Of a stretch of DNA of 64,000 bases, positions 1-64,000 are shown piece after piece (position 1 is the first letter of the stretch; each line of letters starts with the position of its first letter). The stretch is taken from assembly GCA_963838985.1 (NCBI GenBank), contig CAWITF010000004.1, positions 76,280-140,279 on the forward strand, in the 5' to 3' direction. Under the pieces are notes generated by a model. The model had not been told where the DNA came from and made no database searches. It saw only the letters and a list, made by a program, of their open reading frames with translations. A program made the translations under genes and the position numbers. Source of the stretch: an uncultured Actinomycetes bacterium (GTDB lineage: Bacteria; Actinomycetota; Thermoleophilia; Gaiellales; Gaiellaceae).

Positions 1-205
1 GCGGCCGCGAGACTGCGTCCGCGAGGGCGCCGATGTACAGCGCGGTGCGCGACGAGCTTCTCGTTGCCGAAGAGCTTCGCCGCAAAGCCGAGCGTCGACG
101 ACGCGCCCGCCGAGACCGCCGGTGAAGAAGTACGACGGGGATCTCCCACGTCCACGTCGGCTCCTTGATCACCGGCCGGCCGTAGTACGAGCGCGTCTCG
201 CTCAT
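1..205 (-). pseudogene. NrfD/PsrC-type integral membrane anchor subunit downstream of the FDH genes. Only the N-terminal part is present because the gene runs off the window. The reading frame changes at least twice as given.
   Basis: Own minus-strand translation from ATG 205..203 gives MSETRSYYGRPVIKEPTWTWEIP. It continues in other frames as YFFTGGLGGASSTLGFAAKLFGNEKL and RTALYIGALADAVSRP. Too short to appear in the ORF track. Confidence 0.5.
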
Positions 206-299
206 CGTCTGCCGCCGAGGAAGGCGCCGACGACGCCGAAGAGCAATACGGTCGCGGCAGTCGCCATGTTCGTCCACATCGCTGGGAGGAACTGCGTCG

Positions 300-1087
300 T
301 CACGACTGCGGGTCGGGCGGAAGGCCGTAGACCTCGGGGTCGTCGAGCAGCAGGAAGAACGCGCCGCAGCCGCCGACGCCGTCGTCGGGGTCGCGGCGGT
401 AGAGCTGTGCGCCGTTCCAGCTCTCGGCCTGCAGCTTCGCGAGCCGCGCGTCGGCACGCTCGCGGAGCTCGTCGAGCGGGCCGAACTGGATCGACTTCGT
501 CGGGCACGCCTTCGCGCACGCCGGCTCGTGGCCGCCCTTCAGGCGGTCGTAGCAGAGCGTGCACTTCCAGACGCGGCCGTCCTCCTTCTTGCCGAGCGAC
601 GCGGGCAGGTCGGGCTTGAAGCCGACGTTGGCGTCGGAGGCGATGTGCCGCTTGTCGAGCACGCCGAACGGGCACGCGGGCACGCAGTAGCCGCAGCCGT
701 TGCAGATGTCCTCCTGCACGACGACCGTCCCGAACTCGGTGCGGAAGAGCGAGCCGGTCGGGCACACGTCGAGGCACGCAGCGTGCGTGCAGTGCTTGCA
801 CACGTCCGACTCCATCAGCCAGCGCAAACCAGTCGTTCCGTCGCCGTTCGTGTGTAGGGGCTTCTCCTGCTCGATGAAGGCGACGTGGCGCCACTGTTCG
901 CGTCGAGGTGCCCGGTGTTGTCGTACGAGTGGCCGGTCCAGTCGAGCCCGTCCTCCGGGATGAGGTTCCACTCCTTGCACGCGACCTCGCAGGCCTTGCA
1001 GCCGATGCAGACCGACGTGTCGGTGAAGAAGCCGACGCGCTCCTGCTTTTGCTCCTCGTAGGCTTCCCAACCTGCGGGCGCGCTCAT
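300..1087 (-). pseudogene. Formate dehydrogenase iron-sulfur (beta, FdnH-like) subunit with multiple 4Fe-4S motifs; one frame break near 897
   Basis: ORF 815..1162, from the Met at 1087 (MSAPAGWEAYEEQKQERVGFFTDTSVCIGCKACEVACKEWN), continues in ORF 300..1070 (DVCKHCTHAACLDVCP, CNGCGYCVPACP, CTLCYDR, ACAKACP). The ATG overlaps the alpha-subunit stop (ATGA). Confidence 0.85.
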
Positions 1088-4000
1088 GTCTGCTCCCGCA
1101 GGTCGTCGACGAACTCGGTGAGCGCCTTCCCGCGCGGTCGGCGACCCGGCCGGATCCCGCACGTCGCGGCCTTCACCTCCTGGATGTGCACGTTCGGGTC
1201 GAGCGCCATGTGCATCAGGTCGTTCGCGCTGTCACCCGCACTCAGCAGCCGCTGGCCCCAGTGGTAGGGCAGGCCGACCTGATGCGTCGTTCGCCCGTAC
1301 ACCGTCAACGGCGGGATGCGGTTCGTGACCATCACGCGCGCCTCGATCGCCGAGCGCGTGGTGTAGATCGTCGCCCAGCCGCCGTGCTCGAGCCCGGCCT
1401 CCGCCGCGAGCTCCGGCGAGCACTTCGCAGAACATCGCCGGCTGCAGCTCCGAGAGGTACGGAACCGAGCGCGACATGCCGCCTGCGGTGTGGTGCTCGG
1501 TCAACCGGTAGGTGGTGACGACGTACGGGAAGAGCTCGCTCGCGACCGGGTTGTACGGGTCCTCTTCGAGCTCCGGGTTCTGCTGGCGCGCCGGGTTCGC
1601 GCGCTGCGAGTAGAGCGCGTTCTCGAACGGCGACTCGTGCGGCTCGTAGTGCGCGGGTAAGCGGGCCGTCCTCGAGCCCTTGCGGGACGTAGAGCCACGA
1701 GCGGCCGTCGGCCTGCATGACGAACGGGTGGTCGCCGGCGATCGCGTCCTCCGCCTCGGCGCCGTCGGGCGGCCTGTAGTCGGGGGCCTTCGTCTCCTCG
1801 AAGTCCGGCGTGTCGAGGCCCGTCCACTTCTCGCCGTTCCACCAGACGTACTTCTTGCGCTCCGACCACGGGTCTCCGTCGGGGTCGGCGGATGCCCGGT
1901 TGTAGAGGATGCGCCGGTTGTTCGGCCAGGCCCACGCCCACTCCTGCGCGACGTAGCTCTGCTCCCAGTGCGGCTTCTTGCGGGCAGCCTGGTTGACGCC
2001 GTCCTTGTAGACGCCGCAGTAGATCCAGCAGCCGCAGGCGGTCGTGCCGTCGTCCTTCAACTTCGGATACGCGTCGAGCGGCTCGCCGCTCTCGATCGTG
2101 ACCCCGCCGATCTCCTTCAGAACCTGTTCGGCGCTCGGCTCCTGGAGCGCCGAGTGCGTCTGGTAATCCCACTTCAGCCACTTGACGAGGTCGTCGCGTG
2201 GCTCCTTCGAGTCCTTGAGGAGCGACTTGATGCGCCGGCCGAGGTGGAAGTAGAACCAGAGCTCGGAACGGCAGTCCTCCTTCGGCTCGACTGCCTGCCA
2301 GTGCCATTGCAGAAGACGCTGCGTGTTCGTGAACGAGCCGTCCTTCTCCGTGTGCGCGGCCGCCGGCATGAAGAAGACCTCCGTCGGGATCTCCTTCGTC
2401 ACGAGCTCGCCCGTCTCGATCTCCGGGCTGTCGTACCAGAACGACGCCGACTCGATCTCCACGAGGTCGCGCACGACGAGCCACTCGAGCTTCGCGAGCC
2501 CGAGGCGGTGCGCCTTCCCGTTCGCGTTGCCGACCGCCGGGTTCTCGCCGGCGATCAGGTAGCCCTTCACCTTGCCCTCGAGCATCTGCTGCAGCGTCCA
2601 GTAGACGGAGTTGTCCTCGTCGATGCGCGGCAGCCGGTCGAAGAGCCAGTCGTTGTCGTCGGTGGCGTGCTCGCCGAAGTACGACTTCATCAGGCTGACC
2701 CAGTACGCCGTGAAGTGGCCCCACCAGCCGCTCGGCGCGATGTTCGCCTTCGCGTAGTTGTCGAAGCCGCCGTAGTCCTCGGCCCTCGGCATCGGCAGGT
2801 AGCCGGGCAGCGTGTCGTACAGCGTCGGGATGTCGGTCGAGCCCTGGATCGACGCGTGACCGCGGAGCGCGACGATCCCGCCGCCCGGTCGGCCCATGTT
2901 GCCGAGCAGCTGCTGGATGATCGCGGCGCCGCGGATGTACTGCACGCCGACGGTGTGCTGCGTCCAGCCGACCGAATAGACGAACGCGCTCGTGCGCTCG
3001 CGGCCGGAGTTCTGCACGAGCGACTCGCAGACGTAGAGGAAGTCGTCGACCGAGACGCCGCACGTCTCGGCGACGAGCTCGGGCGTGTAGCGCTGATAGT
3101 GCTTCTTCAGCAGCTGGAAGACGCAGCGGGGATGCGTCAGCGCCGGGTCTTCCGACGGCGGCTCGCCGTGGCTCAGGCCGCCGCCGTGCCCGCCGTGCCC
3201 GGCCTCGTGGCCCTTCGTCTCGCGGTTCCCGGCGGCGCCGTGCGTCTCCATCCCCTCGTACGACCAGCTGTCCTTCTCGTACTTCGACTGCTCGGGATCC
3301 CAGCCGGAGAAGAAACCGTCGAGATCCTCGGTGTCGGCGAACGACTCGTCGATGATCACGGGCGCGTTCGTGTAGTGCTTGACGTACTCCTCGAACCAGA
3401 GGTCGTTCTGCAGGATGTAGTTCGCGATCCCGCCGAGGAACGCGATGTCGCTCCCGGCGCGGATGCCGACCCACTTCGACGCCATTGCCGACGTGCGCGT
3501 GAACCGCGGATCGATGTGGATGACCTTCGCACCCCGCTCGCGCGCTTCCATCACCCACTGGAAGCCGACCGGGTGGTTCTCCGCCATGTTCGAGCCCATG
3601 ATCACGATGCAGTCGGAGTTCTGCAGGTCCTGCTGGAAGTCCGTTGCACCGCCTCGCCCGAACGAGGTTCCCAGACTGGGAACCGTGGAGCTGTGTCATA
3701 TGCGCGCTTGGTTCTCGACCTGGACGATGCCGAGCGCAGTCAGCAGCTTCTTGATCAGGTAGTTCTCTTCGTTGTCGAGCGTCGCGCCGCCGAGATTGCC
3801 GATCGCCATCGTGCGGTTCGCCGGCGCGCCGTCGTCCGTCTCCGCCTGCCAGTTCGCCGCGCGCGTCTCGACGATGCGCTGCGCGATCATGTCCATCGCG
3901 GTCTCGAGCTCGAGCTCCTCCCACGCGTTTCCGTAAGGGCGCCGGTACTTGACCTTGTACTCGCGCAGCGGGCTCTGCACGAAGCTCTTCGACGCACTGC

Positions 4001-4265
4001 CCTTCGGGCAGAGACGGCCGCGCGAGATCGGGCTCGCCGGGTCGCCTTCGATCTGCGTCACCTCGCCGCCTTTGACGTAGACGAGCTGGCCGCAGCCGAC
4101 GGCGCAGTACGGGCAGACCGACTGGACGACGTGCTCGGCGTCGTCGATGCGCGGCTTCAGCGCTTTCGTGCGCGGCGACTGCACCGCCGGCCCGAGCCCG
4201 AGCGGATCGCCCTGGCGGAGTTGCCGCAGGACGGGCCACGAGGCGACCAGCTTGCCGATCTGCAT
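1084..4265 (-). pseudogene. fdnG: Formate dehydrogenase catalytic alpha subunit (molybdopterin enzyme). It contains selenocysteine, encoded by the in-frame TGA at 3696..3698. Two further frame breaks lie near 1658 and 1420.
   Basis: ORF 3696..4475, from MQIGKLVASW at 4265, carries the CPYCAVGCG FeS motif and ends ...VENQARI at a TGA. ORF 1332..3605 is in the same frame and continues HSSTVPSLGTSFGRGGAT...IMGSNMAENHPVGF, the classic FdnG Sec context. The C-terminus is split over ORFs 1232..1504 (LTEHHTAGGMSRSVPYLSELQP) and 1084..1335 (VTNRIPPLTVYGRTTHQVGLPYHWG). Confidence 0.9.
3666..3684 (-). promoter_or_regulatory. Candidate bacterial SECIS stem-loop directly 3' of the fdnG UGA
   Basis: mRNA reads UGA CAC AGC UCC AC GGUUCCCA GUC UGGGAACC. 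This is an 8-bp perfect stem starting 12 nt after the UGA, with G and U at +23/+24 in the apical loop. Confidence 0.7.
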
Positions 4266-4299
4266 GCGCAAGAGGTGGTGCCGCGTGACACACTCCGCT

Positions 4300-4324
4300 A
4301 AACAAATCGTACTACGATATGTTT
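4300..4324. promoter_or_regulatory. 25-nt near-perfect palindrome (AAACAAATCGTA C TACGATATGTTT) in the divergent fdnG / channel-gene promoter region; operator candidate
   Basis: 12-nt arms with one mismatched pair. It is the only A/T-rich stretch in this intergenic region. Coordinates are anchored on the TAA at 4299..4301 and the ATG at 4319 from the ORF track. Confidence 0.55.
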
Positions 4325-4354
4325 CGTACGCCTCGATCGGGGAAATTTCCCTGT

Positions 4355-5116
4355 ATGAGCACAATCGACGAACGGCACGCGCGCGCGTCCGCGGGAGTCG
4401 CGCTCGCAGCCGACACGGATGGGTGGTACGGCGATTTCGCCCGCCCGCGCGTCTACCTGCAGCCGATCGCGGCACCGTCGGTGCTCGGTCTCTTCGGGTT
4501 TGCGGGCGCGACGTTCATCGTCGCCGCCAACATGGCCGGCTGGTACGGCTCTGCCTCCACGCCCGGCTATCTGTTCCCGTTTGCCGCCTTCTTCGGCGGT
4601 CTCGCGCAGTTCCTCGCCGGCATGTGGGCGTATCGCGCTCGCGACGCGGTCGCGACCGCGATGCACGGCATGTGGGGCTCGTTCTGGATGGCGTACGGGT
4701 TGCTACAGCTCCTGCTCGCGACCGGCGTCCTGCATGCGGGCGGCACGCTCGACCATGCGCTCGGCTTCTGGTTCATCGCGCTCTGCGCGATCACCTTCTC
4801 CGGGATGCTCGGCGCGCTTTCCGAAGGCAACCTCGGCGTCACGGCCGTGCTCGGCACGCTTGCGGCCGGCTCGGGTGTCGCAGCGGTTGCGTTCCTGAAC
4901 GGCGGCACCACGATCATGCACACCGCCGGTTGGGTGTTCGTGATCGCGGCGATCCTCGCCTGGTACGTCGCGACCGGGATGATGCTGAAGGCCGCAGCCG
5001 GCAAGATCGTGCTGCCGCTCTTCAAGACCGACATGGAGGCCAACAAGCCGGGCGGCACGCCGACGCGCGCCGTCGAGCTCGCGTGGGGCGAGCCCGGCAT
5101 CAAGAAAGGCCAATAG
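4355..5116 (+). CDS. GPR1/FUN34/YaaH (SatP-type) family membrane channel for small carboxylates such as acetate, succinate or formate
   Basis: ORF 4319..5116. Six hydrophobic helices and the family signature region PIAAPSVLGLFGFAGATF (NPAPLGL-like). The start is taken at the internal MSTIDERH; 4319 is also possible. Confidence 0.7.
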   Translation: MSTIDERHARASAGVALAADTDGWYGDFARPRVYLQPIAAPSVLGLFGFAGATFIVAANMAGWYGSASTPGYLFPFAAFFGGLAQFLAGMWAYRARDAVATAMHGMWGSFWMAYGLLQLLLATGVLHAGGTLDHALGFWFIALCAITFSGMLGALSEGNLGVTAVLGTLAAGSGVAAVAFLNGGTTIMHTAGWVFVIAAILAWYVATGMMLKAAAGKIVLPLFKTDMEANKPGGTPTRAVELAWGEPGIKKGQ

Positions 5117-5120
5117 TCGC

Positions 5121-5166
5121 GCGGCGCGTCGTTTTCTCCGCCTGACGGCGGAAATACGACGCGCCG
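5121..5166 (+). terminator. Long imperfect hairpin between the channel gene and mrpE; terminator or attenuator candidate
   Basis: GCGGCGCGTCGTTTTCTCCGCC TGAC GGCGGAAATACGACGCGCCG, about 20 paired positions. It ends at the GTG of the next gene. Confidence 0.5.
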
Positions 5167-5621
5167 TGAGACACCTGCGGGCGTGGCTCCTCTCGGCATT
5201 CGCGCTCTGGTGGCTGTGGATGCTGCTCGTCGGCGAGTGGAACCACTACGAGTGGATCGCCGCGACCGGCGCTGCTGCGACTGCCGCGTCGATCGGTGAG
5301 CTCGCACGCGTCCGTGCGGACGTTCGGGCGGCGATCCCGAAGCGGTGGCTCGTGCGCGGCTGGTCCGGGCTCCTTGTCGTCTTCAGCGACTTCGCGATCG
5401 TCATGCGTGCGCTCGTGCTGAGCGCGCTGCGGCGTGAAGTCGTGCGCGGATCGTTCCGCTCGCACGAGGACGAGGACATCGGCTCGCCCGGCGTGCGCGT
5501 GTGGCGGAACCTGCTCGCGAACTACAGCCCGAACGCCTACGTGGTCGACCTCGAGCCCGAGCGCGGGCTCGTCCTCCTGCACGATCTCGTCCCGCGACGC
5601 AAGTCCGAAGAGCCGGCGTGA
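5166..5621 (+). CDS. mnhE: Mrp/Mnh cation:proton antiporter subunit E
   Basis: ORF 5166..5621. N-terminal membrane helices, the tail ...NYSPNAYVVDLEPERGLVLLHDL, and its position at the head of the F-G-B-C-D genes. Confidence 0.7.
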   Translation: MRHLRAWLLSAFALWWLWMLLVGEWNHYEWIAATGAAATAASIGELARVRADVRAAIPKRWLVRGWSGLLVVFSDFAIVMRALVLSALRREVVRGSFRSHEDEDIGSPGVRVWRNLLANYSPNAYVVDLEPERGLVLLHDLVPRRKSEEPA

Positions 5622-5869
5622 ACGCGTTCACGATCGCCGCGACCACGCTCCTCCTCGGCTTTCTGCCGCTCGCCGTCGTCGCGCTCCGCTCACGCCCGAT
5701 CGACGGGGTCGTGGCGTTGCAGCTCGGCGGCACGGTCGGGGTGCTCGTCCTGCTCTGCCTCGCGGAGGGCCTGCACCGCTCGTTCATGTACGGCCTGCCG
5801 ATCGTCGCCGCGGTGATGTCGTGGATCGGCGGCCTCGTATTCGTGCGCTTCCTCGGCCGCTGGCTCTGA
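5618..5869 (+). CDS. mnhF: Mrp/Mnh antiporter subunit F
   Basis: In-frame GTG at 5618 in ORF 5501..5869 (VNAFTIAATTLLLGFLPLAVVALRSRPIDGVVALQLGG...). About 83 aa with three TM helices. GTGA overlap with mnhE. Confidence 0.7.
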   Translation: MNAFTIAATTLLLGFLPLAVVALRSRPIDGVVALQLGGTVGVLVLLCLAEGLHRSFMYGLPIVAAVMSWIGGLVFVRFLGRWL

Positions 5870-6192
5870 TGGCGAACGTCGCAGTCGACATCCTGCTCGT
5901 CGCCGGTGTCGCGCTCGAGCTCCTTTGTTGCATCGGGATGCTCGTGATGCGAACGACGTTCGATCGGCTCCACTACGCGTCGGCCGGCATCACCGTGCCC
6001 GCTTTTCTGATCCTGGCGGCGGTGCTCGTGCGCGAGCACGTCTCGGCCGGCGGGCTCGAGGCGATCGCGGCGGTGGCGCTCCTCTTTGTCCTCTATCCCG
6101 TGCTGCTGACCGCGACCGCGCGCGCGGCTCGCCGCATCGACTACGGCGCCGTCTCGTCGCTGCCCGAGGAGAAGGGGCCGCCGGGCGCATGA
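5869..6192 (+). CDS. mnhG: Mrp/Mnh antiporter subunit G
   Basis: ATG at 5869 in ORF 5434..6192 (MANVAVDILLVAGVALELLCCIGMLVMRTTFDRLHYASAGITV...). TGATG overlap with the F gene. Confidence 0.75.
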   Translation: MANVAVDILLVAGVALELLCCIGMLVMRTTFDRLHYASAGITVPAFLILAAVLVREHVSAGGLEAIAAVALLFVLYPVLLTATARAARRIDYGAVSSLPEEKGPPGA

Positions 6193-6458
6193 CGCTCGCC
6201 ACGCTCGTTCCTCTTCAGTCGACGATCCTCGCGCTCGTCGCACTCGGGGCGCCGGCGGTCGTCCTCTCGCGCGACCCCTTGAAGATGATCATCGTCCAGA
6301 GCTTCTACGGCTGGACGCTCGTCATCCTCTTCGTCGTCTTCGGTGCGCCGGACGTCGCGCTCTCGATGCTCGTCGTCGGCACCGTCGGCTATCCGCTCGT
6401 CGTGCTCGTCGCCGTTGCGCGCCTGCGTGCCGGCAGGCCCAAGGACGGGACCGAGTGA
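6189..6458 (+). CDS. Small membrane protein resembling the DUF4040 / MrpA C-terminal segment (MbhD-like)
   Basis: ATG at 6189 in ORF 5925..6458 (MTLATLVPLQSTILALVALGAPAVVLSRDPLKMIIVQSFYGWTLVILFVVFGAPDVALSMLVVG). ATGA overlap with mnhG. Confidence 0.6.
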   Translation: MTLATLVPLQSTILALVALGAPAVVLSRDPLKMIIVQSFYGWTLVILFVVFGAPDVALSMLVVGTVGYPLVVLVAVARLRAGRPKDGTE

Positions 6459-7196
6459 GTCGCCGCACACGCACGGTGATCCTGCTGCCGGCTCTCGGTG
6501 TCTTTGGAGTGCTGCTCGTCTGGGGCCTCGCAGGATTGCCGGACTTCGGCAACTACGTCGGCCCCTACGGCTACCTCCTGAACCACGTTGCGCTACCGGA
6601 GCGGCACATGACGAACGTCGTGACCGCCGTCGTCTTCGACTACCGCGGGTTCGACACGATGGGCGAGGAGTTCATCCTCTTCGCGTCGGTCATGGGCGTC
6701 GTGCTGCTGCTGCGGTCGCAGGACGAGCGTGACAAGGGGGAGAGTCCACGAAGAGGTAGGCAGCGATCTGGTGCGGGTCGTCGGCACGCTGATGGTCGCC
6801 GGTGCGATCCTCGTCGGCCTCTGGCTGATCGCCTTCGGCTTCGTCACCCCGGGTGGCGGCTTCCAGGGCGGCGTGATCGTCGCAGGTGGCGCGCTCCTGC
6901 TGTTTCTCTGTTCGAGCTACCGAGCCTGGGAAGGGATCGGGAACAAGGCTGTGCTCGACCCGCTCGAGAGCGTCGGCGTCGGCGCATACGTGATCGTCGG
7001 TCTTGCGGCCCTCGTATCGGGTGCACCGTTTTTGACGAACGAGCTCGGGCCGGGAGTGCCCGGGACGCTCTGGTCCGGCGGCAGCGCGGCGCTCGTCAAC
7101 TGGGCGACGGGCCTCGAGGTCGCGGCCGCTCTGCTCGTGCTCTTCTCGGAGTTCCTCGAGGAGTACGTCGTTCCCCTCGCACGGGAGCAGGCATGA
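6455..7196 (+). pseudogene. mnhB: Mrp/Mnh antiporter subunit B; one frame break near 6743
   Basis: ORF 6455..7537 is credible through ...VVFDYRGFDTMGEEFILFASVMGVVLLLRSQDERDKGE. The protein then continues in ORF 6729..7196 (...GFVTPGGGFQGGVIVAGGALLLF...). Confidence 0.75.
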
Positions 7197-7537
7197 GCTT
7201 TCTGCCGTACGCCGTGGCCGCCTGGATCTGCTGCATCGGGCTCTACGGGATCGTCACGAGTCGCAACCTGATCCACCTCGCGCTCTGCCTGACAGTGACG
7301 CAGTCGTCGACGTACGTGCTCCTGCTCGCGATCGGTTACGTGAACGGTGGCGGGCCGCCGATCTTCAAGGGCGTCAAGCTGGGGACGACGGCGGTCGACC
7401 CCGTCGTGCAGTCGCTCGTGCTGACGGACGTCGTCGTCAGCGTGACCGTGATCGCGCTGATCCTCGCGCTCGCCTTGCAGGTGCACAAGCACGCCGGCAC
7501 TGTCGACCCGGATGCGATCGCCGAGATGTCAGGATGA
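7193..7537 (+). CDS. mnhC: Mrp/Mnh antiporter subunit C (NuoK-like)
   Basis: ATG at 7193 in the tail of ORF 6455..7537 (MSFLPYAVAAWICCIGLYGIVTSRNLIHLALCLTVTQSSTYVLLLAIGY...). ATGA overlap with the B gene. Confidence 0.8.
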   Translation: MSFLPYAVAAWICCIGLYGIVTSRNLIHLALCLTVTQSSTYVLLLAIGYVNGGGPPIFKGVKLGTTAVDPVVQSLVLTDVVVSVTVIALILALALQVHKHAGTVDPDAIAEMSG

Positions 7538-9354
7538 GCTGGGCGTTGCCATTGCCGGTCGTGATTCCGCTGCTGGCGGCAGCGGTGTGCGCGTTCGGGA
7601 GTCATCTCTTTCCGCGCCGTGTGACCGACGCGATCGCGCTCGCGGCGGTGGCGGCGACCTGCGTATTCGCGGTTCTGATCGCGCTCGCGAGCATGACGCA
7701 CGAGGTCGTGCACTTCTACGGTGGCTGGCGGCCGCGGAGCGGCGTCGTCCTCGGGATCGCGTTCACGGCAGACCCGCTCGGCGCCGGCATGGCGGTGCTC
7801 ATCTCGCTGCTCGTGCTGTTGATGCTGGTCTACTCGCTCCGCTACCTGGCCGATGCAGGCCGCCCGTACAACGTGCTCGTGCTCGTGTTCTGCGGGGCCA
7901 TGTGCGGCTTCGCGCTCAGCGGCGACATCTTCAACATGTTCGTCTGGTTCGAGCTGATGGGCGTCGCCGCATACGCACTTGCGGGCTTCAAGATCGCGGA
8001 GCTCGGGCCGTTGCAGGGGTCGATCAACATGGCGGTGACGAACACCGTCGGCGCATACTTCATCCTGCTCGGGATCGCGCTGCTCTACGGGAGGACCGGC
8101 GCGCTCAACCTCGCTCAGATCGGGCGCACGCTCGCCGGGCAGAAGCCGAGCGGTCTCGTCGTCGTCGCGTTCACGCTGCTCGTCGTCGGGTTCCTGATCA
8201 AAGGTGCGATCGTCCCTTTCCATGCCTGGCTCGCCGATGCGCACGCCGTTGCGCCTGCGCCGGTGTGCGTGCTCTTCTCGGGCGTGATGGTCGAGCTCGG
8301 CCTGCTCGCCGTCGCGCGCATCTACTGGACGGTCTTCGACGCGCCGTTCGGGGCGCACCAACACGCGGTGCGGAACGTCCTGCTCGCGCTCGGGATCGCG
8401 AGCGCGCTGCTCGGCGCCGTCATGTGCTTTCTGCAGGCGCATCTCAAGCGGCTGCTCGCGTACTCCACGATCAGTCACGCGGGGGCGATGCTCGTCGGCA
8501 TCGCCGTCTTGAACACGAAGTCGCTCGCGGGCGTCGCGACGATGGTCGTCGCACACGGCCTGATCAAGGGCGCGCTCTTCCTCTGCTGCGGCGTGCTCCT
8601 CGCCGAACTGGGCGCAGTCGACGAGCTTCGGCTGCACGGAAAGGGCCGGACGCTGCCCGTGCTCGGAGGGCTCTTCGTGCTCGGCGCGGTCGGGCTGATG
8701 GGCTTACCGTACGTCGGGACGTATCTCGGTCACGCGCAGATCGACGAGGGCGCAACGCTGAACCACATCGAATGGGTGCAGCCGCTCCTGATGCTCGCGA
8801 CCGGTGTGTCGGCGGGCGCGATCCTGCGCGCCGGTCTCCGCGTCTTCGCCGGCTGGGGCGCGCGCGAGGACGGCCTGCTCACGCGCCAGCCGCGCGAGGA
8901 CTCGCCGCCGACGCTGCCGGGCAAAGGCCTGCTCGTCACCGTGACGGCCGTCATGCTCGCGCTCGGGCTTGCGATCAGCCTCGTGCCGGGGCTCGGGCAG
9001 CGTGCCGAGTACGGAGCCGAGCGCTTCCGGGATCGCGCGGCCTACGCCGAGCGCGTGCTGCACGGCAAGCCGATGAAGCAGACGGCGGCGCGCCTGCCGT
9101 TCGCAATCACGCCGACGGGGACAGCGAGCCGGCTCTACGGCCTCGCCGGCACGCTGCTCGCACTCGCCGTCGCGGCCTTCGGGCTCTGGCGGCACCGCAT
9201 CCCCGACGCGTGGCGCCGCGGGGCGGCACGGCTCGCAGGCCCGCCGATCGTCGTCCTCAAGGAGGCGCACAGCGGCGTGATCGGCGAGTACGTGCTGTGG
9301 ATCACCGTCGGCACCGCCCTCATCGGCGCGGTTTGGGCATTCACCCTGCGCTAG
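7534..9354 (+). CDS. mnhD: Mrp/Mnh antiporter subunit D (NuoN/NuoM-like proton-conducting membrane transporter), 606 aa
   Basis: ORF 7534..9354. Polytopic, with typical segments FELMGVAAYALAGF, PFHAWLADAHAVAPAPV and LLAYSTISHAG. ATGA overlap with the C gene. Confidence 0.85.
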   Translation: MSWALPLPVVIPLLAAAVCAFGSHLFPRRVTDAIALAAVAATCVFAVLIALASMTHEVVHFYGGWRPRSGVVLGIAFTADPLGAGMAVLISLLVLLMLVYSLRYLADAGRPYNVLVLVFCGAMCGFALSGDIFNMFVWFELMGVAAYALAGFKIAELGPLQGSINMAVTNTVGAYFILLGIALLYGRTGALNLAQIGRTLAGQKPSGLVVVAFTLLVVGFLIKGAIVPFHAWLADAHAVAPAPVCVLFSGVMVELGLLAVARIYWTVFDAPFGAHQHAVRNVLLALGIASALLGAVMCFLQAHLKRLLAYSTISHAGAMLVGIAVLNTKSLAGVATMVVAHGLIKGALFLCCGVLLAELGAVDELRLHGKGRTLPVLGGLFVLGAVGLMGLPYVGTYLGHAQIDEGATLNHIEWVQPLLMLATGVSAGAILRAGLRVFAGWGAREDGLLTRQPREDSPPTLPGKGLLVTVTAVMLALGLAISLVPGLGQRAEYGAERFRDRAAYAERVLHGKPMKQTAARLPFAITPTGTASRLYGLAGTLLALAVAAFGLWRHRIPDAWRRGAARLAGPPIVVLKEAHSGVIGEYVLWITVGTALIGAVWAFTLR

Positions 9355-9367
9355 TGACTACGCTGTA

Positions 9368-9988
9368 GTGGTGCACGTGCTGCTTGCAGTGCTCGCGATC
9401 GTCGCCTCGCCGCCGAACATGCCGAAGCTCGTGCTGACGCCGTCCCAGGTCGGCAGCGGGTACATCCTGCGGCCGCGCATGGACGGGTTCGGCGTCAAGA
9501 GCAACGCGACGCTCGATCTCTGCGGCCGCTCGGGCTATCCGAGCGAGAAGCTGCGTGTCGACCGCCTGCAGGTCGACTACGTGAAGCAGGGCGCGAAGGT
9601 CGGCCTTTCGAACGAGGTCGTCACGTACAAGCACGGCGGCGCCGCGCAGGCCATGCGCGAGGTGATTCGGCACGCCCGTACGTGCCCGCACACTCCGATC
9701 AATCCGGGGCCGGGTCTGCCGCCGCTCCGTTTCACGATGACCCTGCTGAAGGCCCCCGGGCTCCTCAAGGGGTACCTCTACGTGCGCGTGCGCGTGCAGG
9801 GGAAGGTGAAAGGCAAGAAGGTCGATCAGATCTCGTATGCCGTGTATCAGCGCCGCGGCGATGTGCTCTCGGGGACGTACAGCTTCGGAGCCAACACGAA
9901 GGCGCAGCAGCGATTCGCACTGCACGCGGCGCAGCAGAGCGCGCTGAACCTGCTCCGCGGCAAGGCGCTCGGCGGCCCAACCGCTTGA
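9368..9988 (+). CDS. Hypothetical protein with an N-terminal hydrophobic (signal-like) segment
   Basis: ORF 9368..9988. The composition is protein-like (K, Y, N present), unlike the Arg/Ala-rich spurious ORFs. No family recognised. Confidence 0.55.
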   Translation: MVHVLLAVLAIVASPPNMPKLVLTPSQVGSGYILRPRMDGFGVKSNATLDLCGRSGYPSEKLRVDRLQVDYVKQGAKVGLSNEVVTYKHGGAAQAMREVIRHARTCPHTPINPGPGLPPLRFTMTLLKAPGLLKGYLYVRVRVQGKVKGKKVDQISYAVYQRRGDVLSGTYSFGANTKAQQRFALHAAQQSALNLLRGKALGGPTA

Positions 9989-10015
9989 CCTCGTAGCTGC
10001 CGCTACCTTTCCGGC

Positions 10016-10384
10016 GTGGCGGAGGAGGAGCTCCAACTCGGTCGAGCCGGCATCGTCGAGCAGACGGACCCGCACACCGACGAAGAGATCTGGCAGGGCG
10101 AGGACGGCGAGAGCCATGCGGGCTGGTACTGCGTTGCGACCGATCCGTTCCCGTGCCCTGCACCTGGGTGTGGCTTCGTCGCCGAGTTCATGACCGCCGC
10201 GCACCTCGTGCTCGTGTGGCAGGAGCGCGACGACCCGAATCTGCTTCGTCACGCGCAGCGCGCGAAAGAGGTCGGACGGAACCCACGCGTGCTGTCGTAC
10301 GAGCTGCCGTTCGGGCCGAGCGCGTCGTACTACGCATGGGAGGCCGCAGGCCGGCCCGTGCACGGGATCCGCGGCAAGAAGTGA
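10016..10384 (+). CDS. Hypothetical small acidic protein with a Cys cluster (WYCVATDPFPCPAPGC)
   Basis: ORF 10016..10384. Protein-like composition. Its stop overlaps the GTG of the next gene (GTGA). Confidence 0.5.
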   Translation: MAEEELQLGRAGIVEQTDPHTDEEIWQGEDGESHAGWYCVATDPFPCPAPGCGFVAEFMTAAHLVLVWQERDDPNLLRHAQRAKEVGRNPRVLSYELPFGPSASYYAWEAAGRPVHGIRGKK

Positions 10385-11418
10385 TCGAACACCGCTTCGG
10401 CGGATCGTCTCCACTCTCACTCGGCGTCGAGGAGGAGGTGATGATCCTCGACGCGGAGACGTTCGCCCCGATTGCGGCGGTCGACGTCCTCGTTCGCGGC
10501 GCCGCCGAGCTCGAGCTGCCGGGCACGTTGAAGACGGAGCTGCACGCGTCGGTCGTCGAGCTCACGACCGGCATCTGCGAGTCCGTCGCGGAAGCGGTCG
10601 AGTCGCTGCGGGCGCTGCGCGCCGTCGCACAGTCGATCGCTAAGGATCACGGTCTAGTGATCGCGGCGGCCGGGGCGCATCCGACGGCGGCCCTCGATGC
10701 ACTGCCGATCGTGCAGGAGGACCGGTACCTGAAGATGACGCACCGGGTCGGGCGCGCGGCTCTGCGCCAGGGCGTCAACGGCCTGCACGTGCACGTCGGC
10801 GTCGAGAGCCCCGAGCGCTGCTGGGAGCGGCTCGAGTCCGTGCTCCCGTGGCTGCCGGTCGTGCTCGCGCTCTCGGTGAACTCGCCGCTCGTTCACGGGG
10901 AGTCGAGCGGCATGCTCTCGATTCGCGCGGGCATCCTCGCGGAGCTTCCGCGTGCAGCAGCTCCGCCGGTCTTCGCCGACTACGCAGGCTGGGAGGCGTG
11001 GGTCGAACGCCTCGTCGAGCTCGGCGTGATCGAGGATCACACGCGCATCTGGTGGGACATCCGCCCGAATCCACGGCTCGGCACGCTCGAGATCCGGATC
11101 TCGGACCAGCCGACGGCGCTCGAGCGAACGGCCATGCTCGTCGGGCTCATCCGGAAGCTCGTCGCGGAGGCGCCGACTGCGGTTGCCGACCGCGGCCACT
11201 ATCTCCAGAACCGCTGGGCCGCGGCGCGCGCAGGGCTCGACGCGGAGCTGATCCATCCGGACGGTGACCGGCTCGCCACTGCGCGCGAGCTCGCGCGGGA
11301 GCTCCTCGGCGAGGAGCCGCCCGAGCCGGAGGCGCACCTGCAGCTCGCGGCGCCGGACGTCGCAGCAGACATCGTTGCGCGCTCGCGAGTACATCCGTCC
11401 GGAAGTTCCGTGGCTTAA
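10381..11418 (+). CDS. Carboxylate-amine ligase, YbdK / glutamate-cysteine ligase family 2
   Basis: GTG at 10381 in ORF 10153..11418: VIEHRFGGSSPLSLGVEEEVMILD...TELHASVVELTTG...GLHVHVGV...IWWDIRPNPRLGTLEIRISD. Confidence 0.8.
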   Translation: MIEHRFGGSSPLSLGVEEEVMILDAETFAPIAAVDVLVRGAAELELPGTLKTELHASVVELTTGICESVAEAVESLRALRAVAQSIAKDHGLVIAAAGAHPTAALDALPIVQEDRYLKMTHRVGRAALRQGVNGLHVHVGVESPERCWERLESVLPWLPVVLALSVNSPLVHGESSGMLSIRAGILAELPRAAAPPVFADYAGWEAWVERLVELGVIEDHTRIWWDIRPNPRLGTLEIRISDQPTALERTAMLVGLIRKLVAEAPTAVADRGHYLQNRWAAARAGLDAELIHPDGDRLATARELARELLGEEPPEPEAHLQLAAPDVAADIVARSRVHPSGSSVA

Positions 11419-11457
11419 CCGGCGCCCGGCTCGGCGTTCGTGGCAAGGACGCAAGGA

Positions 11458-11483
11458 GCTCGGATAGCTGAAGCTATCCGAGC
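11458..11483 (+). terminator. Perfect 11-bp hairpin (GCTCGGATAGC TGAA GCTATCCGAGC) 40 nt after the ligase gene
   Basis: Read directly from the sequence. There is no U-tract, which is common in GC-rich genomes. Confidence 0.6.
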
Positions 11484-11562
11484 GACTGAGGACGCGGCCA
11501 CGGGCGGCGAGACGCCGCCGGGAAGCGGCCGAACTTTCGGATGGGTGTACTAACCTGAACGC

Positions 11563-11781
11563 ATGGCGACTGTGACGGAGACGATCCAGGTGAGCGGCAT
11601 CCGCTGCGAGCGCTGCGTCAACAGGCTCGCCGGCGCGCTCGGGGGGCATGACGGCCTCGAGGCGGCGAACGCGAATCTGATGGGCCAGGTCACGCTGAGC
11701 TGGGACGACGAGCGCACGTCGCGCGAGCAGCTGCTCGAGGCGATGTCGCAGGCCGGCTTCCGCGAGATCGCATTGGCCTGA
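11563..11781 (+). CDS. Heavy-metal-associated (HMA) domain protein, CopZ-like metallochaperone
   Basis: ORF 11563..11781. QVSGIRCERCVNRL carries the CxxC in the usual GMxCxxC position. 72 aa. Confidence 0.7.
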   Translation: MATVTETIQVSGIRCERCVNRLAGALGGHDGLEAANANLMGQVTLSWDDERTSREQLLEAMSQAGFREIALA

Positions 11782-11782
11782 C

Positions 11783-11808
11783 GGAATGCGCAGCGCGTCT
11801 CGCGCGTT
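11783..11808 (+). promoter_or_regulatory. SigR/SigH-type ECF promoter, GGAAT-N18-GTT, immediately upstream of the sigma gene
   Basis: GGAAT at 11783..11787, exactly 18 nt, then GTT at 11806..11808. The start codon at 11818 follows about 10 nt later, so the transcript would be leaderless or nearly so. Confidence 0.65.
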
Positions 11809-11817
11809 CAAGCCCTA

Positions 11818-12429
11818 ATGATGGCCAGTGGTACTGTGGCCCCGATGGCCGAAGCGCCTCCTGACGCAGAACGCATCGCAACGGAAGCACGCGACCGCGT
11901 GCGTTTCGAGGAGGATGCGCTCGCGCTCTCGGACCAGGTGTTTCGCGTCGCGCGGCATCTCGCGAACTCGCGTGACGAAGCCGAGGATCTCGTGCAGGAG
12001 ACCTACGCGCGTGCGTTCCGGAGCTGGCGCTCGTTTCAGCCCGGCACGAACCTGCGTGCGTGGCTGCTGCGCATCCTCACGAACTTGAACATCGATCGCG
12101 GCCGGCGGAGCCAGAGGGCGCCGCAGACGACCGCGCTCGAGGCGAACGACTACTACCTCTACGACAAGCTCGCGGCTTCCGACGACGGCGTGAGCGACGA
12201 GGAACGCGTTGTCGAGCGACTGTCACAGGACGACATCGTGTCGGCGCTCTCCGCGGTTCCTCACGATTTCCGGGACGTGATCGTGCTCGTGGACATCGGT
12301 GACTTCAGCTATCAGGACGCCGCGCAGATTCTCGACATCCCGATCGGCACGGTGATGTCGCGTCTGCACAGGGGTCGACGCATCCTGAAGCGTGAGCTTG
12401 CCGAGTCCGTTCTGGAGGATGCCTCATGA
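11818..12429 (+). CDS. ECF RNA polymerase sigma factor (sigma-70 regions 2 and 4), SigR/SigH-like
   Basis: ORF 11818..12429: DLVQETYARAFRSWRSFQPGTNLRAWLLRILTNLNIDRGRR (region 2) and SYQDAAQILDIPIGTVMSRLHRGRRILK (region 4). Confidence 0.85.
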   Translation: MMASGTVAPMAEAPPDAERIATEARDRVRFEEDALALSDQVFRVARHLANSRDEAEDLVQETYARAFRSWRSFQPGTNLRAWLLRILTNLNIDRGRRSQRAPQTTALEANDYYLYDKLAASDDGVSDEERVVERLSQDDIVSALSAVPHDFRDVIVLVDIGDFSYQDAAQILDIPIGTVMSRLHRGRRILKRELAESVLEDAS

Positions 12430-12668
12430 ACGATGCTCAGCAAGACCCCTGTGCGCACTGCGAAGAGATGATGCAGCCGTACCTCGATCACATCTTGACC
12501 GAGGCCGAGCGCGTCGAGGCGGAGCTTCACCTCGACGAGTGCGAGTGGTGCAGGCGCCGGTACCGGTTCGAGGAGAGCCTGCGCGTCTACGTGCGGCAGG
12601 TCGTGAGCGAGCCGATGTCGAGCGGGCTCAAGCAGAAGCTCGCGGCGCTGCGGATCCCGCTGAACTAG
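12426..12668 (+). CDS. rsrA: Zinc-binding anti-sigma factor (ZAS), RsrA-like
   Basis: ORF 12426..12668. Contains C9xxC12 and HLDECEWC (H-x3-C-x2-C). ATGA overlap with the sigma gene. Confidence 0.75.
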   Translation: MNDAQQDPCAHCEEMMQPYLDHILTEAERVEAELHLDECEWCRRRYRFEESLRVYVRQVVSEPMSSGLKQKLAALRIPLN

Positions 12669-12705
12669 CGTGCGTAGGCTCGACGGAGCACGCCAAGAGA
12701 GCGGA

Positions 12706-12726
12706 AGCACCGGCTTTGCCGGTGCT
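12706..12726. terminator. Hairpin AGCACCGGC TTT GCCGGTGCT between convergent genes
   Basis: 9-bp perfect stem, read directly from the sequence. Confidence 0.55.
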
Positions 12727-12734
12727 GGAGCGGG

Positions 12735-13424
12735 CTAGTTCCCGGGTCCGCGCTGCGGGCCGACGATCACGACGCAGCGGTGCGGGTCGCTGCCGCCGGG
12801 GAGCGGCTGGACCGGCACGTCGAGCTGCTTCGCGAGCCGCGTGCACACGGGCTCGCCGCCCGGTGGGTAGTACACCTCGGTCTGCAGGTAGTTGAAGCTC
12901 GACGCTCGTCCGACATGCGTGACGCGATACGACAGTGCCTGGATGCGGCTCGCGACGCTGCGCGTGAAGACGATGTCGCCGCTTCCGTTCAGGACGACGA
13001 CCTTGATCTCCCACGGAGCAGGCAGTGCCGCGGCGTTCGCGGCGGACGCGCTCGGCTTCGGCGAGCTGCGCGTCGCGAGCATCACTGTCACTCCGGCGGC
13101 GGCGAGCACGATCAGGAACGCGGCGAGGGCTGCGACGCGGCGCCATGGGCTCGCGGTGAGCGGCGGCGCCTCGAGGCCTGCGAGCTCGAGCGCTTCGCGG
13201 TGCTCGATGTCGAGCGCAGTCGCGACGAGGAGCGCCACGGTGAGCGCTCGGTCGGCGGTCGGGAAGCGGTAGAGGCGGCCCTCCTCGAGCCACTGCACCT
13301 CTTCGGGCGAGACGCTTGCGCGTCGCGCCGTCTCCTCGAGCGTCAGCTGGCGGTGCAGGCGCGCGTGGGCGAGCGGCGACTCGTCGACCGCGACGACTGC
13401 TTCGAGCGTGCGTGCGTGCTCCAT
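12735..13424 (-). CDS. Membrane protein with an N-terminal HTH (RodZ/XRE-like) and a C-terminal LytR_C-type domain
   Basis: ORF 12735..13424. LTLEETARRASVSPEEVQWLEEGR, then one TM helix, then IKVVVLNGSGDIVFTRSVASRIQALSYRV... Confidence 0.65.
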   Translation of the reverse strand: MEHARTLEAVVAVDESPLAHARLHRQLTLEETARRASVSPEEVQWLEEGRLYRFPTADRALTVALLVATALDIEHREALELAGLEAPPLTASPWRRVAALAAFLIVLAAAGVTVMLATRSSPKPSASAANAAALPAPWEIKVVVLNGSGDIVFTRSVASRIQALSYRVTHVGRASSFNYLQTEVYYPPGGEPVCTRLAKQLDVPVQPLPGGSDPHRCVVIVGPQRGPGN

Positions 13425-13471
13425 CCCGACTCTCTCCGTTCGGCGTCCTGCACCGTGACCCTGCCTTCAGC

Positions 13472-13975
13472 TCATCGGCGGAGATCGACGTCGCCTGGAG
13501 GGGTCAGGTCGTCGCAGGGGACGAGGCGGGCCGGGAGCGCGCGGGCGCCCTCGTCGGGGACGAGCGGCCACGCGCTGCGTGCGAGCAGCACGGGGTGGAG
13601 GCGGACGCCGCCGTAGCTCGCCGCGACAACGTCGCCGCCGTCGGCTCGCCACGACTCGACGACGCGGGCGACGGCGCGGGGATCGAGGTCGGGCCCATCG
13701 GCGAGGGCGACGATCGCGGCATCGCAGGTGTGCGGGAGCGCGGCGAGCCCGCAGCGGAGCGACGCGCCGGGCCCGCGCTCCCAGTCGGGGCAGTGCACGC
13801 TGTCGACCTGCACGCTCTCGATTGGCAGCTTGTGGGCGCCCGCGACGACGACGATGCCGTCGAGTGGGCTCCGCTCGAGCGCCGCGAGCACGCGCGGCAG
13901 CAGCTCGACCTGCTTCGGCGGATCGGTGCCGTATCGCGTCGACGCGCCGGCTGCGAGGACGACGCCGTAGATCAC
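13472..13975 (-). CDS. MobA/MocA-like nucleotidyltransferase (molybdenum cofactor cytidylyltransferase candidate)
   Basis: ORF 13472..13975. The N-terminus is VVLAAGASTRYG. It lies in the same strand block as the Cox-type molybdoenzyme genes. Confidence 0.7.
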   Translation of the reverse strand: MIYGVVLAAGASTRYGTDPPKQVELLPRVLAALERSPLDGIVVVAGAHKLPIESVQVDSVHCPDWERGPGASLRCGLAALPHTCDAAIVALADGPDLDPRAVARVVESWRADGGDVVAASYGGVRLHPVLLARSAWPLVPDEGARALPARLVPCDDLTPPGDVDLRR

Positions 13976-13988
13976 GAAGTCAGGTCGC

Positions 13989-14522
13989 TCAGCTGCAGCC
14001 GGCCAACGCCGCCCACCGCTGCTGCACGCGGGCGACGTAGGTGAGCGACTCGTCGTTCGGCGCCCCGCCCGCCCGGTCGACGGCGGTCGGGCCCGCGTTG
14101 TAGGCGGCGAGCGCGAGGTCGGTGCGCGAGAAGTGGTGCAGCATCTGCTCGAGGTAGCGCGCGCCCGCGAGCACGTTCGTCGACGGCTTGTCGACGTTCA
14201 GCCGCAGCTCCGCACCCGTTGACGGGATCACCTGCATCAGCCCGCGCGCGTCGGCTTTCGAGCGCGCGTTCGGCCGGAACTCCGACTCGACCTGCGCGAC
14301 CGCGACGAGCATCGAGAGCTGCAGCCCGCTGTCGCGCGCCGCGCGCACGAACGCCGGACGGAAGCGCTCGGGGATCGGGCAGCGCCCGCTCGGCGCCTCG
14401 TTCTTCGCGGGAATCGCGGGCAGGTGCGTCGCAGCAACGACCGCGTGCGACCGTGCCGCCGCCGCCGAGGCGACCGACGCAAGGCACGTGAGGACGAGGA
14501 GGACGCTGAGCCGCAGAGCCAT
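13989..14522 (-). CDS. Secreted lytic transglycosylase (SLT domain)
   Basis: Tail of ORF 13989..15137 from MALRLSVLLVLTCLASVASA (signal peptide). Motifs AVAQVESEFRPNARSKADARGLMQV and AAYNAGP. Confidence 0.8.
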   Translation of the reverse strand: MALRLSVLLVLTCLASVASAAAARSHAVVAATHLPAIPAKNEAPSGRCPIPERFRPAFVRAARDSGLQLSMLVAVAQVESEFRPNARSKADARGLMQVIPSTGAELRLNVDKPSTNVLAGARYLEQMLHHFSRTDLALAAYNAGPTAVDRAGGAPNDESLTYVARVQQRWAALAGCS

Positions 14523-14536
14523 TGAGCGGGGGATTC

Positions 14537-15373
14537 TACGGAGGATTCGAGCGCGATGGAGGCGCGCCTGACGAGCGCCTTCGCGACCGCCACTTTCCAG
14601 CCGGTGCGCGGCAGCGGCGTCGCCTCGTCGAGTGCCTCGGGAGAGGCCAGAAGCCAGGGAATCGGAGCCACACCGGCGAGCGCGATGCGGGTCTCGCCGC
14701 CGATCCGGGCGGCGGCGACCCCGACCTGCGGGAACGACCAGCGCTTGCGGTCCATCGCCTTCAGGTACGTGCTCGCCTCGACCGCGGGCAGCGCGAGCTC
14801 GAGGATCAGCTCGCCGGGCTCGAGCGCGACGACGTCGCGGTTGCCCTCGTCGGGCAGCCGGTAGAGCTCGGCGAGCGGGAACTCGCGGCGATTCGTCCTG
14901 ACGCGCGCGTCGAGCGCGAGCAGTGCCGCCGCGACGTCGGACGGATGGGCGGACGCGCAGTAGTCGTTCGCGAAGATCGCGTGCTCGCGGTGCTCGCCTT
15001 CGCGCGCGTGACAGCGGTCGCCGCCGTGCAGATGGCAGGGGTACTTGAGGCGCCAGTACCAGCACCGCGTCGCCTGCAGCAGGTTGCCGCCGACCGAGCT
15101 CATGTTCCGCAGCTGCGGAGATGCCGCGAGCCGGCACGCCTCGCGCAGGGCGTCCGGGATCGCGCTGCTGGCCTCGAGCTCGGCGAGCGTCGTCCCCGCG
15201 CCGATCACGTCGCCGCGAACGCCGCGCGGGACGATCCCGCGGATGTCGACGAGCGTGTCCGCCTCGAGGATCCCGTCGCGCAGGAGCGGGACGACCTCGG
15301 TCCCGCCGGCAAGTAACACGTTGTTACTTGCTCCGTCGAGCTCGGCGATGCTAGACGGCCGCAGGAGCTCCAC
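14537..15373 (-). CDS. FAD-binding medium subunit (CoxM/XdhB-like) of a xanthine-dehydrogenase-family enzyme; the 3' end is uncertain
   Basis: ORF 14237..15421 from GTG 15373: VELLRPSSIAEL...LLAGGTEVVPLL...MSSVGGNLLQATRCWY. The family-typical length suggests it ends near 14540-14570, but the open frame runs on to 14237 across the SLT gene. A frame error near 14545-14575 is possible. Confidence 0.7.
15309..15331. repeat. Copy 1 of a 23-nt A/T-rich palindrome family: GCAAGTAACA CGT TGTTACTTGC (perfect 10-bp arms)
   Basis: Read directly from the sequence. It lies 42-64 nt inside the coxM-like CDS and encodes ASNNVLL with atypical A/T-ending codons. Related copies are at 31675 and 53881. Confidence 0.8.
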
Positions 15374-17606
15374 GCTTCTCCTTGCGCTTCGCGGCTTCGA
15401 GCGCGCGCAACATCTCCTCACGCGTGATCGGCAGCTCGTGGACGTCGGCGCCCGTCGCGTCGCGGATCGCGTTCGCGACCGCAGCGGCGAGCGGGATGAT
15501 CGGCGGCTCGCCGAGCCCCTTCGAGCCGAGGTTCGTCAGGTGCTCGTCCGGCACATCGACGAACTCGCAGATGATCTCGGGCACGTCGGCGACGGTCGGC
15601 ATTCGATACGCGTCGAGCGTCGTCGTCAGGATGCGCCCGGTTTCCGGGTCGTGCAGCCGCTGCTCGGAGAGCGTGTGGCCGATGCCCTGGATGATCCCGC
15701 CCTCGACCTGGCTGCGCGCGCCGAGCGGGTTGATGATCCGCCCGACGTCGTGCGCCGCGGCGACGCGCTCGACCTCGACCTCGCCGGTCTCCACGTCGAC
15801 TGCCACCTCGACGACCTGGATCCCGAACGTGAGCACGCTCATGCCGGTCGGGTTCGGGCCGCGGGCGCCCTTGCCGAGGATCTGCGCGTCCTCGAGGATC
15901 TCGAGCAGCTTCTCGAGCGGCGTCGACATGTTGCCGTCGGCCGAGAACACGAGCCCGTCCTTGATGTCGAGGACGCGCTCCTCGAGGTGGTAGCGCTGCG
16001 CGGCGATCTCGATGATCTGCCGCTTCGCGTCGGCGGCAGCCGCACGCACGGCCGGACCGACCGACGGCGTCGTCGAGGAGCCGGCGGAGAGCGTCGCGTA
16101 CGGGCCGCGCGCGCTGTCGCCGAGCACGACGTCGACGCGGTCGAGCGGGACGCCCAGCTCCTCCGCGGCGATCTGCGCCATCGCGGTGCGCGTGCCCGTG
16201 CCGATGTCCTGCATCGCGGTGACCACGGTGATGCGGCCGTCCGAGGTGACGCGCGTCCACGCATACGACGGCGGGCCGCCGCCGCCGTACCAGATCTGCG
16301 AGGCCATGCCGATGCCGTGCTTCCGCGTCTCGGTCGAGCGCGCGCGGACCTCGTCGCGGCGGTCCCAGTGCTTCTGCGCGAGGTCGTAGCACTGCATCAG
16401 GTTCTTCGACGAGTACGGCTTGTCGTCGTTCGAGTCGGCGTAGTTGCGCCTGCGCAGCTCGAGCGGGTCGAGCTCGAGCTTCTCCGCGAGCTCGTCGATC
16501 AGGCACTCGAGCCCGAACGTCCCTTCGACGAAGCCCGGCGCGCGGAACGCCTTCATCGGCGGCGTGTTGATCTTCGCACCGTGCCGGATCGTGCGCACGT
16601 TGTCGCACGCATAGAGCATCGTCATCGGGCCCTCGGTCGTCGCCGACCAGCCGGACGCGCCGACGGCGTTGATGAACTCGCCGCCGAGCGCGACGATCGT
16701 CCCGTCGCTGCGGGCGCCGACCGTCAGCCTCTGAATCGTCGCGTTGCGGTTGCCTGCAGCGGTGTTCTCCTCGCGCCGCGTCAGCGCGCATTTCACCGGC
16801 CTGCCGGTCTGCTTCGCGAACGCGGCGGCGACGAAGGTCTGCTCGTCGGCGCCGTTCTTCGAGCCGAAGCCGCCGCCCATGTACTCGCACACGACACGCA
16901 CCTTGTCGCCGGGAATCCCGAGCTCGGCGGAGATCTGGTTGCGGACGCCCCAGATGTACTGCGTCGAGATGTAGACGTTCAACGTGTCGCCGACCCATTC
17001 GCACACGGCCTGGTGGGTCTCCATCGAGTTGTGCAGCACGACGGACGTGCGATACGTCCCCTCGACGACTACGTCGGCGTCGGCAAGCGCGCGCTCGTAG
17101 TCGCCGCGCTCGGTGCGGACGGAGTCACTCGTGAAGAGCTCGCGCGCGACCGCTTCCTCGGGATCGAGAACCGCCTCGAGCTGCTCCCACTCGACGCGGA
17201 TCGCGTTCAACGCGGCGCGCGCCTGCTCGAGTGTCTCGGCGGCGATCGCTGCGACCGCCTCGCCGGCGTAGGTCGCCTCCTCGACGAGGCCGTTCGCCTC
17301 GCCGGGGCCGAGTGCGCCGCGCACTCCGGGCTGCTCCAGCGCCGCGGTGAAGTCGATCGAAGCGACGCGGGCGTGCGCGTATGGCGAGCGGAGGATCGCC
17401 GCGTGGAGCATCCCGGGCAGCTGGATGTCGGCCGTGTACCGCGCCTCGCCGCGCACGCGCTCGGGTGCGTCCTTGCGAATCGCGTCCCGGCCGACGACCG
17501 CCTGCGGGCCGGCGGGCCACTGCGTCAGCGGATCCTCCTCGATCACGAGCCACACCTCTTCGAAGCGGCCCTCGACCTCTTTCTCGGTGCGGATCAGTCT
17601 CGCCAA
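15351..17606 (-). CDS. Molybdopterin-binding large subunit (CoxL/XdhA-like) of a xanthine-dehydrogenase-family enzyme
   Basis: ORF 15351..17756. GEARYTADIQLPGMLHAAILRSPYAHARV..., and GGGFGSK-type segments. A TTG at 17606 is proposed as the start, giving a 13-nt overlap with coxS. Confidence 0.85.
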   Translation of the reverse strand: MARLIRTEKEVEGRFEEVWLVIEEDPLTQWPAGPQAVVGRDAIRKDAPERVRGEARYTADIQLPGMLHAAILRSPYAHARVASIDFTAALEQPGVRGALGPGEANGLVEEATYAGEAVAAIAAETLEQARAALNAIRVEWEQLEAVLDPEEAVARELFTSDSVRTERGDYERALADADVVVEGTYRTSVVLHNSMETHQAVCEWVGDTLNVYISTQYIWGVRNQISAELGIPGDKVRVVCEYMGGGFGSKNGADEQTFVAAAFAKQTGRPVKCALTRREENTAAGNRNATIQRLTVGARSDGTIVALGGEFINAVGASGWSATTEGPMTMLYACDNVRTIRHGAKINTPPMKAFRAPGFVEGTFGLECLIDELAEKLELDPLELRRRNYADSNDDKPYSSKNLMQCYDLAQKHWDRRDEVRARSTETRKHGIGMASQIWYGGGGPPSYAWTRVTSDGRITVVTAMQDIGTGTRTAMAQIAAEELGVPLDRVDVVLGDSARGPYATLSAGSSTTPSVGPAVRAAAADAKRQIIEIAAQRYHLEERVLDIKDGLVFSADGNMSTPLEKLLEILEDAQILGKGARGPNPTGMSVLTFGIQVVEVAVDVETGEVEVERVAAAHDVGRIINPLGARSQVEGGIIQGIGHTLSEQRLHDPETGRILTTTLDAYRMPTVADVPEIICEFVDVPDEHLTNLGSKGLGEPPIIPLAAAVANAIRDATGADVHELPITREEMLRALEAAKRKEKRGAPAAV

Positions 17607-18034
17607 TGCAGGATCGCCTCCTCGATTCGCGGATAGGTGCCGCAGCGGCAGATGTTGCCCGCCATCTGGTGGCGGATCTCGTCGACGCTCGGGTCGGGGT
17701 TCGCGGCGACGAGCGCGGCGGCGGACACGACCTGACCCGGCGTGCAGAACCCGCACTGCACTGCGTCGGCGCGCACGAACGCGTCGATCAGCGGATGGTC
17801 GCGCAGTCCCTCGATCGTCGTCACCTCACCCTGCACGGTGTGCGCGAGCGTGATGCACGAGAGCGTTGGCGCGCCGTCGATCTGCACGGTGCACGCGCCG
17901 CAATGGCCCTCGTTGCACGCGATCTTCGTGCCGGTGAAGCCCAGCTCTTCGCGCAGCAGCTGCGCAAGGCTGATGCCGATCGGCGCGTCGACGACGTGCG
18001 CGTCGCCGTTGACGACGAGCTCGAGCTCAGGCAC
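17594..18034 (-). CDS. (2Fe-2S)-binding small subunit (CoxS-like)
   Basis: ORF 17594..18034: CNEGHCGACTV and QCGFCTPG...CRCGTY motifs. Confidence 0.9.
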   Translation of the reverse strand: MPELELVVNGDAHVVDAPIGISLAQLLREELGFTGTKIACNEGHCGACTVQIDGAPTLSCITLAHTVQGEVTTIEGLRDHPLIDAFVRADAVQCGFCTPGQVVSAAALVAANPDPSVDEIRHQMAGNICRCGTYPRIEEAILHWRD

Positions 18035-19183
18035 CGGTCGTCACCGCCACGATGTCGGCGAGGTGGATCAATCTCGACGTCGTGCGCGCGACGACGCGAG
18101 CTTCGTCGTCGGAGCTCGCCTCGGGGAGCAGGCGCCACAGCTCGCGCGCCGCGACGAGCAGCTCGCGGATCTGCTCGAGGTCATCGACGTGGCCGTTGCG
18201 CTCGTTCGTCGCGTTCAGCGCGAGCCCGAGCGCACCGAAGGTGTCCTGCTGGCGTGCGAAGAGCATCGGCATCGCCATCGTCAGGTACTGGTGGATGCGC
18301 GCGAGCGCCATCGGCTGCTGGAGGATCTCGGCGCCCTGCGGCTGCGACGGCTCGAGCGGCGGCTCGCCGTCGGCGATCCGGTTCGCGTTGCCGGCGAGGA
18401 GCTCGACGATCTGCGGCTCGGTCAGCCCGGCCGAGCGAGCGGTGCGCAGCGAGAGCAGAAGCGACTGCGGCTGCAGCCCGTACGGGTAGTCGGACGCGTA
18501 GAGAACCTGCTCCGGCGGCACGAGCCGGAAGAAGCTCAGCAGGTCGATCGCGCTCCAGACCGACGTGTCGAAGAAGACGCCCGCTCTGCCGGCGAAATGC
18601 GCCGCGAGGCCTGAGAGGTCGGCGATGCCGGCGTGCGCGATGATCAGCTGCGCGTCGCCGTGACGCTCGACGAGCCGTGCGAGGTTGTCGGCGATCGGCG
18701 GCAGCCCCCGTCCGCCGTGGATCAGGATCGGGACGCGGTGCTCGGCGCTCAGCGCGAAGACCGGGGCGAGGAGCTCGTCGGTGATCTCGAACTTCTGCGC
18801 TCGCGGGTGCAGCTTGATCCCGCGTGCACCGCGCGCGAGGCAGCGCTCCGCTTCCGCCACGGCGCCGTCGGCGAGCAGGTCGAGGCGGACGAAGGGGATC
18901 AGGCGGCCGCCGGCCTGCTCGGCGAACTGCAGCGTGCGGTCGTTCGCCGCGCGGAACGCCGGCACGCGGTCGGGCTCGTCGAGGCAGAACACGTTCGCGC
19001 GCGAGAAGCCGTAGGTGTCGAGCATCGCCGAGCAGCTCCTCGGGGCGGCCGACTCATCCCGTCGATGTCGTTGCCCAGGTGCGTGTGGGCGTCGAAGAGG
19101 TCTGCGCCCGCCGGCAGCTCCTTCTTCACCTCGGCCTCGAAGCCCGCGAAGAGCTCCTGCGCCCGTTCCAACGGCTCGTTCAC
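18027..19183 (-). pseudogene. Amidohydrolase-family (TIM-barrel metal-dependent hydrolase) protein; frame break(s) at about 19025-19055
   Basis: ORF 18899..19183 (MNEPLERAQELFAGFEAEVKKELPAGADLFDAHTHLGNDIDGM) joins ORF 18027..19025 (MLDTYGFSRANVFCLDEP...GIKLHP...ILIHGG...). Confidence 0.7.
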
Positions 19184-19206
19184 CCTCGGAATCTACCCGT
19201 GGGCAG

Positions 19207-19854
19207 CTAGTTGAACGCGGGAGCGAGGATCCGGTCGAAGAAGACCCGCTCGGGCACGGCGCCGTCCCACTGCGGCACGCCGTTCACGACGACGCGCGGG
19301 ACCGACCAGACGTCCATCGAGTCGGCCAGCGCCGGAAACTCCGTCGACTCGATCGCCGACGCGCGGACTCGGGGTGAGGCGAGCGCCGCTTTGTACGCCA
19401 GCAGCACGGCCGGCGGGCAGTGCGGTCAAGTGGGCGTGACGAAGATGTCGATCGCCAGGTCGCGATCGAGCGCCGCGAGCCGTTCGAGCGACTGCTCGGA
19501 GAGCGACGACCTGCGCTTGCCTGCCTCGATCACGGCGCCGATGAGCGACGCGAGCTCGTAGCCCCACGGCAGGCCGTCGTAGCGGACGCCCGCGTCCTCG
19601 CCATCCGGCCGCACGGCGATCGCCGGGTAGCGCTCGAAGCCCGCGGGCTCCTCCTCGACCCTGCAGGTGACCTTGTCGGAGAGCGCGGCGAGCTCCTCGG
19701 CGATGCGCTGCGTCTCCGCGCCGAAGTCGATGTCGCGCGCACCGGGCAGCGGCGTCTCCTCGGGGCCGTGCGCGACGAGCAGCTCGACCGGGCGCTCGAG
19801 CGCGGCGAGGAGCTCGCGCACCTTCTCCTCTTCTTCCGGGCGGAAGAGCGGCAT
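19207..19854 (-). CDS. Glutaredoxin-like protein disulfide oxidoreductase with two thioredoxin folds. An in-frame TGA at 19426..19428 occupies the first position of the CxxC redox motif, making this a candidate selenoprotein (TPT-U-PHC).
   Basis: ORF 19426..19854 ends ...AIDIFVTPT at a TGA. ORF 19207..19407 is in the same frame, 7 codons on. The codons between read P-H-C-P-P-A, giving FVTPT[TGA]PHCPPAVLLAYKAAL. This parallels the FVTPTCPYCP active site of archaeal and bacterial PDO/glutaredoxin-like proteins. GVRYDGLPWGYELASLIG also matches the family. Confidence 0.7.
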
Positions 19855-19882
19855 CGACCATGACTATAGGATCCGCGCTGCC

Positions 19883-21844
<1,962 letters not shown>

Positions 21845-21975
21845 AGGCGCTGTTCGTCTAACCGCGCCGCCCCGCCGTCGTCGCAAGCTGTATCGACGTC
21901 CTCTACGAGAGCGAGCTCGTCGCGGTCGGGGAGTACCACTGCCCTGCCGGCGATTCGTCGTGGCGCGGGCGGAAC

Positions 21976-22728
21976 GTGATCGTCTCGAGCGTCCCGATCG
22001 TCGTCTACCCGGTCGTCCCGGTGCTCGTTCGGCACGGCCCGGCTGCCACGACGCTCTCGAGCCCGAATCTCGCGATGCTCTACAACCCGCAGCAGGTGTT
22101 CGAGCGCGAGCTTCGCGATCCGCGCGGCGACCACTGCCTCGTGATCGAGCTCACGCCGACGGTGTCGGAGGAGCTGCTCGGGAGCCGGCGGTTCACGTCG
22201 ACGCATGCACCCGTGCGGCCTCGGACGTATCTCCGCCGGCATGTGCTCGCTCGGCATCTACGCCGTGAGCAGGTCGACTCGCTCCTCGTCGAGGAGCTGG
22301 CGCTCGACGTGCTCCGCGCCACCGTGACGACGGCGGTCAGCGGAGACCGGCGCGGCCGCACGCGGCGCGCGCACCGCGAGCTCGCGGAGTCACTCAAGGA
22401 CGCGCTGTGGCACCGCGTCGGCGAGAACGTCGGCGTCGGCGAGCTCGCACGCCGCCTGGCGGTGTCGCCCTTCCATCTGATGCGCGTGTTCCGCGAGCAG
22501 ACCGGCTTCGCGATCCACGACTACCGCTTGCAGCTGAGGCTTCGCATAGCACTCGACCGGCTTGCGGACGGGCAGGCGCCCTCGTCGCTCGCCGCCGAGC
22601 TCGGCTTTGCGAGCCACAGCCACTTCACGAGAGCGTTCCGGCAGAGCTTCGGGATCACGCCGTCGCAGGTAAGCGCGCAGGATTGTGCCAGCCTCGTGCC
22701 CGACTGCGGGCTAGCGTCGCCTGCATGA
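21976..22728 (+). CDS. AraC-family transcriptional regulator; the 5' end is uncertain
   Basis: ORF 21976..22728. The C-terminal HTH reads FHLMRVFREQTGFAIHDYRLQLRLRIAL...LGFASHSHFTRAFRQSFGITPSQ. The frame stays open and protein-like about 80 nt further upstream (IDVLYESELVAVGEYHCPAGD) with no ATG, GTG or TTG. Confidence 0.75.
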   Translation: MIVSSVPIVVYPVVPVLVRHGPAATTLSSPNLAMLYNPQQVFERELRDPRGDHCLVIELTPTVSEELLGSRRFTSTHAPVRPRTYLRRHVLARHLRREQVDSLLVEELALDVLRATVTTAVSGDRRGRTRRAHRELAESLKDALWHRVGENVGVGELARRLAVSPFHLMRVFREQTGFAIHDYRLQLRLRIALDRLADGQAPSSLAAELGFASHSHFTRAFRQSFGITPSQVSAQDCASLVPDCGLASPA

Positions 22729-23597
22729 AGCTCGCGTTCGCGCTCGCTGCAGTGCTCGTCTCGACGGCGCCCGTGGCGAAGCTCTCGGTCGGCATCCAGC
22801 CGTTCGGCTCCGTGGAGGCGAACGGGGCACTCTGGGTCGCGCTGATCGGCGACGGCAAACTCGCGAAGGTCGACCCCGCGACGAACAAGGTGCTCGCACG
22901 GGTCAAGGTCGGTTTCTCGCCGTTCGCCGTCGCGTACGGCGCCGGCTCGCTCTGGGTCGCGAACTCGGGCTCGAACACCGTCTCGCGTGTCAACCCGCGG
23001 ACGCGCAAGGTGACGAAGACGATCAAGGTCGGCATCCGCCCGTACGACCTCACCTTCGGCGCGGGCTCGGTCTGGGTCGCGAACAACACGAGTCACGACG
23101 TGACGCGGATCGATCCGAAGCGCAACAAGGTCGTGAAGCGGATCAGGGCAGGCGTGGAGCCGAACGGGCTCGTCGTCGCCTTCGGCTCGCTCTGGGTGGG
23201 CGACCGGCTCGGCAATGCGCTGCTGAAGATCGACCCGGCGACGAACAAGGTCGTCGGCTCGCTGAAGCTGAATGCACCGGACTGGGTGACGCCGGACGCA
23301 ACGGCGCTCTACGTCTCGGAGGAGACCGGCTCGATCGCCAAGGTCGACCCGGCGACGCTCACGGTGCTCGACCGCGTCAAGGTCGGCGCGAACCCGCTCC
23401 ACACGGCGCTCGTCGGCGGCGACCTCTGGGTGCCGAACATCGACGACTCGACGATCTCGATCGTCAACCTGGCCTCGCTGCAGGTGCGCGAGACGATTCC
23501 CGGCCCGAGCGGGGCTATCGCCGTGACGCGGACGCGGAACGGCGGTGTCTGGGTCAGCGGCTCGAACGGCTCCGAGCTCTGGCGCTTCGCCTCGTGA
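22725..23597 (+). CDS. Secreted YVTN/beta-propeller repeat protein
   Basis: Tail of ORF 22407..23597 from MKLAFALAAVLVS. Repeated units of the form ...LWVAN..SNTVSRV(D/N)P.T.KV...I.VG..P. ATGA overlap with the AraC gene. Confidence 0.75.
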   Translation: MKLAFALAAVLVSTAPVAKLSVGIQPFGSVEANGALWVALIGDGKLAKVDPATNKVLARVKVGFSPFAVAYGAGSLWVANSGSNTVSRVNPRTRKVTKTIKVGIRPYDLTFGAGSVWVANNTSHDVTRIDPKRNKVVKRIRAGVEPNGLVVAFGSLWVGDRLGNALLKIDPATNKVVGSLKLNAPDWVTPDATALYVSEETGSIAKVDPATLTVLDRVKVGANPLHTALVGGDLWVPNIDDSTISIVNLASLQVRETIPGPSGAIAVTRTRNGGVWVSGSNGSELWRFAS

Positions 23598-23920
23598 CGA
23601 AAAGCACCTGCAGGGCTTTGCAGCGTCCGTGCCGAATGATTTAGTGGACAACGGACGAACGACGCCGTCGGGTTGAAAGCACTCTGACGGGCGGCCACCG
23701 GGCTCAGGTGCTGACCGGACCGCCGACCTGCAGCGCAAAAACGGCTCGTTCAGTGGGAATCGATTGCGCCGGGCGCCCTACGGGGCGCCCGGCTTTGTCC
23801 CTCGCACCGCTCCGCTTCGCTGCGCTTTCCTGCTCCGATGGCGCCTTTGGCGCACCTGCGAGGTCAGACCTGGTTGAGCCGCGCCCGCGCTTGTCGGTCG
23901 CGGCGACGATTGGTCGCCTG

Positions 23921-25179
23921 TCAGAGCAGCGCTTCGAATCGGGCGGCGTCGTCGAAGGGGCCGATCACGGCGAGGCGCAGCTTCGCGTCGGCGATCAGGT
24001 CCTGTGCGACCCGCTGGACGTCTTCCACCGTGACGGCGTTCAGGCCGTCGAGCACCTCGGCGAGGTCAGGGGCGCGGCCCTCGAGCACCTCACGCCGCAG
24101 GCCGAAGAGGATCAGCCCCTGCGGCGACTCGAGCTGGAGCACGAACCGGCCCTTCGCGAAGCTCCGCGCCTTCTCGAGCTCGTCGGCCGGGACGGCGTCG
24201 GCCGCGATCCCGCGCAGCTCGTCGAGGATCGTCGTCACCGCCTCCTCGATGCGGTTGATGTCGACGCCCGCCTGCGCGTACAGCGAGCCCGCATCGGTGT
24301 AGCTGTGGTTCAGCCCGAAGACGTAGTAGGCGAGGCCGCGCCGCTCGCGCACCTCGGTGAAGAGCCGTGAGGACATCCCGCCGCCGAGCACCGTCGAGAG
24401 CACCTGCAGCGCGTAGCGGTCCGGGTGCGCGAGTGGATAGCTCGGGACGCCGAGGATCACGTGCGCCTGGTCGGACTGCTTCGTGAAGACCTTCACGCGG
24501 CCGTTCGCGTGCGGCTCGACGGAGCCGGGGTCGCCGGTCTCCTGCGCCGGCAGGTCGCCGAGCAGCTCCTGCGCGCGCTCGAGCGCTCCTTCGCCGACCT
24601 TGCCGCCGAGGCCGAGCACCATGCGCTGCGGGTGATACCAGCGGTCGAGGTAGGACGTGAACGTCTCGCGCGTCGCGCCGCGAACCGTCTCCTTGCGGCC
24701 GATGATGTCCCAGCCGAGCGGCTGGTCGCCGTAGAGCAGCTGCTCGTACACGCCGCCGATGTAGTCGCGCGGCGTGTCGAAGTACATGTTCATCTCCTCG
24801 ACGATCACGCCCTTCTCGCGCTCGATCTCCATGGGTCGAAGCGGGAGTTGCGGAGCATGTCGATGATCACGTCGAGCGCGACGTCGCGATGCTCGGCTGC
24901 GCACTTGACGTAGTAGGCGGTGTACTCCTTGCCGGTGAAGGCGTTGAACTCGCCGCCGATCGAGTCGATCTCGCCCGCGATGTCCCGCGCGCTCGGCCGC
25001 CGCTCCGTGCCTTTGAAGAACATGTGCTCGGAGAAGTGCGCGATCCCGTTCGTCTCGGGCGTCTCGTAGCGCGAGCCCGCGGCGAGCATCAGCATGCACG
25101 TGACCGATTGCGCCTCGGGCAGGTTCGCCGTCAGGACGCGCAGGCCGTTGTCGAGGGTGTGGCGGTCGTACGTGCTCAA
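23921..25179 (-). pseudogene. M16-family (pitrilysin/insulinase-like) zinc peptidase; frame break near 24831
   Basis: ORF 24805..25179 (GSRYETPETNGIAHFSEHMFFKGT, the HxxEH zinc motif) continues in ORF 23921..25099 (EIEREKGVIVEEMNMY...). Confidence 0.8.
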
Positions 25180-25562
25180 TTGCTCAGTCTCCTTCGCCAG
25201 CGTTCGGGGATCTCGATGCTTGCGCCGCGCTCGTAGTCGTAGCCGACGAGGACGCTCTTCGCCTCGGCGACGAGCCTGCCGCCGGCGCGCACCTCGTACT
25301 CGAGCTCGAAGCTCTTCGTGCCCAGGCGGCTCGGCCGTACACCGACCTCGACGGTCTCGCCGAAGCGAACGGGCGACCGGAAGTCGATCTCGGTGCGGGC
25401 GAGGATGACATCGCTGAGCGGCAGCTCCTCGTCATCCCCGAACCAGCCGAGGCGCGCCTGCTCGAGGTACGTCGAGAAGACGGCGTTGTTCACGTGTCCC
25501 ATGCCGTCGAGGTCGCGAAAGCGCACCGTCTCACGGTGCACGAACGGGAACGTGTCGGTCAC
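25176..25562 (-). CDS. Hotdog-fold acyl-CoA thioesterase (YbgC/4HBT-like)
   Basis: GTG at 25562 in ORF 25176..25949: VTDTFPFVHRETVRFRDLDGMGHVNNAVFSTYLEQAR... Confidence 0.75.
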   Translation of the reverse strand: MTDTFPFVHRETVRFRDLDGMGHVNNAVFSTYLEQARLGWFGDDEELPLSDVILARTEIDFRSPVRFGETVEVGVRPSRLGTKSFELEYEVRAGGRLVAEAKSVLVGYDYERGASIEIPERWRRRLSN

Positions 25563-26179
25563 GGTGCTTCGACCCTGCCGTTGCGAACGCGCTTCCAGTC
25601 GTAGTCGCTCGGCTCCGCGGCGAGATGCACCGGCACGACCCCGGCCCATGCCGGCAGCTCGAGGTCCTCGGCGTCGTCTTCTTCCGGGCCGGTGCGCACC
25701 TTCGCGCTCGCCTCGTCGAGGGGAAGCGCGAGGATCCACGTCGCCTTCAGCTCCTTGTCCGTCGGCTGCCGCGCTTCGTCCCAGCGGCCCGGCGCGAGCT
25801 GCTCGGTGAGCGCACGGAGCGCTTCCCGCTTCTCGTCGCCGTCGACGAGCGTCGCGGTGCCGAAGACGACGACGGAGCGGTAGTTGACGGAGTGGTTGAA
25901 GACCGAGCGGGCGAGCACGAGCCCGTCGAAGAGCGTGACGGTCGCGCACATGCGCGCGCCCGACGCTGCATGGCGCAGCATCCGGCTCGCGGCGGAGCCG
26001 TGCACGTAGAGGCGGTCGCCGACGCGCGCGTGCAGCGTCGGGATCACGTAGGGCTGGCCGTCGACCTCGAAGCCGAGGTGGCAGAGGAGCGCCTCGTCGA
26101 GGATCGCGTCGATCGTCTCGCGGTCGTAGCGCCCGCGGTGCGGCTCCCGCCGGACACGAAGGCGATCAGGCGGACGCAA
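25559..26179 (-). CDS. Pyridoxamine-5'-phosphate-oxidase-like FMN-binding protein; the TTG start is tentative
   Basis: ORF 25559..26536 tail: RREPHRGRYDRETIDAILDEALLCHLGFEVDGQPYVIPTLHARVGDRLYVHGS... Confidence 0.65.
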   Translation of the reverse strand: MRPPDRLRVRREPHRGRYDRETIDAILDEALLCHLGFEVDGQPYVIPTLHARVGDRLYVHGSAASRMLRHAASGARMCATVTLFDGLVLARSVFNHSVNYRSVVVFGTATLVDGDEKREALRALTEQLAPGRWDEARQPTDKELKATWILALPLDEASAKVRTGPEEDDAEDLELPAWAGVVPVHLAAEPSDYDWKRVRNGRVEAP

Positions 26180-27131
26180 GGAGCTCCTGTTCGCGCTCGA
26201 GCGAGAGCGTCGGCCGGTCGCCCGGCAGCGTGCGATCCCAGGCGAGCGTGTCGACGACGGTCTCCTCGACGGGACGGAAGCGGAGCCCGGCGGCGAGCGC
26301 GCCCGAGATGTCGGCCCGCGCCATGCCGGCGTAGTCCTCGCCCGGGAGCCAGAGCGGGAGCTCCGTCCACGGCTGCACGCCGGCGTCGAGCACCAGCTGC
26401 TCGTCGACCCAGTGGGCGTTCGCGTCGGAGCCGATCGCCTTGCGCGCCCGGTCGAGGAGCTCACCGAGGGTGAGCGGCTCCGCGGGGCCGGTCGCGTTGA
26501 ACGTGCCCCCGGGACCGTCGAGTGCAAGCTGCACAAGCCAGCGCGCGAGATCTCGCGCGTCGACGAACTGCACCGGTGCGCGCGGGTCGCCGGGCGCGAG
26601 CACGTCGCCGCCGGCGGCGATCCGCCGTGGCCAGTACGTGAAGCGGTCGGTCGGGTCGTGCGGGCCGACGATCAGCCCCGCGCGGACCCGCGCGCTGCGC
26701 TCGCCGTAGACCTCCTCGACGACGCGCTCGCATGCTGCCTTGAGCGCGCCGTAGTGCTCCTCGATCGACTCGCTCGCAGGATCGTCGAGCTGCGCGACCG
26801 GCGTCGACTCGGTCACGGGCTCGCTGAAGTCGTCGTAGACGGAGATGCTCGAGACGAAGACGTACCGCTCGACTGCGTCGCGCAAGAGCTCGGCCGACTG
26901 CCGGACGATGCGAGGCACGTATCCGCTCGTGTCGACGACCCCGTCCCAGTCTCGTCCGCGGAGCGAATCGAGGCCGCCGTCGCGGTCGCCGTGAAGGTGC
27001 TCGGCTTCGGGGAAGAGCTCGGGATTCGTCTGCCCGCGCGTGAACGTCGTCACGGCATGGCCTTCTGCGAGCGCATGCTCGACCGCGTGCCGGCCGAGGA
27101 ACTTCGTTCCCCCGAGGACGAGCAGCTTCAT
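26166..27131 (-). CDS. NAD-dependent epimerase/dehydratase-family (SDR-fold) protein
   Basis: Tail of ORF 26166..28142 from MKLLVLGGTKFLGRHAVEHAL (Rossmann GxxGxxG). Confidence 0.75.
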   Translation of the reverse strand: MKLLVLGGTKFLGRHAVEHALAEGHAVTTFTRGQTNPELFPEAEHLHGDRDGGLDSLRGRDWDGVVDTSGYVPRIVRQSAELLRDAVERYVFVSSISVYDDFSEPVTESTPVAQLDDPASESIEEHYGALKAACERVVEEVYGERSARVRAGLIVGPHDPTDRFTYWPRRIAAGGDVLAPGDPRAPVQFVDARDLARWLVQLALDGPGGTFNATGPAEPLTLGELLDRARKAIGSDANAHWVDEQLVLDAGVQPWTELPLWLPGEDYAGMARADISGALAAGLRFRPVEETVVDTLAWDRTLPGDRPTLSLEREQELLASA

Positions 27132-27221
27132 CGGGCGCCACATTATCCGGCGGCCCTGCTTGTACACCGGCCGGAAAGGGGCGTAGATTCCAAGTCTCTT
27201 TTCATACGAAGGGGAGACAAC

Positions 27222-30167
27222 ATGCATCGGAAGCTGGCGCTGGTCGTGCTCGGCGCGGTCGTCGCGCTCGCCGTGATTCTCGGCGTGCTCGGACGATCGA
27301 CCGGATCTCACGACTCGAGTGCAGGAGACGCCGTGGCGGCGGCGACAGAGGAAGCAGACGGCGGGCCGCAAACACCCGCCGACTTCCTGAGGCTCCGTGC
27401 GCTCGGAGGACGGAAGACCGTCACCCGCGCCCAGCTGAACCGCGCGCTGCAGCAGGCGTCGGACATCGACACCACGCCCGGGACGTGGGAGTACGTCGGT
27501 GCGAACAACATCGGCGGCCGCGTCACCGACGTCGTCGTCGATCCTACGCAGCCGAACACGATCTATCTCTCGTCCGCGGGCGGCGGCGTGTGGAAGAGCA
27601 CCGACGCCGGCGCGACGTTCCAGCCTTCGTGGCCGAATGACTACCCGCAGGCGATCGGCTCGCTCGCTCGCGCGTCCGACGGCACGCTCTGGGCGGGCAC
27701 CGGCGAGGCGAACGCCTCCGGCGGCGGCATCACGTATGCCGGCGACGGCGTCTACAAGTCGACCGACGGCGGCGTCACCTGGACGAACATGGGGATCGAC
27801 AACGCCGGGATGATCGGCCGAATCGCGGTCGATCCGACGAACCCGGATCGCGTCTTCGTCGCTGCCGCAGGCGACATCTATGCGCAGGGCGGCAAGCGCG
27901 GTCTCTACCGCACGATCGACGCCGGCGTCCATTGGACACGCGTGCTGACACCGGATCTCGATGCCGCACCGTTCACGGGCGTCGTCGACGTCGCGATCGA
28001 CCCGGTGAACCCGAATCGCGTGTACGCGACGCAGTGGGATCACCATCGCAGCTCGTATCTGCGCCCGTACGGCGGCGTCGGCTCGGGCCTCTACGTGACC
28101 GACAATGCCGACGAGACTCCCGCGTCCGACGTGTCGTGGCAACGCATCGGCAACTCGAATGTGAGCGGACCGCTGCCGACCTATGACGCGTCCCAGTCGG
28201 GTCTCGCGAGCGACGCGAGCCTCGGCCGGATGGGCGTCGCGATCGCGCCGTCAGACCACACGCGCGTCTACCTGATCGTCGGCGAGTCGCTCGGCAACGA
28301 CAAGGGCTTCTACGTCTCGAACAACGGCGACCGCAGCCTCGCCGACGGCGGGCCGACGTTCGCTGCCGGCGGCCGCGCGGGCGGCAACAGCCGCTTCGAG
28401 TGGTGGTTCGGCCGGATCTTCGTCGACCCGGTGAACAAGGATCATCTCTTCAAGACCGACGTCAGCCTCCGCGTGTCGTCGAACGGCGGCACGACCTGGG
28501 GCAACTCCGGGAACCCGCACTCCGACCAGCACGCGATGGCGTGGGACCCGAACGTCGCGAACCGTGTCTACCTTGGCGACGACGGCGGCCTCTACCGCTC
28601 CGACAACAACGGCACGAGCTGGATCCACGGCACGTCGATGCCGTGGCTGCAGGGCTACCACGTCGCCGTATCGCAGACGCGGCCGAACCGGATCGCGGTC
28701 GGCCTGCAGGACAACGGCAGCAACCGGACGTGGACGGGCGTCGGCGACGTCGCCGACCCGGTCGCGACCAACTGGAACTCGTACGGCGGCGGTGACGGCC
28801 ACTACGTCGTCGTCGACCCGTCCGACGACACGTACGCGTACTCGTGCAGCCAGAACGCGGCGTGCAGCGGCATCCACGACCAGTCGTTCACCAACACGAC
28901 CATGTCGACCGCCGCCGCGGTCGGGGCAACGAACGTGAAGCTGGCGAGCGTGACGAGCCTCGCTCCGGGCCAGACGCTCACGATCGACACGGCGGGAGCG
29001 AACCCCGAGACGGTGACGATCGTGACCGTCGGGACGTCGGGTGCCGGTGGCACCGGCGTCACCTTCACGCCGGCGCTCGCATTCGCGCACGCGTCGGGTG
29101 TGACGGTGAGCAAGAACAACGTCCCGACGACGGCGAGCCTCGGCTTCGGGTCACGCGGAAGCGGTCTGCGCTGCACGACCGACGCTCCGCTCGTCACCGA
29201 CCCAACCGCGCCGTCGACGCTCTACATCGGCTGCAACGCCCTGTCGCGGTCGACGAACCGAGGCGCCACCTGGACGACGATCGCTGCGCCCGATCTCCTG
29301 ACCGGGCCGGCTCCGGCCGACGACTCGACGACGAACAACCCGCTCTACGCGGGCCAGTACCCGACGATCTCGGCGATCGCTCCGTCCAAGTCCAACCCGA
29401 GCACCATCTATGTCGGCACCGACAACGGGCGTCTGTGGAAGACGACAGATCTCGGCGTCACGTGGATGCAGTTCGCGAACCCGTTCGACCCGGCGCCGCC
29501 ACGCTGGGTGACCTCGATCGTCGCGGATCCCGTCGACGCGCGGCATGCGTTCGTCGCGTACGGCGGGTTCCGGGAAGGCGTCACCGCCGCGAACGTGTTC
29601 GAGACGACGTCGGCCGGCTCGAACGGCGGGTCGTCCGTGACGTGGAAGAACATCAGCGGCAACCTGCCGAACGCGCCGGTGAACGCGCTGGCGTACGACC
29701 GGCCGAACGGCACGCTGTACGCCGCGACCGACCTCGGCGCCTTCTACATGCAGAACGACGACAAGGTCTGGCATCGCCTCGGCGACAACCTGCCGAACAC
29801 CGCGATGGAGGACATGAAGGTGCAGAAGAGCTCACAGAAGCTCTACATCGCGACGTTCGGCCGCGGCGTCTGGCGCATCCCGCTCGTCTCGGGCACGCCG
29901 CCGTATGACGAGCAGGCCGACGCCGCTCTGGTGTCTCTCGGGAACACGGTCCGCGGCATGGGCCTGTCCGCCGGCATCACGAGCCAGCTGACGAATCAGA
30001 TCGATGCGATCCGTCACACGCTCGAGCGCGGCGACGACGTCTGCGCGGACCTCGAGTCCCTGAAGGGGCAGATCGCCTCGTACGTGACGCGAGGGAAGGT
30101 GACGGCTTCGCAGCAGTCGCAGTTGAACGCTTCGATCGACTCGATCGAAGACGAGCTCGACTGCTGA
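27222..30167 (+). CDS. Large secreted BNR/Asp-box (sortilin/VPS10-like beta-propeller) repeat protein with a C-terminal helical domain
   Basis: ATG at 27222 in ORF 26412..30167 (MHRKLALVVLGAVVALAVILG signal/anchor). Repeated S.D.G.TW motifs (KSTDAGATF, KSTDGGVTW, RTIDAGVHW, SSNGGTTW, SDNNGTSW, STNRGATW, TTDLGVTW). Preceded by GAAGGGGAGA. Confidence 0.8.
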   Translation: MHRKLALVVLGAVVALAVILGVLGRSTGSHDSSAGDAVAAATEEADGGPQTPADFLRLRALGGRKTVTRAQLNRALQQASDIDTTPGTWEYVGANNIGGRVTDVVVDPTQPNTIYLSSAGGGVWKSTDAGATFQPSWPNDYPQAIGSLARASDGTLWAGTGEANASGGGITYAGDGVYKSTDGGVTWTNMGIDNAGMIGRIAVDPTNPDRVFVAAAGDIYAQGGKRGLYRTIDAGVHWTRVLTPDLDAAPFTGVVDVAIDPVNPNRVYATQWDHHRSSYLRPYGGVGSGLYVTDNADETPASDVSWQRIGNSNVSGPLPTYDASQSGLASDASLGRMGVAIAPSDHTRVYLIVGESLGNDKGFYVSNNGDRSLADGGPTFAAGGRAGGNSRFEWWFGRIFVDPVNKDHLFKTDVSLRVSSNGGTTWGNSGNPHSDQHAMAWDPNVANRVYLGDDGGLYRSDNNGTSWIHGTSMPWLQGYHVAVSQTRPNRIAVGLQDNGSNRTWTGVGDVADPVATNWNSYGGGDGHYVVVDPSDDTYAYSCSQNAACSGIHDQSFTNTTMSTAAAVGATNVKLASVTSLAPGQTLTIDTAGANPETVTIVTVGTSGAGGTGVTFTPALAFAHASGVTVSKNNVPTTASLGFGSRGSGLRCTTDAPLVTDPTAPSTLYIGCNALSRSTNRGATWTTIAAPDLLTGPAPADDSTTNNPLYAGQYPTISAIAPSKSNPSTIYVGTDNGRLWKTTDLGVTWMQFANPFDPAPPRWVTSIVADPVDARHAFVAYGGFREGVTAANVFETTSAGSNGGSSVTWKNISGNLPNAPVNALAYDRPNGTLYAATDLGAFYMQNDDKVWHRLGDNLPNTAMEDMKVQKSSQKLYIATFGRGVWRIPLVSGTPPYDEQADAALVSLGNTVRGMGLSAGITSQLTNQIDAIRHTLERGDDVCADLESLKGQIASYVTRGKVTASQQSQLNASIDSIEDELDC

Positions 30168-30178
30168 TCCGAAAGTCC

Positions 30179-30215
30179 GACGGCTCTCGCCGGCTACGCG
30201 CCGGCGAGAGCCGTC
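30179..30215. terminator. 16-bp perfect hairpin at convergent gene ends (GACGGCTCTCGCCGGC TACGC GCCGGCGAGAGCCGTC)
   Basis: Read directly from the sequence. It overlaps the last codons of the minus-strand aminotransferase gene. Confidence 0.6.
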
Positions 30216-31353
30216 AGCGCCTCGAGCAAGCGGTCGACCTCGGCCGCGGTGTTGTAGTGGACGAAGCCGGCGCGCACCGCCCCGGCTTCGCCGAGCCCGA
30301 GTGCCGCCATCAGCTCGACGGCGTAGTAGTCGCCGTCCCAGACCGCGATCCCGCGCTCGCCGAGCGCCTCTGCGACCGAGCGTGGAGACTTACCGTCGAC
30401 GGTGAACGCGAACGTGGGCACGCGGCCGTCGAGCGACGGCAACCCGTAGAGCGTGACGCCGCCGGGTAGCCCGTCGAGGAAGCGCTGCCCGAGTGCGCGC
30501 TCCTGCGCCTGGATCGCCGGCCAGCCGATCGACTCGACGTACTCGACGGCGGCGACGAAGCCGGCGAGCAGCTCGTGCGCGAGGGTTCCGGTCTCGAACG
30601 GATGCGTCGCCGGCCGCACTGTGTAGGTTCGCCACTGCTCTGCGAGCTCGCTGCGGACGTAGGCGAGGCCGAGGTGCGGCCCGAAGAACTTGTACGGCGA
30701 GCAGAGCAGCACGTCGACGCCGAGCTCCGTCACGTCGATCGGCCCGTGTGGCCCGTAGTGCACGGCGTCCGCCCACGCGAGCGCGCCGACGCCGTGCGCG
30801 AGCTCGACGATGCGCGCCGCGTCGGTCGTCGTGCCGACGGCATTCGAGGCGAGCGGGAAGGCAACCACCTTCGTCCGTTCGTTGAGCGACGCGCTCGAGC
30901 TCGTCGTAGTCGAGCGTCGTGTCGCCGCGAACGCCGACGACGTGCACCACCAGCTCGAGGTCGTGAGCGAGCTCGAGCCAGGGGGAGATGTTCCCGTCGT
31001 GGTCGAGCGCCGTCACGACGATCTCGTCGCCGGCCTCGAGCGTACGCGCGACCGCGCGTGACAGCGCGAAGTTGAGCGTCGTCATGTTCGCGCCAAAGCT
31101 CGACTCGCCCGGCTCGCAGCGCAGGAACGATGCAGCCGCGAGACGCGACTGCGCGACGAGCGCGTCCGTGCGGCGGCTCGAGGCGAACGGCGCCGCCGAG
31201 GTTCGCGTTCGAGTCGCGGAGATAGGAGGCGATCGCGTCGACGACGGAGTCGGGCACCTGCGTGCCGCCGGGGCCGTCGAAGAGCACCGCGTCGGACTGC
31301 AGCGCCGAGAAGCGCGCGCGAACGGCGTCGACGTCGAAGGCGACCGTGCTCAT
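30194..31353 (-). pseudogene. Class V aminotransferase-fold PLP enzyme (cysteine desulfurase / selenocysteine lyase-like); frame breaks near 31187 and 30880
   Basis: Three ORFs join end to end: 30730..31353 (MSTVAFDVDAVRARFSALQSDAVLFDGPGGTQVP...), 30390..31085 (MTTLNFALSRAVARTLEAGDEIVVTALDHDGNISPW...) and 30194..30868 (VAFPLASNAVGTTTD...LLCSPYKFFGPHLG...). Confidence 0.75.
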
Positions 31354-31385
31354 CGGCCGTGACGCTACCGGACTACGATCGGGCG

Positions 31386-31679
31386 ATGACCACGTTGACC
31401 CCGCCCCGCGAGGAGCTCGACACCGGCGAGGGAACGGGCCTCGGCAAGCCGTGGCACGTGATCGTCCTGAACGACGACCACAACACGTTCGAAGGCGTCG
31501 CGTTCGCGCTCTCCTCGGTGCTGCCGGCGACGTCGTACGACCAGGGCATGAAGCTCGCGAACCGCATCCACTCGACCGGGCAGGCGATCGTCTGGTCCGG
31601 CGTTCAGGAGCAGGCCGAGCACTACTGGGAGCAGCTGGGCGGGCACGGGCTGACGATGGCGCCGCTCGAAAGCAGCTAG
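31386..31679 (+). CDS. clpS: ATP-dependent Clp protease adaptor ClpS
   Basis: ORF 31359..31679: PWHVIVLNDDHNTFEGVAFAL...A..LA..IH..G.A. The start is taken at the internal ATG 31386, which is preceded by TACGAT plus 6 nt. Confidence 0.8.
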   Translation: MTTLTPPREELDTGEGTGLGKPWHVIVLNDDHNTFEGVAFALSSVLPATSYDQGMKLANRIHSTGQAIVWSGVQEQAEHYWEQLGGHGLTMAPLESS

Positions 31680-31697
31680 TGACAAGTTGTTACTTGT
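31675..31697. repeat. Copy 2 of the 23-nt A/T-rich palindrome family: GCTAGTGACA AGT TGTTACTTGT
   Basis: It spans both stop codons of the convergent clpS (TAG 31677..31679) and osmC-like (TAA 31692..31690) genes. A 17-nt core (AGTGACAAGTTGTTACT) is identical to copy 3. Confidence 0.8.
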
Positions 31698-32091
31698 AGT
31701 GCCACGCGTACGTCGGCTTCACCGTCAGCGACGCGCCGACGAAGCAGTCTTCCTCCGCGTCCGCGAGCAGCTTCGCGGCCTCGTCGTCGCCGGGATGCGG
31801 CGAGAAGCGCACGGTCAGGTCGACGTCGCATTCGACGATCGCGAAGCGGTTGTCGGTGTCGCGGCGCGTGACCATCGCGCGTGCCGAGCCTTTCGCGTCG
31901 GCGACCTCGACGTCCAGTCGTCGCGCGTGGAAGCGAAGGCTCGTCAGCGAGCAGCGGACGAGCGCCGCGAGGAGCAGGTGCTCGGGCGTCCACGCCTGGT
32001 CGACGACGAGCTCGGTGCCGTCCTCGGTGCGCAATGTGCCGCCCTCGTGCAGGTCGATCGCATAGCGGAACTCGCGCGCTTTGACGGGCAC
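31690..32091 (-). CDS. OsmC/Ohr-family peroxiredoxin-like protein
   Basis: ORF 31690..32313, with GTG 32091 proposed as the start: VPVKAREFRYAIDLHEGGTL...PEHLLLAALVRCSLTSL...AEEDCFVGASL. Confidence 0.7.
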   Translation of the reverse strand: MPVKAREFRYAIDLHEGGTLRTEDGTELVVDQAWTPEHLLLAALVRCSLTSLRFHARRLDVEVADAKGSARAMVTRRDTDNRFAIVECDVDLTVRFSPHPGDDEAAKLLADAEEDCFVGASLTVKPTYAWHYK

Positions 32092-32133
32092 GCCGGGGAT
32101 CTTGCCGTCCGCATCGGCTCCTACGCTTCTCCT

Positions 32134-32325
32134 GTGATCCGGCTGCGGACACTCTCCGAGGCGGAAGTCTGGGCCCGCTGCTACGGCAGCTACGACCCGA
32201 CCGTCACCGTCACCCGCGCCGAGCCGCGCCGGCCGCACTACGACCTCGACGTCAGCGGCGAGAGTCTGCGGCAGAGCCTGGAAGCTAGGCTCGACGAACG
32301 GCTGGCAGAGCAAGAAGCGGCATAG
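32134..32325 (+). CDS. Small hypothetical protein (63 aa)
   Basis: Tail of ORF 31687..32325 from GTG 32134 (VIRLRTLSEAEVWARCYGSYDPTVTVTRAEPRRPHYDLDVSGESLRQSLEARLDERLAEQEAA). Protein-like composition and high GC3. No recognisable SD. Confidence 0.4.
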   Translation: MIRLRTLSEAEVWARCYGSYDPTVTVTRAEPRRPHYDLDVSGESLRQSLEARLDERLAEQEAA

Positions 32326-32339
32326 CGACTCCTTCGGCG

Positions 32340-33254
32340 GTGCCCGACGTCCTCGCGCCAGGGCTGCGCGTCGTCTTCGTGGGCATCAATCCCGGCCGCG
32401 TCTCGGCCGCGGCCGGCGCGCACTTCGCGAATCCGCGCAACGACTTCTGGCGGCTGCTGCACGCGGCACGCTTCACGTCGCGGCTCTACGAGCCGAGCGA
32501 GCAGTTCGAGCTGCCGAACGAGGGCATCGGCGTCACGAACGCCGCGTATCGGACGACGCCGGGCTCCGGCGACCTGCGGCGCGGCGACTTCGCCGGCTCG
32601 GCCGAGCGGCTCGAGCAGATCGCGCGCGAGCTGCAGCCGCGATGGCTCGCGTTCGTCGGCAAGGAGGCGTACCGCGGTGCGTTCCGGGAGCGGCCGGAGC
32701 TCGGCGTGCAGGAGCGCCGGCTCGGCGAGACGCAGCTCTTCGTGCTGCCGTCGACGTCACCCGCGAACGCGGCCGTGCCGTGGGACGAGCGGTTGCGCTG
32801 GTTCGCCGAGCTTGCCGGTCGCTCGGTCGGCCTGCCGTGGCGGCTCGGTGTTCGCGCGCTGCTCGTCGACAGTGCGAACCGAGTGCTCCTGATGCGCTAC
32901 GGCAACCAGTACTCGACCTGGTGGGTCACTCCCGGCGGCGGCAAGAACCCCGAGGAGTCGGACGAGCAGGCGCTGCGACGCGAGCTGCGAGAGGAGACGG
33001 GGCTTCGCGACGTCGAGATCGGGCCGCTGCTCTGGAGCCGCGAGCAGTACTTCTGCGACGAGCCCGGGCACTGCGGCCAGCGGGAGAACGTCTACCTGGT
33101 CCGGGTCGACGCGTTCGAGCCGCAGCCGGAGCTCGACCTCGCGGCCGAGGGCTGCCACGAGCAGCGGTGGTTCACGCTCGACGAGCTCGACGGCCTGCCG
33201 ACGAGGCCGGAGGATCTCGCGACGAGGACAGCTAGCTTCGCCAGCGGTTGGTGA
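32340..33254 (+). CDS. Fusion protein: G/U mismatch-specific uracil-DNA glycosylase (Mug) domain plus a C-terminal NUDIX hydrolase domain
   Basis: ORF 32340..33254. The N-terminus [37 protein letters not shown] is Mug-like. The C-terminus carries the Nudix box [24 protein letters not shown]. Confidence 0.75.
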
Positions 33255-34947
33255 TCGGCGTCCGCCGGTCGCGGCCGAACGCCTTCGGCCGCAGCCGCAC
33301 GCCGGGCGGCGCCTGCCGGCGCTTGTACTCGGCGCGGTCGATCAGCGCACGGCGCGCTCGACGACGTCGGGGTCGAAGCCGTCGCTCGAGAGCTCCTCGA
33401 GCGTGCGGTCCTCTTCGACGTAGGCGACGAGCACCGGTCGAGCACCGGGTAGGGCGGCAGCGAGTCCTCGTCGAGCTGGTCGGCGCGAAGCTCGGCGCTC
33501 GGCGCGCGGTCGATGATCGTCTGCGGGATCAGCTCGCGCCCCGCGCGCTCGTTCAGGTGCTTCGAGAGCCGGAAGACGTCGGTCTTGAAGACGTCCTTCA
33601 GCAGCGCAAAGCCGCCTGCCATGTCGCCGTAGAGCGTCGCGTAGCCGACCGACATCTCCGACTTGTTGCCGGTCGCGACGAGCAGCCAGCCGAACTTGTT
33701 CGAGAGCGCCATCAGCAGCACGCCGCGGATGCGCGCCTGCAGGTTCTCCTCGGTCAGGTCGGGCTCGCGTCCTTCGAAGCTCGGCGCGAGCGCGCTGACG
33801 AAGCCCTCGACCATCGGCTCGATCGCGATCTCGCGGAAGTCGCAGCCGAGGTTCTCGGCGAGCCGCTGCGCGTCGCCGCGCGTTCCCTCCGACGAGTAGC
33901 GCGACGGCATCGAGACGCAGTGCACTCGCTCCGGCCCCAGCGCCTCGGCGGCGAGCGCGGCGACGAGCGCCGAGTCGATCCCGCCGGAGACGCCGACGAC
34001 GATCTCGCTGAAGCCGTTCTTGCGCACGTAGTCGCCGAGGCCGAGCTCCAGCGCGAGCCGCATCTGCTCGAGGTCGTCGCAGAACGGCGTCAGCGTCGGC
34101 TCGAGCGTGTCGTCGTGCGAGTGCGGAGCGCCGATGTGCACGACGTCGACCGCACCGAGCTCGCCGCGATCCTGCGCGAGCGCACGCCGGCGCGTGTCGG
34201 TGAGCCGGCGCGACACGACCGACGACGGGTCGATGTCGACGACGAGCAGCTCCTCCGCGAAGCCGCACGCGCGCGCGAGCACGGTGCCCTCGTCGTCGAT
34301 CACGAACGAGTGGCCGTCGAAGATCAGCTCGTCCTGGCCGCCGACCGTGTTGCAGAGCGCGACGAACGACGCGGTGTCGCGCGCGCGTGTGCGGAACATC
34401 TCCTCGCGCTCACGGTCGCGTAGCAAGTGGAACGGCGACGCGGAGATGTTGACGATCAGCTGCGCGCCGGCGAGCGCGAGATCGGTCGCGGGCGGGCCGG
34501 GCTGCCACATGTCCTCGCAGATCGGTCACGCCGACGAGCGTGTCGCCGTGCTCGAAGAGCGTGATGCCGTCGCCCGGCGCGAAGTAGCGGAACTCGTCGA
34601 AGACGCCGTAGTTCGGGAGGAAGCGCTTCTTGACGAACGCCTTCACCTCGCCGCCCGCGCAGACCGCGGCCGCGTTGAAGAGATCGCCGCTCGAAGTGCG
34701 GCGTGCCGACGACCGCGACGATCCCGCGCGCCTCGCGCGCGATCCGCTCGAGCGACGCTTCGGCGGCTCGTACGAAGCCCGGCCTCAGCAAGAGATCCTC
34801 CGGCGGATAGCCGGTCACGGCGAGCTCCGGGAAGAGCGCGATGTCGGCGCCGGCCGCCTTCGCCTCGCCGAGCCGCTCGAGGATGAGCGCGCGATTGCCG
34901 TCGAGATCGCCGACGACGGGGTTGATCTGCGCAAGTGCGATGCGCAT
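33232..34947 (-). pseudogene. nadE: Glutamine-dependent NAD+ synthetase (nitrilase domain plus NAD synthase domain); about four frame breaks, near 34689, 34523, 33436 and 33343
   Basis: Four pieces join: ORF 34456..34947 (MRIALAQINPVVGDLDGN...FPELAVTGYPPEDL), ORF 34410..34646 (KAFVKKRFLPNYGVFDEFRYF), ORF 33092..34510 (ICEDMWQPGP via own reading; VGVSGGIDSALVA; GNKSEMSVGYATLYGD) and ORF 33342..34268 tail ([30 protein letters not shown]). A last segment is from my own translation ([37 protein letters not shown], stop 33234..33232). Confidence 0.8.
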
Positions 34948-34955
34948 CGCTATTC

Positions 34956-36831
34956 CTAGAGTACGCGGCTGATCGCGTCGAGCGATTCAGGGTTCTCGAG
35001 CGACGAGAGGTCGCCCGGATCCTTGCCGAGCACGCGGGCGCGCACGGCGCGGCGGACGATCTTCGCGCTGCGCGTCTTCGGCAGCGCGTCGACCCAGAGG
35101 ATCCGCTCGGGCTTGAACGCCTTCCCGAGCACGTCGGTCACGGCCGAGGCCACCCGCTCGTCCTTCTGCTTCTCGCCTGGCTTCGGGACGCAGAAGATCC
35201 AGGCGACCTCCCCCTTGACCGCGTGCGGCACGCCGATCGCCGCCGCCTCGGCGACGATGCCGCTGCCGATCGCGGCGGACTCGAGCTCGGCCGGCCCGAT
35301 CCGCTTGCCGGCGATGTTCAGCGTGTCGTCGCTCCGGCCGTGCAGGAACCAGTAGCCGTCCTCGTCGATCGACGCCCAGTCGCCGTGCGTCCACACGCCG
35401 GGGAAGCGGCGCCAGTACGTCTCGAGGTAGCGCTCGTCGTCCCCCCAGATCCCGCGCGTCATCCCGGGCCACGGGCTGCGGCAGACGAGCTCGCCGACCT
35501 GCTTGCGGACCGGCCGGCCGAGCTGGTCGACGACGTCCATGTCCATCCCGAGGGCGGGGAAGCCGAGCGCGACCGGCTTGATCGGCTCGGTGATCACCGT
35601 CGTCAGGAAGCACGCGCCGACCTCGGTGCCGCCGCTCACGTTCACGATCGGCGTCGTCGAGCCGCCGACCTCGTCGAAGAGCCAGCGGTACGGGTCGGGG
35701 TTCCACGGCTCGCCGGTCGTGCAGAACGCCTTCAGCGAGGAGAGGTCCTGCGTCGGTGCGCCGTGCGGGATCAGCGCGCGCACGAGTGTGGGCGAGAGGC
35801 CGAGCATCGTCACGCGCTCCGACTCGACGAGCGACCACAAGCGGTCTTCGGGCCAGTCGGGCGCGCCCTCGGCGAAGACGATCGTCGCGCCGGCGGCGCC
35901 TGCCGCCGACGACCGTCCACGGGCCCATGATCCAGCCCATGTCCGTTGCGAAGTGAACCCGGTCTCCGGGCTTCACGTCGGCCTGGTAGACGGCCTCGCG
36001 CACGATCGAGACGAGGAAGCCCGCGGTGACGAGGTTCGCGCCTTTCGGGCGACCGGTCGTCCCCGACGTGTACGCGAGCAGATACGGCGCCTCGGAGTCG
36101 ACCTCGACCGGGGCGAGCGTGCCCGGCTGCCGTGTCACGAGCTCCGGCCATTCGCGCTCGTCCCGCCGCCACACGATCACGTGCTCGAGCGCATGCGGGC
36201 CCGCCTCGGTGAGCGTCTCTGCCATCTCGATCCGCTTTCCGCGCCGCAGTGACCAGTCGGCGCAGATCGCGACCTTCGCCTGCGAGTCCTCGAGCCGCGA
36301 CGCGATCGCAGGCCCCGCGAAGCCGGAGAAGATCGGCACGTGGATCGCGCCGACGTGCGCGCACGCGTGCGCGGCGATCGCCACGGCCGGCGACATCGGC
36401 ATGTAGATCGCGACGCGGTCGCCTTCGACGACCCCGAGCTCGACGAGCGCCTCGGCGAGCTGCGTCACCTGGCGCGATGCCTCCGCGTAGGTGAGCGACT
36501 CGCGTGCTCCGTCCTCGTAGCGGCCGACGAGCGCCTCGTCGCCGGGGCGCTCGGCCGCGAAGCGGTGCAGGCAGACGCGTGCGACGTTCACCCGGCCGCC
36601 GTTGAACCATGTCGTCCACTCCGGGCCGCGCGAGTCGTCGAGGACAGACGTCCACGGCTGCGAGAACTCGATCCCGAGGTCGTCGACGAGCTCGCCCCAG
36701 AAGCGGGCCGGCTCGCGCACCGACAGCGCGTGCAGCTCGGCGTAGTCGGCGACCTCGAAGCGGTGCAGCAGGCGCGTGACGTTCGCCCGGTCGGCCTGCT
36801 CGGGCGTGGGCTGCCAGATGAAGTCGCTCAC
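34956..36831 (-). pseudogene. AMP-dependent acyl-CoA synthetase/ligase (acetoacetyl- or acetyl-CoA synthetase-like); frame break near 35900
   Basis: ORF 34987..36831 (…LLAYTSGTTGRPKG…DMGWIMGPWTVVGG) continues in ORF 34956..35840 (…NVSGGTEVG…SDDTLNIAGKRIGPAELE…LPKTRSAKIVRR). Confidence 0.8.
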
Positions 36832-36850
36832 GTTGCGGAACCCTAGTGCG

Positions 36851-36895
36851 GTCAGCTAACCTAGCGACCACTAACTTAGTGGACACTAACCAGGA
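36851..36895. repeat. Three tandem 15-nt units, each centred on CTAAC, in the divergent ligase/MFS promoter. The middle one sits in a 15-nt palindrome, CCACTAA C TTAGTGG.
   Basis: The units are GTCAGCTAACCTAGC, GACCACTAACTTAGT and GGACACTAACCAGGA. CTAAC occurs at 36856, 36871 and 36886, exactly 15 nt apart. Confidence 0.6.
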
Positions 36896-36901
36896 GCTCG
36901 G

Positions 36902-38347
36902 ATGAAAGCACGGCATTCTCGCCGAGGAGAATCGCAAGTGGTGGACGCTCATGGCCGTCGTCGTTCGGCCTGTTCATGATCATGCTCGACAACACGGTCG
37001 TGAACGTCGCGCTGCCGACGATGGAGAAGGACCTGCACATGTCGATCTCGCGTCGCTCGAGTGGGTCGTCGTCGCCTACGCGCTGACGTTCGCGTCGCTC
37101 ATGATCACCGGCGGCAAGCTCGCGCGACATGTTCGGCCGCGAGAAGATCTTCATCGGTCGGGCTCGCGATCTTCACGCTCGCCTCGCTCGCCTGCGGGCT
37201 CGCCCGACGATCGGCTTCCTGATCGCCGCGCGCGCGGTGCAGGGCGTCGGCGCGGCGCTGATGAACCCGGCGACGCTCTCGATCATCGTGGCGACGTTCC
37301 CGCCGAAGCAGCGCGGCCAGGCGATCGGGATCTGGGCCGGCGTCTCGGCGCTCGCGCTCGCGATCGGCCCGCTCATCGGCGGCCTGATCGCGCAGCAACA
37401 TCAACTGGAACTGGATCTTCTTCATCAACGTCCCGATCGGCGCGCTCGGCATCGTCGTCTCGCAGCTCGTGATCCGCGAGTCGCGCGACACCTCGCACGA
37501 GCAGAGCATCGACCTGCCGGGCCTGCTCACCTCCGGATCGGCTTCCTGCTTCGCGCTGAGCTACGCGCTGATCGAGGGGAACGCGCACGGCTGGGGCTCC
37601 GCCGAGATCCTCGGCCTCTTCGGGCGTCGCGTCGTCTTGCTCGGCGGCGCTTCGTCGTGCTCGAGGCTCCGGCAGCGCCTGCCGATGCTCGACCTCTCGC
37701 TCTTCCGGATCGGCGCGTTCGCCGGCGCGAACATCGTCGCGATGCTCGTCTCGCTCGCGATGTTCGGCGTCTTCTTCTTCGTCTCGCTCTACGTCCAGAA
37801 CATCCTCGGGTACTCGCCGACGAAGGCGGGCGCGATCTTCCTGCCGATGACGGTGCTGATCATCCTCATCGCGCCGCTCGCGGGGCGGTTCTCCGACCGC
37901 GTCGGCTCGCGCTGGCTGATGGGCGCCGGGATGACGCTGCTCGGCATCTCGCTCCTGCTCTACCAGCGGGTCGGCCTGCACTCGAACTTCTGGACGCTGC
38001 TGCCGGCGCTGCTCCTCGGCGGCGTCGGGATGGCGATGACGATGTCGCCGATGACCTCGGCCGCGATGGGCGCGGTGCCGGTCGACAAGGCCGGCGTCGG
38101 CTCGGGCGTCCTCAACAGCTTCCGCCAGGTCGGCGGCTCGCTCGGGATCGCGCGTGATGGGCGCGATCCTCGCGTCGTACGCGCATCCACGCGCCGAAGC
38201 ACGCTCGCCGCGCAGCAGGACTACGTCAACGGCCTGCACGCCGCGCTCGCCGTGAGCGCCGCGATCAGCTTCGGCGCGGCGATCGTCGGCGATCGTGCTC
38301 GTGCGGACGACGGCCGCAGGTCGAGCGGGCGCACGTGGCGGAGGTGA
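36902..38347 (+). pseudogene. MFS drug:H+ antiporter (DHA2/EmrB-QacA type), broken by at least 8 single-base frame changes as given
   Basis: Recognisable segments alternate between all three + frames: NRKWWTLMAVVV / LFMIMLDNTVVNVALPTM (own reading), LEWVVVAYALTFASLMITGGKLA (ORF 36951), MFGREKIFIG and PTIGFLIAARAVQGVGAALMNPATLSIIVATFPPKQRGQAIGIWAG (ORF 37129), and NVPIGALGIV...PMLDLSLFRIGAFAGANIV...GVLNSFRQVGGSLGIA (ORF 37469). Confidence 0.75.
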
Positions 38348-38377
38348 CCGCGTGAGCACGACCGCCGTCGACCGCGC

Positions 38378-38961
38378 ATGGCGGCCGCCGGCGGCGGCGC
38401 GCATCTGCTCGAGACGGCCGCGCGCGTCTTCTCCGACGGCAGCTACCGCGGCACGACGACGGCCGAGATCGCGCGGGCGGCCGGCATCTCCGAGCCGATC
38501 ATCTACCGCCACTTCGCGTCGAAGCGCGACCTCTATCTCGCGGCGCTCGAGCACGTCTGGGAGAAGGCGCGCGCGGGCTGGGAGCAGGCGGTCGGCCGAC
38601 CGACCGACGTCTGCGCCGCGGTCGAGACGATCGGCAAGGGACACGTCACCGTGCGCTCGGCGCAAGCTCCAGCTCGCCGAGCTCTGGGTGCAGGCGCTCG
38701 CGCGAGGCGTCGGAGGATCCGGAGCTGCGCAAGGCAGCTGCGCGGCACATGCGCGAGGTGCACGACTTCGTCGCCGGCCTGATCCGCGACGGCCAGGCGG
38801 AGGGCGTCGATCGTCGCCGAGCGCGACGCCGACGCCGAAGCGTGGATCATGCTCGCGGGCGGCGATCCTCGGCATGGTCGGCCGCCGGATCGGCCTGCTC
38901 GACGACACCGAAGCTCAACCGACGATCCGCCAAGCTCGCCTGGCACTGGCTGACTGCCTGA
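38378..38961 (+). pseudogene. TetR/AcrR-family transcriptional regulator, with several frame breaks
   Basis: ORF 38378..38782 (LLETAARVFSDGSYRGTTTAEIARAAGISEPIIYRHFASKRDLYLAAL) has the TetR HTH. The C-terminal half is spread over ORFs 38295..39152 and 38749..38961 (MREVHDFVAGLIRDGQAEGV...). Confidence 0.7.
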
Positions 38962-39154
38962 GGCGCGTCTGCGCGCCAGGCACCTCCGCGTGCCGGCCCC
39001 GCTTGTCGCCTCGTAAAGGCTCTTTGACGAGCCGCGATCGCGTCGGCGGCGGCCAGACCCCGCTGCTGGCCGCAGCGCACCGCCAGGTGCGCGTCGACCG
39101 ACACGCGCCGCCCTCCCGCGGCGAGCAAAGCGAAGCGGTCGCCCAGCGCTAAAT

Positions 39155-39189
39155 AAAGAGGCCCCGGCTGCGGCTCCGGGGGCCTCTTT
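39155..39189. terminator. Strong bidirectional-looking terminator, AAAGAGGCCCCGG ... CCGGGGGCCTCTTT
   Basis: GC-rich stem flanked by an A-run upstream and a T-run downstream, read directly from the sequence. Confidence 0.7.
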
Positions 39190-39498
39190 CAGAGGGCGCT
39201 ACCGTTCCGTGGCGGCTTCGGAAGCCGGGTCTGCGGCGTCCAGCCGCGCCTCCTGCCCTGCCGCCGGAAGTCTGGCGCGCCCCCTGCAAACCTTCGCCTG
39301 GCGTCCGGCCTGGGCTGCAAGGTGGCCTGACTATAGGCGCGATGTCCTGTAGCAGTCAAGTGGCTCGGTCAAGTGATTCTGCAGCGCGCTACTTCACTGA
39401 AATCCCATGGGTATCCCTGAAAACATGCCCCTTTAGGGGGAGGCTCGAAGAGCCACCTTGCGTTTGGTGAAGCATGCGGTTTCACTTCTAAGCCGCAG

Positions 39499-40861
39499 AT
39501 GACGACCCAAGACACCGCCTTCAACGCCAGCCGCACCGCCGCCCCGAGCGGGCTGCGTCTCGGCGAGCGGCTGCGCCAGCTCCGTGTCGGCCGCCGGGCT
39601 CACGCAGAGCGACCTCGCGGGCGAGCGCTTCTCGAAGGAGTACGTCTCCCAGATCGAGCGCGGCAAGACGCGGCCGACGCGCGAGACGATCGAGTGGCTC
39701 GCGGCGCGGCTCGGCGTCGACGCCGGCTTCCTCGCGAACGGCGTCGCGACCGACGAGCGCGGCCGCCTCGAGGGCGCGCTCGCGCGGGCCGAGGCGCTGA
39801 TCGAGGCCGCGCGACGACGCCGACGCGGCGAACGAGTTCGAGCCGCTCGTCCCGCGGCGCGCGCGACGGGCGTGCCCGAGCTCGAGGTGCGCGCGCTCGT
39901 CGGCGCCGGCCGCACGAAGATGCGCCTCGGCGAGCTCCGCGCAGGCGCTCGAGCTCCTGAACGAGGCGCGGGCGCTCGTCGAGGCGGGATCCTTCTCCGA
40001 TCGTCGAGCGCGCCGAGGTCTTCTCCGCGCTCGGCGGCTGCCGCTACCAGCTGAACAGCGCGCAGTCCGCGATCGCCCTGCTTCGAACGAGGCGCTCGCG
40101 CTCGCCGAGCGCTCCGGCCTGCCGTGCGACGCGCTCAAGGCCGAACATCTTCTCGTGGCGCTCGCGCTGCTGGCGCCGCCAGCGCGACTACGAGGCCGCG
40201 CGCGACGACATCGAGCGCGCGCTCGAGCTCGCGCGAGGACGCGAACGACCCCCGCACGATCGGCGCCGCGTACTTCCAGGCGTCGCTCGTCGCCGACCGC
40301 GAAGGGCACTGGGTGCTCGCGCGCAGCGTACGCCGAGAGCGCGCGCGACGGCGTACGAGGAGCTCGCCGACCGCGTGCACGTCGGCGAGCTGACGAACAA
40401 CCTCGGCGGCCTCAACTTCCTGCTCGGCAAGACGGACGAGGCGATCGCGCCTGCTCAAGGAGGCGTTCGCGCATCGCGCTCGAGACGGGCCGCGACGCCG
40501 ACGCCGCGCAGGCGGTCTCGTCGCTCGCCCAGATCCACCTCCGCACCGGCGACTCGATGCAGGCCGAGGAGCAGGCGCGGCACGCGCTCCGGCTGCTCGA
40601 CGGCCGCGTCAGACTACGTCGACGAGATCGGGAACGCACAGCTCGTGCTCGGCCGCGCGTTGCTCGAGCAGGATCGCCTCGACGAGGCCGAGGCGGCGTT
40701 CGCCGACGCCGAGGTGAGCTTCGGCCAGCTCGGCTCCGGCCAGCCACCGCGCCGCAGCCTGGGTCGCCCGAGGCGATCTCGCCGCGCGGCGCGGCGACGA
40801 CAGGCTTGCAGCACACCTCTACCGCACTGCGGCTGAGGCGCTCCAGGACGTCAGGTTCTAG
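39499..40861 (+). pseudogene. XRE-family HTH plus TPR-repeat regulator (paralog of 59112..60431), broken by many frame changes (at least 8) as given
   Basis: The HTH is split over ORF 39499 (LGERLRQLRV) and ORF 39584 (AAGLTQSDLAGERFSKEYVSQIERGKTRPTRETIEWLAARLGVDAGFL). TPR-like segments appear in ORFs 40124, 40155 and 40375 (ALETGRDADAAQAVSSLAQIHLRTGDSMQAEEQARHALRLLDG; DYVDEIGNAQLVLGRALLEQDRLDEAEAAFADAEVSFGQLG). By my own reading it ends ALQDVRF at TAG 40859..40861. Confidence 0.7.
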
Positions 40862-40882
40862 CGGTCGGAAAGGAGGCTCGAC

Positions 40883-41002
40883 GTGACCAAGGCACGGCTC
40901 TACTCCCTGATCATCTCCGCGCTGCCTCTCGCGCTCTGTTTCGCGAAGTTCGCCCCGGCGCTGCTCCATCCGGGCGGCATGAACGACGGCGGCTACTGGT
41001 AG
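40883..41002 (+). CDS. 39-codon hydrophobic peptide ORF immediately downstream of the XRE-TPR regulator
   Basis: Own translation: VTKARLYSLIISALPLALCFAKFAPALLHPGGMNDGGYW. GTG at 40883, preceded by GGAAAGGAGG at the right distance, and 21 nt after the regulator stop. Below the ORF-track size cutoff. Confidence 0.5.
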   Translation: MTKARLYSLIISALPLALCFAKFAPALLHPGGMNDGGYW

Positions 41003-41145
41003 ACGGCGGATCGGTCTGAGGTGGTCGATTCGCCGCTGCGCGGCCCGGGTGCGGGCACGCGTGGCGGCGGTCGGACCGTCTGGTCGATCGATGCGGATGC
41101 GGCCGCGGCGTTTCCTCCGCGGCCAACGGGGTCATCCTGATCGAT

Positions 41146-42746
41146 GTGGGCGCACGGATAGAGCGTGCTCGGCGCGCGCTGTACGTCACCCGTGTCGCGC
41201 GGCGGAGCGGAATTCGGCGCGTCCTCGCGGAGATCGGCGTTCGCGGGCACCGCGACGCCACTCGCGAGGGCGCGCGCAACTTCCGTGAGGCGCTCGAAGA
41301 GCTCGGGACGACGTACATCAAGCTCGGGCAGCTGCTCTCGTCGCGGCCCGACCTGCTCCCGGATCAGTACATCGAGGAGCTCTCGCAGCTCGTCGACCAC
41401 GCGCCGCCCGTCCCGTTCGTCGACATCCAGGCGGTCGATCCTCGCCGATCTCGGGGACGACGTCTTCACGAGCATCGACCCGGAGCCGCTGGCCGCGGCG
41501 TCCGATTGCGCAGACGCACCGCGCGCTCCTGAAGAGCGGACGCGAGGTCGTCGTCAAGGTGCGGCGGCCCGGCGTCGTCGAGCAGGTCGAGCTCGACCTT
41601 TCCGTGCTCCGCTCGTCGGCGTCCTTCTTTGCGGGCAAGTCGGAGACTGCGCAGCTGCTCCAGATCGAGGCGCTCGCCGACGAGCTCGAGGTTCATCTGC
41701 GTCAGGAGCTCGACTTCGTCGAGGAGGCGTCGAACACCGAGCTGATCGCGAAGCTCGTCGCGGAGTACGAGCGCGTGCTCGTGCCGGAGGTGATCCGCCC
41801 GTACGTGACCGAGCGCGTGCTCGTGCTCGAGTACATCGAAGGCGAGAAGGTCGCCGAGGGCCATCCACTCGCTCCGGACATTGCGCGGGAGCTCGCGCGG
41901 GAGTTCTTCTCGGCCTACGTGCACCAGGTCGTCGTCGAGGGCGTCTACCACGCCGACCCGCACGCGGGGAACATCCTGTTGACGCCGGATGGACGGCTTG
42001 CGCTACTCGACTTCGGGCTGCTCGGCCGCCTCGACGACGACACGCGCCGCGGCCTCTCGCTGCTACTGCTCGCGATCGCGCAGAACCGCGCCGACGATGT
42101 CGCCGATCTCATCCTCTCGCTCTCGCTCACGGGTGTGAAGTCGGATCAGCCGGCGTTCGTGCACGACGTGCGCCGCAAGCTGCCGCGCTTCCACTGGCGC
42201 CCGCTCTCCGGCATCCGCGCGGGCGAGTCGCTCGCCGACCTGCAGCGGATCGCGCTCGAGCATCAGATCGCGCTGCCGACGAGCTTCGCCCTGGTCGGCA
42301 AGACGCTCGCGCAGGCGGATGCGATTGCCCGCGTCCTCGACCCGGAGCTCGACCCGATCGCGCTGATGGAGGAGGAGGCACTCGAGGTGATGGCGATCGA
42401 GGCTGAGCGCCGGCTCGAGCCGAACCGGCTCTTCGCGTATCTCTACACGCAGCTCGACCCGCTGACGCGCATGCCGCGACGAGTCGCGCACGTCCTGAAC
42501 GAGCTCGAGCAGGGCTCGCTGAAGTTCGGCATCGTCCCGACCGGCCTCGAAGAGCTCGAGGCAAACCTCCGCTCGATCGCGAACCGCGTCGGCGCTGCGA
42601 TCATCGTCGGCGCGCTGCTGCTCTCCTCGTCGATCATCGTCCGCGTCCACCGCTTCGAGTGGGTCGGGATCGCCGGCTTCGCACTCGCCGGTGTGCTCGG
42701 CCTCTACATGGTCTGGAAGATCATCCGCACGCCCGGCGAGCTCTGA
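41146..42746 (+). pseudogene. ABC1/UbiB-family atypical kinase with C-terminal TM helices; frame breaks near 41437 and 41505
   Basis: Three pieces join: ORF 41146..41532 (ALEELGTTYIKLGQLLSSRPDLLPDQYIEELSQLVDHAPPVPF), ORF 41165 (ILADLGDDVFTSIDPEPLAAAS) and ORF 41559..42746 (VVKVRRPGV via own reading; EVHLRQELDFVEEASN; YHADPHAGNILL...LALLDFG). Confidence 0.8.
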
Positions 42747-42785
42747 TATGGTCGCTTCAATAGCAAAAGTAATGGGAGGGCCGAC

Positions 42786-43631
42786 GTGGGCGCCAACGGA
42801 TACGCGAAGCAGGTTCTGGTCTCGAGCGACTGGGTCGCGGAGCACCTGAACGACGAGAACGTCGTCGTCGCGGAAGTCGACGAGAACCCCGACGTCTACG
42901 AAGAGGGGCACATCCCCGGCGCGGTGAAGCTGCACTGGAAGGAGGACCTCCAGGATCCCGTCGAGCGCGACCTCGTCGAGAAGGAGCGCTTCGAGCAGCT
43001 CCTCGCCGAGCGCGGCATCTCGAACGACACGACGGTCGTGCTCTACGGCGACAAGAACAACTGGTTCGCCGCCTACGCCTACTGGTATCTGAAGATCTAC
43101 GGCCACGAGGACGTGCGCATCCTCGACGGCGGCCGCCAGAAGTGGATCGACGAGAGCCGCGAGCTCACGACCGAGCCGCCGCAGCCCTCGCCGAAGCAGT
43201 ACTCAGCCAAGGAGCGCGACGAGTCGATTCGCGCGCGCCGCGACCAGGTGCTCGAGTGGATCGGCTCCGGCGAGCGCGCGCTCGTCGACGTGCGCAGCCC
43301 GCAGGAGTACTCCGGCGAGCTGATGGCGCCGCCCGGCTACGAGCAGGAAGGCGCGTCACGCACCGGCCACATCCCGACCGCGCAGTCGATTCCGTGGGCG
43401 CAGGCCGTCGGCGACGACGGCACGTTCAAGTCGGCGGACGTCCTCCGCGAGCTCTACGGCGTCAAGGGCGTGACCGACGACAAGAAGGTGACGGCGTACT
43501 GCCGCATCGGCGAGCGCAGCGCACACACATGGTTCGTGCTGCACGAGCTGCTCGGATTCGGCGACGTGCGCAACTACGACGGCAGCTGGACCGAGTGGGG
43601 CAACCTCGTCGACGTGCCGATCGAACGCTAG
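42786..43631 (+). CDS. Thiosulfate/3-mercaptopyruvate sulfurtransferase (tandem rhodanese domains)
   Basis: ORF 42786..43631: EGHIPGAVKLHW, and the active-site loop YCRIGERSAHTWF. Confidence 0.85.
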   Translation: MGANGYAKQVLVSSDWVAEHLNDENVVVAEVDENPDVYEEGHIPGAVKLHWKEDLQDPVERDLVEKERFEQLLAERGISNDTTVVLYGDKNNWFAAYAYWYLKIYGHEDVRILDGGRQKWIDESRELTTEPPQPSPKQYSAKERDESIRARRDQVLEWIGSGERALVDVRSPQEYSGELMAPPGYEQEGASRTGHIPTAQSIPWAQAVGDDGTFKSADVLRELYGVKGVTDDKKVTAYCRIGERSAHTWFVLHELLGFGDVRNYDGSWTEWGNLVDVPIER

Positions 43632-44335
43632 GCGCCGGACAGCGGCACGTCGCCGTTGCGCGAGCCGGCGCGCTCGATCACGACCTGCGGGACGCGTGCG
43701 CGCGGCGACAGCCGCAGGAGCATACGCACGACCTCGGCGCAATCCTCCGGGCGGATCATCTCGTCGTGCCCCAGGCCGCTCCACTCGGCCATCGGCGTGT
43801 CGACGAAGCCGGGGCAGATCGCGACCGCGCGCACGCCGTCCCCGTCGAGCTCCTCGTTCAGCGAGCGCGTGAGCGAGATCACTGCGGCCTTCGTCGCGCC
43901 GTAGGTGGCGAGGCCGGGCGTCGGGAGCGTGCCCGCGATCGACGCGAGATTGACGATCCAGCCCTGCGACTCGCGCAGCAGCGGGATCGCCGCGCGCGTG
44001 ACGAGGAAGAGCCCGCGCAGGTTGACCGACAGCTGCAGGTCGAAGTGCTTCGGCTGCAGGTCCTCGACCGTCCCGCCGATGCCGATGCCGGCGGAGTTCA
44101 CGAGCATGTCGAGCCTTCCGTGACGCTCGCGATGCTCGGCGACGAGCCGCTCGCAGGCATCCGCATCGCCCACGTCGGCGGCGATCGCGACAGCACCGAG
44201 CTCCTCGGCGGCGGCCTCGACCTTCTCGGCCCGGCGCGACGCGAGCGTGAGTGCGAAGCCCTCGTCGCGGAGCATGCGCGCGATCGCAAGCCCGATGCCG
44301 GAGGAGCCACCTGTGACGAGCGCAGCGCGATCCAT
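43628..44335 (-). CDS. Short-chain dehydrogenase/reductase (SDR) family oxidoreductase
   Basis: ORF 43628..44335: VTGGSSGIGLAIA, NSAG, YGATKAAV. Confidence 0.85.
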   Translation of the reverse strand: MDRAALVTGGSSGIGLAIARMLRDEGFALTLASRRAEKVEAAAEELGAVAIAADVGDADACERLVAEHRERHGRLDMLVNSAGIGIGGTVEDLQPKHFDLQLSVNLRGLFLVTRAAIPLLRESQGWIVNLASIAGTLPTPGLATYGATKAAVISLTRSLNEELDGDGVRAVAICPGFVDTPMAEWSGLGHDEMIRPEDCAEVVRMLLRLSPRARVPQVVIERAGSRNGDVPLSGA

Positions 44336-44422
44336 ATGCGTTACATATCAGGAGGCAACGCGGGACGAGGCGCGAACTCTTCCCGCGAGGGGTGCCCGCT
44401 GGCGCTCTTCACTCTCCCCAAA

Positions 44423-44450
44423 GAAGACGGCGGCCCTGGCCGCCGTCTTC
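44423..44450 (+). promoter_or_regulatory. 13-bp perfect inverted repeat (GAAGACGGCGGCC CT GGCCGCCGTCTTC) ending 13 nt before the selD start codon
   Basis: Read directly from the sequence. A second hairpin (CGCGGGA...TCCCGCG) lies at about 44361-44388. Confidence 0.5.
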
Positions 44451-44463
44451 GTACGATGGCCCC

Positions 44464-45474
44464 ATGACCGCGCTCACGAGCCTCACGGTCGGCGGCGGGT
44501 GCGCCGCGAAGTACTCCGCCGCACGACTCGAGGAGCTGCTCAAGGGCTTCGTCCCGCTCGAGGCCGAGAACCTGCTCGTCGGCCTCGCACCGGCGGACGA
44601 CGCCGCCGTCTACAAGCTCGACGACGACAAGGCGATCGTCTTCACCGTCGACTTCTTTCCACCGCTCGTCGACGATCCCGCGCTCTTCGGCCGGATCGCG
44701 GCGACGAACGCGTTGAACGACGTCTTCGCGATGGGCGGCTCGCCGCTCCTCGCGCTCTCGATCGCCGCCTTCCCCGAGTCGCTGCCCATCGGCGTCCTCG
44801 GCGCGGTGTTCTCCGCCGCCGCGGAGCAGGTGTCCGCAGCCGGTGCGCTGCTCGCCGGCGGCCACACGATCCGCGACGACGAGCCGAAGTACGGACTCGC
44901 GGTCGTCGGCACGGTGCATCCGACCGGGATCTGGACGAAGAGCGCCGCCCAGCCCGGCGACGCGCTCTTCCTGACGAAGCCGCTCGGCACCGGGCTCGTG
45001 CTCGCGGGTCACGGCAAGGAGCTCGTGAGCCGGGACGCTTTCGACGCGGCGACGCGCTGGATGACGACGTTGAACGCCGACGCCGCGACGGCACTGCGCC
45101 CGTTCTCGCCGAACGCCGTGACCGACGTCACCGGCTTCGGCCTCTTCGGGCACGCGCACGAGATGGCCGACCGGAGTGGCGTGCGCATCGTCCTCCACTC
45201 GCTGCCGGCGCTCGACGGCGCGCTCGACGTCGCGCGCGCGGGTGTGCGTACCGGCGGTGACCCGCGCAACCGCGAGTTCGCTCCTGTCGAGGCGGACGGT
45301 GTGAGCGACGAGCTGCTCGCACTCGGCTACGACGCGCAGACCGCAGGCGGCCTGCTCGTCTCGCTCCCGGCCGAGAAGGCGTTGTCGCTCGCGTCGGAGT
45401 TCGCAGCGCGCGGCCTCTATCTGCACCGCGTCGGCTCGGTCGAGTCCGGCGCCGGCGTCGCCGTAGCCGCTTAG
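44464..45474 (+). CDS. selD: Selenide, water dikinase (selenophosphate synthetase), Cys form
   Basis: ORF 44392..45474 from the internal MTALTSLTVGGGCAAKYS (the GxGCxxK active-site loop). Also DDAAVYKL, TVDFFPP, NALNDVFAMGG, VTDVTGFGL. Confidence 0.85.
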   Translation: MTALTSLTVGGGCAAKYSAARLEELLKGFVPLEAENLLVGLAPADDAAVYKLDDDKAIVFTVDFFPPLVDDPALFGRIAATNALNDVFAMGGSPLLALSIAAFPESLPIGVLGAVFSAAAEQVSAAGALLAGGHTIRDDEPKYGLAVVGTVHPTGIWTKSAAQPGDALFLTKPLGTGLVLAGHGKELVSRDAFDAATRWMTTLNADAATALRPFSPNAVTDVTGFGLFGHAHEMADRSGVRIVLHSLPALDGALDVARAGVRTGGDPRNREFAPVEADGVSDELLALGYDAQTAGGLLVSLPAEKALSLASEFAARGLYLHRVGSVESGAGVAVAA

Positions 45475-45634
45475 CGTCCCATCCAGCCACGTCCGGGGCC
45501 AGGCCCTGATACGTGACTGTCACGACTTCGCAACCGAATCCTTGATTCGCCTGCAAACGGCGGCGCGAAGTCGACGCGGAGCCGTTCGCTGTGCCTGGCA
45601 CCGGACGTGTCCGGATGAGCCGTTCTCGCCTGCG

Positions 45635-46051
45635 CTACGCCAGCTCGCGGCGGCGCGCGAGCAGGCGCTTGCGCTTGTCGACGAGCTCGTGCTCGAGCCG
45701 CTCGAGCTCCTGCTTGCGCCGCCGCACGAGCTCGAGCTGCGTGTCGACGTGCGGGAGCGCGGCGTTCACGATGCGCAGGCGCTCCTCGTCGGAGCCGGTC
45801 GCCTCCCAGCGCTTGCGAAGCGCGGCACGTGCTTCCTCCGCTTCGACGAGCTGCTTGAGCTCGTCGAGCGAGAGATTGAGCAGATCGCGCAGGCGCGTCA
45901 GCTCGGCGACGCGCTCGACGTCGGTGTCGATGTAGAGCCGGTGCGATCCCTTCCGGCGCTCGCCGCCGGGTAGCAGCCCGATCTCCTCGTAATACCGGAT
46001 CGTCCGCGGCGTCACGCCGGTTCGCTCGGCGAGCTCGCCGATGCGAATCAT
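45635..46051 (-). CDS. MerR-family transcriptional regulator
   Basis: Tail of ORF 45635..47479: MIRIGELAERTGVTPRTIRYYEEIGLL, followed by a coiled coil. ATGA overlap with the upstream MFS gene. Confidence 0.85.
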   Translation of the reverse strand: MIRIGELAERTGVTPRTIRYYEEIGLLPGGERRKGSHRLYIDTDVERVAELTRLRDLLNLSLDELKQLVEAEEARAALRKRWEATGSDEERLRIVNAALPHVDTQLELVRRRKQELERLEHELVDKRKRLLARRRELA

Positions 46052-47520
46052 GCGGCTGCCTCGAGGAGCTCGTCGTGCTCGACCGGGCGCACGTGCGCGG
46101 GACGGAGCATCGACACGCCCGCGCCGAGCAGCGAGATGCCCGCGAGCACCCAGAGCGCGAGGTGCATGTTCGAGATGAACGGCGAGAGCTGCGCGTTCGA
46201 GAGCCCCGACGTGATCCCGGAGAAGATCTTGAACAGCACGTCCTTGGGCACAGCGGACGTCACGATCGCCATCACGAACGCGATCGAGATCACGGCGCCG
46301 GTGTTCTGCAGCATCACGCGCGCGCCTGCCGCGATCCCGCGCCGGTGCGACGGGACGGATCCCATCATCGCCGCCGTGTTCGGGCTGTTGAACATGCCCG
46401 AGCCGATGCCGACGAGCGCGAGCCAGAGCGCGCTCCAGACGTACGCGGTGTGCGCCTGCAGCATCGTCATGCCCGCGAGCCCGGCGGCGCTCACGACCAT
46501 CCCGAGCGCCGCGAGACCGCGCGAGCCGTGACGGTCGGCGATGTAGCCGGCGATCGGCGACGCGACGAGCATCCCGATCGCGAGCGGCGCGAGCTCGAGC
46601 CCGGCCATGATCGGCGACTGCCCCTGCGGGCCCTGGAAGTAGAAGACGAACAGGAACATCAGCGCGAAGCGCGAGAGGCCGTTGATGAAGGCGGCGCCCG
46701 ACGCGGCGCTGAAGAGCCTGTTCGAGAAGAGCGAGAGGTCGAGCATCGGCGCGCGCCCATGGCGCTCGATCAGCACGAACGCCGGCAGCAGCACGGCCGC
46801 CGCGATCAGGCCGCCGATCACGAGGCTGTTGTTCCAGCCGGAGAGCCCGCCCTTCGACAAGGCGAGCACGAGCCCGGTCAGGCCGACGACGAACGTCGAC
46901 GTCCCGAGCAGGTCGAGCCCGCGCTGCTCGTCGCGGCCGGACATCTCGTGCAGCACGAGCCATGCCCAGATCGAGCCGGCGATCCCGAAGGGCAGGTTGA
47001 ACCAGAAGACCCACGGCCACGAGATCGCGACGAGTGCGCCGCCGAGCACCGGGCCGATCACGAGCCCGACCGCGGCGACCATCGTGTTCGTGCCCATCGC
47101 GAGCCCGAGCTCCTTCTTCGGAAACGCGTCGGTGACGAGCGCCGCGGCGTTCGCGAAGAGGAAGGCGCCACCGACTCCCTGCAGCACGCGCCAGAGGATC
47201 AGCTGCGTGCCGCTGCCTGAGAAGCCGGCGCCGAGCGACGCCGCCGAGAAGAGCAGGAAGCCGAGCACGTAGGCGTTCTTGCGCCCGAAGAGATCGGAGA
47301 GCCGTCCCGCCGTGAGCACGAGCACGGTCGAGACGATCATGTAGACGAGGATCACCCAGACGAGCTGCAGCAGCGTCGTGTGCAGGCTGCGCTCGAGATC
47401 GGGCAGGGCGATGATCAGCGTGCCCGAGTTCACGGTGGCGAGCAGCATCCCGAGGCTCGTGCACGTCAGGACCCACCACTTGTAGTGCTCGCTGTGTCGC
47501 CGTGTCCGAAGAAAGCTCAT
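46048..47520 (-). CDS. MFS transporter, DHA2 (14-TM, EmrB/QacA-like); intact
   Basis: ORF 46048..47520: GRLSDLFGRKNAYVLGF, VLQGVGGAFLFANAAALV, and many TM helices. Confidence 0.85.
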   Translation of the reverse strand: MSFLRTRRHSEHYKWWVLTCTSLGMLLATVNSGTLIIALPDLERSLHTTLLQLVWVILVYMIVSTVLVLTAGRLSDLFGRKNAYVLGFLLFSAASLGAGFSGSGTQLILWRVLQGVGGAFLFANAAALVTDAFPKKELGLAMGTNTMVAAVGLVIGPVLGGALVAISWPWVFWFNLPFGIAGSIWAWLVLHEMSGRDEQRGLDLLGTSTFVVGLTGLVLALSKGGLSGWNNSLVIGGLIAAAVLLPAFVLIERHGRAPMLDLSLFSNRLFSAASGAAFINGLSRFALMFLFVFYFQGPQGQSPIMAGLELAPLAIGMLVASPIAGYIADRHGSRGLAALGMVVSAAGLAGMTMLQAHTAYVWSALWLALVGIGSGMFNSPNTAAMMGSVPSHRRGIAAGARVMLQNTGAVISIAFVMAIVTSAVPKDVLFKIFSGITSGLSNAQLSPFISNMHLALWVLAGISLLGAGVSMLRPAHVRPVEHDELLEAAA

Positions 47521-47566
47521 TCTTACGTCAACGTCAGATTAGCAGAACCGGTCTAGACTCGACGGC

Positions 47567-48502
47567 GTGAACTCCGTCTCGCAGGCGCTGCCCAGGCGCC
47601 TCGTCGCCGAGGTCAGTCCCGAGCGCTTCCGCCGCGTCGCGTTCGCAGCGCTCGCGATGCTGTTGCTGATCATCGCCTCAGGCGCGACGGTGCGGCTGAC
47701 GGGATCGGGCCTCGGGTGCGAGCACTGGCCGGGCTGCCAGCCGGGCGATCCGTTCCCGAAGAAGGGTTACCACTCCTACGTCGAGTTCTCGAATCGCGTC
47801 GTCTCGTTCTTCACGATCGCGGCCACGCTGCTCGCAGCACTCGCGTCGCTTCGCACACCCGGGCTGCGCACGTTTGCGAAGCGCCTCGCGTGGCTCGTCT
47901 TCGCCGGGACGCTCGCGCAGGCGCCACTCGGCGCGTTCACCGTCTACTTCCACCTCAACCCGTACCTCGTCATCTCGCACCTGCTGCTCTCGCTCGCGAT
48001 GATCGGCCTCGGCGTCCTGCTCGTGCTCGAGGCGACGCGGCTCGTGCGCGGGAGCGCGGAGCCGCTACCCGCGATCGCCCGCACCGGCGGCGTGTTCCTG
48101 CTCGCCGCGGCGACTGCGCTCGTCGTCACCGGGACGCTCGCGACGGCGGCCGGCAAGTATCCGGGCAGCTCCGGCGACACGCGCGTGACGCGCCTCGGAT
48201 CGTTCGTGCCGTCGGTCGCGGTGCACGTACGAGTCGTTGCTGCATTCGGGATCGTCTTCCTCGTGCTTGCCGGCTGGGCGTGGCGCGAGCGTCGTCGTTT
48301 CCCGTGGCTGATCCGCGCCTGCGCCGGCCTGCTGACGATCCTCGCCGTGCAGATGGCGATCGGCGAGGTGCAGTACCGGACGTACGACCGCGTGCCCTGG
48401 TGGGTCGTGCTCCTTCACGTCTTCGTCGCCGGGACGCTCTTCGCCTGGACCGTCGGCCTCGTCGCCCGTCTCTGGCGTCCGATTGCGCCGAGACGCGCGT
48501 AG
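47567..48502 (+). CDS. COX15/CtaA-family heme A synthase
   Basis: ORF 47567..48502. Eight TM helices, with GSGLGCEHWPGC and H-containing helices (SHLLLS, VHVRVV, LLHVFVA). Confidence 0.75.
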   Translation: MNSVSQALPRRLVAEVSPERFRRVAFAALAMLLLIIASGATVRLTGSGLGCEHWPGCQPGDPFPKKGYHSYVEFSNRVVSFFTIAATLLAALASLRTPGLRTFAKRLAWLVFAGTLAQAPLGAFTVYFHLNPYLVISHLLLSLAMIGLGVLLVLEATRLVRGSAEPLPAIARTGGVFLLAAATALVVTGTLATAAGKYPGSSGDTRVTRLGSFVPSVAVHVRVVAAFGIVFLVLAGWAWRERRRFPWLIRACAGLLTILAVQMAIGEVQYRTYDRVPWWVVLLHVFVAGTLFAWTVGLVARLWRPIAPRRA

Positions 48503-48511
48503 ACTTCGGAA

Positions 48512-49405
48512 ATGAGCGAGCTGAACGTCACGTTCAGGCCCGAGCTGCGCGACCCGGTCCTCGTCGCCGCCTTCCGCGGCTGGAACGACGGCGGGCAGGG
48601 CGCCTCGCTCGCCGCCGGGTATCTCGCGAAGCAGTGGGGCGGTGAGCGCTTCGCCGAGATCGATCCCGAGGACTTCTACGACTTCCAGGCGACGCGACCG
48701 CACGTCTCGCTCGAAGAGGGTCAGACGCGCAAGCTCGAGTGGCCCGACAACGGCTTCTTCCATGCCGAGATCCCCGGGACGAGCCGGGACGCGATCATCC
48801 TGCTCGGCACCGAGCCGAACCTGCGCTGGAAGACGTTCTCGGAGCTCGTGCTCGGCCTCGCGCGCGACCTCGGCGTCACGCGCGCGGTCACTTTCGGCTC
48901 GCTGCTCGCCGACGTGCCGCACACGCGCCCGGCGCCGGTGACCGCGGCCGCGACCGACGCGACGTTGATGGAGGAGCTCGGCCTCGAGCCGTCGCGCTAC
49001 GAAGGTCCCACCGGGATCGTCGGCGTGCTGCTCGACGCGTGTCGCGCCGCCGACATCTCCTCGCTCAGCCTCTGGGCCGCGGTGCCGCACTACGTGTCGC
49101 TCGCACCGAGCCCGCGCGCCGCGCTCGCACTCGTGCGCCGCTTCGGCGAGCTGATGGACATCGACATCGACGTCACCGAGCTCGAGCAGGCCGCGGACGA
49201 GTACAGCGAGCAGGTCACCGAGGCGGTCTCTGCCGATGCGGACACCGCGGCGTACGTCGAAGAGCTCGAACGGCGCGTCGACATGCTGAGCGCCGAGGAG
49301 GATCTGCCGTCGGGCGACACGCTCGCGGCGGAGCTGACGCGCTTCCTGCGCGAGCGCGAAGAGCAGGACGAGCGCGACGACGGGGCCGAAGGCCCCGCTT
49401 CCTAA
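48512..49405 (+). CDS. PAC2 (proteasome assembly chaperone 2-like) family protein
   Basis: ORF 48512..49405: PVLVAAFRGWNDGGQGAS...ILLGTEPNLRW...YEGPTGIVGVL..., and an acidic C-terminus. Confidence 0.75.
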   Translation: MSELNVTFRPELRDPVLVAAFRGWNDGGQGASLAAGYLAKQWGGERFAEIDPEDFYDFQATRPHVSLEEGQTRKLEWPDNGFFHAEIPGTSRDAIILLGTEPNLRWKTFSELVLGLARDLGVTRAVTFGSLLADVPHTRPAPVTAAATDATLMEELGLEPSRYEGPTGIVGVLLDACRAADISSLSLWAAVPHYVSLAPSPRAALALVRRFGELMDIDIDVTELEQAADEYSEQVTEAVSADADTAAYVEELERRVDMLSAEEDLPSGDTLAAELTRFLREREEQDERDDGAEGPAS

Positions 49406-51912
49406 GCTTCGGTTGCTTCGACTGCAGGCGCCTCGGACGCAGGCGCATCCGCTTCGGCCGGCTTCTTGCGCCGGCGGCGGCGCTTCGGCTTCGCCTCGCC
49501 GTCTGCCGTCGCCTCGGTGGTCGTTGCTGCGCCCTCCGGGGCCGGCGTCTTCTTCTTGCGGCGCCGACGCCTGCGCTTGCTCGTCTGCTGCTTCGGGGCG
49601 GGGAGGTTGTCGGCGAGCGCCGCAGCAACCTCGTGCACCGTCCCGATCTCTTCTCGCGCTTCCTCGATCGACTTCGTCGCGCGCGGCGTGTAGCCCTCGG
49701 CAGATGCGAGCAGCGCGACGCCGACCTGCAGCGGCTGCTCGCGCGCGGTCTTGACGAGCTTCGCGGCGTTCTCCTCATGGCGGTGGCCGCGTGAGTTCGC
49801 GAGTGCGCCGAGCAGGCGCTTCGCCTCCGGGTACTCGCTCGACGCGCGGCGGTCCTGCACCTTGCGCGTCGCGCGTGCGAGCCGCCAGGTCCAGCGCGCG
49901 AGGATCTGGTCGGGCGCGTCGGGCTTCCCGTCGGCGATCGCGCGCAGCAGGACGCGAATGCCCGGCAGCCGTTCCTTCTCCCACGTCGGCGCCTGCGTCA
50001 CGAGCGTGACGAGGTCGTCGAAGTCGGCGCGCTCGACACGCATGGAGACGCGGTCCTGCAGCGCCATCATCCGCAATCGGCGGTTCGGGTTCTCGGCCGC
50101 GCAGGTCGCGAGGAACTGCTCGAGCGCTCCCTTTGACGCACGGCCCTCGGTCAGCTTCATCACGAACGACGCGCGCTCGTCGAAACGGATCTGGCGGCCT
50201 GCGATCGTCGCCCAGTAGCGCTGCTCGTCGTCGTCGAGGAAGCGCGGATCGACGCGCTGCCACTCGCGTTGGATGACGGCGATGCGCCGGCGGACGTCGG
50301 GCGTCACCGGTACGAGCCACGGTGCCGGCGTCAAGCGTCTACGTGCGCGTCGCTGCGAACGGCGGCGTGGGGCGGGCGTGACGCGCGCGCCCTCGCGATA
50401 GAAGTCTGCGTCGAGCAGCGAGTGCAGCGACACGACGCGCTCGTTGTGCGTCGCTCCCTTCGGGACGAAGTCGACGACGATGCCGGCTTCCTTGCGCGGG
50501 TGCAGGCGCATGATGCGGCCGATGCGCTGCTGGTACACGCGCTTCGACGCCGTCGGCGCGAGGTGCATGCACACGGTCGCGCGCGGCGAGTTCCAACCCT
50601 CGGCGAGCAGCTGCGCGTTGATCAGGACGTTGATCTCCCCGCGCTCGTACGCGGCAAGCGTCTCGGCGAGGCGAACCGGCGGCGTGCGGCCCGAGACCGC
50701 CTCCGCCTTGATCCCCGCCGACCGGAACTCCTGCGCGAGGTTGTACGCGTGGTCGACGCCTGCGGCGTAGACGATGCCCGGCGTGTTGTCGAAGCGGTCG
50801 CGGTAGAGGCTCGCGGCGGCCTGGTTCAGCGCCTGGTGGTCGAGCGTCTTCGCGAGGATCTCCTGATCGAAGTCGCCGCCGACGATCGGCACCGAGTTGA
50901 TCGCGGCAACGGGCGGCACGCGCAGGCAGCGAAGCGGCGCGATCAGCCCGCGTCGTGCGGCGTCCTGCAGCGGCAGGTCGTCGACCGATGCCGGGAAGAC
51001 GTCGGAGACCTGCTTCGCGATCAGCTCCTCCGTCGCAGTCATGCCGATGTAGATCGGCTCGGGGAAGGAGCGAATCGCGGCCGATGTCTTCTCGCCGAGC
51101 GCCGTGTGCGCCTCGTCGCAGATCACGAGCTGGTACGCGTCGCGGTTCAGCGAGTCGACGTGCCGCGCGAACCATGCGTAGGTCTGAATCGTCAGCGGGT
51201 TCGGCTTCAACGGCTCCGTGCCGGTCTCGATCGCGTCGTTGTAACGGTCGCCGTAGCCCTCCGTCTTCAGATCGCGGTCGAACTGCGAGACGAGCAGCCG
51301 GCGGTGGGTGAGGATCAGGACGCCGAGTGTGCGAGCGGCATCGACGAAGCCGGCGGCCGCGATCGTCTTGCCGGAAGCGGTCGGGTGGCGGAAGCGATAG
51401 CGCCGCACCGCACCCGGATCCTCCTCCGGTGAGAGCTCCTCCGGCAGCGGCTCCTCGTCGGTCTCGGCCGCTCCCTCCTCGTCCTCGTCCTCCTCGACTT
51501 CGGCCTCGAGCTCCTCGACGGTTGCGTTGCCGTTGCCGTTCCCGTTCTCCTCCTCGCGCTGCGTCGCGGCGATCAGCTCGGTGAGCATCCCCGCGAGCGC
51601 GTCGATCTGGTGGCGGCGGAGCGGCGTGCCGGAGGCGGTGTGCGGCTCGGGGTCGGCGAGCACCCGCTCGAGCCCGAGCATCAGGCCGTACCGCACCTTC
51701 CAGGCGGAGCTCGGCGTCCGCCGGCCGGCGTCGATCTCGGCCTCTGCGTCGTCGAGCGCGCGCCTTCGCGCCGTGCCGGGAGCGAGCACCTGCGCGGGAT
51801 CCTCGCCCTCACGGAGGAATGGCTCGCCCGCCCACGCTTCGGCGCGGAATGCTGCGGCGGCAAGTGGATCCGCCGCCTCGGAAAGGATGGTCGGCTGAGT
51901 TGCTTCTTGCAT
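49402..51912 (-). CDS. SF2 helicase (ResIII/DEAD-DEAH type) with an acidic N-terminal insert, a large C-terminal domain of unknown function and a Lys/Arg-rich tail
   Basis: ORF 49402..52023 from MQEATQPT at 51912. Motifs HPTASGKT (I), VICDEAHTAL (II), MTAT (III) and QRIGRIMR (VI). Confidence 0.8.
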   Translation of the reverse strand: MQEATQPTILSEAADPLAAAAFRAEAWAGEPFLREGEDPAQVLAPGTARRRALDDAEAEIDAGRRTPSSAWKVRYGLMLGLERVLADPEPHTASGTPLRRHQIDALAGMLTELIAATQREEENGNGNGNATVEELEAEVEEDEDEEGAAETDEEPLPEELSPEEDPGAVRRYRFRHPTASGKTIAAAGFVDAARTLGVLILTHRRLLVSQFDRDLKTEGYGDRYNDAIETGTEPLKPNPLTIQTYAWFARHVDSLNRDAYQLVICDEAHTALGEKTSAAIRSFPEPIYIGMTATEELIAKQVSDVFPASVDDLPLQDAARRGLIAPLRCLRVPPVAAINSVPIVGGDFDQEILAKTLDHQALNQAAASLYRDRFDNTPGIVYAAGVDHAYNLAQEFRSAGIKAEAVSGRTPPVRLAETLAAYERGEINVLINAQLLAEGWNSPRATVCMHLAPTASKRVYQQRIGRIMRLHPRKEAGIVVDFVPKGATHNERVVSLHSLLDADFYREGARVTPAPRRRSQRRARRRLTPAPWLVPVTPDVRRRIAVIQREWQRVDPRFLDDDEQRYWATIAGRQIRFDERASFVMKLTEGRASKGALEQFLATCAAENPNRRLRMMALQDRVSMRVERADFDDLVTLVTQAPTWEKERLPGIRVLLRAIADGKPDAPDQILARWTWRLARATRKVQDRRASSEYPEAKRLLGALANSRGHRHEENAAKLVKTAREQPLQVGVALLASAEGYTPRATKSIEEAREEIGTVHEVAAALADNLPAPKQQTSKRRRRRRKKKTPAPEGAATTTEATADGEAKPKRRRRRKKPAEADAPASEAPAVEATEA

Positions 51913-52023
51913 ATGCGCAGCACGTCGTTCGTGCTGCAAAACCTCTAAAGGTGCCGCGCTCGCCGAGTCCCCTGGAGCGAGCAGCGCCGCCAGGAAGCAT
52001 ACCCTGGCGGTCGGAGGCGTCAA

Positions 52024-52629
52024 CTATCCAATAGGGGTTCCTGCGCCGCCCATCCCGCCGAAAACGGCAAAAGGATTCCCTGGGACCGTCTCCCAGACGG
52101 CCTCCCCGCCCGGCTCGACCTCGCCGTGGACGCGGGCCGCGAGCGCTTCGGCGTCCTCCTTCGAGGCGGCGCCGACGATCAGGTACTGCCAGCGGCGCTC
52201 GACGGAGTAGCCCTCCGACTCGAGCGTGTCCGCGAGCGCGCGTGCGTCCGCGTGCGACTTGCACGCCACGCGTACCTCCCAGGGGGCGTAGCCACGGTCG
52301 AGCTGCTCCTCCTCCCAGGTCTCGGTCGGCGGCTCGTCGTCCCAGCGCTCCTCCTCGTCGAGCCAGTGCTCGACCGGCCCCGTGACCGCCGCCGTCTCGT
52401 TGTCGCGGAGCTCCGCCTGGACGACCGACCGCGCCCGCTCGGCCTCCTGGCGCGTGGCGGCGTAGACGAAGATCTGCTCGCCGTCCTGCGACACCGCGAG
52501 GCGACGCGACTCGAGGTCGCGTGCGAGCTCGGAGGCCTCGTCGTTCAGGCCGAGGCCGAGCCGCTCGAGGAAGCCGCGCCCGCCCTCCTCGTCGATGTCG
52601 ATCCGGATCCGGTAGTCGTCGGCGGCCAT
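52024..52629 (-). CDS. Hypothetical acidic protein with two similar alpha/beta repeats
   Basis: Tail of ORF 52024..53157 from MAADDYRIRIDIDEEGG. ATGA overlap with the fadB-like gene. No family recognised. Confidence 0.6.
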   Translation of the reverse strand: MAADDYRIRIDIDEEGGRGFLERLGLGLNDEASELARDLESRRLAVSQDGEQIFVYAATRQEAERARSVVQAELRDNETAAVTGPVEHWLDEEERWDDEPPTETWEEEQLDRGYAPWEVRVACKSHADARALADTLESEGYSVERRWQYLIVGAASKEDAEALAARVHGEVEPGGEAVWETVPGNPFAVFGGMGGAGTPIG

Positions 52630-54515
52630 CAGGCGGGGATCTTGCCGTACTCGGCGATCCCAAGCTGCTCGAGGTGCTTCGTGATGCCACCGAGCAAGAA
52701 CGGGTAGCCGGCCCCGAGGATCAGGCAGGCATCGACGTCGGCCGGGGAACCGACGACGCCCTCGTCGAGCAGATGCCGGATCTCGTCGGCCGCGGCCTCG
52801 AGCACTGCCTGCCGGATCTCGTCGACGGTGCGCGGTGCATCGGCGAGCGGCGCCGGCTCCTCGCCGTTCGCAAGCGCGGCGAGCGCGGGGGAGAGCGGGA
52901 AGCGATCCGGGTACGCCTCGTGCATCGTCTCGAGCACGTGGTTCGCGACTCGCGGGCCGACCATCTGCAGCACGACCGACGGCGCCATCGGCATCCCGAG
53001 CGACAGCATCGCCTCGTCCGTCTCCTCTGCCGTGTTCCCGTGCTCGAGCGCGTCGAGCAACACGCGCGTGACGCGCGTGAGCACGCGGTTGACGACGAAG
53101 CCCGGCGCGTCTGCCACGAAGACGCCGCGCTTCTTCAGGCGCTTGACGACGTCCCACGCAGTCGCGAGCACCTCGTCGCTCGTCTGCGTCGTGCGCACGA
53201 TCTCGACGAGCGGCATCAGCGCGACGGGATTGAAGAAGTGCAAGCCCACATCGGCGCCCATCTCCTCGACCGAGAGCGACGACGTGTTGGTGGCGAGAAT
53301 CGCGCCCGGCGTGACGCGCCGGACCTCGGCGAAGACCTCGCGCTTGACGTCGAGCTCCTCGAACACCGCCTCGAGCACGAGGTCGCAGCCTTCGAACTGC
53401 TCCCAGCCCGTGCCACCGTCGACGATCGTCGCGAGGAACGGCTTCTTCGCGCCGACCTCTTCGCGGATCGTCGCGAGTGCGTCGTCGACACGGCTCTGCT
53501 CGAGGTCGCGCAAGACGACAGGTACTTCGAGGCGACGAAGGAAGAGCGTCGCGAGTTGCGTCGCCATCAGGCCCGCGCCGACGATGCCGACCTTCTGGAT
53601 GCGGCGCGGCTTCGCGTCGGGAAGCTCCGGTGGCCGCTTCGAGCGCCGCTCGACGACCGTGAACGCATACGCAGAGGCCTGCGCCTGTGGGCTGACGAGC
53701 AGCTCGGCCATTGCAGCCTCTTCCTGCGCGTAGCCCTCCTCGATCGTCCAGTCCTTTGCGCCGGCGATCAAGTCGAGTGCAACGTACGGCGCGCGCGTCG
53801 CGCCGTGCACCGCGTCGTCGACGCGCGAACGCGTCTTTCGTAGAACTGTCTCCAGCTCCGACCAGTCGGGCGTCTCCCGAGCAAGTGACAAGTTGTTACT
53901 AGCGACGTCGCGCGCGAACGCCAGGGAATCGTCGACGAACTCGACCGGATCGAGGACGGAGTCGACGATGCCGAGCTCGAGCGCTTCGTCGGCCTTCAGC
54001 AGCTTGTTCTGGCGCAGCGGGTTGAGCACGATCACCTTCGCGGCCGCCTCGGGTCCGATCAGGCGCGGAAGCAGCTGCGTGCCGCCCCACGCCGGGATGA
54101 TCGAGAGCGCGACCTCGGGAAAGCCGATGTGGCGCACGTTCGCGGCGAGCGTCCGGTAGTCGCAGTGCAGCGCGAGCTCGAGCCCGCCGCCGAGCACAGC
54201 GCCGTTGATCGCGGCGACGGTCGGGAACGGCAGCGCGCGGATGCGCGCGAACAGCTCGTGGCCAGCGCGAACGCCCTCGCGCGGATCGGTGACCTTCGCG
54301 AACTCGTCGATGTCGGCGCCGACGCAGAAGACGAACGGCTTGCCGGTGAAGACCGCTGCGGTCCAGTCGCCCCGCTCGAGCTCGTCGAGCACCGAGACGG
54401 CCGACTCGAAGGCCGACCGGCCGAGCGTCGTCGGCTTCCGGTAGTCCTCGCCGTTGTCGATCGTGACGAGCGCGACCGAGCCGGCGGGATTCACGGTGAA
54501 CCTCGTCTCCGCCAT
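52629..54515 (-). CDS. fadB: Fatty-acid oxidation multifunctional protein (enoyl-CoA hydratase plus 3-hydroxyacyl-CoA dehydrogenase), FadB-like
   Basis: ORF 52629..54725 from MAETRFTVNPAGSVALVTIDNGE at 54515. Motifs FCVGADI, AAINGAVLGGGLELAL, VGIVGAGLMATQLA. Confidence 0.85.
   Translation of the reverse strand: MAETRFTVNPAGSVALVTIDNGEDYRKPTTLGRSAFESAVSVLDELERGDWTAAVFTGKPFVFCVGADIDEFAKVTDPREGVRAGHELFARIRALPFPTVAAINGAVLGGGLELALHCDYRTLAANVRHIGFPEVALSIIPAWGGTQLLPRLIGPEAAAKVIVLNPLRQNKLLKADEALELGIVDSVLDPVEFVDDSLAFARDVASNNLSLARETPDWSELETVLRKTRSRVDDAVHGATRAPYVALDLIAGAKDWTIEEGYAQEEAAMAELLVSPQAQASAYAFTVVERRSKRPPELPDAKPRRIQKVGIVGAGLMATQLATLFLRRLEVPVVLRDLEQSRVDDALATIREEVGAKKPFLATIVDGGTGWEQFEGCDLVLEAVFEELDVKREVFAEVRRVTPGAILATNTSSLSVEEMGADVGLHFFNPVALMPLVEIVRTTQTSDEVLATAWDVVKRLKKRGVFVADAPGFVVNRVLTRVTRVLLDALEHGNTAEETDEAMLSLGMPMAPSVVLQMVGPRVANHVLETMHEAYPDRFPLSPALAALANGEEPAPLADAPRTVDEIRQAVLEAAADEIRHLLDEGVVGSPADVDACLILGAGYPFLLGGITKHLEQLGIAEYGKIPA
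53881..53903. repeat. Copy 3 of the 23-nt A/T-rich palindrome family: GCAAGTGACA AGT TGTTACTAGC
   Basis: It lies inside the fadB-like CDS, where it encodes ASNNLSL with atypical A/T-ending codons. This is the same frame relative to the motif as copy 1. Confidence 0.8.
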
Positions 54516-55693
54516 TACTGCGTGTTCTCCCAGAGGATCGCGCAGCCCATGCCCATGCCGATGCAGAGCGCGGTCAGGCCGTAGCGGCCGCCACGCTCGC
54601 GCAAGCCGTACGCGAGCTGCGCGATCAGGCGCACGCCAGTGGCGGCGAGCGGGTGGCCGCAGGCGATCGCGCCGCCGTACGGGTTCAGTCGCGGATCGTC
54701 GGCACGAACCTCGAGCTCGTCGCACCAGGTGAGTACCTGCACCGCGAACGGCTCGTTCAGCTCGAACAGGTCGACGTCTTCGATCGAGATGCCGGCCTGC
54801 TCGAGCACGCGCCGCGTTGCCGGCACCGGGCCGTAGCCCATCAGGTGCGGCTCCACGCCTGCGTAGGCGTAGTTGACGAGGCGGAGCTTCGGCTGCAGCC
54901 CGAGCTCCGCGACGGTGTCCTCCGCGGCGAGGAACGACGCGGTCGCACCGTCGGTGAGCCCAGCGGAGTTGCCGGCGGTGACGCGGCCGCCCGCGCGGAA
55001 CGCCGCCTTCAACCCGGCGAGCGCTTCGAGCGACGTGTCGGGGCGGAGAAACTCGTCGCGCTCGGCGACCTTCCAGCCCTCATCGGTGAAGACCGCCATC
55101 GGCACGACGGTCTCGCGCATGACGCCGTTCTCCCACGCGGCTGCGGCGCGCTGCTGCGACTGCACCGCGAATGCGTCGGCGCGTTCCTTCGTGATCGCCG
55201 GAAAGAGGTCGTGCAGGTTCTCCGCCGTCTGGCCCATCGTCGCAGCCGACTCGTCGATCAATCGCTCGGAGACGAAGCGCGGATTGAAGTCGACGTCCGC
55301 GCCCATCGGGTGGTGGCCCATGTGCTCGATCCCGCCGGCGACCGCGACGTCGACGGCGCCGAGCGCGATCTCGCCCGCAGCTGCGGTCACCGCCGTGAGC
55401 GCGCCGGCGCACATGCGGTCGACCGCGAAGCCCGGCACCGAATCGGGGATCCCGGCGAGGAGCGAGACGTCGCGCCCGAGCGTCAGCCCCTGGTCGCCGA
55501 CCTGCGCGGTCGCGGCGAGCACGACGTCGCCGATCCGCTCCGGGGGGATCTCGGGGTTCCGGCGCAGCAGCTCGCGCACAGCCTTGACGCCCATGTCGTC
55601 CGCGCGCGTCCGCCAGAACTGCCCCTTCGGGCCGGCCTTGCCGAACGCCGTCCGCACGCCGTCGACGAAGTAGACCTCGCGTGCCTCGCGCAT
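54515..55693 (-). CDS. fadA: Acetyl-CoA C-acyltransferase (thiolase), FadA-like
   Basis: ORF 54515..55711. The start is taken at MREAREVYFVDGVRTAFGKAG (55693). Motifs VDRMCAGAL and NPYGGAIACGHPLAATG. TAATG overlap with the fadB-like gene. Confidence 0.9.
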   Translation of the reverse strand: MREAREVYFVDGVRTAFGKAGPKGQFWRTRADDMGVKAVRELLRRNPEIPPERIGDVVLAATAQVGDQGLTLGRDVSLLAGIPDSVPGFAVDRMCAGALTAVTAAAGEIALGAVDVAVAGGIEHMGHHPMGADVDFNPRFVSERLIDESAATMGQTAENLHDLFPAITKERADAFAVQSQQRAAAAWENGVMRETVVPMAVFTDEGWKVAERDEFLRPDTSLEALAGLKAAFRAGGRVTAGNSAGLTDGATASFLAAEDTVAELGLQPKLRLVNYAYAGVEPHLMGYGPVPATRRVLEQAGISIEDVDLFELNEPFAVQVLTWCDELEVRADDPRLNPYGGAIACGHPLAATGVRLIAQLAYGLRERGGRYGLTALCIGMGMGCAILWENTQ

Positions 55694-55714
55694 GCCGCGC
55701 ACGATAGCCACGCC

Positions 55715-55734
55715 TTGACTGACCGGTCAATCAA
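55715..55734. promoter_or_regulatory. 20-nt palindrome TTGACTGACCGGTCAATCAA (one mismatched pair) just upstream of the thiolase gene; operator candidate overlapping a -35-like TTGACC
   Basis: Read directly from the sequence. On the minus strand the order is TTGACC, 18 nt, TATCGT, 4 nt, then ATG 55693. Confidence 0.55.
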
Positions 55735-55748
55735 GCACTTCTAGACTC

Positions 55749-56387
55749 ATGCAGATGAACTGGGCGGAGCGAGCGGAGAACGCGATCGCGCGCTACCGCG
55801 GTGGCGAGACGCGCGGCGCCGACCAGCGGCAGCTGACCCAGCTCGCGAACGCCGCGTGGGCCGCGGGGCTCGCGCTGCTGATGGACGGCCGCCGCGACGA
55901 GGCCGCCGAGTGGCTCCGTCGAGCGGCGGCCCGCTACCGCGAGAGCTGGGACGCCGGCGCTCCCGCCGACTCGTGGGGACGGCCGATCGCGGCGATGAAG
56001 GCGCTCCTCCTCGCGGGCGACGACGCAACCGATGCAGCGCGCTGGGCGCTCGACGCAGGCGCCGACGCCGCCGAGTCGCCGATCGGCCGCTACGCCGCGG
56101 CGCTCGCGCACCTCGTCCTCGGCGAGGACGTCGAGGCTCGCACGCTCGGCTCGACGCTCCGCGGCCGCGACGACTTCCCGGAAGCCGTCGCCGACGCGGT
56201 CGTCACCGTCGCCGCTGCCGACCGCGCCGGCTATCTGCTCGCCGTCGAAGACGTGCTCGAGTCGTTCGAGCGGCGCACGGACTTCCTCGAGGATCTGCCG
56301 GTCGCCGACACGGTGCTCGTCTTCCAGCGCCTCGCAGCGGAGCGCGATGCGGCCGTCGACCTGCCGCCCTCGCCCGTCCTTCCCTAG
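55749..56387 (+). CDS. Hypothetical all-helical (TPR-like?) protein
   Basis: ORF 55749..56387. Protein-like composition. The second ATG, at 55755, sits 7 nt after a TAGACT hexamer and may be the real leaderless start. Confidence 0.55.
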   Translation: MQMNWAERAENAIARYRGGETRGADQRQLTQLANAAWAAGLALLMDGRRDEAAEWLRRAAARYRESWDAGAPADSWGRPIAAMKALLLAGDDATDAARWALDAGADAAESPIGRYAAALAHLVLGEDVEARTLGSTLRGRDDFPEAVADAVVTVAAADRAGYLLAVEDVLESFERRTDFLEDLPVADTVLVFQRLAAERDAAVDLPPSPVLP

Positions 56388-56420
56388 ACGTTCCCCGGAC
56401 ACCGGAGTAGCGTCGCGTCC

Positions 56421-56783
56421 ATGCACGGAGGCTCGCTTCGCATTCTCCACCAGGCGCTCCTCGGCGAGGCGTTGATGACAGGCGGGTCAGCGGTTTTCGT
56501 CAGTGACGACGAGGGCCGGTATCTCGCCGTGAACGACGCCGGGCTCGAGTTGCTCGGCTACACGCGCGAGGAGCTCGCCGGGCTGAACGCGCGCGACGTC
56601 ACCGTGCGCACCGAGGACGAGCTCGCCGAGGTCTACGCGATGTTGAAGCGCAACCGCTCGATCCAGAGCACTGCGCAGCTGCGGCGCAAGGACGGCTCGC
56701 TCGTCACGCTCACGTACGTCGGGCTCGAGGCGACCGTCGGCCGGCTGCCCGTGTACATCGGGATCAGCGAGCCGCTCACCTAG
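56421..56783 (+). CDS. Stand-alone PAS-domain protein
   Basis: ORF 56421..56783: VFVSDDEGRYLAVNDAGLELLGYTREELAGLNARDV...RRKDGSLVTLTY. Confidence 0.65.
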   Translation: MHGGSLRILHQALLGEALMTGGSAVFVSDDEGRYLAVNDAGLELLGYTREELAGLNARDVTVRTEDELAEVYAMLKRNRSIQSTAQLRRKDGSLVTLTYVGLEATVGRLPVYIGISEPLT

Positions 56784-57451
56784 AGCTTCGCGGCGGCTGC
56801 GGCATCGAGCACCGCAGTCGTCTGCCCATCGGTGGCGCGTACGAGGCTGCCCGGGATCGTGCGCGTCGGGTCGCCCGCGAATGCAGCGAGCGCCGCCTCC
56901 GCCTTGTTCGCGCCGGTGACGAGGAACAGCACCTCTCGGGCGCGTCGCAGCATCGGCAGCGTCAGCGTGATCCGGTCGACGTACGGCTCGAGGTGCGCCT
57001 CCGCGCCGACGACGCGCCGCTCGGTCTCGTCGAGCGTCGGCTGCTCCGGGTAGAGCGATGCGACGTGCCCGTCGGGCCCGAGCCCGAGCAGCACGAGGTC
57101 GAAGCGCTCGAGCGAGCCGAGCTCCTGGTCGTAGAGCGTCGCGCCTTCCTCGCGCCCGAGCTCGCCTCGCATCCGGTGCACCTTGCCCGCCTTGACGCGG
57201 TCGAGGAGCGCCGCCTTCGCCATGCCGTAGTTCGATCGCTCGTCGTCCTGCGGCACACAGCGCTCGTCCCCCCACCAGAGCTCGACGGCGGTCCAGTCGT
57301 TCTCGAGCGCCGCCGCTTGCTCGTACGCGATCCGCGGCGAGTCGCCGCCGGTGAGCACGACGTGACCGCCCGCGCGTGCGGCAGCGGCGAGCCGCTCCGC
57401 GACGTTCGCCGCGGGGTCGTCCACGACGACGATGTCGATGTCCCTAGCCAT
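56780..57451 (-). CDS. pgl: 6-phosphogluconolactonase
   Basis: ORF 56780..57451: VLTGGDSPRIAYE, WWGDERCVP, LLGLGPDGHVASL. Confidence 0.85.
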   Translation of the reverse strand: MARDIDIVVVDDPAANVAERLAAAARAGGHVVLTGGDSPRIAYEQAAALENDWTAVELWWGDERCVPQDDERSNYGMAKAALLDRVKAGKVHRMRGELGREEGATLYDQELGSLERFDLVLLGLGPDGHVASLYPEQPTLDETERRVVGAEAHLEPYVDRITLTLPMLRRAREVLFLVTGANKAEAALAAFAGDPTRTIPGSLVRATDGQTTAVLDAAAAAKL

Positions 57452-58245
57452 CTTCCGCGAGCTCTCGTGCCCGCGTCATCGCGGCCTGAATCGCGTTCAG
57501 GAACGCTGCTCGCACCCCGGCCTGCTCGAGCTCGCGAATTGCAGCGATCGTCGTGCCGCCCGGCGAGGTGACGGACTCGCGCAGCTCGACCGGATGCATC
57601 TTCTCGTCGCGCAGCAACGTCGCCGTGCCGAGCATCGTCTGAACGACGAGCGTCGTCGAGATCTCCCGCGAGAGACCGAGCAGGATCCCGGCCTCGATCA
57701 TCGCCTCGGCGAGGAGCGCGAAGTACGCCGGGCCCGGAGCCCGAGACCGCAGTGACCGCGTCCATCGCCGACTCCGGCACCCGCACGACGCGGCCGAGGT
57801 GCGAGAGCACCTCCTCGGCGAGCGCCAGCTGCTCGTCGTCCGCGTGCGAGCCGGCGGCGATGCCTGCCATCCCCTCGTGCACCGTCGACGGCGCGTTCGG
57901 CATCGCGCGCACGACCGGGACGCCCTTTGCGATCCGTTCCTCGATGCGAGCCGTCGTGATCGCCGCGGCGACCGAGAGCACGGTCTGACCGGTCGAGAGG
58001 ATCGAGCCGATCTCCGCGAGCAGCGCGTCGATGTCCTGCGGCTTCACGGCGATGACGACGACTGCGGCGCCCTCGATCGCGTCGGCGTTCACCGTCGTCG
58101 CCTCGACGCCGTACCGCTCGTGCAGCTCAGCCACACGGTCCTCGCTGCGCGCGGTGACGACGAGCTCGCTCCAGCCGGAGCTGAGGAGCCCCGAGAGGAG
58201 GGCTTCGCCGATGCGGCCCCCGCCGATGATCGCGATGCGCTGCAT
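57444..58245 (-). pseudogene. proC: Pyrroline-5-carboxylate reductase; frame break near 57729
   Basis: ORF 56962..58245 (MQRIAIIGGGRIGEAL...VVRAMPNAPSTVHEGMAG...AVSGSGP) continues in ORF 57444..57701 (MIEAGILLGLSREISTTLVVQTMLGTATLL...VTSPGGTTIAAI). Confidence 0.85.
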
Positions 58246-58254
58246 GCGCAGAGG

Positions 58255-59115
58255 TTACGCGGCGCGCGGCGTCGCGACCGGCAAAAGGCCGCGTGCGTAC
58301 CCCGCGAGCATGTACATGCTCGCGAGCCCTGCCCACTCGCCGTACGGCTCGAGCAGCTCTGCCGTCTCCCAGCCTTCGACGGGACGGCCGCGCATCGCGC
58401 GAAGCAGCTTGACGAGCCCGAGGTCGCCGACGAGCCCGAAGTCGTAGCGCCCGAGCCCTTCGAGGCACACGACGCCGACCGACCACGGCCCGAGCCCGCG
58501 CTCGCGATCGAGGCGCGCGACGACCGCGTCGGTCGGCACGTCGTGAAGCCGCTCGAGCTCGATCGTCCTGCACATGCGGACGAGCGACGCCGCACGCCGG
58601 GTGTGCAAGCCGAGCGCGCGAAGCTGCGACGGGGCGAGTGCGGCGAGGTCGCGCGTTGTCGGCGAGACGTGCAGGCGCTCGCCGCCCGGCGTGCAGGTCG
58701 TGCGGATGATCTTCTGCTCCAGGCGCCGCGCGCGCTTCGCCTCGATCAACTGGCCGCAGTACGCGCGGAGCAGCGCCTGCGCGACCGTCGGCAGCCGGAT
58801 CGGCCGCAGGCCGCGGAGCGCGCGCGACGCCGGGCCGAGCATCGGGTCTTTGCGCACCCGCCGCAGGAAGTCGGAGTGGTCGTCGTCGAGCGCGAGGATC
58901 CAGCGCAGCTTCGCCGCGCCGGCCTCCGACTCGGTGCGCAGCTCGACCGTGCCGTCCGGCGCTTGCCACGCCCGTGCGAGCTCGACCTCGTCGCCGATCG
59001 CGAGCACGCACGTGAAGAGCCCGTCGCGAAACGTCCGCGTCGCGTCGCTCGAGAGCCGGGCGGAGAAGGCGAGCGAGAAGGGACCGCGAGGCTTGACCGC
59101 GAGCGCGAAGCTCAA
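58255..59115 (-). CDS. HhH-GPD DNA glycosylase (AlkA-like 3-methyladenine glycosylase II)
   Basis: ORF 58255..59256 with TTG 59115 proposed as the start, overlapping the upstream stop as TTGA. Contains GLGPWSVGVVCLEGLGRYDFGLVGDLGL. Confidence 0.7.
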   Translation of the reverse strand: MSFALAVKPRGPFSLAFSARLSSDATRTFRDGLFTCVLAIGDEVELARAWQAPDGTVELRTESEAGAAKLRWILALDDDHSDFLRRVRKDPMLGPASRALRGLRPIRLPTVAQALLRAYCGQLIEAKRARRLEQKIIRTTCTPGGERLHVSPTTRDLAALAPSQLRALGLHTRRAASLVRMCRTIELERLHDVPTDAVVARLDRERGLGPWSVGVVCLEGLGRYDFGLVGDLGLVKLLRAMRGRPVEGWETAELLEPYGEWAGLASMYMLAGYARGLLPVATPRAA

Positions 59116-60431
59116 CGGTCGGCGCGCGCGGTCTCGGGGACTGCCCGCATCCCGAGATCGGCGGCGCGGTCGAGCACGTCGAGTGCCTCGGACTCGCGAC
59201 CCGCGTCGCGGAGGAGCTTCGCCCATGCGCGCGCGGCCGTCGTCGCCTGGCGCCACCGCGCCAGCTCTTCGAGAATGCCCACCGCCTCAGCGTAGGCGCC
59301 GAGGGCGACGTCGACGTCTCCCTTGAGCGCATTGCCTTCGGCGAGGGCCACGAGCGCGAGCCCGCGGTCGTACGGCGAGTCGTCGGTCAGCTCGAGCGCT
59401 GAGCGGGCGAGCTCGACGGCGCGATCACCCCGGCCGAGGAGCGCCGCGACGCGTGCACGCTGCATCGTGATGTCGAACCGCTCCTGTTTCGGCACGGCGG
59501 GACCGAGCAGCCGTTCCGCCTTCTGCAGGTGCGCCTCGGCTGCATCCGGCTCTTCGCGCGAGACAGTGATGTACGCGGCGAGGATGTGCGCGCGTGCGAG
59601 GTGGAAGGTGTCGTCGGTCGCCTGCAGCAGTGCGATCGCCTTGCGCACGTTCGTGAGCGCAACCGCTTCGCGTCCTTCTGTGTGGGCGAGTCGCGCCATC
59701 GACCAGTAGAGGCGGACGCGCATGTACGGGTCTGCGCTCTCCTCCATCCGGTCGAGCAGGCGCTGCACGACCTCTTCGGCTCGCGCGATCTCGCCCATGT
59801 CGCTGAGCGCGTAGCTCAACATCGTTCCGTAGCGCGCTTCGAGCGTCGCGTCGTCATCGAGCTCGTCCAGGCAGCGCTCGAGGAGCGCGACCGCTTCGTG
59901 CGTGCGACCCGCCGAGGAGTACGCGTGCGCGAGCTCGCCGTAGATGTCTGCGAGCGCGACCGGGTCGAATGTCTCACCGTCGAGCGCGCGCTCGAACTGC
60001 TTGACCGCCTCCGAGTAGGCGCCCCGCTCCTGCTCGATCGCCGCGAGCGCGACCCGTGCGCGCCGCGCCGAGACGCGGTCGCCGGCCGTGTCGGCATCGA
60101 CGACGAGCTCGCGCAACGCAGCTTCGGCATCGCCCGCGTCGCCGCCCAGGCGGATCGACAGCTCGAGGTCGGCGAGCCGGAGCTCCCGTGCCGAGTCTGG
60201 ATCGATCGAGGAGCCGGTCTCGAGGTAGTCGGTCGTGACGCCGAGCTTCGCCGCGAGGCGGCGCAGCGCTTTCACCGACGGCTGCCGCGTCCCTGCCTCG
60301 ATGCGGGAGATGTAGGCGTACGAGACTCCGGGAGCAGCAAGCTCACGCTGAGAGAACCCTCTCTCCAGCCGCAGGCGCTTGAGCCGCTCCCCGATCGTCT
60401 CGCCCGCGGCTGGCGATGCTTCGGGTTGCAC
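59112..60431 (-). CDS. XRE-family HTH plus TPR-repeat regulator; intact
   Basis: ORF 59112..60557 with GTG 60431 proposed as the start: IGERLKRLRLERGFSQRELAAPGVSYAYISRIEAGTRQPSVKALRRLAAKLGV (HTH_3-like), followed by about 370 aa of helical repeats rich in A/L/E/R, with TPR-like spacing. Confidence 0.75.
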   Translation of the reverse strand: MQPEASPAAGETIGERLKRLRLERGFSQRELAAPGVSYAYISRIEAGTRQPSVKALRRLAAKLGVTTDYLETGSSIDPDSARELRLADLELSIRLGGDAGDAEAALRELVVDADTAGDRVSARRARVALAAIEQERGAYSEAVKQFERALDGETFDPVALADIYGELAHAYSSAGRTHEAVALLERCLDELDDDATLEARYGTMLSYALSDMGEIARAEEVVQRLLDRMEESADPYMRVRLYWSMARLAHTEGREAVALTNVRKAIALLQATDDTFHLARAHILAAYITVSREEPDAAEAHLQKAERLLGPAVPKQERFDITMQRARVAALLGRGDRAVELARSALELTDDSPYDRGLALVALAEGNALKGDVDVALGAYAEAVGILEELARWRQATTAARAWAKLLRDAGRESEALDVLDRAADLGMRAVPETARADR

Positions 60432-60517
60432 GCCTCCTATTGTGATCGGTTGCCTCGGGGCCGTCAACCGCTTCCGCTTGACAACGGACAGCGCGCTTGT
60501 TCCATTGCGGAGTGCAC

Positions 60518-60539
60518 GAGTCCCTCGACCGAGGGACTC
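60518..60539 (+). promoter_or_regulatory. 9-bp perfect hairpin (GAGTCCCTC GACC GAGGGACTC) in the leader of the small peptide ORF
   Basis: Read directly from the sequence. It ends about 6 nt before the AAGGGAGGGG Shine-Dalgarno. Confidence 0.5.
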
Positions 60540-60556
60540 CCGACAAGGGAGGGGCA

Positions 60557-60652
60557 ATGCTCCGCACCACGTACGTCCGCGTCGTCCTGATCATCGCCGT
60601 CCTCGCAGCCCTCGGGCTCATGCTCGGCGGCGAGCCCTGGGGCCCGCGGTAG
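60557..60652 (+). CDS. 31-codon hydrophobic peptide ORF, divergent from the XRE-TPR regulator
   Basis: Own translation: MLRTTYVRVVLIIAVLAALGLMLGGEPWGPR. Strong SD (AAGGGAGGGG) 4 nt upstream, and its own terminator 13 nt downstream. Below the ORF-track cutoff. Confidence 0.55.
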   Translation: MLRTTYVRVVLIIAVLAALGLMLGGEPWGPR

Positions 60653-60664
60653 CGAAAAGGCTCG

Positions 60665-60692
60665 GCGGGCGGGGACGCACGTCCCCGCCCGC
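60665..60692 (+). terminator. 13-bp perfect GC hairpin (GCGGGCGGGGACG CA CGTCCCCGCCCGC) after the peptide ORF
   Basis: Read directly from the sequence. Confidence 0.7.
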
Positions 60693-60706
60693 TGTACCCT
60701 CGGCGC

Positions 60707-62183
60707 GTGCCGATCGTTGAGCTCGCTCTCTATGCGCTGCTCCTGGTCGCGGCCGGCACGCTGATCTGGCGCCGCCCGCTCGCCGCCCTCTACGTCTTCG
60801 TCTCCGGGCTCGCGGTGCACAACGCCGTGATGGCGGCGCTCTATGCGGCCGGGGTCCGGGGCTCGACGTTGACGGCGATCACTGCGTGGAAGGAGATCCT
60901 GCTCACCGTCGCGCTCGTCCGTGTCGGCACCGACGCCGCACGCGCGAGGCGGCTTCCGTTCGATCCCGGTGTCGCGGACGTCCTTGCGCTCGCCTTCGCC
61001 GCGCTGACAGTTCTGTACGCGCTGATTCCGCAGTCGGCGCTCGACGGCGCCGCCGGTCACAAGGCAGTCGCGCTCGCACTGCGCCACGACGTCGTGCCCG
61101 TCGGGGCGTACTTCCTCGGCCGTTCGCTCCTCGTCACGCGTGTAGACCTGCGCCGGCTGGCCGTGACGCTGCTCGGCGTCGCGGCGGTCGTCGCCGGAGT
61201 CGGCCTCGTCGACGTCTACGCCGTTTCGATCTCGTGGTGGCGGACGAACGGCGTCATCGACTACTTCCACCGCCACCTCGGCTACGACTACCACGGCACC
61301 GGCGTGCGCACCGAGGCGCACGGCGCGGTCTATGGGCTGCCGGAGAACTTCATCTACAACGTCGGCGGCAACAAGCCGTTCCTGCGCCGGCTCGTGTCGA
61401 CGTTCCTCAGCCCGCTTGCGAGCGGGTATCTCTTCGTCGTCGCGCTGCTCATCGCGACGACGACGCTGCGCCGCCGGCCGGTTGCTCGCCGCCGGCGCGG
61501 TCGCCAGCGCTGGTCTCCTCTGGACGTTCTCGCGGTCGTCGCTCGTCGCGCTTGCCGCCGGGCTCGTCGTGCTCGCGTTCACGCGCCGCGTGCCGAAGGC
61601 TCTTGCTGCCGCCGCGGCTGTGGTCGTGCTCGCGGTCGCCTGGGCGCATCTCTTCCCGAAGCTCGCGCCGACCGGGACCTTCACGAAGGTCGATGTCACG
61701 TACCAGCAGTCGCTCGCGAAGGGGCACAGCGGTGTGAGCTATTCGGCGGTGAACGCGAGCGAGCCGTCGCTGCACTCGCACTGGGCGAGCCTGAAGGACG
61801 GCGCGCGCACGATGGTCGATCATCCGCAGGGCTACGGCCTCGGCAATGTCGGGCAGACGGCGTCGCGCACCGGGACGCCGTTGAAGGCGGGCGAGTCGAA
61901 CTACACGGAGCTCGGCGTCGAGCTCGGCGTGCTCGGCGCGCTCCTCTGGATCGCATGGAACCTCGCGGTGCTCGTCGGCCTCGTGCGCGCTGGTCGCGCA
62001 GATGCGTGGGCGGCCAGCGTCGCGGCTGCGTTCGCCGCGGTGCTCGCGCTCGCGGTGCAGACGGACGTGATCGGCGACCCATGGGTCGCGTATTGCGTGT
62101 GGGGTCTCGGCGGGGCATTGCTCCTGCGCACGCGTCCGCAAGAGCGTCTTGCGCGCGCGGATTCGCCGGCCGTAGCCTCGTAA
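60707..62183 (+). pseudogene. O-antigen ligase/polymerase-like (Wzy_C) polytopic membrane protein; frame break near 61475
   Basis: ORF 60707..62191 is credible to ...YLFVVALLIATTTL. It then continues in ORF 61332..62183 (...LLWTFSRSSLVALAAGLVVLAF...HSHWASLKDGARTMVDHPQGYGLGN...ESNYTELGVELGVLG). Confidence 0.7.
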
Positions 62184-62187
62184 CACC

Positions 62188-62658
62188 GTGACGACATACC
62201 GCGTCCTGCTCACGGCGGCGTTCGCGCTCGCCGTCGTTGCGCTCGCCTTCCACGTCGAGCAGCGTGCAGCCAAGCCGGCCGTCGTCGCAGACCCGGTGCG
62301 TACTCCCGGCGTGCTCAACCCGAACGTCACGCAGTCGAACATCGGCTCGACGATCTGCGTGACGGGCTGGACGCGCACCGTGCGTCCACCCACCGACTAC
62401 ACGAACGCGCTGAAGGTGAAGCAGCTGCGTGCGTACGGGCTGCGCGGGCCGCCGTCCGCGTATCAGGAGGATCACCTGATCAGCCTCGAGCTCGGCGGCG
62501 ATCCCACCGACCCGCGCAACTTGTGGCCCGAGCCGTATCCGCGTGCGGCCCAGGTCGACGTGATCGAGAACGAGCTGAACGCACAGGTGTGCAGCGGCGC
62601 GCTGACGCTCGTGGAAGCGCAGGAGCGCGAGTCCGCGCTCAAGCACAGCCGGGGATGA
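62188..62658 (+). CDS. Small secreted or membrane-anchored HNH/His-Me-finger-like nuclease-family protein
   Basis: ORF 62188..62658. N-terminal TM/signal segment, then TICVTGWTRTVRPP...YQEDHLISLELGGDPTDPRNLWPEP. Confidence 0.55.
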   Translation: MTTYRVLLTAAFALAVVALAFHVEQRAAKPAVVADPVRTPGVLNPNVTQSNIGSTICVTGWTRTVRPPTDYTNALKVKQLRAYGLRGPPSAYQEDHLISLELGGDPTDPRNLWPEPYPRAAQVDVIENELNAQVCSGALTLVEAQERESALKHSRG

Positions 62659-62676
62659 CGGCGCTATCGTCGGTGC

Positions 62677-63534
62677 ATGGAGATTGCCCAGACGGAGATT
62701 GCACCGGCAACACGGATGGGCGCCGTCGAGCTGAGCGTCGCCGACCTGTCGCGCTCGCTCGACTACTGGCAGCGATCGATCGGGCTGCGACTGCTCGCGC
62801 GCGAGAACGGCACTGCGTCCCTCGGCACCGACACCGAGCTTCTGCGCCTCGTCGAGCAGCCGGGGGCGGAGCCCGATCATGGGCACACCGGCCTCTACCA
62901 CGTCGCGCTCCTCGTGCCGGACCGGCCGAGCCTTGCGCGCTGGCTCGCGCACGCGGCGCGCGAGCAGCTGCCGCTGCAGGGTCTCTCCGACCACTTCGTC
63001 AGCGAGGCGATCTATCTCCGCGACCCGGATCATCACGGGATCGAGATCTATGCCGACCGTCCGCGCGAGCTCTGGGAGGGGCAGGTCTTCCAGCGGATGA
63101 CGACGATGCCCCTCGACGTCGAGGATCTGCTGGGCCAGCTGGCCGACCCCGCGACCGAGGCGTTCGACGGGCTGCCCGACGGGACGGCGATGGGCCACGT
63201 GCACCTCCGCGTCGCCGACGTGCCGCAGACGGTCGAGTTCTACAACGGCGTGCTCGGCATGGGCGTGATGGCGCAGCTCGGCCCGGCAGCGGCGTTTCTC
63301 TCGGCCGGCGGCTACCACCATCACGTCGGCGCGAACACGTGGGAGAGCCGAGGAGCGGGCCCGGCCCCGGAGGGCGCGGCGACGCTCCGCTACGCGACGA
63401 TCGTGCTGCCCGACGAGGCCGAGCGCGAACGCGTCGCCGGGCTCGTCGCCGATTCGGGCCAGGAGCCGGAGCAGCACGGCGAGAGCGTGCTCGTCCGCGA
63501 TCCGTCGCAGAACGGCCTCCTGCTGACCGCCTGA
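62677..63534 (+). CDS. VOC-family (glyoxalase / extradiol dioxygenase-like) two-domain protein
   Basis: ORF 62677..63534: MGAVELSVADLSRSLDYW...GLYHVALLVP...SEAIYLRDPDHHGIEIY...MGHVHLRVADV...FY..VLGM. Confidence 0.75.
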   Translation: MEIAQTEIAPATRMGAVELSVADLSRSLDYWQRSIGLRLLARENGTASLGTDTELLRLVEQPGAEPDHGHTGLYHVALLVPDRPSLARWLAHAAREQLPLQGLSDHFVSEAIYLRDPDHHGIEIYADRPRELWEGQVFQRMTTMPLDVEDLLGQLADPATEAFDGLPDGTAMGHVHLRVADVPQTVEFYNGVLGMGVMAQLGPAAAFLSAGGYHHHVGANTWESRGAGPAPEGAATLRYATIVLPDEAERERVAGLVADSGQEPEQHGESVLVRDPSQNGLLLTA

Positions 63535-63561
63535 CGCATCCGCTATACCTGTGACGAGGCA

Positions 63562-64000
63562 GTGAGCAGCAAGCCCGTCGAGCAGCTCTCCCAGGTGATC
63601 GTCCGCTTCGCGGGCGATTCCGGCGACGGCATGCAGCTCACCGGCTCGCAGTTCACCTCCGAGACCGCGCTCCTCGGCAACGACATCTCGACGCTGCCGG
63701 ACTTCCCGGCCGAGATCCGTGCGCCCGCGGGCTCGCTGCCGGGGGTGTCGGGCTTCCAGCTCCACTTCGCCGACCACGACATCCTGACGCCGGGCGATGC
63801 GCCGAACGTGCTCGTCGCGATGAACCCGGCTGCGCTGAAGACGAACATCAAGGACTTGCCGAAGGGCGGCACGCTGATCGTGAACGCCGACGCGTTCAAC
63901 GAGCGCAACCTGCAGAAGGCGGGGTATGCGGCGAACCCGCTCGAGGACGGCTCGCTCGACGAGTTCCAGGTGCACACGGTGCCGCTGACGACGCTCACCG
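63562..64000 (+). CDS. korA: 2-oxoacid:ferredoxin oxidoreductase alpha subunit (KorA-like); 5' part, running off the window end
   Basis: Own translation from GTG 63562: [92 protein letters not shown]... It is not in the ORF track because there is no stop before the window ends. Confidence 0.75.

Follow-up and report, generated by a model that had tools for sequence, protein, structure and literature searches.

A divergent small peptide gene coupled to an XRE-HTH/TPR regulator in uncultured Thermoleophilia: a candidate receptor–peptide module

The window (the whole stretch of 64,000 nucleotides that was analysed) carries a regulator gene and, on the opposite strand, a small peptide gene, both of which are real. 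The two genes are genetically coupled across the whole lineage, and selection acts on the C-terminal tail of the peptide, lineage-specific flanking residues included. Judged by analogy with Rgg/SHP, RopB/LCP and PlcR/PapR (RRNPP) systems, the chances seem to us about even that the pair constitutes a two-gene receptor–peptide module working on the same logic. An RRNPP-like cassette had been proposed for this locus in the preliminary description; the architecture, the coupling and the selected tail speak for that proposal, whereas the core, vertically inherited position and the invariant PWGP motif are unlike typical RRNPP systems, and export and binding of the peptide are predicted. The features of the locus are the following.

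58255..59115, minus strand: AlkA-like HhH-GPD gene, the first gene downstream of the regulator, followed by proC and pgl; its start overlaps the regulator stop
59112..60431, minus strand: regulator gene, GTG start, 439 aa, XRE-HTH plus TPR; putative cytoplasmic peptide receptor/transcription factor
60439..60467, minus strand: promoter-like site of the regulator, TTGACG, 17-nt spacer, CACAAT
60478..60483, plus strand: −35 box TTGACA of the peptide gene, inside the conserved CTTGACAAC, back-to-back with the −35 of the regulator
60518..60539, plus strand: 5′ leader stem-loop, 9-bp stem, GAGTCCCTC-GACC-GAGGGACTC, folding as predicted
60545..60554, plus strand: Shine-Dalgarno sequence AAGGGAGGGG, read directly from the sequence
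60557..60652, plus strand: peptide gene, 31 codons and stop, encoding MLRTTYVRVVLIIAVLAALGLMLGGEPWGPR
60626..60649, plus strand: conserved tail GGEPWGPR (residues 24-31), the C-terminal end of the peptide ORF
60663..60694, plus strand: terminator-like GC hairpin, 14-bp stem, no U tract, closing the peptide unit

The regulator, the peptide gene and the region between them

The description of the regulator as an N-terminal XRE-type HTH followed by TPR-like repeats was borne out. The Pfam models HTH_3 (E 1e-13, residues 17-70) and HTH_31 (E 2e-10) matched the protein, and its TPR region was matched by TPR_12 (E 2e-13) and TPR_MalT (E 5e-13) as well as by NsdA_fam_reg (E 7e-13) and AfsR (E 1e-8), both of them under the curated cut-offs; TPR_MalT is the only one of the NsdA, AfsR and TPR_MalT matches that is not. 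The AF2 model (pLDDT 88.6) is all-helical; an HTH of five helices is followed by a linker helix and, across residues 99-430, by 17 more helices, and according to this model the fold is an HTH plus a TPR superhelix. Two traits of RRNPP receptors, an N-terminal effector domain (an XRE-type HTH in Rgg, PlcR, NprR and PrgX) and a superhelical domain of the TPR type, are both found here. The sequence of the regulator shows no evident signal peptide or TM segment.

Comparisons of profiles and structures with known RRNPP receptor families gave mixed results. Foldseek with the regulator model matched TPR superhelices including PlcR, RapJ and pLS20 Rap, with PlcR-PapR complexes among the matches; the best-ranked matches are generic TPR proteins. 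The regulator family profile matched PlcR (2qfc) with E 9e-10; the match covers residues 11-203 and extends no further than the HTH and the initial repeats, and its E is to be weighed against the E of about 1e-7 already reached by HTH-only proteins. On the other side, no RRNPP-specific model appeared among the Pfam matches of the regulator up to E 0.1, and the TPR models that match it best are of generic or actinobacterial types (TPR_12, TPR_MalT, NsdA, AfsR). More than 2000 homologues of the regulator were found; among the matches listed (119 besides the window's own protein), identity ranges from 61 to 90% and length from 433 to 491 aa, mostly about 441. The two homologue searches gave MAG and metagenome sources only, and no cultured host.

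As had been described, the stop of the regulator gene and the start of the AlkA-like gene overlap, and proC and pgl follow; the order regulator, AlkA-like gene, proC, pgl is kept in nearly all orthologous loci. The matches behind the name AlkA-like are weak (HhH-GPD E 1e-4; AlkA PRK10308 E 3e-9) and under the curated cut-offs. The module belongs to the core genome and is syntenic and vertically inherited within this housekeeping operon.

The peptide unit had been described as self-contained; its TTGACA hexamer, 9-bp leader hairpin, Shine-Dalgarno sequence and 31-codon ORF were all recovered, and the stem of its terminator was corrected from 13 to 14 bp. The peptide has the shape attributed to it, namely a leader (residues 1-23) that is basic at its N-terminus and then hydrophobic, followed by a short polar tail containing Trp. 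A typical peptide of the family carries two N-terminal K/R and an uncharged hydrophobic stretch of 17 residues (mean KD 2.5), and position −3 before the tail is always occupied by a small residue, G or A. A Shine-Dalgarno sequence of like strength and the same spacing precedes most of the relatives' peptide ORFs. The GC hairpin starts 10 nt past the peptide stop and folds with −39.3 kcal/mol (z = −4.9); compensatory changes occur at 5 of 12 pairs in 28 relatives, and the hairpin is missing from one core subclade. The leader stem-loop is kept in part of the family, shows a few compensatory changes and recurs before second gene copies. Rfam gave no match in the window or in the intergenic region, and phmmer with the 31-aa peptide against 1.84 billion representatives returned 2 matches only, the query being too short for this number to be informative.

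The spacer between the regulator and the peptide gene measures exactly 125 nt, in agreement with the approximate value given before. The site at 60439..60467 is the sole promoter-like match in 60300..60800, where shuffled sequences average 0.0. It stops 7 nt short of the GTG start, and the regulator mRNA is therefore probably leaderless. The motif CGTCAAT and the ATTCTGA/ATTGTGA box are kept across 46 aligned intergenic regions, and CTTGACA is close to invariant in the same 46 loci; the hexamer at 60478..60483, previously noted as TTGACA-like, is an exact TTGACA. The combination CGTCAA-N-CTTGACA occurs once in the 64 kb window against a chance expectation of 0.02. Reading the GTCAA..TTGAC repeat as a rigid operator was rejected, since its spacing ranges from 10 to about 25 nt among relatives; two −35 boxes lying back-to-back are the better reading. 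When the 64 kb were searched for further targets of the regulator, the leader palindrome and CGTCAA..CTTGACA were each found once only.

Coupling of the two genes across relatives

The regulator has relatives in 277 species-level genomes. The 80 loci examined carry the labels Gaiellaceae, Thermoleophilia, Solirubrobacteraceae and unclassified Actinomycetota MAGs, with one Acidobacteriota, and so lie outside the known taxonomic range of RRNPP systems (Bacillota and mobile elements). Flanking small ORFs with a Shine-Dalgarno sequence, for which a check had been suggested, were present at 76 of the 83 usable loci, that is, those with enough upstream DNA; they are divergent and lie at distances of 80-165 nt (313 nt in a single case) from the start of the regulator. 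At 7 loci an intact regulator has no neighbouring peptide gene. In the reciprocal direction, a degenerate DNA pattern of the peptide gene was scanned against metagenomes and found 87 loci, in which the regulator adjoins every genuine family peptide with enough flank. A small ORF next to the receptor gene and coupled to it is an RRNPP trait, and this family shows it. The second pair claimed for the window, at 39499..41002, does not belong to it: the regulator there has only the HTH in common with that at 59112..60431 (38% over 53 aa), its gene reads as frameshifted, and no family-type small ORF was found nearby.

The gene 3′ of the peptide gene encodes Wzy_C in the core clade, whereas other clades have a glyoxalase there; CorA, a patatin-like gene or a convergent gene takes this place at paralogous loci, and the gene is convergent in L075 and L078. 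Since this gene changes by clade while the regulator is constant, the partner of the peptide is the regulator, and their coupling outlasts changes of all other neighbours. Adjacency and co-inheritance, however, are equally expected if the peptide is a mere regulated target.

Selection on the peptide tail

Conservation of the peptide ORF in relatives, which had also been proposed as a check, was clearly found: 145 distinct DNA versions translate to 136 distinct peptides, 115 of which are exactly 32 aa long, and PWGP is invariant in all 136 while its codons vary synonymously. Moreover, the peptide genes occur in 1-3 tandem copies, each with its own Shine-Dalgarno sequence, and 37 within-genome comparisons of such copies allowed the leader to be set against the 9-aa tail. 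Amino-acid differences amounted to 216/813 (27%) in the leader and 4/333 (1%) in the tail, whereas synonymous differences were equal (132/813 and 51/333; Fisher p = 2e-15 for the contrast of leader and tail). Purifying selection acts far more strongly on the tail than on the leader.

The residues flanking the PWGP core (−2 and +4) are hypervariable between genomes, where 14.5% and 15.2% of pairs are identical, but between copies within one genome they are identical in 97.5% and 92.5%, sometimes via different codons. This variability between genomes and match within them is pherotype-like. Tail heptamers differ in 71% of genome pairs with regulators 80-90% identical.

Other regulator clades have other tails, the class of the tail tracking the clade of the regulator; the classes seen include PWGP, PIGPW, PWPP, DWGP, LPWW, PHGP and LIVGP, and three genomes with two paralogous regulators carry two different tails (L049/L066, L053/L054 and L026/L061). 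Nor is the spacing between W and the stop constant (PWGP*, PWGPx*, PWGPLV*, PIGPW*, LPWW*). Three loci, L073, L080 and L083, which cluster in the regulator tree, have ORFs of 6 codons; MYPWGA, MHPWGS and MYPWGS are each found among them, with TCC and AGC as Ser codons. In L078 the ORF contains two repeats of ETRSGVWPWGS, which differ from each other by 4 nucleotide changes, all of them synonymous; this two-repeat peptide is non-hydrophobic and retains the PWG motif.

Proposed mechanism, alternatives and known systems

In the proposed mechanism, the divergent small gene would make a pre-peptide of 31-32 aa, whose basic N-terminus and 17-residue hydrophobic stretch would act as a leader for export or membrane insertion; the stretch could be a membrane anchor instead of a cleaved signal peptide. 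The functional product would be the C-terminal x-[E/D]-P-W-G-P-x tail after export and cleavage, and the freed tail would be the cognate ligand of the TPR domain of the regulator. In RRNPP systems the mature peptide is re-imported by an oligopeptide permease (Opp), binds the TPR groove of the receptor and switches its activity. Indirect support for such binding here comes from the tail classes that track the regulator clades, from the different tails of paralogous pairs in one genome and from the agreement of tails between copies within a genome. The XRE-HTH would act on the shared 125-bp divergent promoter region, with feedback as output both on the peptide gene and on the operon of the regulator, the AlkA-like gene, proC and pgl. 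The signal would be either common to cells (quorum sensing) or private to the producer cell. We put forward only tentatively the more far-reaching possibility that Thermoleophilia (Gaiellales and their relatives), which are abundant in soil and uncultured, practise true ribosomal-peptide cell-cell signalling via a vertically inherited XRE-TPR receptor and a short signal with a PWGP core and lineage-specific flanks (pherotypes), delivered from a 32-aa precursor with a leader or from a leaderless 6-codon ORF. This would be RRNPP-type quorum sensing that either originated or survived outside Bacillota, wired to core metabolism genes.

Less probable, yet to be taken seriously, is that the peptide is a regulated target and not the ligand. 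It would then be a small peptide of the envelope or a single-pass membrane peptide whose gene happens to be controlled by the neighbouring regulator, and the TPR domain would respond to a different cue. The two K/R, the 17-residue hydrophobic stretch and the net-acidic tail suggest an N-in/C-out anchor with an interfacial Trp, the length is tightly fixed at 32 aa, an invariant PWGP would be expected of a structural motif, the core-clade peptide is always upstream of the gene of a Wzy_C-type membrane protein, and the 7 loci mentioned keep the regulator without the peptide. However, the peptide remains with the regulator where Wzy_C is missing, the 6-codon ORFs and the two-repeat peptide of L078 retain PWG without a membrane segment, and a simple anchor fails to explain why copies within a genome match at hypervariable tail residues while their membrane segments drift. 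The same topological features would suit a membrane-tethered modulator that sequesters or releases the regulator by contact in a non-diffusible circuit (e.g. for envelope or secretion state), and a core, vertically inherited location in a housekeeping operon suits a physiological circuit better than an accessory quorum sensor. We nevertheless hold such tethering to be improbable, as the positive-inside rule puts the conserved tail outside, away from the cytoplasmic TPR protein, and the leaderless 6-aa variants are unable to tether.

A cis-acting leader or arrest peptide appears very improbable; in this reading ribosomes would pause at PWGP-stop or PWPP and thereby govern whether the GC hairpin forms and whether transcription reads through into the next gene. 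Pro-stop, Gly-Pro-stop and PP motifs make termination or elongation slow, a strong covarying hairpin does follow close upon the stop, and the 6-codon ORFs resemble known mini-leader ORFs; yet a fixed co-directional downstream gene, the trait of leader-peptide attenuators, was not found at these loci, where the 3′ gene is inconstant and in two cases convergent, one core subclade lacks the hairpin, and the variable W-to-stop distance misfits an arrest register. Neither the conserved basic-hydrophobic leader nor the tandem copies with their own Shine-Dalgarno sequences would be expected of an attenuator. The reading we find hardest to credit is that of a type I toxin-like hydrophobic peptide, which the short hydrophobic ORF and the structured 5′ leader might suggest. 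Its fixed place beside one regulator family and vertical inheritance in so many species-level genomes argue against it, as do the polar nature of the invariant part, which is not the membrane segment, the existence of 6-aa variants, the tolerated tandem amplification and the failure of Rfam to find an antitoxin RNA in the window or the intergenic region. Both a small membrane protein and a type I toxin had been named as alternatives at the outset, and both are weakened by the leaderless 6-codon variants and by the regulator being the constant partner.

The proposed receptor–peptide module resembles Rgg/SHP in its cytoplasmic XRE-HTH receptor with a helical-repeat domain (peptide-binding in Rgg, putatively so here), in the divergent small gene about 100-150 nt away, and in a pre-peptide of about 20-35 aa whose N-terminus is basic and whose body is hydrophobic. 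The functional C-terminal 6-9 residues of SHPs begin at an acidic residue, and the selected part here is likewise a C-terminal tail. In contrast, the regulator has about 440 aa and about 8.5 TPR pairs against about 285 aa in Rgg, and Pfam gave no match to the Rgg/RNPP C-terminal model; the tail (EPWGP) is rich in Pro and Gly, polar and aromatic where that of SHP is aliphatic, and the host is of Actinomycetota, not Bacillota, with a core and syntenic locus. With PlcR/PapR and NprR/NprX of the Bacillus cereus group the module shares the HTH plus TPR architecture, and NprR is of similar overall length. The genes of PapR and NprX lie downstream of the receptor gene in the same orientation, and a pro-region separates the signal peptide from the mature peptide, whereas the peptide gene here is divergent and the tail directly follows the hydrophobic segment. 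The NsdA family, AfsR/SARP and MalT-type TPR regulators provide the best profile matches to the TPR region, and their host phylum is the same, but they have no N-terminal XRE-HTH, and we know of none that has a small peptide gene of its own as partner. Typical RRNPP systems are accessory and fast-diversifying, whereas this module is core and its PWGP unchanging in the main clade. For RopB, leaderless signals of 8-10 aa encoded divergently from the receptor are established (PMC10518010). Ultrashort leaderless ORFs divergent from an XRE/TPR-like receptor, as in RopB/LCP (SIP), are found here in L073, L080 and L083 only; the window's own peptide bears a 23-residue leader and lacks this trait. LCPs are mostly 8-10 aa long, highly hydrophobic and described in Firmicutes only (PMC10518010), whereas the leaderless forms here have 6 aa and are not hydrophobic.

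In the literature, RRNPP and LCP systems alike are described in Firmicutes only; peptide signalling via cytoplasmic TPR receptors is regarded as a trait of Bacillota, and Actinomycetota are thought to use small molecules (PMC10075063). If the proposed mechanism is true, the module carries this signalling logic to a second phylum and to a whole class of uncultured soil actinobacteria. It offers hundreds of natural peptide and receptor variants and, for hard-to-grow organisms, a compact candidate ligand–receptor pair which is testable, and the natural series from leader-bearing to leaderless forms could show how such signals evolve. Even if the peptide is not the ligand, it represents a previously undescribed and very widely conserved micro-protein family.

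Regulator, peptide gene and intergenic region

The features that the preliminary description had attributed to the regulator and the divergent peptide unit were all found where it had placed them. The peptide unit is on the opposite strand, 125 nt upstream of the regulator.

59112..60431, minus strand: regulator gene, GTG start, 439 aa
60478..60483, plus strand: TTGACA box of the peptide unit
60518..60539, plus strand: leader hairpin, 9 bp
60545..60554, plus strand: SD sequence AAGGGAGGGG
60557..60652, plus strand: peptide ORF, product MLRTTYVRVVLIIAVLAALGLMLGGEPWGPR
60663..60694, plus strand: GC hairpin, 14 bp when folded (-39.3 kcal/mol, z = -4.9), no U tract

Pfam assigned HTH_3 to regulator residues 17-70 (E 1e-13), together with TPR_12 and TPR_MalT repeats. 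The AlphaFold2 model, with 25 homologues as input (mean pLDDT 88.6), consists of a five-helix HTH, a linker helix and then 17 helices over residues 99-430. The start of the AlkA-like gene overlaps the regulator stop, and proC and pgl are next.

The 46 aligned intergenic regions contain two conserved blocks, CGTCAAT and CTTGACAAC. Read on the complementary strand, CGTCAAT gives a TTGACG −35 box lying 17 nt from a CACAAT/CAGAAT −10 box. This −10 box ends ~7 nt ahead of the regulator start codon, so the regulator mRNA would be leaderless. CTTGACAAC provides the −35 box of the peptide promoter. Since the gap between these boxes ranges from 10 to ~25 nt, they were read as back-to-back promoters in preference to a rigid operator. 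The leader hairpin is kept in part of the family with a few compensatory changes and recurs ahead of second copies; a role in mRNA stability or processing is possible. The hairpin after the ORF shows compensatory changes in 5 of 12 pairs and is absent from one core subclade. No Rfam family matched.

Conservation of the regulator–peptide pair

More than 2000 regulator homologues were found, and a scan of one genome per species placed relatives in 277 genomes. Among the matches listed, 119 besides the window's own protein were 61-90% identical to it and 433-491 aa long, mostly ~441. The 80 loci examined carry the labels Gaiellaceae, Thermoleophilia, Solirubrobacteraceae or unclassified Actinomycetota MAGs, and one is labelled Acidobacteriota. 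On long contigs, one side of the locus reads regulator, AlkA-like, proC, pgl, and the other side 1-3 tandem 32-aa ORFs, a gene for a Wzy_C-type membrane protein, one for a 156-aa protein and a glyoxalase gene. Of the 83 loci with enough upstream DNA, 76 had a divergent small ORF behind a strong SD, 80-165 nt (once 313 nt) from the regulator start. In the other seven the peptide gene was absent beside an intact regulator; the remnant in one of these, L046, resembles a clean deletion. Reciprocally, metagenomes were scanned with a degenerate DNA pattern for L-G-x-E-P-W-G-P-x-stop, which returned 87 loci; about three quarters of them encode a genuine family peptide. A regulator adjoins each of these genes given enough flank. 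In the sole exception, L141, the contig diverges after the promoter region and the ninth codon of the regulator. Regulator and peptide gene form a real and widespread cassette that is under selection as a pair.

The suggestion of two such pairs in the window did not hold. The regulator at 39499..41002 (plus strand) has only the HTH in common with the studied one (38% identity over 53 aa), and no family-type peptide gene accompanies it. It occupies at least two frames, 39584..40054 and then 40375..40836, and thus appears frameshifted. Upstream of it, 39150..39360 (minus strand) resembles a non-coding transcription unit: TTGACT, a 17-nt spacer and TATAGT are followed by ~190 nt of structured, lower-GC sequence (z = -2.2 for the fold, no Rfam match), and a GC hairpin plus U tail, GAGGCCCCGG..CCGGGGCCTCTTTATTT, closes the unit.

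The partner of the peptide is the regulator and not the downstream gene. More distant orthologous loci (regulator ~48-52% identical) have a glyoxalase gene after the peptide instead of Wzy_C. At paralogous loci without AlkA, proC and pgl, the next gene is CorA-like (L053), patatin-like (L066) or convergent (L075, L078). This exchange of neighbours speaks against the peptide being a subunit dedicated to the Wzy_C protein.

Several observations concern the neighbouring genes themselves. In the Wzy_C-type gene (60707..62191 and 61332..62183, plus strand) and in proC (56962..58245 and 57444..57701, minus strand), a second reading frame takes over partway and the first ORF becomes Arg/Ala-rich nonsense; Pfam found no Wzy_C domain in the translation of 60707..62191. 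Both genes are intact in relatives, and a similar proC break occurs in L002. The breaks are probably indel errors of long-read MAG assembly, not pseudogenes. The segment 60689..60709 (plus strand), which extends from the hairpin's 3' arm into the spacer, reads CCGCTGTACCCTCG and hardly varies among relatives. Through it a −10-like hexamer, TACCCT, comes to stand 6 nt ahead of the GTG start codon of the Wzy_C-type gene. This gene lacks an SD and may therefore be expressed via a leaderless mRNA, from a promoter of its own within the peptide terminator. The 156-aa protein that follows (62188..62658, plus strand) has a hydrophobic segment at its N-terminus and carries the motif EDHLISLELGG...NLWPEP; it has no Pfam annotation in relatives and always comes after the Wzy_C-type gene in the core clade. 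In two loci (L009, 1685..3856; L154, 3768..6057) a ~2 kb insertion lies between the regulator-adjacent peptide gene and the Wzy_C gene. In L009 it separates two peptide copies whose tails differ (LEPWGPG in one, NEPWGPY in the other), a mismatch that is rare between copies of one genome.

Selection on the peptide tail

The 145 distinct DNA versions of the gene encode 136 distinct peptides, exactly 32 aa long in 115 cases, with R3 and K/R9 conserved. P-W-G-P is invariant in all 136, while its codons vary (first Pro: CCG 70, CCC 70, CCT 5; Gly: GGC 84, GGG 51, GGT 7, GGA 3). E or D directly precedes this core in 114 of 136 peptides, and position −3 is always G or A. Position −2 (2.7 bits) and position +4 (3.2 bits) are hypervariable. 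Tandem copies were analysed in 37 within-genome comparisons.

Differences between tandem copies of the peptide gene
Leader: amino-acid 216/813; synonymous 132/813
Last 9 residues: amino-acid 4/333; synonymous 51/333

The leader and the tail differ clearly (Fisher p = 2e-15). At synonymous sites the two parts diverge equally, which speaks against a recent gene conversion restricted to the tail. These comparisons point to the translated C-terminal tail as the part under selection. Position −2 was identical in 97.5% of within-genome copy comparisons as against 14.5% between genomes, and position +4 in 92.5% as against 15.2%. Where orthologous loci have two copies, both changed together (T..G, S..A, T..Y, S..Y, A..Y), sometimes with different codons for the same residue (e.g. 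GCG/GCA, TAC/TAT). Tail heptamers diverge fast as the regulators diverge: they were identical in only 29% of cases at 80-90% regulator identity and in 5% at 70-80%. EPWVPY replaces EPWGPx in both tandem copies of L027 (2126..2397), the sole case in the core clade in which the otherwise invariant Gly is replaced.

The tail class follows the regulator clade in a neighbour-joining tree of regulators. The classes include [E/D]PWGPx, E[LMFSA]PWGPx, [ST]PWGP-stop, FPWGP-stop and GPWPP, and further PIGPW/PIGPF, MDWGP, LPWW, TPHGP and LIVGP. Three genomes carry two paralogous regulators and two different tails (L049/L066, L053/L054, L026/L061). Three loci in orthologous context that cluster in the regulator tree have an ORF of just 6 codons, with a strong SD ahead and a GC hairpin after it: L073 encodes MYPWGA, L080 MHPWGS and L083 MYPWGS, with Pro as CCG or CCC, Gly as GGC or GGT and Ser as TCC or AGC. 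In L078, the sister of these three, the product is M-ETRSGVWPWGS-ETRSGVWPWGS; its two 33-nt units show four synonymous and no non-synonymous differences.

Comparison with known systems and mechanism

In architecture and gene arrangement the cassette corresponds to RRNPP systems such as Rgg/SHP and PlcR/PapR. The 6-codon variants are the counterpart of the RopB leaderless communication peptides, which are transcribed divergently, have a length of mostly 8-10 aa and have been described from Firmicutes only (PMC10518010). Literature searches turned up no account of such a module in Actinomycetota. Homology of the regulator to RRNPP proteins is not established. The family profile matched PlcR (2qfc) with E 9e-10 over residues 11-203; HTH-only proteins already reach ~E 1e-7. 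No RRNPP-specific model was among the Pfam hits of the regulator, and its best TPR matches were generic or actinobacterial (TPR_MalT, NsdA, AfsR). Foldseek ranked designed TPRs and LGN/Pins at the top, followed by PlcR, RapJ and pLS20 Rap (E 1e-6 to 1e-5).

In the main rival to the ligand reading, the peptide would be a small membrane or envelope product under regulation. The peptide body does contain a 17-residue uncharged stretch (mean Kyte-Doolittle hydropathy 2.5); the 6-codon ORFs and the L078 repeats indicate that the hydrophobic segment is dispensable and that the PWG motif is the functional unit. We consider this rival unlikely, and a membrane-tethered modulator more doubtful still. 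A leader-peptide attenuator for a fixed downstream gene is very improbable because the gene after the peptide changes between loci, and a type I toxin is the least credible of these readings.

Invariance of the core, combined with lineage-specific flanks that match among the copies of one genome, is predicted by a cognate signal/receptor pair. The locus differs from typical RRNPP systems in being core, vertically inherited and situated inside a housekeeping operon, in its invariant core motif, in its polar and aromatic tail and in the size of the receptor (~440 aa). A receptor–ligand circuit of the RRNPP type is the most likely mechanism, to which we give about an even chance; sharing of the signal between cells is less certain and is proposed only tentatively.
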